NCBI GenBank assembly: GCA_004431415.1
Contig: QPMI01000212.1
Coordinates: 62,001-126,000, forward strand
Length of the DNA: 64,000 nucleotides
Direction: 5' to 3'
Source: Cyanophora paradoxa CCMP329
Lineage: Eukaryota > Plantae > Glaucophyta
Shown here: positions 1 to 64,000 of the stretch, one piece after another
Position numbering within the stretch: position 1 is the first letter of the stretch
Layout: every line of letters starts with the position of its first letter
Translations under genes and position numbers: made by a program
Notes under the pieces: model-generated
Told to the model about the DNA's origin: nothing
The model's input: the letters and a program-made list of their open reading frames with translations, nothing else
Databases searched by the model: none

Positions 1-817
1 AGCGGAGGATGACCTGAGGGGGTACATGGATGGCGGCGGCGCGGGGTAAGCGTGCGGTGGGGGTACGGGCGCACGTAGAGGTCGCGCAGTCCGTTCACAT
101 CCTCCGACTTGCGTCGCGCGAACGGATCGCGCGCATCTTGCAGCGCCGCGGTGCGGGGCTGCAGCTGGCCCGTGAGGGCGCGGCGCGGCACGGTGCAGCG
201 GCGGCGGACCGTCTGGAATTGCGGTTACTTGCACGCAGTTGTTCAAGCCGCGATGCTCTGCCGAGACGAGCACGCGCTGCGCCTCGCGGGTCGGGCCTGC
301 AGCTGGGCCCGGGCCGCGGCGCTCGGGGCCGGGCGCGTGATCTGCTCGCGGAGGACTTTGTCCTCTTGCTCCAGCCGCCATGGCCAGCTCTGCGCGCTTG
401 ATCATGAGCTCGACTCGGCGAAGGAGGGCGCTCCGAGAAGCTATGTTCACCTCTATCGCTGCAGCTCCGCGACACGCGCTGTCAGTTTAGTCCGCCGTGT
501 ACGCCGGCTGCCCGTAGGGACCGCCGCCGGGGACGTGGGGCCCGCGGTGGGGGCCGCGGCCGGCAACGGCAGCCGCTGAGCGGACGCCACAAAATGACTA
601 AGGTCTGCACGTGACCGCCATGAACGTGCACGTTCGAGCACGAGAACGTGCACACGGACGCCGCTGCGAAGCGCGGCTCAGGACACGCGCGCTCGAGAAA
701 GGAGGATCGAGCAGCGGAGAAAACGCCTCGAGCTCGCTGGATATCGATGCTTATACTTGATCCTTTGTTGCGCTGGCCGGATCCTCGGATGCTCTCGATA
801 TTGTACCCCAGGCTCAT
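1..817 (-). CDS. Probable 5' part of an unknown spliced gene running off the window start
   Basis: Protein-like frame AAAIEVNIASRSALLRRVELMIKRAELAMAAG and a typical GTGCGC...CCTCAG intron near 14-74; no recognisable domain; start uncertain. Confidence 0.3.
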
Positions 818-1326
818 CCAGCCAGGACCAGCCTGGACCAGCCAGGACCAGCCTCCAGGCTCTCGAGAAGCAGGCTAGCTGCAGCAGTTGCCTCGCTCCA
901 GCGTGAGCGTCTGATCCGCTTCGGCATCAGCTGCCTCACTCCTCTTGCCTTCCGCGGGTCGCCTCACAACCGCGCGCGCGCGGGTACGGTCCGCGTTGGC
1001 ATTGACGTTAAACGTTCTTCCAGCCGCGAGTCCGCCTGGGCGTTAACGTCGTTCTTTTGTTCGATACACCCTCTAGATCTCACAGGCTTCTCGTTCGACA
1101 GGCACCTAGACGACGACTTCGCCATGTCAAGGCTTCTGCAAGGTTCTTGGCCATCTTCCGATCTTGTTGATCGCACAGCCGGATCGGCTGTACATGTGCT
1201 TGCAAGGTTCACAGCTGGAGATGCACCCGTCGTCGTCGCTGTGCGCGTACGCGTTCTCCTTCAGCTTGATCATGAGCTCGCTGCTATAGCTACCTTCTTG
1301 GCTGATCCAGCGAGTATTTACTGCAC

Positions 1327-1824
1327 ATGAAGCAGGCGGGGCCTCAAGAAGTGGGATTTGCGCTGCAGATGTCTACTGCAGCAGCGAGGGATCTGGGCGC
1401 GAACTTCGCTTTGAATGCTGCGAAGGAGCTGAAGGAGGGCATGATTGAATCCTCGAAGCAGCTGAGCGTCGCATCGGCGAACCTCGGAGTGGAAGCTGCG
1501 AAGGTGCTGACCGTCGCATCGGCGAACCTCGGAGTGGAAGCTGCGAAGGAAATGAAGGAGCTCGGCACGCTAGCTGCGAAGGAAATGAAGGAGCTCGGCA
1601 CGCTCTTCATTGTCGGCTGGATAGTAGTTTCTATAATCAACAAGCCCACGCGAGGCGATGGCCAGGGTGCGAGCGCGTCGCCCGCTCGTTGCTGGCCGCT
1701 GCGGCCGGGCTCTGATCCGAGCTCGAGCAGGTGGCCGCAGCGAGCTGCCGCTGCTTCGCGAGCCGTAGGGGGGCGCAGCGAGCCGTGGCTTTCCCACGAG
1801 CCGCAGCTGCCCCGCGAGCCGTAG
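1327..1824 (+). CDS. Small amphipathic-repeat protein with one hydrophobic segment, copy 1
   Basis: Repeats (L-S/T-VASANLGVEAAK)x2 and (AAKEMKELGTL)x2 followed by FIVGWIVVSII; frame conserved in copy 2; true start and end uncertain. Confidence 0.55.
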   Translation: MKQAGPQEVGFALQMSTAAARDLGANFALNAAKELKEGMIESSKQLSVASANLGVEAAKVLTVASANLGVEAAKEMKELGTLAAKEMKELGTLFIVGWIVVSIINKPTRGDGQGASASPARCWPLRPGSDPSSSRWPQRAAAASRAVGGRSEPWLSHEPQLPREP

Positions 1825-2270
1825 TGGGCGCGACCGCCTCCAGGTCTCTTTTCCTTCTGGGGCGAGCTCCCTCTCCAAGGCTTCGCGCCGCGCCCATCCG
1901 CATCCGTCCCTCGCCCCCAGCTCTAACGGACGCCCACGGCCGGCCGTGTTTGCCTCTCTTATCGGATCATGAGACGCCGAGAGCGAGGCGAGGCTTTGCC
2001 GCCTTCGATGCCATTCTCTGGACGATTGAAGGTTGTCTGGTGTAGCACTTTGTGCGGAAGCAAATGGACGTTCACTCTTTCTGTCTTTCTCCAGCAGCGA
2101 TAGCGATGCCGCATCGTTCGGGCGGGGGGATCGCGAGGGACCGGACGGGCCGGACGGGCCGGGGGCGAGGGGGCTAGCTATGGGAATGTGGGGGGGGCTT
2201 GGGGCACTAGAGGGGACTGGGTGCCTTCCTCGCTCCGGGAGGCCGGCGCGCGGGGCCGGGCGGGCGGCGG

Positions 2271-5200
2271 CTAGGCAGCGGATCCGAAGCCGGAGGCGGC
2301 GCGGGGGGCGGCGGGGGCGACGTGGTGGAGGGGCCGGCCGCGGGCCCCCGGCCACTCCGCCGCCCTCGCCTCCGCCAGCAGCTCCAGCGCCGCCTCCACC
2401 CCTGGCCCCGGGCCCCTCAGATCAGATCTGATCTGATCCGACCTGATCTGAGCGCACCGCGGGCGAAGGCGGCGTTGTCGAAGTAGCCGCGGCGAGCCTC
2501 CCGCGCGGCGGCGAGGGCCGCCCGCAGCGCCGCGAGGCGCCCCGGGGCTCCGGCCCCCGCCGCCAGCGCCACCGCAGCGTCCTCGTACGCCTGTGCGAAG
2601 CAAATGAAGGCGCCCCGGCCCGCGCCTCAGGGCGGGGCGGGGCGGGGCTGGGGAAGGCGCGGGCGGGGCGGGCCTTGAGGCTGGGGACGATGGGGGGCGC
2701 CAGGTCCGACCCCGCCCCATCCTCCTCCTCGGGGCGGCGGCGGCCCGGACGATGGAGGCGGCGACGCGGCTGACCATGCGCTCCGCCGGCATCGTCACCA
2801 CCGGCACGCCTGCCGCGGCCTGCTCGGCCTGCCCGCCTGCCTGGCCGGGCCGGGCGGGCGCACCGCCCCAGGCGGCCTCGGCGACGGTCGTGTGCGAGTT
2901 GTACCGCTGCGAGTCGAGGTAGAGCCCGCACGCCGCCTGCGCGCCCGCCCGCCCCGCTCGAGGCGGGCCGCAGGGTCCGGCCGGCAAAGGCGGGCGGGGG
3001 GGGCGGGCCTTGCGGGCGATGTGCTCCGCGTCGGAGAAGAGGTCAGAGAAGACCACCCGCGGGGCGCCCTGCCGGCCGGGATCGGTGGAGCCGGGGGGCG
3101 GGGGTAGGAGGAGGAGGGGGGTACGCGTCGCGCCTCGCGGAGGGACACGTCGAGGAGGCCGGCGGCCGCCGCCTCCGCCTCCAGCGCCCCCTCCGCGTCC
3201 CCCGCCCCGTCCTTCGGGTACCGCAGCATCCCTGGGGGCACCCCCCCGTGAGGCGGGGACGGGGCCCCAGGGGAGAGGAAGAGGGGGGTACGGGCGCACA
3301 GAAGACGGAGCCCGGGACGCGGCGGAGGACGTTCGCCCACACGCCGAAGACCTCCGCGTCCAGCTGGCGTGGGGGGGGGGGGGAATTCAGGAGGCGGGGG
3401 GTACAGGCGGCGGCGGGGCCGCCGTACGGGTGGCGATCGCGTCAGAAGCGCACCTTGTAGTACTTGCCGAAGTTGCAGAAGGTGAAGCGGCCGGGGCGGG
3501 GCCCCGCCGGCGCCTGCACAGCAGCCGCGGCGTCCCCGGCCGAGGTCGGTGGCGGCGGCAGCGCGTGCATGTCCACGGGCGCTGCGCGATGGGTCCCGAG
3601 GTGAGCGGGGCCCTCCCCTGCGCCCAGATACATGCGGCGGGGGCGGGGGGTACACGGACTGTAGGGGAGCATGGAGAGGGGCGGGGGCAGGTACGCGACG
3701 CGCTCGCCCCCGTACACTGCCTCGTTCGCTGCCAGTTCCTGCCGGGGGCGCGTTAGAAGGCGCTGGATTTGTTAGGTGGAATTCTCCTTAGAGTTTCTCC
3801 TTAGAGTCTAGAGTCTGCTGGCGTTGGAAGGCGCGGAGAGGGGGGGGGCGGCACTCGAGTCTATGTTTGGATCTGAGCTTGCTATTAGATGGGCGGAACG
3901 CACCGGCGTGCGGGAGAGGCGGTCGGTGACGATGCCGCCCATGAACGGGTCGGCGTCTGCGGGGGCGGGGCGGGGTGAGGGGCGGGGCGAGAGGGGGGGG
4001 GGGGGGAGGGAGGGGGGGGGACCCTCGGGGGAGGCGGCGCCGTAGTAGCCGTGGTACCCCGTGAAAGAGAGGAGCTGGATGGGCGCCGGCCGCAGCGCAA
4101 AGATGCCTGTCCGGGGGGGTACGAGGATGTCGGCGCGGGGTACGGAGCTCGAGCCCGGGCGGCGGGGCGGCGGGGCGGACCGTCGCGGGCGCCGACGGTG
4201 TGCCCGTTGGCGTTGAGTAGCACGTCGATGCCGTCTGCGCGCGCGAAAGAGGAGAGCGCGTCAGTAGAGCAGAGCGAGGCCCGGGGCAAGGGGAGGGGCG
4301 CGCCGGCGTTGATGCGCGCGGCGGCGGCGCGGTCGTCCCCCGCGTACTCGGGGCCGTGCAGCTGCGCGCGGCGCCGGCTCAAGAAAGGGGCGGGGGCGAC
4401 CTCTAGGAAGACCCCGGGCGCCGGCGGGCGAGCGGGAAGTAAGAAGCAAGAGGCTAAGCAGTCTCTCTTCAGTCCTCCGCGATCCGGTCTCTTAGAGCGC
4501 TACGAAAGCGATCTCCACGGCTAAGCGATCTCTCTTCGAATCCAGTCCTCCCGTCCCTCGGAACGCTACGAAAGGCGCGCGTGCCTCGACCCAGTGCTCG
4601 GCGGAGGAGCGGACGGCCTCGTGGAAGCGGTCGTCCTGCGGGACGCGGGGGGCGCGCTCAGCTCGGGGGCGGGGGCGACGTTGAGCTTGAGGCTAGTTCA
4701 AGAGGGCTCAGTCCGGAGGGGCGGGGCGGGGCGGGGCGGGCCGCACGGGGCGCAGGGGAGGGTTCAGGGAGTACGCGAAGACCTGCGGGGCCTGAGAAGA
4801 GGGGGGGAGGAATGGGGGGGTACGGGGCACGCCTCGACGCGAGAGCGATCGTGGAGGGCGAAGAGGCGCGCGACGCAGCGGCCGGCGGCGTGCGTCCCGA
4901 AGTCCGCGGAGACGTACCCCACACGCAGGCGGCGCCCGGCGGGCCAGGCGTGCGGGGGGTACGCGGGCGGCGGGGGCGGCCAGGCGCCGTCCGTCACGGC
5001 GGCGACCTGCGTGGGGAGAGCAGGACACATGAACCTCCTAAACGGTCTACAAGATTTAAGCATAAGCGGACCTGGGCGCGGAGGAAGCGGGCGGTAAAGG
5101 CGGAGAGGAGGGCCTCGGGGACGGGCAGGGCGAGGAGGAAGAGGGGCTGGGTGATGGGCTGCGGGTGCAGCGGGGGCGCCAGGTCGCGCTCCACCTGGAG

Positions 5201-6033
5201 GGAGGGCTCTTGAGATAGAGAATCGGCGATATCGATCTAGAAGCAAGCAAGCAGGGAGATCTGGCTCCACCTCGCGACGGAGGTCGGCGGCGACGGCGGG
5301 CAGGCGCCGCCACGAGGCCGTCATCGCGAGCGTCCGCGCCCAGTTGCCCAGCAGCGCCCCTGCCGCCCCGCCCCGCCCAGTGGCCCGGTCAGCAAAGGGG
5401 TCGGGGTCGAGCGGGCGGGTGGGCGGGCCGAGGGGCGCACCGCGCTCACGCTCGGCGGCGCGGCGGTTGGACTCGCTGGAACCGCCGGGCTGCGCCGCCT
5501 GCGTCCGCAGCCGCTCGTGCGCTGCCGCCCGCCCCGCCCCGCCCCGTTAGAGCCCTCTCCGAGGCCGGCGACGCGAGGCGGGCGGGGAGGGGCGCTCCGA
5601 CGGGGCTCGTTTCGTATGGCGGGGCGGGGCGGGGCGGTGCGGGGCGGGCGGGGCGGGGGGGGCGGGGCGCGCACCGTCCTGGTAGTGCCGGGCCGCCTCG
5701 CCGTAGCGGTGCTCCTCCCCGCGCGCCCACGCCAGCCTGCCGGGCCCCCGGTCGGAGAGAGGCGGAAAGGCCGGGCGGGGCGGGGCGGGGCGGGCGGGGC
5801 GAAGGGAGGCGGACAGGGTGATGGCGGGGACGACGGCCGGGTCCAGCTGCAGCGCCCGCTCCGCGTGCTAGGGCGCCCCCCGGGGGCCCTGTCAGGTCGA
5901 GGACGGGCGGGGGCGCGAGGGCGGGCAGGCGGAGCGGACCCGGACGGCGGCGGGCGTGTCGCTCTTGGTTAGGGCGGTGGCCATCAGCCCGTGCCACTCC
6001 GCGTCGTCCGGCTCGGGCGCCGCCACGGCCCCG
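2271..6033 (-). pseudogene. 5'-truncated duplicate of the GT41 OGT-like gene (pseudogene or short isoform)
   Basis: Keeps RLRVGYVSADFGTH, FCNFGKYYK and YNSHTT exons but lacks the signal peptide and first TPRs present in copy 2 beyond 11578. Confidence 0.6.
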
Positions 6034-6569
6034 ATCGTCCGGTCCCCTGCGCGCCGCAGGGGCGGGGGGATGGCGGGCGGGGTCGTCTTAGCGAGGAGGG
6101 CCGGCGGGTGGGGGTGGGGGTGGGGCGGGGCGGGGCCCTCCGCTCCTAGCTTTCGACCGCTACTGACGTATCGACCGCTACCAATGAACTGCGAGCCGCC
6201 ATTCTGCGAGCCGCTTTCCGAGAACGCGGGGGGGCCGACGACAGCAGCGAACCTGACAGGAAGACCGTTGGACGAAGGGGTCGAGCAGAGCGACAGGGCG
6301 TGAACGTGGCTCAGCGTGGCCTAGCAAAGTGTACACGGACGCCATGGGGCTGGCCGCTCCGACGCGCCTCTCTTTGTCCGCGACCCGGGCGACCGACGAC
6401 GATGCTGGCTGGGCGCTTTCACGGCATTGGTAACGACATTGTCACGACAAGACGACGAGGGTATCGCGATTCGGATCGCATCACTGTACCCCCGCGCCGG
6501 CCGCGCCCGCGCCGACTGCCAGGCGTAGGCTGAGACTGGGTTCCCCCTCACGTCCACCTGCAGTTCTTG

Positions 6570-9500
6570 CCTCTGATCCGCGTCCGATCCGCTTCGGCCT
6601 CCGCTGCCTCGGATCTGCTCACCCAAACGTGCCTCCCGCGAGTCCGCCTCGTTATCCGCTTACCCAATTGCAAGCGGGTGCGCCTCGGCGTTAACCGTTT
6701 CTTTGATTTAGAGCCGCCTCTCACGGGCTTTCTGTTCTGCAGGCAAGGAAAGGCAATTTCGAATGTCACGGATGAGGCCGTGTCCAGGTTTCTTGTTCCT
6801 CCAACTTCCTTGGCCTGCATCCGATCTTATCAGTCGCACAGCCGGTTCGGCGACAATGCGGGCGGGTTCTTGCCGGCGCCCCCGCTTCACAGCTGGAGCA
6901 ACACCCGTCGTCGTCGCCGTGCGCGTCCTCCGTGCTGCTCGCCTTCTTGGCTGATAAGCGTATTTGCTGCATTCGAAGCAGGCGCGGCCTCAGTTGCAAG
7001 AAGTGGGATTTGTGCTGTCTACTGCAGCAGCGTCGAATCTGGGCGCAAACTTCGCATTGAATGCTGCGAAGGAGCTGAAGGAGGGCATGATTGAATCCTC
7101 GAAGGAGCTGAGCGTCGCATCGGCGAACCTCGGAGTGGAAGCTGCGAAGGAAATGAAGGAGCTCGGCACGCTAGCTGCGAAGGAAATGAAGGAGCTCGGC
7201 ACGCTCTTCATTGTCGGCTGGATAGTAGTTTCTATAATCAACAAGCCCACGCGAGGCGATGGCCAGGGTGCGAGCGCGTCGCCCGCTCGTTGCTGGCCGC
7301 TGCGGCCGGGCTCTGATCCGAGCTCGAGCAGGTGGCCGCAGCGAGCTGCCGCTGCTTCGCGAGCCGTAGGGGGGCGCAGCGAGCCGTGGCTTTCCCACGA
7401 GCCGCAGCTGCCCCGCGAGCCGTAGTGGGCGCGACCGCCTCCAGGTCTCTTTTCCTTCTGGGGCGAGCTCCCTCTCCAAGGCTTCGCGCCGCGCCCATCC
7501 GCATCCGTCCCTCGCCCCCAGCTCTAACGGACGCCCACGGCCGGCCGTGTTTGCCTCTCTTATCGGATCATGAGACGCCGAGAGCGAGGCGAGGCTTTGC
7601 CGCCTTCGATGCCATTCTCTGGACGATTGAAGGTTGTCTGGTGTAGCACTTTGTGCGGAAGCAAATGGACGTTCACTCTTTCTGTCTTTCTCCAGCAGCG
7701 ATAGCGATGCCGCATCGTTCGGGCGGGGGGATCGCGAGGGACCGGACGGGCCGGACGGGCCGGGGGCGAGGGGGCTAGCTATGGGAATGTGGGGGGGCTT
7801 GGGGCACTAGAGGGGACTGGGTGCCTTCCTCGCTCCGGGAGGCCGGCGCGCGGGGCCGGGCGGGCGGCGGCTAGGCAGCGGATCCGAAGCCGGAGGCGGC
7901 GCGGGGGGCGGCGGGGGCAACGTGGTGGAGGGGCCGGCCGCGGGCCCCGGCCACTCCGCCGCCCTCGCCTCCGCCAGCAGCTCCAGCGCCGCCTCCACCC
8001 CTGGCCCCGGGCCCCTCAGATCAGATCTGATCTGATCCGACCTGATCTGAGCGCACCGCGGGCGAAGGCGGCGTTGTCGAAGTAGCCGCGGCGGGCCTCC
8101 CGCGCGGCGGCGAGGGCCGCCCGCAGCGCCGCGAGGCGCCCCGGGGCTCCGGCCCCCGCCGCCAGCGCCACCGCCGCGTCCTCGTACGCCTGCGCGGAGC
8201 AAACGAAGGCGCCCCGGCCCGCGCCTCAGAGACCGCGGGAGAAGGCGCGGCCCGGAGGCCGCGGGGGCGGGGCGGGCCTTGAGGCTGGGGACGATGGGGG
8301 GCGCCAGGTCCGACCCCGCCCATCCTCCTCCTCGGGGGCGGCGGCGGCCCGGACGATGGAGGCGGCGACGCGGCTGACCATGCGCTCCGCCGGCATCGTC
8401 ACCACCGGCACGCCTGCCGCGGCCTGCTCGGCCTGCCCGCCTGCCTGGCCGGGCCGGGCGGGGCGGGCGCACCGCCCCAGGCGGCCTCGGCGACGGTCGT
8501 GTGCGAGTTGTACCGCTGCGAGTCGAGGTAGAGCCCGCACGCCGCCTGCGCGCCCGCCCGCCCCGCTCGAGGCGGGCCGCAGGGTCCGGCCGGCAAAGGC
8601 GGGCGGGCGCGCGGGCCTTGCGGGCGATGTGCTCCGCGTCGGAGAAGAGGTCAGTGAAGACCACCCGCGGGGCGCCCTGCCGGCCGGGATCGGTGGGGGC
8701 GGGGGGCGGGGGTAGGAGGAGGAGGGGGGTACGCGTCGCGCCTCGCGGAGGGACACGTCGAGGAGGCCGGCGGCCGCCGCCTCCGCCTCCAGCGCCCCCT
8801 CCGCGTCCCCCGCCCCGTCCTTCGGGTACCGCAGCATCCCTGGGGGCACCCCCCCGTGAGGCGGGGACGGGGCCCCAGGGGAGAGGAAGAGGGGGGTACG
8901 GGCGCACAGAAGACGGAGCCCGGGACGCGGCGGAGGACGTTCGCCCACACGCCGAAGACCTCCGCGTCCAGCTGGCGTGGGGGGGGGGGGGATTCAGGAG
9001 GCGGGGGGTACAGGCGGCGGCGGGGCCGCCGTACGGGTGGCGATCGCGTCAGAAGCGCACCTTGTAGTACTTGCCGAAGTTGCAGAAGGTGAAGCGGCCG
9101 GGGCGGGGCCCCGCCGGCGCCTGCACAGCAGCCGCGGCGTCCCCGGCCGGTGCCGGCGGTGGCGGCAGCGCGTGCATGTCCACAGGCGCTGCGCGGTGGG
9201 CACCGAAAGTGAGCGGGGCCCTCCCCTGCGCCCAGATACATGCGGCGGGGAGGGGGGTACACGGACTGTAGGGGAGCATGGAGAGGGGCGGGGGCAGGTA
9301 CGCGACCCGCTCGCCCCCGTACACCGCCTCGTCCGCCGCCAGCTCCTGCCGGGGGCGCGCCGGCGTCGGAAGGCGCGGGGAGGGGGGCCGGCACTTGAGT
9401 CTACGTTTCGATCTGAGACCGCTTCTAGATGGGCGGAACGCACCGGCGTGCGGGAGAGGCGGTCGGTCACGATGCCGCCCACGAACGGGTCGGCATCTGC

Positions 9501-11578
9501 AGGGGCCGGGGCGGGGTGAGGGGCGGGGCGAGAAGGGGGCGGGGCGGGGGGCGGGGCGGGGCGGGAAGCGGACCGTCGGGGGAGGCAGCGCCGTAGTAGC
9601 CGTGGTACCCCGTGAAGGAGAGGAGCTGGATGGGCGCCGGCCGCAGCGCGAAGATGCCTGCCGGGGGGGTACGAGGATGTCGGCGCGGGGTACGGAGCTC
9701 GAGCCCGGGCGGCGGGGCGGCGGGGCGGACCGTCGCGGGCGCCGACGGTGTGCCCGTTGGCGTTGAGGAGCACGTCGATGCCGTCTGCGCGCGAGACGGG
9801 CGCGTCAACGGAGCGGGGCGCGGGGCGGGGCGGGGCGGGAGGGGCGCGCCGGCGTTGATGCGCGCGGCGGCGGCGCGGTCGTCGCCCGCGTACTCGGGGC
9901 CGTGCAGCTGCGCGTGGCGCCGACTCAAGAAAGGGGCGGGGGCGACCTCTAGGAAGACCCCGGGCGCCGGCGGGCGAGGGGGAAGTAAGAAGCAAGAGGC
10001 TAAGCAGTCTCTCTTCAGTCCTCCGCGATCCGGTCTCTTCGAGCGCTACGAAAGCGATCTCCACGGCTAAGCGATCTCTCTTCGAATCCAGTCCTCCCGT
10101 CCCTCGGAGCGCTGCAAAAGGCGCGCGTGCCTCGACCCAGTGCTCGGCGGAGGAGCGGACGGCCTCGTGGAAGCGGTCGTCCTGCGGGACGCGGGGGGCG
10201 CGCTCAGCTCGGGGGCGGGGGCGACGTTGAGCTTGAGGCTAGTTCAAGAGGGCTCAGTCCGGAGGGGCGGGGCGGGGCGGGGCGGGCCGCACGGGGCGCA
10301 GGGGGGGGTTCAGGGAGTACGCGAAGACCTGCGGGGCCTGAGAAGAGGGGGGAGGAATGGGGGGTACGGGGCACGCCTCGACGCGAGAGCGATCGTGGAG
10401 GGCGAAGAGGCGCGCGACGCAGCGGCCGGCGGCGTGCGTCCCGAAGTCCGCGGAGACGTACCCCACACGCAGGCGGCGCCCGGCGGGCCAGGCGTGCGGG
10501 GGGTACGCGGGCGGCGGGGGCGGCCAGGCGCCGCCCGTCACGGCGGCGACCTGCGCGCGGAGAGAAAGACACATGAACCTCCTAAACGATCTACAAGATT
10601 TAAGCATAAGCGGACCTGGGCGCGGAGGAAGCGGGCGGTAAAGGCGGAGAGGCGGGCTTCGGGGACGGGCAGGGCGAGGAGGAAGAGGGGCTGCGTGATG
10701 GGCTGCGGGTGCAGCGGGGGCGCCAGGTCGCGCTCCACCTGGAGGGAGGGCTCTTCAGATAGAGAATCGATCTAGAAGCAAGCAAGCAAGCAGTGAGATC
10801 TGGCTCCACCTCGCGACGGAGGTCGGCGGCGACGGCGGGCAGGCGCCGCCACGAGGCCGTCATCGCGAGCGTCCGCGCCCAGTTGCCCAGCAGCGCCCCT
10901 GCCGCCCCGCCCCGCCCAGTGGCCCGGTCAGCAAAGGGGTCGGGGTCGAGCGGGCGGGTGGGCGGGCCGAGGGGCGCACCGCGCTCACGCTCGGCGGCGC
11001 GGCGGTTGGACTCGCTGGAACCGCCGGGCTGCGCCGCCTGCGTCCGCAGCCGCTCGTGCGCTGCCGCCCGCCCCGCCCCGCCCCGTTAGAGCCCTCTCCG
11101 AGGCCGGCGACGCGAGGCGGGCGGGGAGGGGCGCTCCGACGGGGCTCGTTTCGTATGGCGGGGCGGGGCGGGGCGGTGCGGGGCGGGGCGGGGCGGGGGG
11201 GGCGGGGCGCGCACCGTCCTGGTAGTGCCGGGCCGCCTCTCCGTAGCGGTGCTCCTCCCCGCGCGCCCACGCCAGCCTGCCGGGCCCCCGGTCGGTCGGA
11301 GAGAGGAGGACAGGGCCAGACGGAGCGGGGCGGGGCGAGCGGGGCGGAGGGAGGCGGACAGGGTGATGGCGGGGACGACGGTCGGGTCGAGCTGCAGGGC
11401 CCGCTCCGCGTGCTAGGGCGCCCCCCGGGAGCCATGTCAGGCCGAGGACGGGCGGGGGCGCGAGGGCGGGCAGGCGGAGCGGACCCGGACGGCGGCGGGC
11501 GTGTCGCTCTTCGTCAGGGCTGTGGCCATCAGCCCGTGCCACTCCGCGTCCTCCGGCTCGGGCGCCGCCACGGCCCCG
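6570..11578. repeat. Tandem segmental duplication, copy 2
   Basis: Same small ORF, same intergenic DNA and same GT41 exons as copy 1. Confidence 0.95.
6964..7425 (+). CDS. Small amphipathic-repeat protein with one hydrophobic segment, copy 2
   Basis: Paralog of 1327-1824 with one fewer 45-bp unit. Confidence 0.55.
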   Translation: MLHSKQARPQLQEVGFVLSTAAASNLGANFALNAAKELKEGMIESSKELSVASANLGVEAAKEMKELGTLAAKEMKELGTLFIVGWIVVSIINKPTRGDGQGASASPARCWPLRPGSDPSSSRWPQRAAAASRAVGGRSEPWLSHEPQLPREP

Positions 11579-12521
11579 CGCCGCTTCTTCGCGCGCGCGC
11601 CCTTGCCCGCCCGCTCCGCCGCCGCCTCCTTCCCCCCGGCGCCCTGCTGCGTCCGCCACGCCTGCAGCGCCGCGACGGCCTCCTCGTTGCGGTTCACCCG
11701 CAGCAGCGCCCTGTGCGGCGTCAGCGTCGTGCGCGGCGGGGCGGGGCGGAGGGCGCGCGCGCCTGGCGCCCTGTATGAGGTAGACGCGGGGGACGGCGGG
11801 GACGGCGCGGAAACCGTCGGCGTAGGCGGCGGCCGCCTCCTCGTGGAGGCCGGCCTCGCCGAGGGCGACGCCCAGGTTCTGGTAGGCGCCGAGGGCCCGC
11901 GGGTCGGCCTTGATCGAGGCGCGGTAGAGCGCGGCGGCGGCCTCCACGTCGCCGGCGAGCTGCAGGCGCTGCCCCTCGTAGAACTCCGGCGGCTGGTACT
12001 GCCCGTCCAGCGCCCGCGCCTTGCGCAGCTGCGTGAACGCCTGCGGCTTCCGCCCCGTCTCCAGGAGCGTCAGGCCCCAGTGGAAGAGCGCGTACGCGTC
12101 CCGCCCATCGATCTGCCGCCCGCCTCAGCGGCGCGCGGCGCTGGCCCGCGGCGCCGGCCGCGGCCGCGCCTGGACGGCCTTCGCGAAGGCGCGCTCGGCC
12201 TGCTCGGCCCGCCGCGCCGTCCAGAGCGCCGTCCCGAGGTTGACCCAGCCCGCGATCGCCTTAGGCATCGCCTTCGTCACCGCCTCGAAGCACGCGACGG
12301 CCAGGTCGAAGTCCCTGTTGTTCAGCGCCTCCTCCCCCGCGTCGCTGCGGCGGGTCGGCTGACGATAGAGCCGCGTGCGATTGGCGGTACGAGCACGCGT
12401 ACCTCAGCGCTTGTGCGTCGGTGGACTTGGCGGGGCAGCGCGGAGCTTCATCGGCTCCAAGCGCTAGCACAAGCCCAGCTACCAGCAGGACCGCCAATAC
12501 GAACGCCCCGCCGCGACGCAT
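7871..12521 (-). CDS. TPR-containing GT41 O-GlcNAc transferase-like protein with N-terminal signal peptide (multi-exon)
   Basis: MRRGGAFVLAVLLVAGLVLALGA; TPR-like AYQNLGVALGEAGLHEEAAAAY; GT41 motifs RLRVGYVSADFGTH, DGIDVLLNANGHT, RPAPIQ, FCNFGKYYK, YNSHTT, GVPVVTMPAERMVSRVAAS. A 1-nt C-run difference near 7945 shifts the stop to 7807 if real. Confidence 0.88.
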
Positions 12522-12592
12522 CGCCGCCAGCGTGCTTGATCCGGAGATGCTGCACGGCAGCCCCGCCAAAAGAAGGCTGGATACACAATAAA

Positions 12593-14908
12593 ATGCAGGC
12601 CGCCTTCTCGACCCCCTTCCCCGCGCCCGCAGCCCGGCACCAGTGCCTCGAGCGCGAGGCGGTATGCACACAGAGCCGCCAGGCGCGGCGTGCGGGGCGG
12701 GCGCTCGCATCCGCGCGGAGCGAGTTCGTCGGCGGCGCGGCTGGGCCGTCAGCTGCTAGCTCCTCGTCGGCCGAACGGCGGCAGTTCTATCTGGACAGCC
12801 CTGCCCGCGCCCCGAGCGCCCAGCCGCGTGCGGAGGCCGACGACGACTCACAGGCACGTGCTCGCCGCCGGCCGCTGCCGCGCGAGGCCCCCTCCTCCGA
12901 CACGCTTGCTGACATCGCACGTGGCGCCCTGTGCAGAATCCGAGCCGCCCCGAGGAGAGGCAGCAGCAGGGCTTTCGGCGCTTCCTGGCCGGCGCCGCCA
13001 TCCTGACGGGCCTGAACATCGCGTCGGGGCTGGTGCCGCAGGACGCGCCGCCGGAGGCCCAGCGGTTCCTGCAGCCGAACTTCGCGTACGCCCTCACGGA
13101 GCAGCAGAAGATCGTGTACGAGGCGTGGACAACCATCAAGAAGGCCTACGTGGACCCCACCTTCAACGGGCAGAACTGGCAGAAGGCGGTGGAATTGGCG
13201 CTCAAGAACCCCGTCCAGAGGTCCGCGCAAGCCTGCCCCGTCCCGCCCCGCCCCCGCCCCGCCCGGGCCGGGCCGAGCACAGGCGCGCAGCCAGGACGAC
13301 GCGTACGCGGCCATTGACAAGATGGTCGGGACGCTCGGCGACCCCTTCACGCGCCACCTCCGCCCGGAGGCGTACGCCGGCCTGCAGGCTCGCCCGCCCC
13401 CGCCCCCGCCACCGCCCCCGCCCCCGCCCCCGCCCGCCCCGCATCCCCCGGCGAGCCCCGCGGGCCCCGCAGGTCTCGTCGGCCGGCAACCTCTCCGGTG
13501 TAGGCATGCGCCTCACGTGCGCCCTGGCTTTTGTTCTAAGTCTCGGTTAAGATAGCCTACCTATCTATAAGCTATCTATCTATCTAGCTATCTATAATAT
13601 GGACTCGTCGACCTTGGGTCCAGCGGCGCTGCGCCCTCCCGCGCCTCCCTCCGCCCTTGCTCCTCCTGAGCCCGCCCCGCGCAGGGAGAACAAGGAGGAC
13701 GGGACGCTGCGCGTCGTGGACTGCGTGCCTGGGAGCCCGGCGGAGAAGGCCGGCATCCGAAGCGACGACGACCTGCTCTTCATCGACGGGCAGGACGTCT
13801 CCCGCTCCACCGCGCAGGAGGTCGCGGATCTGATCCGCGGGCCCGAGGGCACCTCCGTCACCGTCATCCTGGGCCGCCCCAAGCGTGTGCCCCGGCCCTG
13901 CCCGCCCTGCCCGCCCGGCCCTGCCGAGCCGAAACGGGCCCGCGGGCGCAGCGGGCGGCGGCGAGGAGCGGCTCACCTTTGAGCTCACGCGCGCCAAGGT
14001 CCGGCCCCCGCCCCCCGCCCCCGCCCCCCGCGCCCCGCCCCGTCGAGCGGCGAGCTTGTAGGTGGAGCTGAACCCGGTGAGCTACGAGCTGAAGACAGAG
14101 GGCGGCGTCAAGGTCGGCTACGTCAAGCTGCGCGAGTTCAACGCGAACGCGGCGGAGCGCATGGCGGACGCGGTCAAGGCGCTGGAGGCCAAGGGCGCAC
14201 AGGCTCGCCCGGCTTGACGGCGTCGGGCTCGCGCGGTTCTGAGGCCTCGGCCTTCGCCGCAGATGTACGAGCTGGACCTGACGAACAACCCGGGCGGGCT
14301 GGTGCCGGCCGGCGTGGCGATCGCGCGCGAGTACATCGACCAGGGCACCATCGTCTACACGACGAACCGCGCCGGGCAGCTCGAGTCGTTCGAGGCCGAC
14401 GGCACGGCGCTCACCTCCAAGCCGGTCGCCATCCTCGTCAACAAGGTACCCCCCTCGCGGCCCGCGAAGCCGGCGGTCTCTCCGCGCGGCTGAGGAGTGC
14501 GGGACCAGAACACGGCGTCGGCGTCGGAGATTCTGGCGGCGGCGATCCGCGACAACTGCCGCGGCGTCATCGTCGGCGAGCAGACCTACGGCAAGGTACC
14601 CCCCTTCCTCTCCCCCTTCCTACCCGGGGAAAGCGAGGAAGCTGTAACGCGGTACCCCCCAGGGTGTCATCCAGTCTGTCTTCAACCTGTCCGACGGCTC
14701 CGGGATGGCCGTCACGGTCGCGAAGTACGAGACACCCAACCACGAGGTACCCCCCGCCGCCTTCTCCCCGCGCTCGACGGCCGCCTCACCGTCGAGGGGG
14801 GTACAGGACATCAACAAGCGGGGGATCGCGCCGGATATGCCGCTGGAGAAGTTCGTGGCCTCCCCCAAGTTCATCGAGGAGTCTCTCTCAGAATGCGTGG
14901 CTCCCTGA
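12593..14908 (+). CDS. ctpA: Plastid C-terminal processing protease (S41A, CtpA-like), multi-exon
   Basis: Transit-like MQAAFSTPF; YVDPTFNGQNW, LGDPFTR, PDZ GSPAEKAGI, LDLTNNPGG, TASASEILA, TYGKG, DGSGMAVTVAKYETP. Confidence 0.92.
13551..13595. repeat. (CTAT)n-like microsatellite in a ctpA intron
   Basis: gatagcctacctatctataagctatctatctatctagctatctat. Confidence 0.8.
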
Positions 14909-15445
14909 GCTGGATCCCCGCGCCCCTCGTCCGCCGCGGCGCCCGCCCCGGCCGGCCTCTCGTCCGTCCCATCGCCCCCGGCCCCTCCCTGTTTTTGCCT
15001 TGTTTCTTTTTGTTTCTTCCGCTGTGCAGTGGTTCGAGTCTTCTTTAAATCCAGTGAGCGTGTGCGTGTGCGTACAGCGCCCTCTATGCCCAGCGCAAGC
15101 CCAGGCGGGAAGCCAGCAGCAGCGGTCACGGTCACGGGTCAAGCGCAAGTGGTCCAAAACTGTCGTTCCAAGCGGAGCTGCGGGACAAGTAGAGGAGGGA
15201 AGGCACTGAAACATGAAACTATCGGACTAGGGAAAGGCGCGGAGAAATATCGAGAGGGTGGAGTGAAGGCGTGTGGATGCGACAGGGCCCGCGACGCCGG
15301 CAGGAGACCGGCGTGCGTGCCGCGACCCATCGCGCTTCGGCGCGCACACGGGCGCCGCGAAGAACATCTGCTTCGAAGAAGAGAAAGAAGCGGGAGCGTC
15401 AGCAAAAGGATGAAGAGCGCGGCGCTGGGCTCCGGACCTCGCCGC

Positions 15446-16005
15446 TTAGTACATCTGGCCCGAGGTCGCAGTCCTGCAGCAGGGTTAGCGAATTCCACAA
15501 GGAGAACGACAGAAGAAAGCTTTGCCTGATGATCTGGAGGAGCGCTGCGGCACGAAGCGGTCAGAACAAGGAGAGCCGCCGGATGGCTCTCAACGTCGGC
15601 CCGCACGGGTGGCTGAGGGGGCTTGCGCACCCGAGCCAACGACGACGAAGATGAAGAAACCGAGAACCATGGGGCCGACAGAGACCGAGCTCTTCTTTTG
15701 CTGCTTGAACACGCGCATGGGTAAGCTCCACGGGCGAAATGCGGCGGGAAGGCGCGCGCGGCCGTAGCGCTGCCGAGCTCGCAACTTCCTAGAGAATCTC
15801 TATAGACATCGCAAGCGGCCGGGGGGGCGGACCTTGCCAGTGGTGACAGCCCCGCGCTTGGTCACGTTGTTGTTGTAGTTCTCCGACTTGCTGCGAATCT
15901 TCCGGGACTGCTGCTTGACCAGAAGATAGATTCTGTTAGCCCAGGAGCGAGCGCGCGATGGAGCGCGGGAGGCAATTCTACGGTGAGCGCGCAGGGCCGC
16001 ACCAT
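15446..16005 (-). CDS. RAMP4: RAMP4/SERP1 ER translocon-associated protein (5 exons; first coding exon is the ATG only)
   Basis: Spliced product M-QSRKIRSKSENYNNNVTKRGAVTTGK-QKKSSVSVGPMVLGFFIFVVVGS-ALLQIIR-TATSGQMY* matches the RAMP4 family pattern. Confidence 0.92.
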
Positions 16006-16144
16006 TGTGTTAGCTGTAGAAGAAGGGTGAGCAGAACGACTCCGAGAGGTGACTGCGTGCCTCTGCTGCTTGCTCCGCGGTTTGCGGCTTTCGAACGGGG
16101 TACAGTGAGAGCCGGGCGGGTAGAGCCTTCCTTCGTTCAGCAGC

Positions 16145-19100
16145 ATGTCGGCCTTCTCGGCCGGTCTCGTGCCGGCCCTCGGCACGGCGGAGGGGAGTGG
16201 CGGGATCGGCGTACTCGCGGGACGAGCGCTGCGCATCGCCGGCGACGGGCGGCGGGCATTGAATCGACGCCGGCGGCGCCCGGTGTTCGCGGTGGATCCG
16301 GCTGCCCCGCCGGTGGTAGTAGTAGGCATGGCGAGGCGGAGAGGCAGCGATCCGTCCGCGTCGGCCCCCGCAGACGCGGCTGGCGGGGTCGAGGCGGCCG
16401 GCACGAGCGGCTCCCCGGACAACGGCGGCAGGCTCCCTGGTGGTGCGGACGCGGGGAAGATCGACAAGATGCTGCGGCAGTCCCGTGCGCGTATGGAGCG
16501 CCGCGGAGGCGCTCGCGCGCGTGCGATATCCGAGGCGCTGGAGAGCTTCGGCGCGCGGTCGGCGGCCCGCGACCTGGCGACCCCGCGACCGGAGACGCCG
16601 CGGAGAGGCCGGCCGCGGAAGTACTCGAAGCAGCCGAGCGCGGCGGGAAAGGCCGCGGCCGCGAGGAGCGGAGCGCAGGGCCCGGCGAGGAGAGACCGCG
16701 GCCGGCCGCAGGCTCCTCCAGGCGACGACGACCAAGGCCCGAGCAGCGGGGAGGAGGAGGGGGCGGCGGCGGCGGCCGCACGGACGGCCGCGAAGCAGCA
16801 GCAGCGGCCGACGTCGCCGCCCGCGGACGGCCGCGAGGAGTGGCGCCCGTCGTCGCCGCCCCTCCCGTACGCCATGGAGCGGCTCGAGTTCGACCCGCGG
16901 TACCGCCCCCTGACGCCGGTCCCCGGCGGCGGCGGCGGCGGCGACGGGTCGGACGCGATCGGGCCCCTGGAGATGTTCCGCAAGCTGAAGTCGCCGGCGC
17001 CGCCCGGGGCCGAGGGCCCCGGGGGCGGCCCCGGCGGCGGCCCGCCGCAGCCGAGCCTCGTGCCTGTGCCGCTGGAGGAGTTCAACCCGTTCAAGGTCCT
17101 CCCCGCCCAAAAAGTCCTAGGCGACCTCGTCTCCTACATCGAGCAGCGCTCCTGGAAGGTCCAGGGGCCCCCTTCCCCGGTCCGCCCCTTTGATTCTGTG
17201 CGCCCGGTGGTTCTGCCTTGGACGCGCGTGCGTGCTTCAGGGTCCGCCCACGTCGGACGACGAGGAGGAGGACGAGGAGAGGGGAAGGGCGCGGGGGCCC
17301 GGGGCCCGGTGGGGGGCCCTGCCCTCGGGGGACCCGGCCGGCAGCTTCGACGCGGCGGAGGTGCTGGAGGACGAGCCGCCCGAGGAGGCGTTCCACAGGG
17401 CCCTTGAGGAGCGCCGCCGGGGCCGGGGCGGCGGCGGCGGCGCCCCGCCCCAGCAGCCGGCTTTGACTTCGACCCCGGGCCCGGCCCCGGCCCCTACGCC
17501 GGCGCCGGCGCAGGAGTCTGCATCGTCGTCGTCTTCGGCGGCGGCGGCGGAGGCGGAGGCGGCGGCGGCAGCGGCGGCGGCGGCGGCGGAGGCCGGCGCG
17601 TCGCTGCGGATCGGGGAGCGGAGCGTGGCGGAGATCGCGGAGGACGTGACGCGGGCCGCGGCGGCCGCGGCGGAGGCGGCGGAGGAGCGGGCCGCAGGCG
17701 GGCCGCCAAAGCAGCAGCAGCAGGGGGAGGACGAGGGCGTCCTGGTGGACGGCGCCCCGGGGGGCAAGCCCAAGGCAGGCCGGGCCCCGCCGCCCTCCCT
17801 AAGCTTCGCCCCTAGCGCCCCCTCAGCTTCCCCCCCGCCGCCCGCCCGCAGCTGCCTCGGTACGACGAGATGCTGGGGTGGACGCTCCGCGTCTCGGAGG
17901 CGGCGACGATGCTCCGGACCTCGGAGCCTACCGTCGTGCGCTACATCAAGGAGGGCCGCCTCTCGGGCTTCCCGGTACCCCTCCCCGCGGCCGCTATCGT
18001 ACCCCTCGGGCTGACGCCGCGCAGTCGTGGGTGCCGTCGAAGGGCACCAGCGGCGGCCGCGCGCAGGACTGGCGCAAGCAGTGGTGTGTACCCCCCGCGG
18101 GGCGCTCCCCCCCCCGCCCCCCCCCCCCCCCCCCCCCCCCCCCCTTCCCAGGTGGGTCTGGGAGCGTGACGTCATCGAGCTTGCGGGGAAGGCCCGCACC
18201 GATCTCGTGTCCCTCGAGGAGCTCACGAAGATCCTCGTACCCTCCCCCGCTCCTTCCCCCCCCCTCCCCTCCGAGCCCCGCCGCAGGGGGTACCCGGGCG
18301 GACCGAGGCGGTGAAGCGCTTCGTGAAGCAGTCTTCCTCCTTCCGAGGCATCATTATCAAGGCGCGCCGTACCCCCTCTCCTGGTCCAGTACCCCCCTGA
18401 AGGTCTTCCGCCAGTTCGGGGAGGAAGGGTCCGCGGAGGTGGGCCGGGGTACGTACTACGTCGCCCGCTCCGAGGTCGAGGCATACCAGCGGGTGCGCCT
18501 ACCCCCAGAGAAATCCCTCTCTACCCCCCTCTCCCTCCCTCTACCCCCTTCTACCCCCTCTGCCCCCGTCCCCCCCCCCCTTCCCCTCTCCCTAAACGAC
18601 TCCGCAGGACCTTCAGGCCTTCCTCGAGCTGAACGTCCCCGCCGTCGAGGCCGCCGCCATGTACCCCCCCCCCGCTTCTCCCCTCCCACCCCACCCCCGG
18701 GCTCACGCGCAGGGTGGGGCAGGTGGGGCGTGAGCACGCTGCTGGTGCAGCACTGGCTCCGCCTGGGCAAGATTACCGGAACGAAGCGGGAGGGCCTACC
18801 CCCCCACCGCGGCTGGTACGTCGCCCGCGCCGAGGCGGAGCGGATGCGCGAGCAGCTCGACCGGCAGCGCTCCATGGTGCGCCCCGCCCCGCCCCGCCCC
18901 GCCCCGCCCTCCGCTTAGATGGCCGCGGGGCGACGACGAAAGGTGTCGGTGAGGCAGCTGGCGGAGGTGCTCTGCGTCTCCCCCGAGACGGTCCGCTGGT
19001 GGCTCTCCACCGGCCAGCTGGACGGCATCAAGGCGCCCCCGCTCCGCTCCGCTCTTACGTTGTTTCCTCATCTGAGCCTGAACCTGGGCAGATCGACAAG

Positions 19101-20041
19101 CTGCCGGTGATGACCCGCCGCCGCCCCACGTGGGCCGACGAGCGGCCGCGGCGCCGCGCCGGCTCGAGCTCGCCCCCGCCCTCCCCGCCGCCCTCGGACG
19201 GCGACGGCTCCGACGGGGCGGAGGCCGCGCCCAACAGGAAGCGCGCCCCTCTTCCCGGCCCGGCCCGGCCCCCTACGCCTGAGAGGGCGGGCGGGCGTAG
19301 GGTTTGGGTGCCGCTAGAGGACATCTGCGGGGCGCTGTGGGACCCGACCTCTACCCCCCTCGCGGCCTCCAAGCTCTACCGAACGGGCGAGATGGAGGCC
19401 CGCGGCCGCGCCCGGCCCCGCTCCCCCGCCGACAACGACGCCCGCCGCAAGCAGTCCCGCGCCCTTTTTCACCAGAGTCCGCCCCGCCCACCCGCCCCGC
19501 CCATCTCCGCTTTGCTGCGCGCTCACCCTGCGGCCTGGCAGTGTACGTGGTGATCAACAAGAAGGGGGAGATCCGCGTGACGGGCGCCGACTCGCGAGGT
19601 TCGGATTCGAACCTGTTCTTGCTTTTCGAGCTCGGGGTGACGGCTTCCCTTCGGACGTTCGAACGAGCAGGCCGGCGGGAGTGGCTGGTGGCCGAGAAAG
19701 ACGCCCTGGACCTCGCGCGGCGGCGGCGGGCGCGCCTGCCCCCCGCGCAGCAGGCCGACGAGCCCCCGCTCCTGCCCCGCGACGAGGCCCTGCGCTCCAT
19801 GGACGAGGGCCGGCTCGTCCCGGAGGCCGAGGCTGCCTCGCGCCTCGGGGGCACCCGCGCCGCCGTGCGCGAGGCGCTGCGGGCGGGGCGCCTGCCCGGC
19901 GCCCGCTACTTTGCGGAGCGCCAGGAGGGCGTCCGCTGGCTCGTGGAGGCCGAGGGCCTGCCCCCGCCCCGCCGCAGGGGCCGGCCCCGCTCCGCCCCGC
20001 CCCCGTCCCCGCCCCCGTCCCCGCCTCCGGAGTACCAGTAG
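16145..20041 (+). CDS. Putative plastid-targeted DNA-binding protein with tandem excisionase/MerR-like HTH (HTH_17-like) units and two AT-hooks
   Basis: MSAFSAGL start; RRGRPRK and RRGRPRS; units LRVSEAATMLRTSEPTVVRYIKEGRL, AVEAAAMWGVSTLLVQHWLRLGKI, VSVRQLAEVLCVSPETVRWWLSTGQL, EAEAASRLGGTRAAVREALRAGRL, each followed by a W/Y-x-V wing. Confidence 0.8.
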
Positions 20042-21163
20042 CCGCCCCGCCTGCCTGCCTCCACACAGCTAGCGCCCCGCCCCGCCCCGCCTTTCTCCCC
20101 TTTATTTCATGCTGAATTTAATGCTCATACATGCAAATACTAACTTTACGCCAACGATCAAGCGATCACGAAACTTGAGATTGCGCATGCCTGCGTGCCT
20201 ATAACTACAGCTGCCTGCGCGGCGCATGCAGCTGACTGCGCATGCCGACGCCGTGACGGAGTCTAGATCTGGATTCGATGATCTAGATCTGAGACTTGCC
20301 GCCGCTCAGCCTGGCAGCGGCTAGCGCTGGCGGCCCGGCGGCCCGGCGGCATTCCTGCAGTGCACGTGATTGTAATCATGACTCACGAGTCATGACTCTT
20401 TAATGAAAGAGTCTAGATCTAGCTAGAATGAGATGATTGAGCTCAGCGGCTCAAGAGCAAGCTCTAGAGAGATCCAAATAGATAAAGCAACCGTTGAACG
20501 ACTGGCGAATCATTGAATCAGTGCACAGGCCTCGAGGCAGCACAGGCCTTGAGGCAGCACAGGCAACAAAGCAAAGGGCACCCGGATATTCGAGCCCCCC
20601 TGCGGGGCCGCCGCCGGGGCGCAGGATCGCATTATCCGGGTCCTGCGGGGCCCGGGGCCGCCGCAGCCTGGCAGGACCCTGCTATAGCTATGTCCACAGT
20701 GTTGCTATTTCTTCAAACTCGTATTGTGCATCCATCTCTGAATTTACAAAAAGCGATATCGATGCAAAGCTGCAGTGTAGAGCTGCAGCACTGGGCCTCC
20801 ACGGCCAGCAGAGCTTACAAAAATTTACATAAGCTAGTGCTTTGGAAGACTAAAACGCTTAGAAAATCAAGAGAGCGTGGCAATCTTACATAGGAGTATA
20901 CATGTGGCAAGGCACGTAGACGCATGTACGTGAAAAAGCATTCAGATGTAAGGGGCCGTATGTTCTGCTAGGAAATTTAAAGCGCTGGAGGGCCAACGGC
21001 GAGTGAGCCAGCGAGCCAAGGCCACCGGCAGACCGGAGCAGCGCATGCCGGCACGCCGGGGGCCCAGAGAACGAGCTCGTCATTGGCAGCGCCCGGGCCG
21101 GGGAGGGGAGGGGGGGGGGGGGGGGGGGGTATTGGAAGGGAACGGGCCGGGGTGGTCGGGTCG

Positions 21164-24147
21164 TCAGGAGGCGGAGAGGCGCCCGAAGAAGGCGGAGATC
21201 GAGTCGAAGAGGCCGCCCTCCGGCGGCGGCGAGGGGCTCCCGCGCGGGCCCCCGTACCCCGGCCCGCGCACCCCGCCGGGGCTCCCCGGCGGCCCGTACC
21301 CCCCGCCGGGGCTCCGCGGGGGGTCGTACCCCGGGCCGGCGTGGGGGTAGCCGAAGCTGGCGCGGCGGAGGTCGGAGGAGGTGAGGCTGGCGCGCCGCTC
21401 GTGGGCGGCCGCCTCGGAGCCGTGCGGGAAGGCGCGGCGCCGGGGCGCCCCGTCGGGGAGCTCGCCCTCCTCGCGGCCCGCGAGCGCGACCGGGCCCGCG
21501 GCTGCGGCCCGTGCGGGTCCCCCGGTGCGCCCCCGCCCGCTCGCGCTCCCCGTACGGGCTGCCGCGCGCCCCCCCGTGCCCCGAGCTGCCCCTGCGCCCG
21601 CCGGCCTCGCTCAGGAGGGGCTGCGGGCGGGCGGGCGGGCGGGCGGGCGGGGCGGACCAGGAGTGGTTGGAGGAGGTCTCGGAGGCGTCCCAGTGCGGGC
21701 CGCGGCCCCCGGCGCCGGGGCTCGCCCCGGGCCAGCGGCCCCCAGGCGGGCGGCCTCCGCGGGGCCGGCGGGGCGCGGCGAGGCGCGGGGCGAGGCCTGA
21801 GCGATCGCGAAGGCCCGGCTGAGGGTCGCCGCCGAGGGCGACCCGAGGCGGGCCCCCGCCACCGGCGTCGGCGCCGGCGCCTCCATGCCTCCCTTGCGCC
21901 TCGGCCGCTGCTCGGCGCGGCCTTCGCTCAGCAGAGCGGGCGCGCGGTGGCGGGGCGGGGGCGGGTGCGGGCGGGGCGGGGCGCGCCTGGAACTCGTCAT
22001 AGGAACCCCCGCCGCCGTCGGCGGCGGCGGCGTCGGCCATCGAGTTGTGCGGGGCCACCGGCGGGGCCCGCGGGCTCCTCAGGCCCGACCCGGGCGTCCC
22101 GGGCCTGTCGGGGGCCTCGTCAGGGCGGGCGGGGCGAGCGGGCGAGCAGGCGGGCGGGCGCGGGGCGTGGTGCTTGCCGGTGCGGGCTCGCGGCCGCGTA
22201 GTCGTCCGGGCCGGGCGTGCGGGGCCGGCGCCCCGGGCCGGCGGGGCCGCCCGGGTGTGGGCTGTGGCTGCGGGGCCCCTGCGGCCCCTGGCCCTGGGGG
22301 TGCTGGCCCGCCCCGGAGCCGCGCGAGCTGCTGGCGCTGGAGACGCTGCCCCACTCGGAGCGGTCGGCGAAGACGCCGGCCCCGCCGAAGGCCGTCTCCC
22401 GCAGGGGCCCCAGCTCCCACACCACCGCCCGCCCGTCCTCGCACGCCGCCGCCAGGCGCGAGCCGTCGGGCCCGAAGGCCAAGGCCGTCACGGGGGCGAC
22501 AGTTCCCCCGAGGTCCCGCACCCGCGCCCCGCCGTTCGCCACGTCCCACACAATAACCTGAGCGCGAGCCGGGCGAGGGCGCCTGAGCGCGGCTGGGGGC
22601 AGCGGGGCGAGGCGGGGCGCACCAGGCCGTCCTGCCCCGCAGAGGCCAGGAACTCGCCGTCGGCCGTGTACGCCACCTGCTCGGATGAGCTAGGCGGGGG
22701 CGGGGCGGGGCAGGGTAAGGGGGGACGGGCCTGGGCGGGGTAGTCGGAGTGGCCGTGCAGGCGCGCCGAGGGGCGACCGCGCTCCGCGTCCAGCAGCAGG
22801 ACCTGCGAGGCGGAGCCCCTGCTCAAGAGGCGGCGAAGGGGGCGGGAGGGGCGGGCGGGCGGGCCTCGTTCGTGTAGAGGCCGGCGGCGAGCTGGCGGCC
22901 CCGCGGGCTGAAGGCGAGGCACGCGGCGCTCCCGCCGCCGCACTCGGCCGTCCAGCTGCGCTGACCGCTCGGCACGAACCACATCGAGACGGTCCCGTCC
23001 TGCGGGGGTGCGGAGAGGGGGCGGAGAGTCGCCGCCGTCAGAAAGCGGGAGGCGGGGCGGGGCGGGGCGCGGACCTCGTGAGCGATGGCGAGGTGTCGCC
23101 CGTCATTGGAGAGGGCCAGAGCCTGGTCGTCTCCCTTTGAGGCGCGGGCGGGGGGGGCGGGGCGGGGCGGGGCCGGGCGGGGCGAGGCGCACCAGGGGCA
23201 GTTCGCCGCAGCGGCGGCGCGGCCACGCGGCGCTCCGCGAGTCGACGTCCCACACGCCCTGCGCCCGGGTGGCGTTGGGAGGGCGCGCGGGGCCGGGGCG
23301 GGCGCGCGGCGCGGCGCGGGGGAGCGCACGACCTGCGCGGGAGCGTCGCGCGGGGCGGGGCGGAGACGGAGCGGGGGGAAGGGAAGGTGCGCACGCGGCC
23401 GTCGGCGTCGGCAAAGGCGAGGACGGCGCCGGAGGCGGCGAGGGCGATGCGGGCGACGGGGCCGGCGGGCCGTGCCCCGCGCCCACGCCCTCGTCCGAGA
23501 GCGCGTCCAGCCGCCCGCTCGCGTAGTCCAGCAGAAAGAGCGTGTCGCCTCCCTGCGCCGCGCGTCGGCGGCGGCTCGGGCGGGCGGCGGGCGGGCGGGG
23601 CGGGGCGCGCGTTGGCGGCGGCGACGAGGTCGGGCCCGCGGAAGGCGAACGCCTCCACGCGGAAGCGCACGCGCGGGCCGCCCGGCGAGCGTCCCGCGTA
23701 CTCCTGCCGGTAGTCCACCTTCTGCAGGCACCGCTGCGAGTCTGCCCGCCCGGCCCGCGGCCGCGCTCATGATCAGCGCGGGGCCGCCGCCGCGGAAGCG
23801 CGACCGCCAGCTCGCACCGAGCACATCCCAGCTGATCACCTGGCTCTCGCTCGTGCCGCACACGACTCCCCGGCCCTGCGCACCGCTCGGCTCGGCCGGA
23901 AAGCCGCGGGCGGAGGGGCGCTGGCCGCGGCGCATTCGAACCTGCGGGGTCCACGCGAGGGCAGTGCAGCTGCTCCTGTTGTCGAGCAAAGCCTGCAGAC
24001 GCGGTTTCGGTGGCCGGGCGGCAGGACGAATGGCCGCGGGGGCGGCCAAACCTGCGGCCGCTGTGCCCGTGCAAGCGCGGATCGGGGAGTGAGCGACCCG
24101 CGCGGCGTCCTCCTGCCATCCTCGGGCCCGGGCGTTCTGGAGCGCAT
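21164..24147 (-). CDS. WD40-repeat protein with long low-complexity C-terminal tail (multi-exon)
   Basis: CTALAWTP, QVISWDV, LHGHSDYPAQVAYTADGEFLASAGQDG, VTALAFGPDGSRLAAACEDGRAVVWE; tail ends GLFDSISAFFGRLSAS*. Joining of 21164-22100 to this gene is inferred. Confidence 0.8.
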
Positions 24148-24405
24148 GGCGATGTTGCTAAAGGGCCGCCCAGACTGGCTATTCGCTCATCGGAGCAGGT
24201 ATCGAAGTTGATTGCAATCGTGTGGCAGCTGCAGCTGCGATCGGCCGTTCCCGCCGCGAACGCTTTGTACAGGTGACGAGCGCGGAGCCGCGGCTGGCCG
24301 ACCGCGTTCAGCTGCTTCGGCGCAGAGTCGACTCCGGCCGGGGCCACATTTCGGCCGCGGGCGCCCCCCGGCTCTCCGGTCGCCCCGCGCGGCGCGAACG
24401 GCGAG

Positions 24406-27400
24406 ATGGAGCATCAGGAGACGACAACGGGTGCGTTGAGCTCGCAAAGGCCCCAAATTTTGACCGGCGAGCGCTCGTGCGACGCGTGCCGACCCTGGGC
24501 GGCGCGCAGGGCTGCGCGATACCAGCAGGGAGTCGCTGGGGCGCATGCTCACCAAGATCGCGGAGAAGAAGCAGAAGCGCGAGGAGCTGGAGGCGTTGCA
24601 CGGCGGCGGGCGCAAGAGCTCGAAGCGCGCGAAGAGCGACGGCGACTTCGCGTTCTTTGACCGCCTGGCCTCCACGTCCGCCGGCGCCGGCGCCTCGCTG
24701 CGGTTCGACCTGGGGCCGCCCGCGGGCGGCTCCTCCTCCTCGTCAGCGCCCGCCCCGCAGCCGCCGCGGCCGTCGCAGCCGTCGATCAGCAGCGCGTTCG
24801 GCCTGCGGCGAGGGGGCGGCGCGGAGGACGACGCGGCGGCGGGCGACGACGCGGCGCGGGAGGAAGCGCTCGCCGCGGGAAGCGAGGCCGGCGGGGCGGA
24901 GGCGGCGGCGGAGGCGGAGGCGGCGGCGGCGGCGGCGGTGCCTTGGGGCGACGACGGGTTCGAGGGGGAGCTGTGGGACGAGGAGGGCCCGGGGCGGGCG
25001 GCGGGTACGACGGCGAGGACGAGGACGGCGCCTGGGAGGAAGCAATCGCCCTGCAGCCCGCCGCCGCCGGCCCCGCCGCGGCGCCCGGCGGCGCGGCGGC
25101 CGGCCCGTCGACGTCGGGCGCCGGCGCCGCGCCCGTCGAGTTCGTCGCGAGCGTCGAGCTGGAGGCGGCGGGCGGGGCGAAGGCGCGGCGGGGCGGCCGG
25201 CAGCTGACGGGCGAGCAGCGGGCGGCGGCCGTCGCGGCGCACCGCGCGCACCTGCTCTGCCTCACGGCCCGCGCCGCCCGCCTCTCCGCCGCCGCCGACG
25301 ACCCGCTGCTCCAGGCCACGCTCCTCTCGCGGGCGCCGCCCTGCCCCGCCCCGCCCCGCGCCGGGCCCGCCGCCGGCTCCCTCACCGCCGGCGCCGTCGC
25401 CGGCGTCGCCTCGTGGCTGCGCGCCTCTCTGCCCCCACCGGCGCCGGCCCGCGGGGCGCACGACCCCTTCTCCGCCCCCGCCCCGGCCGGCGCCTCCGAG
25501 GTGGTCGACCTGGAGGCGGACGACGACGCCCACGGCGACGCCGACGCCCCGCGCGCCCCGCCCGCCCCGCCCGCCCCGCCCCGCCCCGCCCCGCTGACTC
25601 CGCGCAGTGCGGCCCTGAGCTGCGGGAGCGGCTGCAGCGGGCGGCGGCGGGCGGGCGGGGGGCCCGTGCCGGCCCTCAGCGCCACGGAGGGCGCGGTGCT
25701 CTTCGTGGCTGCGCTGCGCGCCCTCGGCGCCCGCGCCCGCCTCGTCTGCTCCCTCCACGTGCGCCCCTGTTTTGTCGACCGGCCCCCGCCCTCGCCCTCG
25801 CCCTCACGGCCCCGCAGCCGGTCTCGTACAAGGACCGCCGCCTGCACGAGGCCCTCTGGGGCGCCCCGCCGCCGCCGGGGCGGGACCCAAAGGAGGAGAA
25901 AGGCGCCCCGGCCTCCGCCCGTGCGCCGCCCGCCTGCCGTCGTCGGTTGGCGCGGCGCTGAGGGGCGGCCGCCTGCGCCCGCAGGGGTGCCTCGCTGCTG
26001 GACTTGCTGGAGACGATCTGCGGGCGGGAGCCGGCGGCGGGCGGCGAGGGCGGCGGGGCGGCGCGGGGGAGGGCCGCGGGGCGCCCGGGGAGGGGCCGGG
26101 GCGCGGCGCGGGGCCGGGGCGGGCGGCGCGGGGCTGTGGAGGCTGAGGCGCCCTCTCTCGCGGCGGTCGTCGCCCGCGCCCGGCGCGGCCGCGGCGGACG
26201 AGGCGGCGGGAGCGGCGGCGGCGGCGGCGGCGCGGGCGTGGCGGGGCGGCGGGGGCTCTGCGGGGCGAGGTGCCGGCGTGGGCCGAGTTCCTGCTGGGGC
26301 CCGACGGCTTCCGGTACCCCCGCGCGCCTCACCCTTGCCCGCCGCGTCACACGGGGGCGCAGGTGGGCGGCGGCGGAGCTGTGGGGCGGGGCGGTGGACG
26401 ACCCCGCGGGGGCCGTGCGCGCCGCCTGCGGGCCGGGCGCCCCGCCGGCCTTCGTGGTGGGCCTGGAGGCCGGCCGCGCCCCGCGGGAGCTGAGCGCGCG
26501 GTACGCCCCGCGCTGGTCGGCGGCGCTCGCCGAGCGGCGGGCGGCCGGCGAGGCCTGGGCCGCCGCTCTCGCCGCCCTGCGCCTCCCGGGGCCCGAGGGC
26601 GGGCCCGAGGCCGCCGCCGCCGCCGCCCCCGCCGCTCGCGCCCCCGCCGGCGTCAGCGCCGAAGACATCGAGGAGGTGCCGCGCGCCGGGGCGCCCGCGC
26701 GGCGGCCTCCGACGCGCCGGGGGCCAGGACCGGTGCGCGCGGGAGGAGGCGGAGCTGGCGGGGGCGGCGCAGGACGAGCCCGTCCCCACGACCCTCGCCG
26801 CCGCCAAGAGCCACCCCCAGCGCGCCCCGCCCCGCCCCGTTCTCCGCTTCCCGTCCCGAGCGCGCCCCGCGGGGCGCAGGTACGTCCTGGAGCGGCACCT
26901 GAAGAAGTACGAGGGGCTGCACCCGCGGGCCCCCGTCGGCTTCATCGGCAAGGAGGCGGTGTACCCCCGCTCGGCGGTGCGCCTCCTGCACACCCGCGAG
27001 CGCTGGCTCCGCGAGCTCCGCCAAGTCCGCGTGCGCCGATACCCCTCCCGCTCGCCCGCGCCCGCCCCGCCCGCCCCGCCCACGCCGCGCGGCTCCGCGG
27101 CAGGAGGGCGAGGAGCCGTTCAAGGTGGTCAAGCACAAGCCGCGCGGCTCGGGCTCGGGCCGGCGCGGCCCTGGCCCGCGGGGGCGCCCCGTCGGCCCCG
27201 TCGACGTCGCCGGCGGGGGCGGGGGCGGGGAGGCTGAGGCGGGGGAGGAGGGCGGACCCGCCCTCGAGCTGTTCGGAGAGTGGCAGACGGACCCCTGGCT
27301 ACCCCCCGCCGCCGCCGGCGGCAAGGCGCGCCCCCCGCGAGTGCCGCCGGCCGCTGCTTCTGACGCGGGCGGCGCAGGTGCCGAGGGGCCCGCGGGGCCA

Positions 27401-28123
27401 CGTCGAGCTCTGGACGCCGCGCCACGTGCCCCGCGGCTGCGTCCACCTGCCCCGTGCGCCCCGCCGGGCGGGAACCGGGCGGGATTCGAGGTCTGACCCG
27501 GCGCCGGCGGGGCGCGGCAGAGGCGCGGGCGTGGCAGGCGGCCAAGGCCCTGGGGGTCGACTACGCGGACGCCATGACGGGCTTCGAGGCGCGCCGCCGC
27601 CCCGCGCGCCCCGCGCCCTCCCCTCCGAGCGGGCGGGCGCGGGCAGGTGCGGCAGGGCCGCTCGGTCCCCAAGTTCGAGGGGGTCGTCGTCTGCGCCGAG
27701 TTCGCCCCCGCCGTCCGCCAGGCGCGCCCCGCTCCGAATCCGCGCCCGGGCCCGTCGACGTCGGCCTGAGCGGCTGAGCGGCGGGCGGGCGGGCAGGCGC
27801 TGGCGGAGCAGGAGGGCCGCCGCGAGGAGAAGGAGCGCGCCAGGCGGGAGGCGGCGCTGCTCGACCGCTGGGGCGCCCTCCTCCGCGCCGCCGCCGCCCG
27901 CCGCCGCCTCGCCGAGGCCTACGGGCCCGCCGGCCCTGCCCCGCCCCAGCCGCACGGCTCCGGCTCCGCCTCCCCTGCGGGGGCGGGGGCGGGCCCGGGG
28001 CCCGGGCGCGGGGGCCGGTGCGAGCGGCACGCGTTCGAGGATGCGGGGGAGGCGGGGGGGGAGGGGCCGCCCCTGCAGCGCTGCAGCCGCTGCGGCCTCC
28101 TCGCCGCCGTCGAGCGCATGTAG
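24406..28123 (+). CDS. XPC: DNA damage recognition protein XPC/Rad4 (multi-exon)
   Basis: HRAHLLCL, YVLERHLKKYE, AVYPRSAVRLLHTRERWLRE, LFGEWQT, GKVPRGPRGHVELW, LGVDYADAMTGFE, PKFEGVVVC; C-terminus RCSRCGLLAAVERM*; start approximate. Confidence 0.92.
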
Positions 28124-28342
28124 CTAGCTGGCCATGGCCGGGCCGCGAGGCTCTTCAATTTCGCAGGAAACAGCAAAACAATATTAATCGGGGGCCGGCC
28201 GACGAATGTAAGACGCATGCGCAATGGCTTCCGCCGACTGGGGCCCAGTCTGGGGGACCAGTGGGGGTACATGCAACCTCCGTAGTCGCTGTGTGCGCTA
28301 GCCGGCGCCCCGCGGTGTCGATCGAGCTCATCCACCGGAGCG

Positions 28343-29645
28343 ATGGCATTAACTGCGCATCATCCTTTTCGAATACAGCTCGCTGGCTGGCGTAGGTGGC
28401 GATGTCAGCGAATGTCGGCGCCAGCTGCGTATGCAGCGGCAGGCGCAACCGGCCGCTCCACCGGCATGCGCAGACTTTACAGCGACATCTCTTTGTACCG
28501 TGCCATCATCCCGGGTGCGCACAGTCTGTTGGCGTCGTTCTCTTCCGATCGATATCAGATCCGCTGACGCGCGCGCGCCGCGCGTAGTCGAGAAGGTGGA
28601 AGAGGCAAAGGAAAAGCTGCGGCGGCGGAACAATGTCGAGCGCGAGGGCCTGCATATCGTCATGCTGGAAGGGCCCGGCGGCGCCAACAAGGGCGGGCTC
28701 CTCGCGCGCCTGCAGGCACTCGGCTACACGACGCACAAGCGAGTTCGATTGTTGGCTTTGCGTCGCGCGTGTCGGCGTTCGCGCGCCGCTGATCGACGGC
28801 TCACGCGCGGCGCGGTACCGGTTGCAGCACTCGGTACATTGACCTTTACAAAAAGGTGGGCTGTATCGCACTGCGGCGCCTCTGTACCGTGCGGCTCTGC
28901 GGCTCACGCCCGCGGCGGGCACCGTCCGCAGTATCCGAGCTACGACACCTTCGGGGGCATCCTGGGCGTGCGCTGGGCGGCTGCCTGCATCGACGCCGTC
29001 GAAGCGCTGCACCGCCGCTATGAGGTCTGCCGGCCGTGGGCGGCTGGCCTTGAACTCGAAACCGAACTCCCGCGGCGCAGAAGGAACCGAGCTCGTTCCT
29101 TGGGGGCCTGGCCTTCGTGCACCGCTCGCCCCTCTCGCCGAGGATCCACTATCGAGCCAAATACGGCATCCCAGATACCAAGTATGGGGATGCAGAACAC
29201 ATCATCATGGCTGCAAGAGAGCTGGCGGACTACGGCTGCTCCGTCATCCTCTGCAAAGCGGACCCGGAGGCTACCAGCCGCACCCTCTCGTGCGTACCCC
29301 CCTCGCCAGGGGTACGGCTTCCAAGGAACGAGCAGCGCCCTCGCAGCGAGCGGCGCGCGCAGGCGGGGAACGTGGAGCGGGCGCTGCGGGAGCGACTCGG
29401 CGAAGACGATGCGCGGTACCAGGTACCCCTCCAGCGCCCCCCCCCCCCCCCCCCCTCCTCCCTAACCAATCTCTCCCCCCCTCCCCCCGCTTCTGAGCCT
29501 GGCCGATGGGTGTGTGCCGCCGCTGCAGAAATGGGTCCTCGACCTCTACGAAGAAAATGGCCTCTTCTGGCCCTTCAGGGGCGTCAGCGTCGTCACGACC
29601 GACTCGGAGCGCGCGGCGTCCGCGCTCCTCCGCGTGCTCGAATAG
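28343..29645 (+). CDS. Thymidylate/deoxynucleoside kinase-like P-loop protein with degenerate motifs
   Basis: HIVMLEGPGGANKGGLL, AFVHRSPLS, VILCKADPE; ends ALLRVLE*; start uncertain. Confidence 0.6.
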
Positions 29646-30585
29646 TTTTAAGCGCGATGAGACGGACGTATTGAGCATGTCCCATATACGTGATCTTAGC
29701 CCTGCGCATGCAGCTCCGGATCCCCCAGCCTCCCGGCCTGCCCCCCTCCCCTTTTTAACCCCCCTTCGAATCCGTGTACCCCGCGACGCGATACCGTGTC
29801 CCCGAACTTCGGAACGGCAGAGCTTGTCGGCAGGCCTCGGGTCTGGGCACGTGCACACGCCGCGCACGTGCACAGAGCTAGCCGGGCCTCTAGATCTAGA
29901 TCTAGATCTCCAGCCCCGGGTACACAGCGGGACCCAAGCGGTCTCCAGATCCCCGGCGGTCTCCAGATCGGATACCGACCCTCTCGTTGTGTTTGTAAAG
30001 AGGGCCGGCCGGCGCCGCTCTTCCAATTCTCCGGCGCGCGCAGAGCGGCCCCAACTGCAGGTCCTCTTGCTGACTGAGCTTCCCCCTAGGCCTCCAGCGG
30101 CCATGTTCGCAGAGGCCCCGCGGCCGGCCCTGTACCCGGGGGCCAGGGGGCCGGGCGGGGATTTTTCTCGGTGTCGCCCGACCCTAGCGGTGGCCGGGGC
30201 CGCCGTCAGGCTGCAATATATATATATATACCCTCGTTCTAAGCATACTTCCGGCGGCCCAAAGCGAGCACTCCGAGGCTCCTTCCTTAGCTGCACGCCC
30301 CTCGCCCGACGTTTCTGTACCCCGGCGGTCTTCAATTCGAACGCCGATCCCCTCGCTGCATTCGCGGTGAGCGAGGGCCGCTCTTCCGGATCCTAAGCTT
30401 CTGCACGCCCGGGGCGGCCCGCACCGCAGGTCCTTTTGCTGACTGAGCATGAGCTAGAATAGGCTGCACAAGTACAAGTGCGGCCGCCGCGCATGGCGAA
30501 TGACTCTGCAAGAGCTGCAGAGCAAAGACTTCGAATTCCTGCGACCTGGAGTCCGGGACGGGCCAGCACACGGCGAGCTCGACGA

Positions 30586-33500
30586 CTACGCGGTGTCCAT
30601 GACGTCCACGGCCGCCCCCTCCCCCTCCTCCTCCTCCTCATCCTCCTCATCATCCTCGCCCTCCTCCCCGTCCTCAGGCGGCGCTCCCGGCCCCGCGGGC
30701 GCCTCCGCCGGGTCGCCGGCGCCGGGGCCGCCCCGCTCGGCGTCGCTCTCGGCCTTCACGTCGACGCTCTCGCCCTCCGCGTCCGACGCCGCCTCCGGGC
30801 CCGAGGCCGCCCCCGCCCCCTCGCCCTCCTGCGCCCCGGCTGGCTGCCCTGCAGGCGCCGCCGCCGCCGCCGCCGCGGCGCTGCGCTCCTGCCGGGCGCG
30901 CTGGAGCGCCTCGCGCGCCCGCGCCTCGCGCGCGGCCACCTCCTTCGCCGCCGCCCGCGCCCTCTCCTGCGCCGGGCGGTCGGGCGCGCGGCGCGCGGCG
31001 CACGGCGGGGGTCGACGCGGGCGGGGCGCACGAGGGCCTCGTGGACGCGGGCGGCGAAGTGCGCGAAGAGGCCGGTCGCCGCCTCCTCGCCCGCCACGAG
31101 CCCGCGCAGCCGAGCGAGGTGCGCCCGCGCCGCCTCGACGGGCGCCCGCTCCGCCCCGCCAGCGCCTCCAGCGCCCCGCGTGCTCCCGCAGCGGCGAGGC
31201 CGCCAGCCGCTGCGCGGCGCCCGGGCCGGTCAGGCGCGGGGCGGGGCCGGGGCGGGCGGGGCGGGGCGCCTTCTGGAGGGCGGGGCGGCGAGGGCGGCGC
31301 GGAAGGCGGCGAGCTCGGCCTCCTCGCGCTCCAGCGCCGCCAGCGCCGCGTCCACGCGCGCCGCCGCCTCCTGCCGCCCCCGCTCCACCCCGGCCCGCAG
31401 CGCCCCCCCGCCGCCTCCGCCTCCGCCTCCTGCGCGCCCCGCGCTCGGGCCGGGCGGGGCGAGGGCGCGGCGGGGGCCGGCGGGGCCCGGGAGGGCGGAC
31501 GCGGTTGCGGGCGGTGGCGGCGCGGTCGGCGAGGCGCGCGAGGGCGAGGTCCAGCGGGTCCTGCCCGCCCGCCGCCCCCGCCGCCGCCGGCGCCGGCGCC
31601 GCGGCGTCCCCATGCCGCTCCCCAGCGAGGCGATCGAGGCCGGGAGGCCCTGCCGCGGGGCTCGGCGCGGGGCGCGGCGGGGCGGGGCGGGCGGCGGGGC
31701 GCGCACCCGCAGGGTCTCGAGCTCGGGGCGGTGCATAAGGGCCGGATGGCGGCGCAGAGGATGCCGTGCGACTCGTACGGGATCAGGTCGCCCACGGCGG
31801 CGCGGATGACCCTGCGGGGCCGTCGGCCGGCCGAGGGGCGGGAGGTGGGCGGGGCGGCGGGCCGGGGGCGGCACCGGTCGATCTTGAGCATCTCGGGGGG
31901 CAGCCCCTCGGGGGCGACCTCGGCGAGGCACTCCGCGACCGTCCGCCCCGCCCCCGGCGGCTTCGAGCTCGGCCCGGCACCGGCGGCCGCCTGCCCGGCC
32001 GGCCCCGTCAGGCCCGCGCTCGCGGGGAGAAGGGCGGGCGGCACCTGCTGAAGAGGGTCGCCGAGGAGGGCTTGGCGGCCGACTGCGAGCCCGACGCCCC
32101 CGCCTCCGCCTTCGACGCCGAGCGCGGGGGCGGCGGTGGCGCCGCCGCCTTCGCCGGCGCGGGTGCTGCTGCTGCCGCCGCCGCCGCGCTCGAGGGCGCC
32201 GGGGCCGGCGCAGGCGCCGCGGAGGGCGCGGGGCCGGGGCCCCAGCGAGGCCGATGCTGGGCGCCTTGATGCGGATCTTTATGCTGCCTCCGGTGGGGGA
32301 CTGCGCCGGCTGGGCCGCGGGGCTCGGCAGCGGCGGCTCGGGCGGCGCGTCGGCCGCCCGCTCGCTCCGGGCCCCCGCGCTGTCCTCCCCGCTCTCCTCG
32401 CTCCCGTCGCCGTCGCCGCCCACTGGAAGAGGCCGCTCGCTGTTAGACGGTGGCGGCCGGGGCGGCGGCGGCTGCGCACCGATGTCGATGCGCCCGTCGT
32501 CGTCGTCGTCGGGACCCTCCGCGCCCGAGGCCCGCTGCGGGCGGGGCGCCCCCTCGCGCGCCTTCTTCTGCTTCTTTTTGCCGCCCTCCGAGGAGCCCGG
32601 GGCCGGGCGCTTGCGCTCGCCCCCGAAGGAGACGCGCTCCGGCGGGGCGGCCGTCGTGTAGTGCAAGTCGGCTGGGCCCCGCGGTCAGCGCGAGGCGGCG
32701 GGGGCGGGGGCGCGGGGCGCGGGGCGGGGCGCACAGGGCCGGAAGCGGAGGAGCTGCGTCTTGGCGTACTTCTTCTGCTGGAGACCGCCGTAGCACCAGA
32801 GCTCCCCGTCCACCGTGCACCCGCACGCCCCCATCACCATCCCTGCCCGCCGGCCCGCCGGCGCGCGTCACGGGCGGCCTCAGGGGGCGCGCGCGGGGCC
32901 GGGCGGCTCGGGCGGGGCGACCTGCGAGCGCCTCGTGGCCCTCCACGCTCCGCTCCCACGTCCCGCGAACTGCGCCCCCGTCAGCGCCGCAGAGGCCCGA
33001 GCCGCAGACGCGGGGGGCCCCCGCTCGCCCGTGTCGAGCCTGTAGACGAACTGGCGCCCCCCGGCCGGTCAGCGGGGCGCGGGCGAGGGCGCGGGGCCCG
33101 GGGGGAGAGGGGGGCCGACGCACCGGTCCGAGGCCTCCGCCGACGACGTAGACGTGCGTGCCGCTCGAGCTCTCCACGTGCCACGCGCACGGCGGCAGCG
33201 CCACTGCGCCGCCGGCGTCGGCGCCCCGCGAGTGCCGCAGCGCCGGGCCGAGGCGGGGGGCTCGCACCGGAGGGGCCCTTGGGCGTCACCCGCTTCACCA
33301 GGTGCCGCCCTGCCGTGTCGGGTTGCAGTCAGACGCCGCGAGGACGGCGGGCGGGAAGAGAGGCGCGCGGCCACGCACTGGGATCTATTTGGAAGACGTC
33401 TGCCGTACGAAGCGACGCGTCAGCCGGCGGAAGCGAGCGCCAGCGCGGGCGCAAGGGCGTCGGCCCGCCGCGGACCGTTCACTGCGCGCCGCTGGTACTG

Positions 33501-34981
33501 GCCGCCCTGCAGCGCGCGCGTCGGGCAAGTGGGCGAGGAGAAGGGGGGCGGGGGCGGGGGGGGCGGGGGGGGTACGAACGATAATGTAGAGGCTGTCCCT
33601 GACGCAGCTCGCCGTGGCGGCCGCCCGCACGGGGAACTGCGTGGCACCCCGCCGCCCCGCCGCGTCAGCCGCGAGGCGGGGCGGGGCGGAGCGGAGCGGC
33701 AGGCGCCCCCCAACACCCCCGCACCTCCGTGTCCTGCGCGCGACGGGCCATCAGCGCGGAGCGGCGGGGTCGCTCGGGCGGGCGGGCTTGGTCCCACCGC
33801 GGGCAGTAGGCGGCCCTTGATGTCTAGCGCCCCGTTCCCGTGCGCTGCCGGCCGCTGAGGGCGGGCGCGACGGCCGGGGCGCGGGCCGCGCACCGTCAAA
33901 GCTGAACTTGAGGGGCCAGCAGGAGTTGAAGTAGGGAGAGGTCTTGCCTGCGGCGCGCGGGAGGCCGTCGGCGAGGGGCACGGGCAGCGGGGCCCCGGGG
34001 CCGGGGCGGCGGCGCGCACAGTCCTCGTCGCTCTGGCCGGCGACGATGTAGAAGGTGTCGCCGGCGCGCGCGCTCGCGAAGTAGAGGCCCTGGGGCGGGT
34101 ACGCGAAGGTCGACTCCGGCCGCCCGACGAGCACCTCCGCCCCCTCGATGACCTGCACCTCGATCTGCCCGCTCCCGTTCTCCCTGCGCCGCTTCAGCGC
34201 ACGCGCGACCGGCGCACCGCGCCGCGCGCCGCGGGCGCGCGACGCGCCTGAGGATGAACGCGTCGTTGGTGCTGAACTTCGCCTGCGCGCCGCGGCCGGT
34301 CAGCGCGCCAAGGGCGGGTTGCTCGCTCACGGAAAGAGGCAGGGCAGCCGTACCGTCTTCCCCTCTTCCTCATCGTCTTTCCCGATCCACGCCCCTGCAC
34401 ACGCCGGGAACCAGTGCGATTACACCCCGGCCGGCAGAACCTCGTGATAGCTGCGTACCACCAAACACGGCGACTCTGGGGCCCGCCGGCGTGTCGTAGA
34501 CCGTCGCGGCGTGTGCGGTGAGCGGCGGGAGTCGTTCGGCGTGCCCTGGCGCGAACCTGTGCGGGGCGTGAGTACTTCCGAGGCGCGCGCCCGCCGAGAC
34601 ACGGCGCACGGCTTCCGCGTCCACGACGCGCGCTTCCGGTTGAACGCGAAGATGGCGCTATGGTAGCTGGGAATGGTGGAGTCAGCGGAAGCATACGAGG
34701 CTCGGCGAAGTCAGCGGGGAAGCGGAGCGGGCTTCGAATGCTATAGCTGCTTGTTTGGCGGCGCCTTCGCTAAATTGGAGCTCTCGGCTGCACGACCGCT
34801 TGAAGCACCTGTGCGGCGTCGCTGGGTTCACTTTAAATCGACCGCTGTAGCCACAGACGAGCCAGAAGATGTCATTTCCGACATACACGAGCTGCGCGTA
34901 ATCCTTCTGCGGCGGCGCGTCCGTGGCGAAGAACTCGATGGGAATCTCGTTGCCGACGGACTGCGCGGCTTTCGCAGCCAT
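30586..34981 (-). CDS. Kelch-repeat protein with basic NLS-like stretch and C-terminal coiled coil (multi-exon)
   Basis: LVCGYSG, HAATVY...VAVFGG, FYIVAG, YIIVGG, VYVVGG, LWCYGG; GGKKKQKK; Ala/Glu/Arg coiled coil; acidic tail ending VDVMDTA*. Confidence 0.75.
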
Positions 34982-35593
34982 TCTCGCCGCGTCGACGCCT
35001 CAGCTGCAGATTCGACCACAGTACTAGTTCAACGGAGTTCGATCGGCGCAGTTCGGCGTTCCGCCGCGTTCGCTGTTCCCAGGGTACGCAGATCTAGAGC
35101 CTTCAAATTTCGCCCGGCGCCATATGCATGGCCATGCGCGGCCAAGTCGGCCCGCCATATGTACGACGCAAGTGCCGCAGTGCGCCTGCAGGCCTGACCA
35201 CCAGGAAGTGCAAGTTTGTGTAGCAGACATAGATCTAGATTGAGCAACGGAGAGACAACATGTACAGTCACCTCGATCAGAGTGATGGGAAGGGTACATA
35301 GGTGCGGGTATGCGCAGGCAGGGGCGCCTGCGCAGAAGCCGCGCAGATCGCGGGCAGCTGCGTGGATTCGGGAGGGGGCTGCAGGAGACGAGGGGAAGAG
35401 ATCGTGGTGCAAGGGACGGGAATATCAAATGGGAGGAGGAGACAAGAGAGAGGAGGAAAGAGACAGGATCGGAAACGGCTGTGCGATAGCGACGGGACTC
35501 GGGAGAAGCAGCCAGTTTGCGGGGGGAGAAGGGACTCGGGAGGGGCAGAGTGCAAGCGGCGGCTGGGACGGGGCCGGGGGGTGGCGCCCGGGG

Positions 35594-36286
35594 CTAGTAG
35601 TAGACGAGCTTGCAGCAGACGATGGCTGATATCACCGTCGCCTCCACCAGCGCCGGGAACGCGCTGCCCGCCGCCCCGTGAGCCGAGGCCGAAGGCGGAG
35701 GCGCGCATGCGCAGCGCGAGGGGCACCAGGTGAAGCCGAAGATGTACCAGTACCAGACGGACGCCCACGTGTCGACGATGAACATCGTACCGAAGAAGAG
35801 CCCCACAAGGTGGCAGAGGATCTCTGCCCCGCACGCCGTCGGCCCCGGTGCGCTAGCGCACGGGGCATGCGCGGCGGGCACGCACCGAAGAGGCTCACGG
35901 TCGTCGTGAACATCGTGAAACCTCCAAATAGGCCGACGTACTCAATGAAGAAGCAGAAATAAGACAGCGCCAACGCCACGGTGATGCTGCGAAGCCGCGG
36001 GTGGGAGGAGTTAGCTACGGCGCGGACGCGGCACTGGCGGCCACGCACCTCGTATCATCTCGGTTAAAGTCGTCCTGAGAGAATGTCGGGGGCAGCCCTG
36101 TCTTGACATTGTCCGCCTGCGGCCAGCGGCGGAGAAAGGCGGGAAGACATCAGCGGAGGCTGCTGCGAGGCCGCGGATGCAGCTCGCGCGAACCCTATTG
36201 AAAGCGATCATGATGGTCAAGATGAGATGGCCCGTGAGCACCAGGAACCGCGTCGGCACCAGCGTCGACAAAGCATCCGACCCCAT
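35594..36286 (-). CDS. TMEM107: Transmembrane protein 107 (ciliary transition zone)
   Basis: LVPTRFLVLTGHL...GLFGGFTMF...WYWYIFGFT-AFPALVE matches TMEM107 family motifs. Confidence 0.92.
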
Positions 36287-36436
36287 TGCTGCCAACTCCT
36301 CGAGGGCGTATCAGAGTGGAACTGCTATGCGCGGCGTCGACCGATGCTGACTATGCAAGGCTAGCGCTGGTGTGTGCTCGGGCCAGGTCAGCTTGAAGTT
36401 TAGGAGTACACGATTCTCAGACGCGCCTCAACAGCG

Positions 36437-36752
36437 ATGGTCAACGCGATCCGCGGGATGCTGGTAACCTGGTATGCACTCTCCGAGTCGCTCTGGCCCG
36501 CCGCCCGGACGCCTCACGCCGCGCTCAGCGACATCCCGACGATGACGTTCGTGCTCTTCCTCGACAAGGAGCACAAGTTCGTCATTCAACAGCTTGACGA
36601 CACGCACGTTCTCATCGATCCGCGCGGCGTGGACATCATCAAGAGTGCGCCCGCCCCGCCGTGACCGCGAGCAACCCTAACAATCGCATGCCGCAGAGCG
36701 CCTCGCTGAGATGCAGGCCGAGATCACATTCGCGCCACTTGACCTGAAATGA
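36437..36752 (+). CDS. TFB5: TFIIH subunit Tfb5/GTF2H5 (3 exons)
   Basis: MVNAIRGMLVTCDIPTMTFVLFLDKEHKFVIQQLDDTHVLID... Confidence 0.93.
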
Positions 36753-37282
36753 GCTCCTCAGCAAGTCGCAGCGAGCGCTCCCCAGGCCCAGCCAGCGGCT
36801 TCAGCGATTGCTAGCGCTCTGAGCACTCGCTTTCATCCGCGAAGCTTGATAACAACAGTTGCGGATGGCGACCAGCAGAAAACGCGCGGCGCTCCCTCGG
36901 TGTCCCACCGCGCAAGCTCGCCAGCGGGCCCAATCAGCTGCCTGCAGCCGCCAACTGCAGGTGCACCGCCGCGCCGGCGCGCGGCCGAGGCAGCCGAGTC
37001 GCTGCTGTCAACGCGGGCATGCACATCGAGGAGCTGCCCTTGTAGCCAACCAGCCTTGCCCCCAGCTATGACCCAGCTGCGCGCGGCTGCGACAGCAGCA
37101 GCAGGACAGCTCAACCTGCAATTTAGCTACAACTGAGTAGATGCAGCGACTGCAAGCTTAGAGCTCATCGCCGTCGATGACGTTTGAAAAGAGAATGCAG
37201 CATTGTGGATGCTTGATAACGGTCGGGAGGGGTCCAGAGGCGCGCGCGGGGGCGCGCGGGGGCGCGGGGGGAGTGGTGGGGG

Positions 37283-37633
37283 CTACCGCTCGCGTTCACC
37301 CGGCCAGCCTGGGTGCCAGCCGGGGCCACCATAGAAGGGCCCGAAAGCCCAGGGCCCCCCGGCGGGCGCGTCTACGAAGTGCCCGCCCTCGACCTCCAGG
37401 CCCGAGATGTAGAGCTGGAGTCGCTGCAGGCGGTGCTCGACGCTCTCCCGCCGCGCGCAAGCCACGAAGCCGCGCCCGCTCTCCGCCTTGCGCGCGTGCA
37501 GCAGCTCCCGCCTCAACGCCTCTCCGTCGGGGCGCGCGAAGGCGGACCAGGCCGGCGCCAGCGGTCCCCCAGACGACGCCGACCTGCCGGCGTACGTTGT
37601 CAGCTGCGCGTAGAAAGAAGAAGGAGGAAGCAT
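37283..37633 (-). CDS. Small hypothetical protein
   Basis: 116-aa ORF with protein-like composition (EALRRELLHARKAE...LQRLQLYISGLEVE); no family recognised. Confidence 0.35.
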   Translation of the reverse strand: MLPPSSFYAQLTTYAGRSASSGGPLAPAWSAFARPDGEALRRELLHARKAESGRGFVACARRESVEHRLQRLQLYISGLEVEGGHFVDAPAGGPWAFGPFYGGPGWHPGWPGERER

Positions 37634-38380
37634 TGGCTGCAGGATGCGGGCGAGCGGTCCAGTGCGTCGTTCAACGGTCCAGCTGCAGCTGCCGATCTAG
37701 CGCCGATCTAGATCTAGCGCCCTAGGCCACCAATGAAAAGAACAAGGAATCATTAACCGTAACGCGTGCTCCGAGACGAGCCGCTCGCTCTGTGACAGAA
37801 GAGGAGCAGGTGGGCCCCAGCGGCCCCAGGGCGATCGACCGCTCATCTTGTGCCAGCCGGCCAGTTCGTTGAAACAACACTGAAAAAGGGCTGTGCGCTT
37901 GCTGGGAAGGCCTCCCGGCGGGCGCTGGCGGGCCAGTGGCGGCCACTCTCAGGGTACAGGCACAAGGGGTATAAGCGGCGGAACAGAGCAACCGAGCATG
38001 GCGGCGGAAACCTCGGCGCCCGGCTCGAAGCCGGCGTCGCTAACGAGTATGGGCACCGCACCCCTTAAGCGGGTGCGTGCACGTTGCTTGCCGACCTGTC
38101 GCGTGTCGTGCCTCGCCGGCCCTCGCGGGCTCATAGCAATTCTGAGGCCGCGTCTCCGGCGTCTCCGGCCGCGAGACTAAAGCCCAGCACGAGCAGTTAC
38201 CTCTGGACATCTTCGAGCCGGAAGCGGTGCAGCGCATCAACTACTTCCGCGAGAACCTAGCAGACACGCGGCAGAAGTGCGATCCTAGAGCCGAGCGACT
38301 CGCTTGTCAAGGGCTGAGCGACGCACAGGAAGAACCTGGCGCGGGTGCTTGACATCGCGGGCGAGAGAGCGGAGAGCACG

Positions 38381-39819
38381 ATGGCGGGGGCGACGGCGGA
38401 GAGCAGCAGCAAAAAGGCGCTCCGGCAAGCGGAGCGAGAGCGCAAGCTCGAGGAGATTCACTTAGCGGACAAGAAGCTGTACAAGTGCGCGGGGCGCGGG
38501 GACCGCGGGGCGGCGGGGCGGGCCGGGGCCCGATTGCGGGGCGCGCAGGACGACGTACCAGCAGGAGTTCGAGGGCGGGGCGGGGGTAGCGGGGGAGGCG
38601 CTGCAGGCGAAGGTGGACCACTTCCGGCTGATGCAGCCCTACCTCGAGGGCCTCGTCCGCCCCGAGCGCATGCCCGAGGTGGAGGAGTGGGTCCGCCACG
38701 TCGCCACCGACACCCGCCTCGTCGACCGCAGGAAGGTCCCCGCCCGCCGCCGCCGCCCCATCGGCTGCGCCGCCTGGCGCCGACGCGGCCGCGCGGGGCC
38801 GGCAGCTCCTTTTCGAGGCGCTGGTCTCGTTGAACACAATGGACGAGAAGCACCAGACCGAGCACGCCCGCGAGTACCACAGGAAGCCCATCCCGCCACG
38901 CGAGCCGCCACCCACCTTCTCCGCCCACGCCGCCTCCTCCCCGACCCGTGCCAAGGCCCGCCCGCGCGGCCCCGCCTCCCCCCTCGCCGGCGGCGGCTGA
39001 GGGGCGCGCAGGAGAAGAAGCAGAAGGGGACGACGCTGCCGCCGCTGGCGCGGTCGGCGCCGGAGCCGCTGGTGCGGGCGGCGCTCGAGGCGGGGGCCGG
39101 GGGGCACGAGCAGGAGCGGGCGGGGCGGCGGGAGCGGGCGCCCTTCGTGGGCGTCGTGCCCGGCGGGGCGACGGAGTCCACGTACAAGGCCTCCTTCGTG
39201 CCGCGCATGGCCCGCGGGCTCGCCCCGCCCGAGCCCACCAACTGGCACCGCCTCCCCAGCGACGGCATGGGCACCCTCGTCCCCCAGACCGGCTTCGTGC
39301 GCCCCTCTCCCGCCCCGCCCCTCTCCCGCCCTCCCGGGAGCGGCCGCGCGAGACGGGGGCGGGGCGCAGGGCGGGAGCCCGTCGAAGGCGATGTACGACT
39401 CGCGGCAGTACCACCCGCGCCTCCCCGCCGACCGCGCCGCCGCCCTCCGCGCCTCCACCGACTTCCAGTACCCCTGGCCCCTGGTCCCTGCCCCCGCGCC
39501 CCGGCCCCGTACCCCGGCACCGGCCCCGGCTGACGCGGGGGCGGGGGGCAGAGCACGGCGCACGGGTCGTACCAGCCGGCGGCCTCGGACGACCCCGTCC
39601 TCAAGTCCTACAAGAGCGGCGCGGCGCGCCCCGGCCCCGCCCCCTCGGGCCGCCAGCGGCGGCTGACGGCGACGGCAGGAGCGGGCGGAGTCGCTGAAGC
39701 GGCGGGCGCGGGGCTCGGAGGTGCCCCTCTCCATCGGTGTCGGCTTCAGGAAGGACACCACGTACACCAACGCCTACGACGGCGCCCGCCTCGCCGCCTC
39801 CGCCGTCGCCCCCTTCTAG
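38381..39819 (+). CDS. Candidate ciliary microtubule inner protein (SAXO/Mn-motif-like), multi-exon
   Basis: Spaced motifs TTYQQEF, TEHAREY, STYKASF, TTYTNAY in a Pro-rich chain. Confidence 0.6.
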
Positions 39820-40045
39820 GCCCCGCCCCCGTCCTCCTCTCCCATCCAGTCCGGCAGTGGCCCCGGCCCGGGCCCCGCCCCCTCGGGGCGGGCCCCAGAG
39901 GGCGGGGCGCGGCGCTTGCGGGCGCCCCCGTTTTTTCTTGCGCTTTTTCGACCCGTTCCTGCAATGTACAGATCTGCGTGCGGCCGGGCGGGGGCGCGAG
40001 GCGGGGGGCGCGGGGCGCGGGGGGAGCGGTGGGCGGCCGGAGGCC

Positions 40046-40923
40046 CTACTGAGGGACGGAGAGGGAGGCGAGGAGGGCGCGGAGCTGCGCCTCGGGCTCC
40101 CCCGCGAAGTCGGCCTCGGGGTACTGCGCGTTGAGGATGTAGAGGCGGCCCCCCGCGATCGCCGCTCGGCTCAGCACCCGCTTGTACCCCCGCGTCGACT
40201 CCACCCGGTACTCCACGCTGCGTCGTCCGAGTGCCGGCGTCGGCAGGGCAAGGGCGGGGCAGGGGCGGGGCGGGGCGGGGAGGGGCCGGCGCACTCGTAG
40301 AAGCGGCCGGGGCCGACGTCGGCGAAGGAGATGAGCTCGCAGGAAAGGACGCCGTCCTTCTTGGCCTCGGCGGCCACCGTGCGGCGCGCCACCTCCTCCG
40401 CGGTCCCCACCTCCGCCAGCGCCCGCGCCTTCACCGGGTTCACCACGAGGCCCGCGTTGCCGAGCCGGCCCCCCGACGGGATCTTGACGAAGACCAGCGA
40501 CCCGCTCTTGCTCCCCGCCTCCCTGACCCGCGCGTCAGCCGCGGCCGCGCGTGCACGCGAGGGGGCCGAGCAGGGAGCGACGGGCTCGGCGCGCCAGTCG
40601 CTGGGATACTGGAAGCTGCATTGCGTCTCCGCATCCTCGAACAGGGTAAGGCCGTCTGTCGCCGCACGCGCCGGCCTGTCCACGCGCAGCGCGGCCGCCG
40701 CTGCGGCTAGGGCGGCGGCGGCGAACGCCTTGCGGCGGGAGTAGCTAGCTTGCGGCTCGGACGAGCACTCCAGCTGCAGTTGCACGCCCGGCGCGCGCGG
40801 TGCTGGCGCATGGCACTTCCTGACCGGCTTTGCCAGCGGGGCGGTGCAAATGATTCCCTTTGTCGACTCGCACCTTCTCTGACCGACAGGCACCGCCGGG
40901 GGGCCCAAGAAGCAGGCGCTCAT
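40046..40923 (-). CDS. PPD2: PsbP-domain thylakoid lumen protein (PPD2-like)
   Basis: Transit MSACFLG, Tat-like SRRKAFAAAAL...ARA, FQYPSDW, NAGLVVNPV, EYRVESTRGYKRV, GRLYILNAQ. Confidence 0.85.
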
Positions 40924-41004
40924 CTTTCCTTGGGGGGTACCGGTGTATAGAGCTTGGGGGACGTTGCAGGACAGAGGAGTCTGCCCAGGATCCCGGACGC
41001 GGGG

Positions 41005-43906
41005 ATGGAGACGATGTCGGACGCGGCGTTCGCGCGCTACCTCACGTCCGCCTCGCCGGTCTGCTCGACCCGCACTCGCCTGCTCGCTGCGAAGCTCCCT
41101 GCCTGCGCTGCCCGAGGTCCCTGAGGCGCTTCCACTACAGCTCGCTGGCGGGCCGAGCGCAGATCCGTGGGACGGCGTCGCCGAGCGCTTCATCAGCGAG
41201 AGCGTCCCCGAGCAGCGGCACGCCGCGACGCCAGCGGAGATCGAGGCGCGGCTGGCCCGGTGCAACACCGCGCTCGCAGAGATGGGCCTGGCGACCTTCA
41301 GCCGCCCAAAGCACGCGACGGTCGGCGAGCTCTCTCCGATCCTGGCATCGATGAGCGCTTTGCTGGAGCAGCGGTCGCGGGAGTTGCGGTTCCGGCAGGA
41401 GGCGGAGGACCGCATCGCGCGGCTCCAGTCCGACCGGAAGGTCTCCCAGTACACGCAGGCGCGCGGGAGCCCCGCCCTCGCCCGCCTCGTCCCGCGACCG
41501 ACGCCGGCCCGCAGAGCCAGCTGGCGGAGAAGCTCGAGACCCGGGAGCGCGAGTACGCGCTTCTGCTGCTGAAGGACAGGTGCGGCCGGAAGGCGGGGCC
41601 GGCGCGCGGGCGGGCCGGGGCGGGGCCGACGCGGGCCGGGGTGGGGCCGACGCGGGCCGGCAGGGACCTGGAGACGCAGCTGCGGCAGCTGCAGGCGCAG
41701 CGGGCGAGCGAGAAGGAGGAGCTCGCGCGGGCCCAGGCGGCCCTGCAGCACCGCGAGAACCAGTTCATCGTGGGCCCTCCCCCGCCCGGCGGCGCGGCGG
41801 CGCGGCTGAAGGGGCGGGGGCGGGCAGCACGAAGCGCGCAAGCGGGAGCGGGAGCTGACGCGCCTGAACGAGCGAGTCGCCTCGCTCGTCTCGTCGGGCC
41901 GGGAGGCCAAGGCCCGTCCTCGCGCCACTCCCCCCTCCCCTCCGGCGCCGCGAGACGCCGCGGCGCAGGTGGCCCCCTCGCTGGACATCCGGGGGGCCCT
42001 GGGGCGCGCCGGCAGCGGGCGGCCGACGTGGAAGGACCCGCAGAAGGCGCGCCGGAGCCCCGCGCGCCACGCGCGCCGCGCGCCCCGCGGGGCGGGAGCT
42101 GAGGGCGGGGCCAGGACGCGGAGGACCTTCACCGGGCGGTGGTCGGGGGCTACCAGGACCGCCTCGAGCGCGCCCTCGGCGAGATGGCCGAGCTGCGCGC
42201 CTGCCTCGCCGCCTTCGCCGCCGACCTCGAGCGCCTCGCCTCCGCCCACCCGCTCCTCGCCCGCTTCCCGCCCCCGCCCCGCCGCCCCGAGGAGGCCCGG
42301 GCGGAGGGCGAGGGCGAGGAGGAGGAGGAGCCGGTGGCGGGCGGCTTCGCGAAGGAGGTGCTGGAGCTCCCGTTCGAGCACGCGCGGGAGACCGTCGAGG
42401 AGGGCGTCCGCGCCTCCCTCGCCCGCCTCTCCGCCCGCCTCGCCCGCGCCCACCAGGCCCGCCCCGCCCCGCGCCCCATCCCACGCCCGGTACGGTTGCT
42501 CACGGGCGCGCAGGCGATGCTGGCTCAGGAGATGATCGCCAACTCGCGCTCGCCAGTCCTCGCTGCGGCGGCGGCGGGGCGCCCCTCGCACCCCTCCGTC
42601 GTCTCCTCGCCGGCATCCGCCTCCGCCGGCCGCCCCTCCGACTCCACCGCCGGCGACGCCTCCCCGCGCCGCCCCGGCGCCGCCCCGGGCGCCGGCCCCG
42701 CCGCCTCCACGCCGGCCCCGCGCACGCCCCACGGAGTGCTGGCGGCGGCCGGCCCGCCCGAGCCGGCGACCCCGCCGAGGACCTGCGCGAGCAGATCCGT
42801 GCGCCTCCCCCGCCGCCGCTGCGCGGACGGGGCTCACGGGCCGGCAGGCGAGCTGCGGCGGGTGGTGGCGGAGCAGGAGCGCCTCATCCAGTTCGCCATC
42901 GTGCGCCCTCCGCCCGCCCCGTGGCCGCCGGCCGGCGGCGCCTCACGCCGCCGACGCCGGCAGCTGCGGGACGCGCCGTTCGCGGAGACGCTCGAGGCGG
43001 GCGGCCCGGAGGCGCCGGGCCCGCGGGGCGCCCGGGGCGGCGCGGGAGGGGGCAGCCCCGGGGCGGCTGGGAGGGGTGCGTGCGGCGGAGGCGGAGGTGC
43101 GGGAGCGGGAGCGGCGGCTGGAGGCGAACCGCGGGGCCCTCCTCGAGCGCGCCCTCGCCCTCGACCGCGACCGCCTCCTCCTCGAGGCCCGCCCGCCCGC
43201 CCCGCCCGCCCCCGCCGGCGCGCGCGGCTGAGGGCGCCCGGCGCAGCACGACCGGCGCGAGTTCGAGGAGGAGCGCTCCCGCTGGCGCTCCCAGGCCTCC
43301 ATCTTCGCCCCGCGTGCCGCCCAGCCCGCCCCGCCTGCCGATGTCCGCGCCGACGCGCGGGGCCGGCGCAGAGGCGGCCCCGGGTCGCCCTCCTCCGCCC
43401 TCACCCCGACCTTCATCGCCGCCCTCAACTCCGCCGCCGCCCCGCCTCGCCCCTCGCCGGTGACCCCGCACTTCCCCGACGCTCCCCGCCCCGCTCTGCT
43501 CCGCGCCGACGCGCGGGGCACTGCGGCAGCGCCGGCGCTGGTGCAGGGGAGCACGCCGCCGCTCCGGCGGCGGTCGCGTGAGGGGTCCCCGCCGCCGCCG
43601 CCCCCGGCGGCGCGGCTGGCCTTCGCGGCGCCTCCGCCGCGGGAGCCGCGGGACGCGTGCGAGGCGCCACGGCCGGCCGCCTCGCCCTCCCCGCGCATCT
43701 CCGGCCGCCTCTCCGCCACCGTTGCCCCCGGGCGCTCCCCCTCGGGCGCCCGCCTCGCGCGCACGTACTCCGCCCCGGCGCCGCCCCCCGGCGCCGCCCA
43801 GGAGGGGCCCTTCACCCCTATGTTCACCCCGCGTGCCCTCTCCGTCCTCCAGTCCCCGCGCGCCACCCCTCCCCACCGCTACAGCGCCGCCCCGCCCGAC
43901 TCCTGA
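41005..43906 (+). CDS. SSX2IP/ADIP/Msd1-like centrosomal coiled-coil protein (multi-exon)
   Basis: Coiled coil with QFIHEARKRERELTRLNERV and LPFEHARETVEEGVRASL; Pro/Ser-rich tail. Confidence 0.72.
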
Positions 43907-44223
43907 GCGGCGGCTGCGGCGCCAGGCTCAACTTCGATCAGCCCGTGTTTAATCCGACTACTAGCTATGTAGTAGTAGCCGACATGCAGGAACTGGGATT
44001 TCGACGGCACTGCGCATGCGGCAGCGTTGAAGCGGGGATAGCTATATGAGCTGCTGATCATAAGCTTTGGCTACAGGATCCGATGATCCGGAGCTAGGAC
44101 GTCGACGTCGGTTGCGAATCGAAAGGGCAAGTCACCAGCTGCAGTGGCCAGCTGCATCAACCAAGTCCCGAATCCGCGTAGCCCCCCCGTCTTCATTCCC
44201 CCGTTCGCCAGACAGATCTAGCC

Positions 44224-45196
44224 ATGGCCTTCGTCGCCGCCACCCCGTTCGTGTCTGCCCGCGCCACCAGCATTCAGGCGACCCCGGCCTGCTCCACCGT
44301 CGCGACCCGGCCGGTCCTGCGCTCTGCGTTCAAGGGTGCCGCCGTCGCGCACCGCACTTTCGCTGCCCAGCAGGTTCAGGTTAGTCGCGCCAAGTCCCCC
44401 TGCCGAACCTTGTGATCTGCGCGCGACTCGTGCCTGACCACCCGCGCGCTCGCAGTTCCAGCCCCGCACCTTCACCGTGCGCGCGGAGCTCGACAAGAAC
44501 ATCGGCGCTGCCATCAGCAACGCGCTGACTTCCATCTCCGGGGTGAGAACGCCCCGCCGAAAAGAATCTGAGGAGGGGCCATCGGACCGCGCGCTCTATG
44601 TGACACTTAAGGCTAACATCCGCATAGAAGGAGATGGAGTTCACTCCTGAGGCGGAGCAGCTCAACGGCCGGTGCGCGCTCGATGCGACCTAATGATGTG
44701 GGTCCGCCCGCTGACGTCTATCTCGCGATGCTCGCAGCCTGGCGATGCTCGGCATGCTCGGGTTCGCTTTTAACTATCTAATTCGTTTGCTTGGTCTGAC
44801 CATGCTCGGGATTGGCACAGTCTCATCCTGATCGAGGTCCGCTGAGCGCTAGCGACGGTTCGCGCTCGCCGCCGCCGACGCGCTCATCGCAGCTCGCCAC
44901 CGGCGCTGGCGGTCTCAAGTTCCTCTACGGCACTTTCCTCGCCCCCGGTCCGTGCCACTCTGGCCCGGCAGCGCCCCGTTGCTGACAGGAGGCCCGCGGC
45001 GCAGTGCTCGAGCTCATCGGCTTCGGCTTCTTCGTGTGGTTCGTTTCCAAGAAGGTGCTCGTCAAGTCCGCGCGCGAGGAGCTCATCGGCGGTGAGCGTC
45101 GCCTTCCCCGCCCCGCCGGCGCCGCCGCTGGTGCTGAGCGCGCCGCCCGCAGAGGTCACGGGTCTGGTCGACAAGATTGTCGGCAAGTCCGAGTAA
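44224..45196 (+). CDS. Two-helix LHC-like protein (SEP/LIL, HLIP-related), about 8 exons
   Basis: Transit MAFVAATPFV; LHC motif FTPEAEQLNGRLAMLG...LIELATG; second hydrophobic helix LIGFGFFVWFV. Confidence 0.88.
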
Positions 45197-45382
45197 GAGC
45201 GGGGGTCGCCCGTTTCTCTAGGACCCACAGGCAGCCGTATGCAGTCATAGATAGATGCACTCTTTTCAAGCTTTCAACAACGGCGCACTTCTGCGCCACT
45301 GCTCGCGATCGCGCGCCTGCCCCGAGCACTTTTCTGAACGCCGGCGCCGGCTCGCGCCGTCGGCCGAGGCCCGGCCAGCCGG

Positions 45383-45817
45383 CTAGGGGCGGCGGGGGGC
45401 TCCCCAGAGCGCGGCGGGCGGGGCGGCGGAGGCGGGGGCGGTGCCGGCGACGGCGACGCCGGAGGCGAGGTGGGTGAGGTCGAGCGTGGCGAGGCGCCCG
45501 TTGCCCGGCGCCGGGCTCTCCGCGCTCGTCGCCACCGTCCGCTGCGTCCCGTTCTCCACCAGCACGTAGCGGTACCCCTCGTACGCTGGAGGGGCGTCAG
45601 CCCGGTCGGGCGAAGGTGGCCTACTCGAGCGCGGGGCGGCACGCACGGTTTTGCGCGGGGGTGCTGGGGTACGGGCTGGGCGCGGCGACGTGCCCGGGGG
45701 AGGGCGGGGCCGCGTAGCGCGCAAGGGCGGGGACCGCGTCGAGCGAGGGCGCCGGCGCGCGGCCGAAGAGGAGCGTCTCGAGGCTCGTGACGCGCCGCTC
45801 CAGGCTGGCAACCTGCC

Positions 45818-45863
<46 letters not shown>

Positions 45864-48800
45864 GCCATGCGGCGGGCCGTGCGGCGGGTGCGGCGGGCCG
45901 TACGGCGGGTAGGGCGTGCCGTGCGGCGGGTAGGGCCGATGCGGGTCGTAGGGGCCCGGCGGGGGCAGGCCGTAGTGGGGCGGCGGGGGGCCGTAGAAGT
46001 TGTACGCGGCGCCGGGCAGCGGGGGCCCCTGGTGGGCGTCGAGGGGCAGCGGGTGCCTGCCCGCCTCCTCGAGGGCGTGCGCGGGGGCTGCCGACGGGCG
46101 CGGCGGGGGCACGAGCGACGCGTGGTGGGCCGAGCGGGGCGAGAGGGGCGCGGGTGGCACAGGGCCCGAGAGCCGCCGCTCCTGCGCGGGGCGGCGTGAG
46201 GCCGGTGAAGCGGAGGGGCGGGGCGGGGCGGACGGCGTCGGAGGCGAGGAGGGCGAGGCGCTCCTCGAGGGCCGCCACGCGCCCTCGAGCGCCTCCTGCG
46301 CCCGGCCCCGCGCCGCCTGCTCCGCCCGCAGCGCCGCCAGCTCCCGCCCCACGCCGGCCCCGCCGCCCCGCCGCCCCGCCGCGTGGTGCGGCAGCACGGG
46401 CTTCCGCTCCGGCTCCGGGTCGAACTCTGGTGGGCGTGGGCGTGGGCGGGGCAGGGCGAGGGGGGCGCGGGCCGGGGCGGGCGCACCGGGGGCGGCGTCG
46501 TACTCGCCGGCGTGGAGGGCGGGGTCGACGTGGGCCGGCGGCAGCGCGCACTCGCCCCGCTCGTCCTCGAGGGCGCGGTGGCGGGGCGGCGGCGCCGCCT
46601 CCTCGCCCGCCGCCAGTGCCGCCTCATAGTTCAGGATGCTCGCCGCCGTCGCCCCCGCCCGCCCCGCCCCGCGCCGGGGCCGCCGCCGCGCCGGCCACCG
46701 CGCTGCGGGAGAGGGCGAGGGAGGAGCGGCGGGCGACCTCGCGGGAGACCGAGGCGGCCGAGCGGAGGGGCACGGGGGCGCCCGCGGGGGCGCCCGGCCG
46801 CCACGCGTGGCGGGGCCCGGGGACGGGGGCGGGGCGCCGGCGGGGAGGGACGGGGTGCGGGGCGGGAGGGCGAAGAGGGGCTCGTCGGCGTCGGCGCGCT
46901 GGATGAGGAAGGCCGCCTCCAGGGGCCGCTCCCCCTCGAGCTCCACGTCCCGGTCGCCCCACACCACCAGCGTGAACCGCGACTCCTGCCCCGGTGCCTG
47001 CCCCGCCCCGCCCCGCGTCAGCCCAGCAGCGCCCCCCGAGGCAGCCGGGGCGGGGCGGGCCATGGTCATGGGGATGATCTTGTAGTGGCCGGGCTCGAGC
47101 GTGCACTCGACGGAGACCTCGCGGCCGGGGAAAAAGGGCGGGGAGGTCTGGGCGACGACGTTGGCCGCCGTGAGGGCCCGCGCCTGCAGAGCCGTCGGGC
47201 CGCGTCCCGCGGGAGAGCGCGGGCGGGGCAGGGCGGGGCGGACGGCGGAGACGTGGCGGCCGGCGACGCGGACGACGAGGAAGCCGATCTTAACGTCGTA
47301 GGTGGTGCGCCCCGCCAGGCGCGCGTCCGGCTGGCTCAGCGTGATCACCACCGTCGTCGTCGCCTCCGGCACCTGCCGCCCGCCGTCGCGGCGCGCCTCG
47401 GCTGGTGCGGGGCGGAGCGGGGCGGGGCGGGGCGGGCCTCGACGTGGAACTGGCGGTTGTCGATCCAGGAGGGGTTCACCGCTGACGTCGGCCGGCCCCG
47501 CTCGTCCAGCCGCCGCGGCCCGCCCCCGGCCCCCTTCCCCTTCCACTCCCCCTGCCCCCCCGTCGGCCCAAGAGGGGGGGGGGACGAAAGGTGGGGGTAC
47601 GGGGCGCACGTGGACGTACTGGCCGTGCCACTCGTGCGGGAAGATGCGGCAGAGGTAGACCTGCGGCGCGCGTCAAGGGGGGGCGGGGGCGGGGGCGGGG
47701 GGCGAGGGCCCCGAGGGGCCCGCCGCGCCTTGGAGAAGTGGAGGATGAAGTCGGGCCAGGCCATCCAGAAGGTGCCGTCGTTGCCGGCCTCGGTCGAGTA
47801 GCCGAGCTCGCGCTCGAGCTCCTCCGTCCAGCGCTCGTCCCCGTCCGACCAGTCGCCCGTCCACTCGCCGAAGCCGTACGGGTTGCGCAGCGAGAGGAGC
47901 CGCACGCGGGCGCCCCCGGTCTCCACCTCGCGCATGTCCAGCAGCGAGTACGCGTGGCCCTGCCCCGCCCCTCGGCCTCCGCGGGGGCGCGGGGCGCAAG
48001 GCGCGGGGCGCGGCGCACGCGGACGATGCCCTGGCGGCCGGAGAAGCCGGCGGCGCCCATGAGGGAGCCGGCGCGGTGCAGCTCGAGGAGGCGGGGCCAC
48101 GTGAGGTCCGCCTTCAGGTCCGCCTGCCCCGCCGCCGTCTGAAAGTTCCTGCGCCGCGCTCGCCGCGCTCGCCGGGGCGGGGGGCGGGGGGCGGGCGGGG
48201 GGGCGGGGCCGGGGCGCACGCGACCTCGGGGACGCCGCCGGTGAGGTCCTTGAGGCCGTAGTCGACGAAGCCGGCGACGAGCGCCTCGTAGCAGCCGTGC
48301 ACCTTCGCGTACGCCTTCTCCAGCACCGCCACCCACAGCTCGTTCGCTGCCGCCCCCTCGGCCCCGCGCCCACGGCGGCGCGAGGGGGCGGGGGCCCGCA
48401 CGGTCGTGGCAGCGGGCGAAGACGGGGCGGTTGGAGGTGCGGCTGCAGAGGATGCGGTCGTCGACGACGACGCGGTGCCAGTACTCGTCCTTGTAGACGG
48501 CGACGGCGTAGAGCCCCCGCGGGCCGTACTCCACCTCCTTGCGCCCGTGCAGCACGAAGAGGCGCTTCAGGTACTCGCGCCGCCCGGCCAGCACCGCCAT
48601 CGAGCTGATGAACCAGCAGTCCCCCAGCACGCCCTGCACCACGTCCGACGCGTCCGTGCCGCGAACGAAGAGCATCGGGGCCCCCGGGCAGAACCTGGGC
48701 CCCGGCCCCGCTCAAGCGCCGGCGCCGCACCCCGGCAGGCAAGCCGGCGCACTCGGCCGGCCGCAACCAGTCGCAGGAGTCGAGGTCCACAAGCGGGCTG

Positions 48801-49244
48801 TCGTTGTAGGGGTTCTTCGGCGGCGCGCTCGGGTCCCGCCAGAGGCTTCGCGCATCTGTCGGGAACTCCGCATCCTCGAACAGCTGCCGAAGGCGTGAGC
48901 GCGCAGTAAGACGGCAGGGAAATGCGTAGCTAAGCTTGGCCGACACGCGCGACTGCACCAGAGGGGCCCTGGCGGCCAAGCCAACGCACCTTGCCCGGCG
49001 CCAGCTGCTCAATCAGTTTCGCAGGCTGCCTCGCTTTATCGTGGTTCACACAAGCCTGCTCAGATCACCGTGAGCACAGGCAGCTAGCAGGGAAGCACAG
49101 CCTGCAGGAGACCGTCGGACGCACTTTCACTCGGCAGGTTTCAGGCGTGCACAGCGGCGTAGGCGTCGGGAGGGGCCGCTTCTTCTTTGCAGCTGCAGGC
49201 CCGCCCGGCACCTGCACCGGTGCTGGCGGCGGGCGCATCGGCAT
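45383..49244 (-). CDS. Calpain cysteine protease (CysPc + domain III) with Pro-rich tail, multi-exon
   Basis: [74 protein letters not shown]; start approximate. Confidence 0.93.
45820..45862. repeat. (GGC)n microsatellite encoding poly-Pro in the calpain tail
   Basis: About 14 consecutive GGC units. Confidence 0.9.
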
Positions 49245-49690
49245 CGAAGTGCTAGTTGGGCCGAAGCCTCGAAGTGGATTCGGAGCTGTACGCCCCCACG
49301 GTTCACCCTGGGGCAACCTGGCCAGCCCAGCTCATGATCATGATGATATCAGCCGGCTCAGCTGGCTCAAGGCGCCGGCACGAGCCGCGGCGCCGCTCAA
49401 TTGGGAGGCCGCCAGCGTCCGACGGCCAGTCGCCGCGCGGCGCTGCAGCCGCTGAGCTGAGCCGGCGCCGCCGCCGCGCGCCCGGCCCGCGGCCCCCTAC
49501 TAGGCTAGGCCTTCAAGGCCCTGAGGCTTCGAAATTCCTGGGAGCCTCGGAGTCTGCGACACGCTCTATTTAAATAGAATAAGCTGACAACGCGATAATG
49601 CGATAAATTATACACCGTCCTGAAAGCCCTGACTGCCTGTGCTGGATAGTCTGATCTACGCTACTGTTCCGGCGGGGCGGGCATGGCGCG

Positions 49691-51089
49691 CTAGAGCTCG
49701 CAGTCCTTGCCGAGGACGGCGGCCATGCCGCGGAGGTGCATGATGCCCTGCTGGGCGATCTTGCTCCGCAGGCCCAGCTGCCCGATGTACAGCCGCACCG
49801 CCGACAGCACCACCGGGTACGCCTCCGCCACCGTCTGCAGCCGGATCGAGCGCGGCAGCTGCGTGCAAACGCGCTCGACCTGGCTCCGGAGGTACTGCTC
49901 GCCCTTCTCGTCCTGCGGGGGGCGTCAGGGCGCGGGGCGGGGGCGGCGGGGGCGGGGGCGGCGGGCCGGGGGCTTGGCGAGGGCCTCGAAGTCGCCGACG
50001 AGGCCGTCGCCCTTCTCCATGCGCCGCTTGCTCTTGATCTTCCGCATCGACTTCACCGAGAACGCCGACGCCGTCAGCGCGTCCAGCTCCTCGTCTGCCC
50101 GCCCCTCAGCCCCGCCCCGGCCCCCGCCCCCCGCCCCCCGCCCCGCGCACCGATGTCGCCCTTCTTGCCCTTGCGCCCGCGGCGCGCGCCCGGGACGCCC
50201 AGCAGGCCGTCCGCCTCCACGGAGGGGCGCCTGGTCCCGCCGGCCCCGCCCTCCTCATCGTCATCCCCCAGCTCCGTCCGGCTCGCCGCCGTGATTCCGA
50301 TCCGCAGCCCGCCGCCCGCCCCCTTCGCCCCCGCCCGCCCCTCGCCGCCTCTCCTCGCGGGCTGCTTCTCTGCGCCGGGTCGCCGCGCGTGAGGGGGCGC
50401 CTCGGGGGCCGTGGCGGGGCGGCGGGGCGGCGGGGCGGGGGCGGGCCCTCGTCGCTGGCGCTGCCGGCGTCGGTGGGGGTGCGGCGGTCGGGGATCTCCT
50501 CGAGGGCGGCAACCTCTGCCGCCGTCGGCTCCGCCTCCACTTCCTCCAGGTCCCCCAGCGGCTCGAACTCCGCGTGCCCCATCCCCTCCGGCGCTGCCGC
50601 CCCACCCGTCAGCCCCGCGCCTCCAGGCCGCCGCGCGCCGTCCCGCACCGTCTACCGAGGCTCGCGAGCGCGCGGAGGCCCTGGAGGTCGCCCGCGCGTG
50701 GTCCGCCGCGCTGCTCATGGGCCTGCCCAGCGCCGACTCGCCCCGCTCTCCGTGCAGGTCGTCGAAGACAGGGCCCGTGTGTGTGTGCAGAGGATGCTCC
50801 TGAACACTGAATCCGGCGGGCATAGCCAGCGCCACGGGCTGCACTGCGCTCGCCGGGGCGCTGAAGTCGAAAAGAGTTCCAGGCAGCGTCGCATCCTCCA
50901 GCGAGGCTGAACAGGACGACGTTAGCATAAGCTCGTGCGCCGAGGAGCAGCCCGCGCGCGGCGCTAGACGCAGGCACCTTCGGCGGGGCCAATTACGCGG
51001 CCCGTCGCGGGATCAACAGGAGGTTGGCTGGGCGCATCTTCCATGATCAGCTGCGCTTCCCCCGCGGCCGAAGGCCTTCGGTCCTCCAT
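49691..51089 (-). CDS. Hypothetical protein with acidic disordered N-half and helical C-terminal domain
   Basis: Spliceable exons ending EQYLRSQVERVCTQLPRSIRLQ...MAAVLGKDCEL*. Confidence 0.6.
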
Positions 51090-51163
51090 GGTTGCTGGTG
51101 TTGTTTTTTTGCCGCATGCGGGTACACGACTTCTCAGGCATGAGGCGGGCCAGCTGCTCCAGC

Positions 51164-53688
51164 ATGGAGCCGCCAGCTGCGTTTTGCTTCTCGAGACGCG
51201 CATGCGTCGTGCTGCTGCGGCTCGGGCTCGCTCTGGCCCTCGCGCTTGTTTTCCTCGCCCAGGGCGCCGCCGCCGCTAACGACATCGACCCTGACAAACT
51301 CACAAATCGGCCCTACAACGGTGAGTATTCCTGACATCCGCGTATGCCCGGAATGCCCCGGACAGCGCCGTCACCGCCGGAATGCGGCTCCGGCGCACTG
51401 TATGTGACGCGCGCGTGCGCTTGCCGATGTGCAGACGAGGAGCTCGCGCAGATCGCTGCCTGCTCCAGCGCCACGGGCACGGATTGGTGCGCTCTCGCTC
51501 TAGATCTGTCGAAACGCTGCCGATGCGTGACGCGCCCGGCAGCGGAACATGCACACTAGGCGGCTGCATGTGGTAAGAACCGAGATGGGAGACTGTATGG
51601 TGAGAAGCTCTGACCCTCGCGACAGGTGGTAAGAACTGAGATTAGAATGCATATGCACGGTGAGAAGCTGTGACCCTCTCACGTCCACAGCCCTCTCTTC
51701 CGCACATGCTACCCCAAATTCCTGCTGCCGACCCAGCGTGCGCCACATCCAAGGCGCTACGCGCCGCGCGCCGGGTCTGGGAGTGACGCCGTCGCGGTGC
51801 AGACTGCAAGGCGGGGGCGTACGACGCGTTCCCGATCACCCCGTGGCTTCTCGACCCCGCCGACTGCAGCGGTGCGGCCCCGCATTCCTCCCGAGGCTCG
51901 CGCCAGGCGCCGCTGACCGCGACGCCCCCGCAGTGAACGCGACGGAGGCCGGTCAAGGCGTGAGCGTGCAGGTGCAAGCGCGGCATGCGCGGTGCGCCGC
52001 TCGCTCCGAGGCGAGTGGGGGGACAGCTGCCGGACGGGCGGCGGGCGCTCGAGGCGGGCCGGAACGTGAGCGTGCGCTGGTCCACGCGAGGCTTGGACTT
52101 CCGCGCTGTCTTCCGCGTCGCTCTCCTTGCTCTCTTCGCGCCGGGCGAGGTGCGCACGTGCCACCCGCCCGGCCGGCCGCGCCGGGGGGCGGCGGGGGCC
52201 GACGCAGGGGAGCAGCCGGTGGTGCACGTGGCGGCGGCGCAGCAGGAGAACACGGGGGCGTTCGACTTCGAGCTGCCGCGCTGGCTCCCCACGGGCCACT
52301 ACGCCGCCGAGCTCCGCCTCTACGAGCTCGGCGCTCTCTCCGCCTCCCTCGCCGCCCGCTCCCCGCCCTTCCCCGTCCTCGGCCCGCCCGCCCCCCGCCC
52401 CTCCTCGCCACGCCTCCCGCTGCCGCCGGCTTCCTGAGGCTGCGCGCGCGCAGGGCCGCTCTCGCCGCCGCCGGGGAGCCCCGGGTTCAGCCCGCTGCGG
52501 GCGGACGTGCCTCTGTGCGGGCTCTACGCCGTGCCGGCGGCGTGCGGCCTGCTGGCCTCGTGCTCGGGCTTCTCGTGTGCGGCCGCGGAGGCCCCGGGCG
52601 CCTCGCTGGTGCCGCCCGAGCTGCTGGCGGGCACCCTCCTGCGCGCCCTCTCCGTCGCCGCCGACAACTGCGTGCGCCGCCTGCCCCGGGGGCGGCCCCC
52701 TCGCCCCGCCTCACGGGCGGCGGCGCAGACGCTGCGCGTGGACGCGGAGGCGGACTTCCGCGGGGGGCCCGCCGCCTCTTCTCCGCCACCGCCCCAGGCC
52801 CGCCGCCCCCGCCCGCTCGCCTCGCGCGCCGGCCGTGCGCTGACGCCGCGGGGCGGCAGTGCACGACGGGCGGGTGGCGCTCACGCCCGACACGGCCCTC
52901 TCCCTCGCCGACATGCGCCTCGACCCGCCGACGCGCGCCCCGCCCCGCCCCGCCCGTGGCGCGGGCGCCGGCTGAGGGCGGGGCGGCAGGCGGGGGCGTT
53001 GCGGGGCAGCCTCTTCCTCGTGACGGGCGACGTGGCGGTGACCCTCGCCGCCGACCTCCGCCTGCTCCTCGACCGCGCGCCCCGACCCCCGCCTCGCCCG
53101 AACCCCCGCATCCGCCCGTCACTCCCTGCGCAGCGCTCTCCGTCGCCCGCCGCTGCCCGTTCCCTCCGCGCCCGAGCCTCTACGCCCAGCGCGCCCCGCC
53201 GGCCCTCACGGGCCCGAGGCCGACGCCCGGAGGCGGCGGCGGGAGCAGCCCGGGGGCGACGCCAACGCCGACACCGGCCGGGGGTGAGAAGGGGCCGGGG
53301 GGCCCGGGGCGGTGCCGCAGAGCGCGGGGGCGGGCCCGCTGGGGACGGGGGCCATCGCCGGCATCTCCGCGGGGGCCGGAGCCCTCGCCCTCGTCGGCGC
53401 CGGCGCCGCCGCCGCCGTCGCCATCCGGTGCACCCCCGCGCTGCCGCCCCACCGCTGCGCCGGGCCTGACGGGCAGGCAGGAGGCGGCGCAGGACATCGG
53501 GGGGGGAGGAGGAGGAGGCCCCCGGGGCCGGTGGGGAGGCCGCCAGAGAGCTGGAGCCGCAGCCCACGGGCGCGGCCCCCGAGACGGCGGCCCCGGCGGG
53601 CCCCCACGGGCCGGACGGAGGCTGGGAGGATGCCGCAGGCGAGGGCGAGGAGGTCAACCGCCGGAAGGGCGGCTGCACGGTCATGTGA
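51164..53688 (+). CDS. Type I membrane protein: signal peptide, PSI-like Cys module, Ig-like region, TM, C-terminal CaaX
   Basis: LLRLGLALALALVFLAQGAAAA; CSSATGTDCGTCTLGGCMWCPLFRTC; NVSVRW...NTGAFDFELP; TM GAIAGISAGAGALALVGAGAAAAVAI + RRRRR; ends RRKGGCTVM*. Confidence 0.72.
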
Positions 53689-54003
53689 GGGGGCGGCCAG
53701 CCCCCACTTACCGCACAGAGTCTTTAGCTGCATGCGCAGACTAGCGCTGTAAATACAGGTCACAGATCTAGAATAACGAAGCGAGCCTCAATGCCGCATG
53801 AACGCCTAGCCGCACTGTGTACCCGGCCACCCAGAAAAAAATTCGCTTGCAAAGTTGGCGCTCCACGGGCCACGGCATCAGCTGCCAGCTGCTTTAGCAC
53901 GGAGGAGTCCGGGAGGATATGCATCATTAGCTATAGACAAACTTGAGCCGACGCGCGAGCTGGGCTTCTCGCTGAAGCGAAATCGGCTCTGGAGCTGACA
54001 GCC

Positions 54004-55189
54004 ATGGGTGGAAAGCCGAGTTCAAGTAGCGCGAAGAAGCGTGCGCCGCGCACCTCACCCCAGCTCTCTCCCGTTGAGCTCACCGCCACGCAGCGTCCTA
54101 CCAAGAACCCCCGCAGCCAAAGGCGAGCAAGAGGGAGGAAGAGGATGACTTTGATCAAATGACCTCGCAGGGAACTGTTGTGGTGCGCCCGACGTTGGGG
54201 GTTCATATTGGCGTAGCCGCATCTCCGTGTGCTCCCGCCTGACCGCGCGTCCGGAGCAGAAGAAGGTGCAGCGAGCGATGCCGAAGGATGACTTGCCGTC
54301 GCTGCTTGACGCTGCGCGCCACGGCTTCGCATATCAGGTGCCGCGCCCGCAGCCCCGCCGCGCGCGGGCGGTTCGCCGACGGGGCGCGCGGCAGCTTGCG
54401 GAGAAGGAGACGGAAGACGACGTGGAGAAAGAGATCCTCTCCATGTCGCGGGCGCCGCCCGTGCCGAAGCCGAGGCAATCGCCGGAGCCGGCGGGGCCGG
54501 AGCTCGAGGGGCCAGGCGGGGAGTTCGGCCTGGGCGGGGAGTTCGGGGCGGACGCCGAGTTCGGCGACGACATCGACCTCAACGCCTCCCGCGGCCTCCG
54601 CCGCCTCCCCAAGCCCGCCCCGCCCGCCGCCGAGACCCCGCCGGGGCCCCGGGAGCGCCGCGCCAGCATGGAGCACGCAGAGCAGCGCTTCGCGCCGATG
54701 GAGGGCCCCCCTGCCGCCGCGGATGGCGCCTCGGTCCGGCGCTTCAGCTCGCCGACCCGGCACGACGAGGGGCGGGCGGGTTTCCCGCACCAGCCGCCCC
54801 CGGCGGCCGTGCCGCCGCGCAGCCCCGTCCCGGGCGGCCTCAGCGTGAGCGCGACCGGCAGCCTGCGGGCGGGCCTCGAGGCGAGCGCAGCGGTCTCAGC
54901 GGCCCTCACGCCGGGTCCGCGGGCGGCGGCGCCAGCGCTCCCGCACGGGCACGCGCCCGTCGGGGGCCCCGCGCTGGACCCGACCTCGCCGACGGCCCTC
55001 TTCCTCGCGCGGCGCCCGTCCCCGGGCTCCCTCGCGTCCCCCGAGGTCGCGAGGAGCCCGAGCCCGGGACCGGCGCGGGGCGGCGGGCAGCGCGGGCGCA
55101 TCGTAACCGCCGGCGGTGTGGCGCAGGCGGGCGGCGGGCCCCGCCAGAACCTCAACCTCGCCTCGTACCAGCTCGGCCTTGTCACCTGA
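54004..55189 (+). CDS. Hypothetical disordered protein with N-myristoylation motif (4 exons)
   Basis: MGGKPSSSSAKK; three GT-AG introns give a continuous frame to QLGLVT*. Confidence 0.65.
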
Positions 55190-55379
55190 CCGCCGGCCGC
55201 AACTGCGCCCCGCCCCAGCGCAGCCACAACGAGGAAACGACTGGAGATGACTTCGAAGATTTTCCGCGCACGCTTATTTTCATTAGCCAGATTTAGGCAG
55301 CTTTCGGCTGCGATTCGTAGATCCAGCCATGTGTACTCTATCGCTCGCCATGTCGTGCTCAACTGCGTGTCGTCAACTT

Positions 55380-56520
55380 GGCAACATGCTTAAATTGAAG
55401 TTTGAATGCTGTTGATTTGTCCCGGCCCTCCATATCATAGTATCTGTGCCGCAGTGCTCTACTAGGCTGCCAGGCTGCCAAGGGATCCCCAAAAGCCGGC
55501 AAGCTTAAGCCTTGAAGGGTTATAAATTACTAAGTTAGGCCGCTATATAGCTAGTGCTGCAGCTGCAGGCCCCGGCCGCGCGGGCCGGGGCCCTGAGGAA
55601 ATTATAACACGTTATATATATACAATTACGTATACCGTACTACGGTATCATATATAGTATACGTAGTATGACCTTGGAAGACCGTCATGATCACGGCGCG
55701 CGTCAGATCTAGACTCTGATCATGAGATCGCCCCACGTTCCGAAGTTCCGCGAAAAGCTTCGACTTACGCGGCCAGCCTGGCAGCGTAATTATACATATA
55801 ACCGCCGGGCCGTTCGAAGTCTAACTTAGTAATTATAACTCAGTGACTTAGTAAGTTCCCCGGGCTCCCCCTATCCCCCCCGGGCTCCCCTCCCTCCGGG
55901 ACCGTCCCCCCCCCCCCCCCCCCCCCCGGGCCCCGCGGGCTCCCCCACGTGCACCCAGCCCCGGCCGCGGCCCTCCCGGAGTCCCTGCGGCCCCCCGGGC
56001 CCAAGCCCCCCTACCCCGGGCCCGCCCAACCGCCATGAACCACTTTCACATGTACAGCTCAGCAGCGCGATAGCTCATCATGGCATGATCTGCGGCTGGA
56101 AACTCGAAACCGACCCGGTGACCCGGCGGTGGAGCTTCCGAATTTCCCGGGTTCCCGAACTACGGTACTACGGTAGTCATCATAAGTACTAGTTATCATG
56201 GCATTCGCAGTTCCGAAGTTCCGAAAGTTCCCAAGTTCACTGCCAGGCTGCCCGGCCGCAGTGCCCCAGTGCTACCGTAGTACCGTAGTACGCTGGCACG
56301 TCGACGACCCCGCGCCGGCGATGATCATCCCGAGTCCGATGATCACTGAGTCATGAGCTTGAGCTTTGAAATATCGACATCGTGGTACGTATCACAGTAT
56401 ACGTATCATAGTATGCCATGATGCCTAACACGAATGAAGCCCTGTGATCACTAGGAAGGTCATGATCATGAGTGCTCAAATTAAATGAATGTCATCAGCA
56501 TCCGATGATCATCGGATCCT
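55380..56520. repeat. AT-richer non-coding island rich in short palindromes and inverted repeats
   Basis: TACCGTACTACGGTA hairpin near 55635; ACTACGGTACTACGGTAG (~56159) inverted to CTACCGTAGTACCGTAGT (~56272); many TCATGA, TACGTA, GATC words. Confidence 0.6.
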
Positions 56521-56785
56521 TCAATCATTGAATTGGAATCTGAACGCACGATTCAAAACCGCAACTGGAAGAGCTCGTCGCGCGCGTGCCCACGGTGCAC
56601 GTGCGCTTTGCGGCATACGCATGCGACCCCACTGGGGCAAGTCGCAACTCCGTGCCCCGCCCTCGCGACAAGCCATGGCCACCGCGAGCCCTCAAAACCC
56701 CTCGAAATCACGAATTGCAGCAGCTCAGCGGCTGGCGCTTAGATTACGGGCTGCAGCGAGGGGGGGGGCGGGCGAGGCGCGGGCG

Positions 56786-59519
56786 CTAGAAGCGCTCGCC
56801 GAGGCCGAGCTGGACGAGGGGCCAGCCCTTGCCGTCCTTGAAGCCGAACTGCACGGTGACGGGCCCGAGGCCGGTGAGGCCGCGGATGCCGGCGCCGATG
56901 CCGAAGCCCTTGCCGGGCTTGCCGCGGACCCCCGCGGGGTTCCCCGGCACGCTCCCCGCCGTCTCGAGGTCCGTCGCCGCCTCCGCGAAGGCGAAGACCC
57001 CCCAGCGCTCCGTCACCGGCACCCGGTACTCCGCCGACGCCTGCCCCGCCTCAGAGCGCGCCGGGGCGGGCGGCGGGGCGGGCGGTGGGGCGGGCGCACG
57101 AGGGCGTAGGAGCGGCCGGCGCCCATCTCGCCGTCGGTGTAGCCGCGCACAGTGGTGACACCGCCCAGGCTGAACGCCTCGTACGGGGGCAGCGTCCCCT
57201 GTATGTGGCCCCCTTGCGCGCTCACCACCAGCGTCTGCGCCCCATCAGCGGCGCGGCGGCGCGGCGCGGGGCGCGGGGCGCGGGGCGCGGGCGCGGGGCG
57301 CGGGGCGCGGGCGCGGGGCGGGCCTGGCCGTTGCCGGGGTTGTCCTTGAGGGGGAGGAGGGGCAGCGGCAGGTACGCCGCGAACTTGCCTGCCGGCAGCG
57401 TTCGGAGGCGGCAGGGGGGCGGGGTATCGGGGGCGAGAGCGCGCACCCTCGGCGCGGTTCATGAGAAGGCGGCCCTTGCCTGGCGGTTGCGGTGAGGGGC
57501 GTGCAGCGGGGGCGGGGCGGGGGCGGGGCGGGGGCGGGCACCGACGGGGAGGGACTGGTCGACCTGCCAGCGGAGGACGCTCCCCGAGGAGGGCGTCCGC
57601 GGCGCGTCGCGCGTCTCGCGGGCCCCCCGCACCTGCGCGCCGCCCCTCGGTCGGGGCGAGGCGCTGCGGGGGGGCCCCCGGGGGCCGGGGCGGACGGTGA
57701 GGAGGACGAGGTCGTCCTGGCCGTCGGCGTTGTACGTCAGCTGGTGCCCGTGCCCGTCCCGCGAGAGCACCCGCCCTGCCGCCCCCCTCGCACCCCGCCC
57801 CGAGCGCGAGGGGCGCGGGGCCGGCGGACCGTGCGGGTCGGTGATCGCGACGCGGTTCCACGAGCCGCCGAAGGCGACCCCGACGTCGCCGTTGGCGCGC
57901 GAGACGAAGGCGTTGCCGCCGGAGCGCCACTTGAGGACCTTGGAGGCCTCCTCCGCCTCGCGGGCGGTGAGGCCCGGCTTGGCCCCCGCGAAGATCCCCG
58001 TCGTGCTCTTCTCGTTGAAGACGTTGGCCTCGAGGCCGGTCTTCTCCTTGAAGGGGGCGAGCCAGGGGTCGCGGAAGGAGACGTTGAAGAGGAGCTCGTC
58101 GAAGCCGGGCACGGGCGCGAGCGTGAGGCCCCCGACCGTCACCTCCCCGGACACCTTCTGGTTCCGGCCCCGGAAGTTCGAATCCGACACCGAGAAGTTC
58201 CCGATCAGGCCTGCCCCGCCCCGCCCTCGGCCCCGCGCCGCCGCCGGCGGGGCCGGGGGGCCGCACCGGAGCCGCCGAGGCCGGCGCCGCCGTTCATGGT
58301 GCCCGTCTGGTCGTGCTCCTCGATGAGGACGATGAGCTCCACCTTGCCCGGTGCCGCCGCGTCGCTCCGCACCCGCGCCCCCACGTTCTGCGCCCCACGC
58401 CTCGCCGGCGGCCGGCGGGGCCGGCGGGGCGGGGCGGGGCCCTGCCTTGAAGATGTTCAGGTTGTGGAGGCGGCGCAGGGCCAGCATGACGTTCTGGGAG
58501 CGCAGCGGCTTCCCGACCTGCGGGAGGGCGGGGTGAGGCGCTGGGGCGAGCGGGGCGGGGCGGGGCGGGGCGGGCCTCGAGGTCGCGGAGCTCGCGGAGA
58601 ATGACGAAGGGCTTGGTGCGGCCCTCCTTCTCCTTCCCCGCCTCGTCGAAGAAGCCGACCTGCCGCCGCCTCGCTCCCCCCGCGCCCCGCCCCGCCCCGC
58701 CCCGCGCACCGTAATCTTGCTGATCTCCATCCCCTCCGGGTCCCCCACATCCTTCGCCGCCGCCGCTGCTGGCGCCGCTGCCGCCGCCGCCGGCTTCGCC
58801 GCCGCCGGCTTGGCCTTGGCGGCGGCGGCGGCGGCGGGCTTGGCGGCGGCGGGGGCGGCCGGCTTGGTGTCGGCCACGAGCTCGACGGCGGGGCCGCTGG
58901 GACCCTGGCTGCTCTGGTGGAACGCGTGCGCCGCGGGGCTGAAACCCGTCAGCGCGAGCGACGCCGCGGCGAGGCCGGTGGCCAGCGCCACACGGAAGCG
59001 CCGCCCCAGCGCCCCAGCTGCACTACGGAAAAAGCTGTGCAGCGCTGCGATCAGCCGGCTGAAAGACCCCTGGCTCTGACCACGCTCCCCAAACGCGGGA
59101 CGCCTCTCGCGCGGGGCCCTCCCCTCGCCACTGCCGCCGAACGCTGCGCGGATGATCTCGTTCGCTACGCCCTCCGAATCGCCCGCGGCGGCGGCGTCCA
59201 GGAGCCGATACAGGTGCGAGCCCGAGAAGAATGACGAAACTACGTCCCGGGAGACGAATGACGAGCGCAGGGCGAGGCTGGAGCCCAGCACGGCCGTGTT
59301 GGATGCCGGGACCTGGGCGCTGGACACGGGATCGCATCCAAAGGCGGCATTGCCGCGAGGAATGCTGACGTGGAAGCTCCGGCGCGCGCTGGGGCCGGTC
59401 CGCCGTGCAGCCGAAGCTGATACCGCCCTGCAAGATTCAGGGGCGGACGCGGGCCTCACGGGGGGCGAGCCAATGCGATCGACCGCCCCGACGATCCCGC
59501 ACGAGAAGGCGGGCTCCAT
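56786..59519 (-). CDS. Plastid Omp85-family (Toc75/OEP80-related) beta-barrel protein, multi-exon
   Basis: POTRA GRTKPFVILREL...LHNLNIF; barrel SDSNFRGRNQKV, FRDPW, LPPYEAFSLGG..VRGY, C-terminus LGLGERF*. Confidence 0.92.
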
Positions 59520-59626
59520 ACTGCCTGCGATCAAACCAGTCTCTCGCCGCGCGGTACCCCCTTCCGGCAATTGGGTTGAATTGGCAACCTCCGTGCGCGC
59601 ATCCCCGGGTCCCCCGAGTCGGATTC

Positions 59627-62600
59627 ATGGGCCGGGGCGACGGGGCGGTCGCCTGCTGGATGCTCGCGCTCCTCGCGTCAGCGCTAGCCACGGACCTCGC
59701 CGACCCCGCGCTCCACGGCAGCAAGGTGCACAGTGATGAATTGCTGGTGCATCGCTGCGCCAGATTACGACGCCCCCAGATACTGCTGCGCTCCGGGACC
59801 TTGGACACCGCGGCGGTCCCGGCCCCGCGCATCGCAACCAAGTCGCTGGTCGACGCCAGCGTCGAGATACCAGTCCTGGTTCGTACCTCGGGAAGGGCAT
59901 TGCCCAGGGCTCTGAGCACCGGCTCGCTGCGCCCAAGTCTTCGAACCGCCGCGGGCGGCAGGTTCACATTGAGGAGCACGCGGCGAGCGAGCAGACGGCG
60001 GTGGAGGCGCTGCTCGCGGGCGCTGGCGTCAAGGCGACCGTGCTCGGCTACGTCCCCCACCACACGTGTCCGTCCCCGCCGCCCCCAACGCCCCCTGCTC
60101 TCTCCGAGGGCCCGCGCAGGGCTGCTGCTCTGCACGGCCGGAGAAGCCGAGCGCATCCGCACCCTGGAGCCGCGGGGCGTCTCGTGGGCGCGCCGGCCGC
60201 TCCCACCGCCCCTCTGCCGGCGCGGGGCGCTCACGGTGCGCAGGCGGGGCCGCTGGAGGCGGGCCAGAAGCTGAGCGAGGGCGAGTTTGGGTCGGGGGGC
60301 GCCCCCGCCCTCGAGGTCTACTTCGCCGTAGCCCCGGGCGCCGAGGGGCCCGACCTCGGTGGCCCCAGCTCGCTGCCGCCCCGCCTCCTCCCCGGCCCCT
60401 GACGCCCCCCCAGAGGAGATCGCGCAGGCGGCGGAGGCGGCCGGGGCGGTGCCGCCGGGGGCGCTCCGCTTCCGGCGCCTCTCGGCGGGCGCGGCGGCGG
60501 CGTCGCTCGCGGGGCGCCGGGGGCGGCGCTGCCGCTGGCGCGCTTCCTCGCGGGGCGGGCGGAGGTCCTCTGGGTGGGGCCTCGGCGCGCCACCCGCGCC
60601 CTGCGCAACCGGCACGCCTCCTCCGTCGTCCAGGGCGGCGACGTGCGCGCTCGCCGGGGCGTCGCGGGGCGGGGCGGCGTGGCGGGGGCGGGGCGGCTGA
60701 GGCGGGGGCGGGGGCAGGGGTCGACGGCGCCGGTGCACGCGCGGGGCCTGCGGGGCGAGGGCGAGATCGTCGGCATCGCCGACGACGGCGTCGACTGGGA
60801 CCACGTCCGCCCCCGCCCGCCCCCGGCGCTCCGGCCGCCGGCTGGCTCTGACTGCGGGGCCCCGCGCGCGCCGCGGCAGTGCCTGCTGCGGGAGGCGGCG
60901 GGGGCGTCGGAGAAGCCGCCGGCCTCGCCGGACCTCACCCGCCGCAAGATCGTCGCCTACCGCGTCTTCCCGGGCGCCGACACCGACACCTGCCAGGCCG
61001 GCAACTCCTGCAACAAGGTCCCCCCCCGCCCCCCGCCCCTCCGCCCCACTAGCTCCTCGATTTCGCGTCGGCGTCTCGCCCCCCGCTTGTCGGACACATC
61101 CGTCCGCCTCCCGCCGACGGCCAGCGGCGCAGCACGGGACGCACGTGGCGGCGAGCCTCGTCGGGGAGGCACTGTACCCCGGCAACGCGAGCGTGCAGGG
61201 GGCGGCCGGCTCCTACCACGGCGTCGCCCCGGGCGCCAAGCTCGTCTTCCAGGACTTCGGCGCCTTCGACGACGCCGTGCCGCCCGCCCGCCCCTCCCCG
61301 CCCCCGCCGCCCCGCCCACGCTGCGGCGCGCAGCTCGCGGAGAGCATCGACCCCGTAGACACGCAGCTCTTCGGCCCCGCGTACGAGATGGGCGTCCGCA
61401 TCCACTCCGACTCGTGGGGCTGCGCCCCCGACGAGGGCCAGGCGCGCGGCACCGCCGGCTGCGCTGGGCTGGGCGTGACGGGGCGCGGGGCGGGGGCAGA
61501 CGGTGGCGGAGGCGTGCAACGTGTACAGCGCGGAGACGGCGCTGACGGACGCCTTCGTGTGGCGGCGCCCCGACTTCCTGGTCGTCTACGCGGCCGGCAA
61601 CGACGGGGACCAGGGGGCCGCCTCCGTCGGCGCCCCCGCCGTCGCCAAGAACGCCCTCTCCGTCGGCGCCTCCCAGGGGCCCCTCGCCTCCTTCCTCGTC
61701 CGCCCCGCCCCGCCCCCGCCCCCGCCCCGCCCCCGCCCTCCGCCCCCGCCCCCGCCCCTCCCCCGCCCCGCCCCCGTCCCCTGCATGCTCTGGCACGCGC
61801 CCTTCCGTCTTTGTAGGGCGAGGGCCCTCCCCCCGCGTCTCTCTCACGCTCTCCGATGTGCCACTCCCCAAGCTCTCCTGAGTGCCCCCTCCGTCGCTCG
61901 GCAGCTAGATCAAAGCGGGCCGGGCGCGCTTCTCCTCCTGCGCTGACCCGGGGCCCCGCACTGCAGAGCGCGGCCGACTATCCGGAGGACAACCGCTGCT
62001 GCATCACCCGGTGCGTTCCGCTTTCCTGGCGATCCCGCACGGGCGCCTGCTGACCGCCGGCCGCAGCCGCGACTGCTGCCGGGCCCTCCTCGTGCGCACA
62101 CCCCGCGTCCCTGCCCGGGGCGGCCGCAGCTGACGGCCCACTGCCACAGACGGCGGAGCTGTACAACCAAAACAACCTGGCGTGGTTCAGCTCCCTCGGT
62201 GCGTCCGCTCTGCCCTGCCCTCGGGGGCGCCGGGGAGCAGCGGCTGCTCACGGGGCGCAGGGCCGACCTGGGACGGCCGCCTCAAGCCCGACATCGTCGC
62301 CCGTGCGCCCTCGCGCCGCCCGCCGCAACGCCCGCGCGCGCGTGCCTCTCGGGCTCCGAAACGCCCGGCAGCGGGCCAGTACGTCACGTCGGCCCTCTCC
62401 ACGCGCTCCTACGACGATTTCCAGGCCCGCCGTCGCCCCCACCCGCCGCCCCCGCGCCGGCCCACACGCGCGTCGCCCACAGTGCGACAAGGCCTTCATT
62501 TCGGCCCAGGGCACCTCCGTGCGCCCCGCACACCTCTCTCTCACAGCCGACCCCTCACGGCGCCCTCAGATGGCTGCCCCGTTCGTGGCGGGGGCGGCGG

Positions 62601-64000
62601 CGCTGGTGCGGCAGTACCTGCGTGAGGGGTACTTCCCCTCGGGGGCGGCACGGGCGGCGGACGCGATCCCGTCGCCCTCGGCGGCGCTGCTGCGGGCCAT
62701 GCTGCTCCACTCGGCCGCCTCCCTCACGGGCTTCCTCCCGACCCGCGACAACCCCCGCGGCAGCCCGCTCCCCGCCGCCCCCAGCTTCCCCCAGGCGCCT
62801 CCCCGCCTGCCGCGGCCCCCTCCCCTCGGGCCTGAGGCGCGGCAGGGGTACGGGGTGGTGCGGCTGGCGTCGGTGCTGCGCTTCCCCGACTCGGCGTTCA
62901 ACCTGCACCTGCACGACTCGCCGGTGGCGCCCCCCGCCGGCGAGCTCGTCGAGTACCGCCTCCAGGCCCGCCGCGCCGCGCCCCGCCGGCCGGCCGCGCT
63001 GGGGTGGGGCGGGGTGAGGCGGGGGCGGCAGGTGACGGAGGGCGGGGGGCCGCTGCGGGCGACGCTGGCGTGGACGGACCCGCCGGCCTCGGCCATGTCC
63101 GCCCTCGCCCTCGTCAACGACCTCAACCTCATCGTCGTCGCCGAGGCCCGCCCCGCCCCCTCCCCGCCCCGCCCCGCCCGAGCGCCCCGCCCCCCGCAGG
63201 CCACCGGCGAGACCTTCCGGGGCAACGGCGGCGCTCGTCTCGATAACCTCAACAACAACGAGCAGGTCACGATCTCCGCGCCTCGCGCGGCGGTCTACGC
63301 CGTCCGCATCAACGGCTCCGTCCGCACCGGTGCGCTCCGCCGCCCGCGCCCCGCCCCGCTCCGCCCCCGCGAGCCCGCCGCCGCAGGCCCGCAGCCGTAC
63401 GCCCTCGTCATCACCGGCCGCTTCACCCTCCTATCCCCGGCCTCGGGTGCGCGGGGCGCGCTCCCCCCGTTGGGCGGCCGCCGAAGGGGCGGGGCAGGGA
63501 CGCGGGTGAGTCAGGCGAGCGAGACGGGCTCGTCCTCGAGCTCCCTCAGCAGCGGGGCCGTCGCCGGCATCGCCGCCGGGGCCGCCGCCGCCGGCCTGCT
63601 CCTCCTCGCCCTCGCGTGCGCCCCCGCCGCTGCCCCCGCCACTGCGCCCCCCGACCCCGCCCTCAACCCCAGAATCTTCTCCCTCGTCTACCTCTCCCGG
63701 CGCCAGTCACGGCCCCAGGGCCACACCGTTGGGCCTCCGGCCCCTCCCCCGCCTCCACCGCCCCTCGCCCCTGCACCGGGCCCTGCGCCTCTCGGACCCT
63801 CTAACTACAGCCCGTACCCCACCGCCTATCCCTCCGCCCCCGCCTACCCCTCCGCCCCCTACCCGCCGGCCCCCTACCCGCCCTACCCTGCTCCAAGCGC
63901 CCCCCCGGTAAACCCCTGCTTTTGTTGTCCGCGCGCCCTCACAAGAGCACCGACGCTCGCGCAGCAGGCGGCGCCGTTCGTGCCGCCCCGCGCGGCCGCG
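59627..64000 (+). CDS. Membrane-anchored subtilisin-like S8 serine protease (Kp43-type); continues past the window end
   Basis: Signal peptide; IVGIADDGVD, HGTHVA, YAAGNDG, DGRLKPDIVA, GTS|MAAP split by an intron, TLAWTDPP, LVNDLNL, NNNEQV; TM and Pro/Tyr tail. Confidence 0.92.

What the first reader, a model, noticed from the sequence alone, without database searches (positions are those of the whole stretch)
16145..20041. Tandem array of phage-excisionase-type HTH domains plus AT-hooks behind a plastid-type transit peptide: candidate undescribed plastid nucleoid or gene regulator
Seen: manual splicing gives four clear and one or two degenerate repeats of [LV]xVxEAAxxLGVSxxTVxxWxxxGxL followed by a W/Y-x-V wing, bracketed by RGRP AT-hooks near 16605 and 19975. 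The N-terminus MSAF resembles those of the plastid-protein genes in this window (MAFV, MQAAF, MSACF, MEPAF). Known: this winged HTH (HTH_17/Xis/BldC-like) is typical of bacteria and phages, where single domains oligomerise head-to-tail on direct repeats; AT-hooks bind AT-rich minor grooves. Inference: a prokaryote-derived domain was concatenated, acquired introns and was targeted to the plastid to bend, package or regulate the AT-rich plastid genome. I recognise no named eukaryotic family with this architecture.
Basis: partly seen in the sequence, partly recalled or inferred. Interest (0 to 1): 0.88.

Follow-up and report, generated by a model that had tools for sequence, protein, structure and literature searches.

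The report
Six-fold excisionase-type HTH protein, Cyanophora
This is a real, expressed 14-exon nuclear gene of the alga Cyanophora paradoxa whose 1012-residue product strings six bacterial or phage excisionase-type DNA-binding domains between AT-hooks, with no eukaryotic relative found; its start looks like a plastid import signal, so it is a plausible but unproven plastid DNA-organising protein.

Summary
Spliced transcript contigs from three studies give one 14-exon CDS, 16145-20041 (+), 1012 aa. From Met62 on it is identical to the unnamed public model Cyanophora paradoxa tig00000900_g5372.t1. A profile built only from bacterial repeat units finds four clear HTH_17/excisionase winged-helix repeats (24.5-41.7 bits). 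Two further repeats are degenerate: only their wing halves score. Pfam HTH_17 (55.5 bits, cut-off 27) and NCBIfam 'excise' (43.5, cut-off 28.8) are passed. AlphaFold models give the beta-alpha-alpha-beta-beta(-alpha) fold; the nearest solved folds are Pukovnik Xis, BldC, P2 Cox and two-domain TraN. Three RGRP cores occur (0.17 expected, P=0.00045).

Covalent arrays of 4-7 such repeats already exist in bacterial and phage proteins, so concatenation after transfer is not needed. No eukaryotic homologue and no full-length homologue turned up.

The public model omits 61 N-terminal residues (MSAFSAGLVP...). Transcripts include this stretch, it starts at the only upstream ATG, and it resembles verified cyanelle transit peptides. 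Import is untested, and the protein is absent from one published cyanelle proteome.

Best reading: an architectural DNA binder acting as a pre-linked Xis/BldC-like filament, in the plastid (0.45) or the nucleus (0.35). The scan holds no other note of this kind.

The parts
16145..20041 (+). Whole CDS, 14 exons, 3039 nt, 1012 codons plus stop. Exons: 16145-17179, 17241-17774, 17852-17974, 18025-18083, 18152-18236, 18287-18361, 18415-18492, 18608-18660, 18723-18876, 18943-19032, 19092-19240, 19301-19476, 19542-19598, 19671-20041.
   Evidence: Spliced contigs of X1, X2 and X10 against genomic X8; splice ends; phases; exon peptides colinear with public protein P0001.
16145..16327 (+). 61 codons missing from the public model. 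They encode a cyanelle-transit-peptide-like N-terminus (MSAFSAGLVP..., Phe4, Pro10, net charge +6, Ala/Gly/Arg/Val-rich).
   Evidence: X2 contig starts at 16127 and X1 contig at 16147. The only ATG in 15990-16150 is at 16145, with A at -3. Comparison with verified transit peptides in PMC4510345. GC3 of 79% is weaker than in later exons.
16328..17774 (+). Low-complexity, probably disordered half (Ala/Gly/Pro/Ser 48-56%) with basic, neutral and acidic blocks. Interrupted by intron 1 (17180-17240).
   Evidence: No Pfam or NCBIfam family; no Atlas neighbour; composition.
16598..16624 (+). AT-hook 1, PRRGRPRKY (residues 152-160).
   Evidence: Sequence; RGRP enrichment test.
16688..16711 (+). Weaker GRP core, RRDRGRPQ (residues 182-189).
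17885..18194 (+). Repeat R1 (residues 535-598), spanning exons 3-5, with a wing insertion of about 15 aa.
   Evidence: Pfam HTH_17 30.4 bits on exon 3; bacterial profile 31.6 bits; AlphaFold2 pLDDT 93-96 in the HTH.
18201..18492 (+). Repeat R2 (degenerate), exons 5-7.
   Evidence: The bacterial profile detects only the wing half (11.2 bits) and the HTH half is not significant. The AlphaFold2 model has HTH helices at pLDDT about 90 and a poorly defined wing loop.
18629..18876 (+). Repeat R3, exons 8-9.
   Evidence: Bacterial profile 41.7 bits. Not found by Pfam HTH_17.
18943..19136 (+). Repeat R4, exons 10-11. The HTH is clear; the wing is diverged.
   Evidence: Pfam HTH_17 21.4 bits on exon 10 and 35.2 bits on a segment; bacterial profile 27.3 bits; weak match to Pukovnik Xis 4J2N by sequence.
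19302..19735 (+). Repeat R5 (degenerate), exons 12-14, with an insertion of about 35 aa.
   Evidence: Only the wing half scores with the bacterial profile (7.4 bits). AlphaFold2 gives pLDDT 63-76 in the HTH, below 50 in the insertion and 68-82 in the strand plus helix.
19811..19960 (+). Repeat R6, the only complete domain within one exon (exon 14).
   Evidence: Pfam HTH_17 16-17.6 bits; bacterial profile 24.5 bits; AlphaFold2 pLDDT 89-97; fold matches P2 Cox, Xis and BldC at rmsd 2.7 A.
19970..19993 (+). AT-hook 3, RRRGRPRS (residues 990-997), followed by a PPPSPPPSPPP tail and the stop at 20039-20041.
   Evidence: sequence.
17180..19670 (+). Thirteen short introns (50-115 nt, C-rich). Nine are GT-AG (17180-17240, 17975-18024, 18084-18151, 18237-18286, 18493-18607, 18661-18722, 18877-18942, 19477-19541, 19599-19670) and four are GC-AG (17775-17851, 18362-18414, 19033-19091, 19241-19300).

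Best explanation
Shown: a single, expressed nuclear gene of Cyanophora paradoxa encodes a 1012-aa protein. In order it has a 61-aa N-terminal extension, about 460 aa of low-complexity sequence carrying AT-hooks, six covalently linked MerR/excisionase-class (HTH_17) winged-helix domains (four intact, two degenerate), and a C-terminal AT-hook.

Inferred mechanism: the array behaves like a pre-assembled version of the head-to-tail filaments that single-domain Xis, RDF and BldC proteins form on direct repeats. Successive recognition helices would enter successive major grooves. The wings and the RGRP hooks would sit in AT-rich minor grooves. One molecule could then coat and bend some tens of base pairs, acting as an architectural or nucleoid-associated DNA binder, or as a regulator.

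Inferred location: the N-terminal MSAFSAGLVP... extension is a cyanelle transit peptide, so the target would be the AT-rich cyanelle (plastid) genome.

Inferred origin: the domain array came from a bacterium, phage or mobile element, probably already as an array, and has since gained 13 introns and host base composition.
For: Gene and expression.

Domain identity: Pfam HTH_17 55.5 bits, TIGR01764 43.5 bits, independent bacterial profile, PHROG excisionase families.

Fold. Nearest solved folds are Pukovnik Xis 4J2N, BldC 6AMA/6AMK, P2 Cox 4LHF and the two-domain TraN 4P0Z.

Precedent for the mode of action: BldC forms head-to-tail multimers on direct repeats and distorts DNA (PMC5859096). TraN is a covalent pair of winged helices that binds adjacent major grooves with its wings in the minor groove (PMC6158623).

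AT-hook enrichment.

Transit peptide: the mRNA covers 16127/16147 onward in two studies. The ATG at 16145 is the only upstream ATG and has A at -3. Phe4, Pro10, positive charge and 61 aa match verified cyanelle transit peptides, which are 61-90 aa and mostly carry Phe in the first 10 residues; MSAF, MAAF and MAFV strings recur in that cyanelle proteome table, though they were matched anywhere in the sequences.

Augustus models of this genome lack UTR prediction and are said to need curation (PMC6704402).

Origin: every other top hit looks bacterial or phage-like. P0002 sits beside a holin and a CHAP endolysin and P0004 beside a transposase, AAA_30 and ParA.
Against: - No localisation data exist.
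- The protein is absent from the cyanelle proteome tables of PMC4510345. That set holds only about 260 proteins, so the absence is weak evidence.
- The public model starts at Met62, which has a strong Kozak-like context (G at -3 and +4).
- GC3 of the first 61 codons is 79%, not the highest of the three codon positions there, against 84-100% in later exons.
- Phe near the N-terminus also occurs in 13 of 53 proteins not assigned to the cyanelle that have processed N-termini.
- AT-hooks and Arg clusters are typical of nuclear proteins.
- DNA binding itself is inferred from homology and fold only, and two of the six repeats are degenerate.
- The relative orientation of domains in the models is uncertain (pTM 0.55-0.56).
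Confidence: 0.45

Rival explanations
1. The same DNA-binding protein works in the nucleus, either only there or as a second isoform started at Met62. It would be a lineage-specific chromatin or transcription factor of bacterial or phage origin that binds the AT-richer islands (promoters, foreign or organelle-derived DNA) of a nuclear genome with about 68-75% GC.
For: The public model starts at Met62, which has G at -3 and +4. The protein has three RGRP cores and several Arg clusters that resemble nuclear localisation signals and a long disordered acidic/basic region like many nuclear factors. It is not in the cyanelle proteome tables. GC3 periodicity in the first 61 codons is weak.
Against: Transcripts include the upstream in-frame ATG, which is the first AUG and has A at -3. 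The peptide it adds closely resembles verified cyanelle transit peptides. No eukaryotic nuclear family has HTH_17 arrays.
Confidence: 0.35
2. The protein is imported into mitochondria, whose genome is also AT-rich (from general knowledge), and acts on mitochondrial DNA.
For: The Arg-rich stretch GRALRIAGDGRRALNRRRRRP (residues 26-46) could serve as a presequence.
Against: An N-terminal Phe within a hydrophobic MxAF start is the hallmark of cyanelle precursors, not of mitochondrial ones (PMC4510345). Nothing else points to mitochondria.
Confidence: 0.05
3. The array no longer binds DNA specifically. It would be a decaying or repurposed horizontally acquired gene, for example a protein- or RNA-binding scaffold, or have no selected function.
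For: Two repeats are degenerate and R4 has lost a recognisable wing. It is a singleton with no orthologue found, so no conservation evidence exists.
Against: A 3039-nt frame stays open across 14 exons and is spliced correctly in three studies. GC3 is 84-100% in the array exons. Four repeats keep the full bacterial consensus, including the recognition-helix motif, and fold confidently.
Confidence: 0.1

Closest known systems
Uncharacterised bacterial and phage proteins with tandem HTH_17 arrays (P0002 with 7 repeats, P0003 with 5, P0004/P0154 with 5-6, and P0005, P0007, P0009)
   Same: Covalent head-to-tail arrays of the same domain with a 55-66 aa period and the same consensus (..EAA..LGVS..TV.R.I..G.L.....G..W.I...D...). 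They are the best hits after the protein itself in 1.84 billion cluster representatives.
   Different: They are prokaryotic and intron-less, sit in phage or mobile-element contexts and look bacterial in composition. Scores are only 139 bits or less against 293 for the protein itself, and no colinear homologue exists. Their functions are untested.
BldC (Streptomyces), the founding member of the small MerR-like/Xis-like regulators
   Same: Same fold: Foldseek probability up to 1.0, target-normalised TM 0.57-0.75. BldC oligomerises head-to-tail on direct repeats and distorts DNA (PMC5859096), which is the arrangement a covalent array would fix in place.
   Different: BldC is a 68-aa single domain. 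NCBIfam HTH_BldC scores 17.6 bits against a cut-off of 77, so this protein is not a member.
Phage and ICE excisionases / recombination directionality factors (Pukovnik Xis 4J2N, P2 Cox 4LHF; TIGR01764 'excise'; PHROG 2907 and 66)
   Same: Domain family: TIGR01764 43.5 bits against a cut-off of 28.8, PHROG excisionase families, fold, and the best, though weak, PDB sequence hit 4J2N.
   Different: RDFs are small single-domain proteins that work with an integrase on att sites. Here there are six domains in a 1012-aa eukaryotic protein, and no recombinase context was looked for or is implied.
TraN of plasmid pIP501 (4P0Z, 4PM3)
   Same: A solved example of two covalently linked winged helices of this class in one chain, binding adjacent major grooves (PMC6158623). 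It is the top Foldseek hit for the R1-R2 model (probability 0.98).
   Different: It has only two domains, packed as an internal dimer. The match is loose (TM 0.34-0.40, rmsd about 13 A), so the inter-domain geometry is not shown to be the same.
AT-hook proteins (HMGA type) and known plastid nucleoid proteins (HU-like protein, PEND, SWIB, Whirly)
   Same: RGRP cores flanked by basic residues. The nuclear-encoded HU of Cyanophora carries an MAF-type transit peptide and is found in the cyanelle proteome, which shows the route proposed here exists.
   Different: None of these contains HTH_17 domains. No sequence relation to any of them was found.

Membership tests
Pfam HTH_17 (PF12728) | Whole-protein score at or above the gathering cut-off of 27 bits | tested here: met
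   55.5 bits with 3 stretches on P0001; 30.4 bits on exon 3 alone.
NCBIfam TIGR01764 'excisionase family DNA-binding protein' (domain model) | Score at or above the cut-off of 28.8 bits | tested here: met
   43.5 bits on P0001. Single repeats alone fall below the cut-off (24.6, 15.8 and 14.5 bits).
Functional excisionase / recombination directionality factor | A small single-domain protein that acts with a site-specific recombinase of a mobile element | tested here: not met
   The protein has 1012 aa and six domains and is an intron-rich nuclear gene. Recombinase partnership was not tested.
BldC family (NF033787) | Score at or above the cut-off of 77 bits; a single domain of about 68 aa | tested here: not met
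   17.6 bits.
Classical MerR regulators (PF00376 / PF13411) | MerR HTH above the cut-off, plus a coiled-coil dimerisation helix and an effector domain | tested here: not met
   MerR 18.4 bits against 28.2, and MerR_1 11.4-19.5 bits against 21.6. No coiled-coil or effector domain was detected.
Winged helix-turn-helix fold of Xis/BldC type | Strand, helix-turn-helix, beta-hairpin wing, optional C-terminal helix | tested here: met
   DSSP elements of the models for R1, R2 (wing loop poorly defined), R5 (moderate confidence) and R6. Matches to 4J2N, 6AMA/6AMK and 4LHF have target TM 0.5-0.75, though Foldseek E-values are above 0.001. R3 and R4 were not modelled.
AT-hook | An R-G-R-P core flanked by basic residues | tested here: met
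   PRRGRPRKY and RRRGRPRS are canonical and RDRGRPQ is weaker. Three cores against 0.17 expected, P=0.00045. Minor-groove binding was not tested.
Cyanelle (glaucophyte) transit peptide | Phe within the first 10 residues of a hydrophobic N-terminus, Pro at positions 10-20, Ala/Ser-rich and positively charged, about 60-90 aa, cleaved on import | tested here: inconclusive
   Phe4, Pro10, net charge +6, 11 Ala but only 3 Ser, 61 aa up to Met62, compared with PMC4510345. Import and cleavage cannot be tested here, and the protein is not in that proteome.
Plastid nucleoid-associated protein | Physical presence in plastid nucleoids and binding to plastid DNA | not testable with these tools
   No localisation or binding data; inference only.

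The most novel reading that the evidence does not exclude
Cyanophora imports into its cyanelle a lineage-specific nucleoid protein built from a phage or mobile-element excisionase-type array. It would be a covalent 'Xis filament' with AT-hooks that packages or regulates the AT-rich plastid genome, possibly with a second, nuclear isoform started at Met62. This would be a kind of plastid DNA-organising protein unrelated to HU, PEND, SWIB or Whirly.
Probability: 0.4. Interest if true: 0.75.

Novelty: new variant of a known kind. Interest (0 to 1): 0.55.

Why it matters
A transcribed, intron-rich gene that joins a plastid-type presequence to six prokaryotic winged-helix domains and AT-hooks gives a concrete candidate that can be tested. 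It is also, in these searches, the only eukaryotic example of a tandem HTH_17 array. These arrays are widespread in bacteria and phages but remain uncharacterised, so working out this protein's DNA-binding mode would inform both fields. On the practical side, the public gene model appears to lack its first 61 codons, and those codons are what change the predicted location.

Tried and rejected
1. Homologue search with the mechanical read-through ORF 17878-18915, which holds exons 4, 7 and 9 in frame. Junk poly-Pro words swamped it and nothing was found.
2. The same search restricted to the exon 9 part gave no protein of 190-605 aa. Neither blank says anything about longer relatives.
3. Pfam and NCBIfam calls on window:19672-20038 used the wrong frame for exon 14. 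They were repeated in frame at 19673-20038.
4. The four-repeat alignment A3 covered only R3-R4 and was not used for folding.
With P0001:606-735 it found no relative in 185,579 bacterial and archaeal species genomes.
6. The whole-length search of P0001 found only P0001 itself.
7. The Atlas search of the N-terminal half gave no usable hit. The Atlas search of the array gave only bacterial HTH_17 clusters, all scoring below 0.9.
8. Searches of the cyanelle proteome tables for short strings of this protein gave none.
9. Intron positions were examined as evidence for duplication inside the eukaryote. Only introns 3 and 10 share a column and phase, and sister repeats are not each other's closest relatives, so this was rejected as unsupported.
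Exons were searched by reference, and full-length work used the public protein P0001 that a search returned. Only a local counting script put the 61 N-terminal residues in front of P0001.
Full report
**What is there.** The window is very GC-rich, 64-84% in 2-kb bins. The region 16145-20041 reads as short coding blocks in changing frames, separated by C-rich spacers. I laid public runs on 15900-20300. Contigs of X1, X2 and X10, from three studies, skip ten intervals. Contigs of X8 are colinear with the genome, so X8 is DNA and the other three carry spliced mRNA. After allowing for alignment ambiguity, each skipped interval has GT-AG or GC-AG ends. Three further introns lie where the tool masks repeats or lists no joint: 18084-18151, 18877-18942 and 19599-19670. 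They follow from the lengths of the contig pieces.

The result is 14 exons, 3039 nt and 1012 codons, with every phase consistent. The contigs break only in the GCG-repeat stretch 17459-17601 inside exon 2. There the two X2 contigs overlap by arithmetic and the frame stays open.

**Public model.** A profile of exon-encoded repeat pieces (alignment A2) was run against 1.84 billion cluster representatives. It returned P0001 (951 aa, 293 bits). This protein is EukProt EP00741_Cyanophora_paradoxa_P005542, tig00000900_g5372.t1, an unnamed singleton cluster. Every exon translation occurs in P0001 in order, with single-residue gaps exactly at the five split codons. My model and the public one therefore agree from Met62 on. 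P0001 served as the reference for all full-length work.

**The repeats.**
- Exon 3 alone passes Pfam HTH_17 (30.4 bits, cut-off 27). Exon 10 scores 21.4 bits and exon 14 scores 16.1 bits.
- P0001 scores 55.5 bits on HTH_17 with three stretches. It scores 43.5 bits on NCBIfam TIGR01764 'excise' against a cut-off of 28.8. PHROG excisionase families match too.
- To avoid circularity I built an HMM from 121 repeat units of the bacterial hits only. It scores R1 31.6, R3 41.7, R4 27.3 and R6 24.5 bits.
- With that HMM, R2 and R5 show only their wing halves (11.2 and 7.4 bits). Their HTH halves are not significant.
- The AlphaFold2 model of R1-R2, using bacterial two-repeat rows as the alignment, has mean pLDDT 83.8. 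The R5-R6 model has 75.6, with R6 at 89-97 and R5 at 63-82. All four domains show strand, helix-turn-helix, hairpin and a trailing helix in most.
- Foldseek ranks two-domain TraN (4P0Z) first for R1-R2. At single-domain level it finds Pukovnik Xis (4J2N), BldC (6AMA/6AMK) and P2 Cox (4LHF), with target-normalised TM 0.5-0.75. E-values stay above 0.001, as expected for 50-residue domains.

**AT-hooks and the N-terminal half.** RGRP occurs three times against 0.17 expected (P=0.00045). Two of the cores are canonical: PRRGRPRKY at nt 16598-16624 and RRRGRPRS at nt 19970-19993. Residues 62-523 are low-complexity and match no family.

**The N-terminus.** The public model starts at Met62. Transcript contigs reach 16127 (X2) and 16147 (X1). 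ATG 16145 is the only ATG between 15990 and 16150, is in frame and has A at -3. The added 61 residues begin MSAFSAGLVP, are hydrophobic and then Arg-rich, with net charge +6.

Koehler et al. (PMC4510345) list verified cyanelle transit peptides such as MAAFVAGAQA, MAAFACGVPV and MAFVAPIVAV, 61-90 aa long. Most carry Phe within the first ten residues and Pro at positions 10-20. MSAF, MAAF and MAFV strings recur in their proteome table, although they were matched anywhere in the sequences.

Several points count against a transit peptide:
- GC3 of these codons is only 79%.
- Phe near the N-terminus also occurs in 13 of 53 processed proteins not assigned to the cyanelle.
- The protein is not in the proteome tables.
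- Met62 has a good initiation context.

Price et al. (PMC6704402) state that their Augustus models lack UTRs and need curation, so a mis-called start is plausible.

**Relatives and origin.** After P0001 the best hits score 139 bits or less and look bacterial or phage-like. Many carry 4-7 tandem repeats of the same period. P0002 lies next to a holin and a CHAP endolysin. P0004 lies next to a transposase, an AAA_30 protein and ParA.

Nothing closer turned up:
- No full-length homologue was found among 5.8 billion proteins.
- No close relative was found in 185,579 prokaryotic species genomes.
- The Atlas returned only bacterial clusters.

Each Cyanophora repeat scores higher against bacterial units (50-86) than against its sisters (24-49), although that compared 219 bacterial units with only 5 sister repeats. 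Only introns 3 and 10 share a position and phase. Acquisition of an already tandem array, followed by intron gain and compositional adaptation, is therefore the simplest history. The donor cannot be named from 50-residue domains.

**How it probably works.** BldC and the Xis-type factors bind direct repeats as head-to-tail multimers and bend DNA (PMC5859096). TraN shows that two covalently linked domains of this class can occupy adjacent major grooves with their wings in the minor groove (PMC6158623). Six linked domains plus AT-hooks would act as a pre-formed filament on AT-rich DNA. This step is inference, because no binding was tested.

| Reading | Probability |
|---|---|
| Plastid (cyanelle) | 0.45 |
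| Nuclear, or dual through Met62 | 0.35 |
| Mitochondrial | 0.05 |
| Non-DNA-binding or decaying | 0.10 |

**Verdict.** The gene is already in the public annotation, but it is unnamed and appears to be truncated at its 5' end. It is a new variant of a known kind: a prokaryotic tandem HTH_17 array placed in a eukaryotic, possibly plastid-targeted, AT-hook protein.

Noticed in passing
window 16145-16327: The public model tig00000900_g5372.t1 (P0001) starts at Met62. Transcript contigs and the only upstream ATG support a start 61 codons earlier, which adds a transit-peptide-like N-terminus.
   Followed up: yes
window 17775, 18362, 19033, 19241 (intron 5' ends): Four of the 13 introns are GC-AG rather than GT-AG, a high share for one gene. 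All four are seen as joints in spliced contigs of two or three studies.
   Followed up: partly
window 17180-19670 (introns), e.g. 18090-18150: The introns are strongly C-rich on the coding strand (C 436, G 203, T 143, A 76) and include a run of about 40 C. Many begin GTACCC.
   Followed up: no
window 16147-17247: One X1 contig is colinear with the genome across intron 1 (17180-17240), while the X2 contig splices it out. The retained form would stop at 17405 after 420 aa, without any HTH repeat. It may be pre-mRNA or DNA carry-over.
   Followed up: no
window 17974/17975 and 19032/19033: Introns 3 and 10 sit at the same column of the domain alignment (just after G-x-L-x-G-x-x) and both are phase 0, in repeats R1 and R4. 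No other intron pair matches.
   Followed up: partly
window 15800-16046, minus strand: A divergently oriented, apparently well-covered neighbouring gene ends or starts about 100 nt upstream of this gene's first ATG, so the two probably share a very short promoter region. Its identity was not established.
   Followed up: no
L002:502-2673 and L001:6001-7197: Bacterial tandem HTH_17 arrays sit in mobile contexts. The 7-repeat protein P0002 lies just upstream of a sigma-70 region-4 protein, a holin and a CHAP endolysin. P0004 lies near a transposase, TadE, AAA_30 and ParA-like genes.
   Followed up: partly
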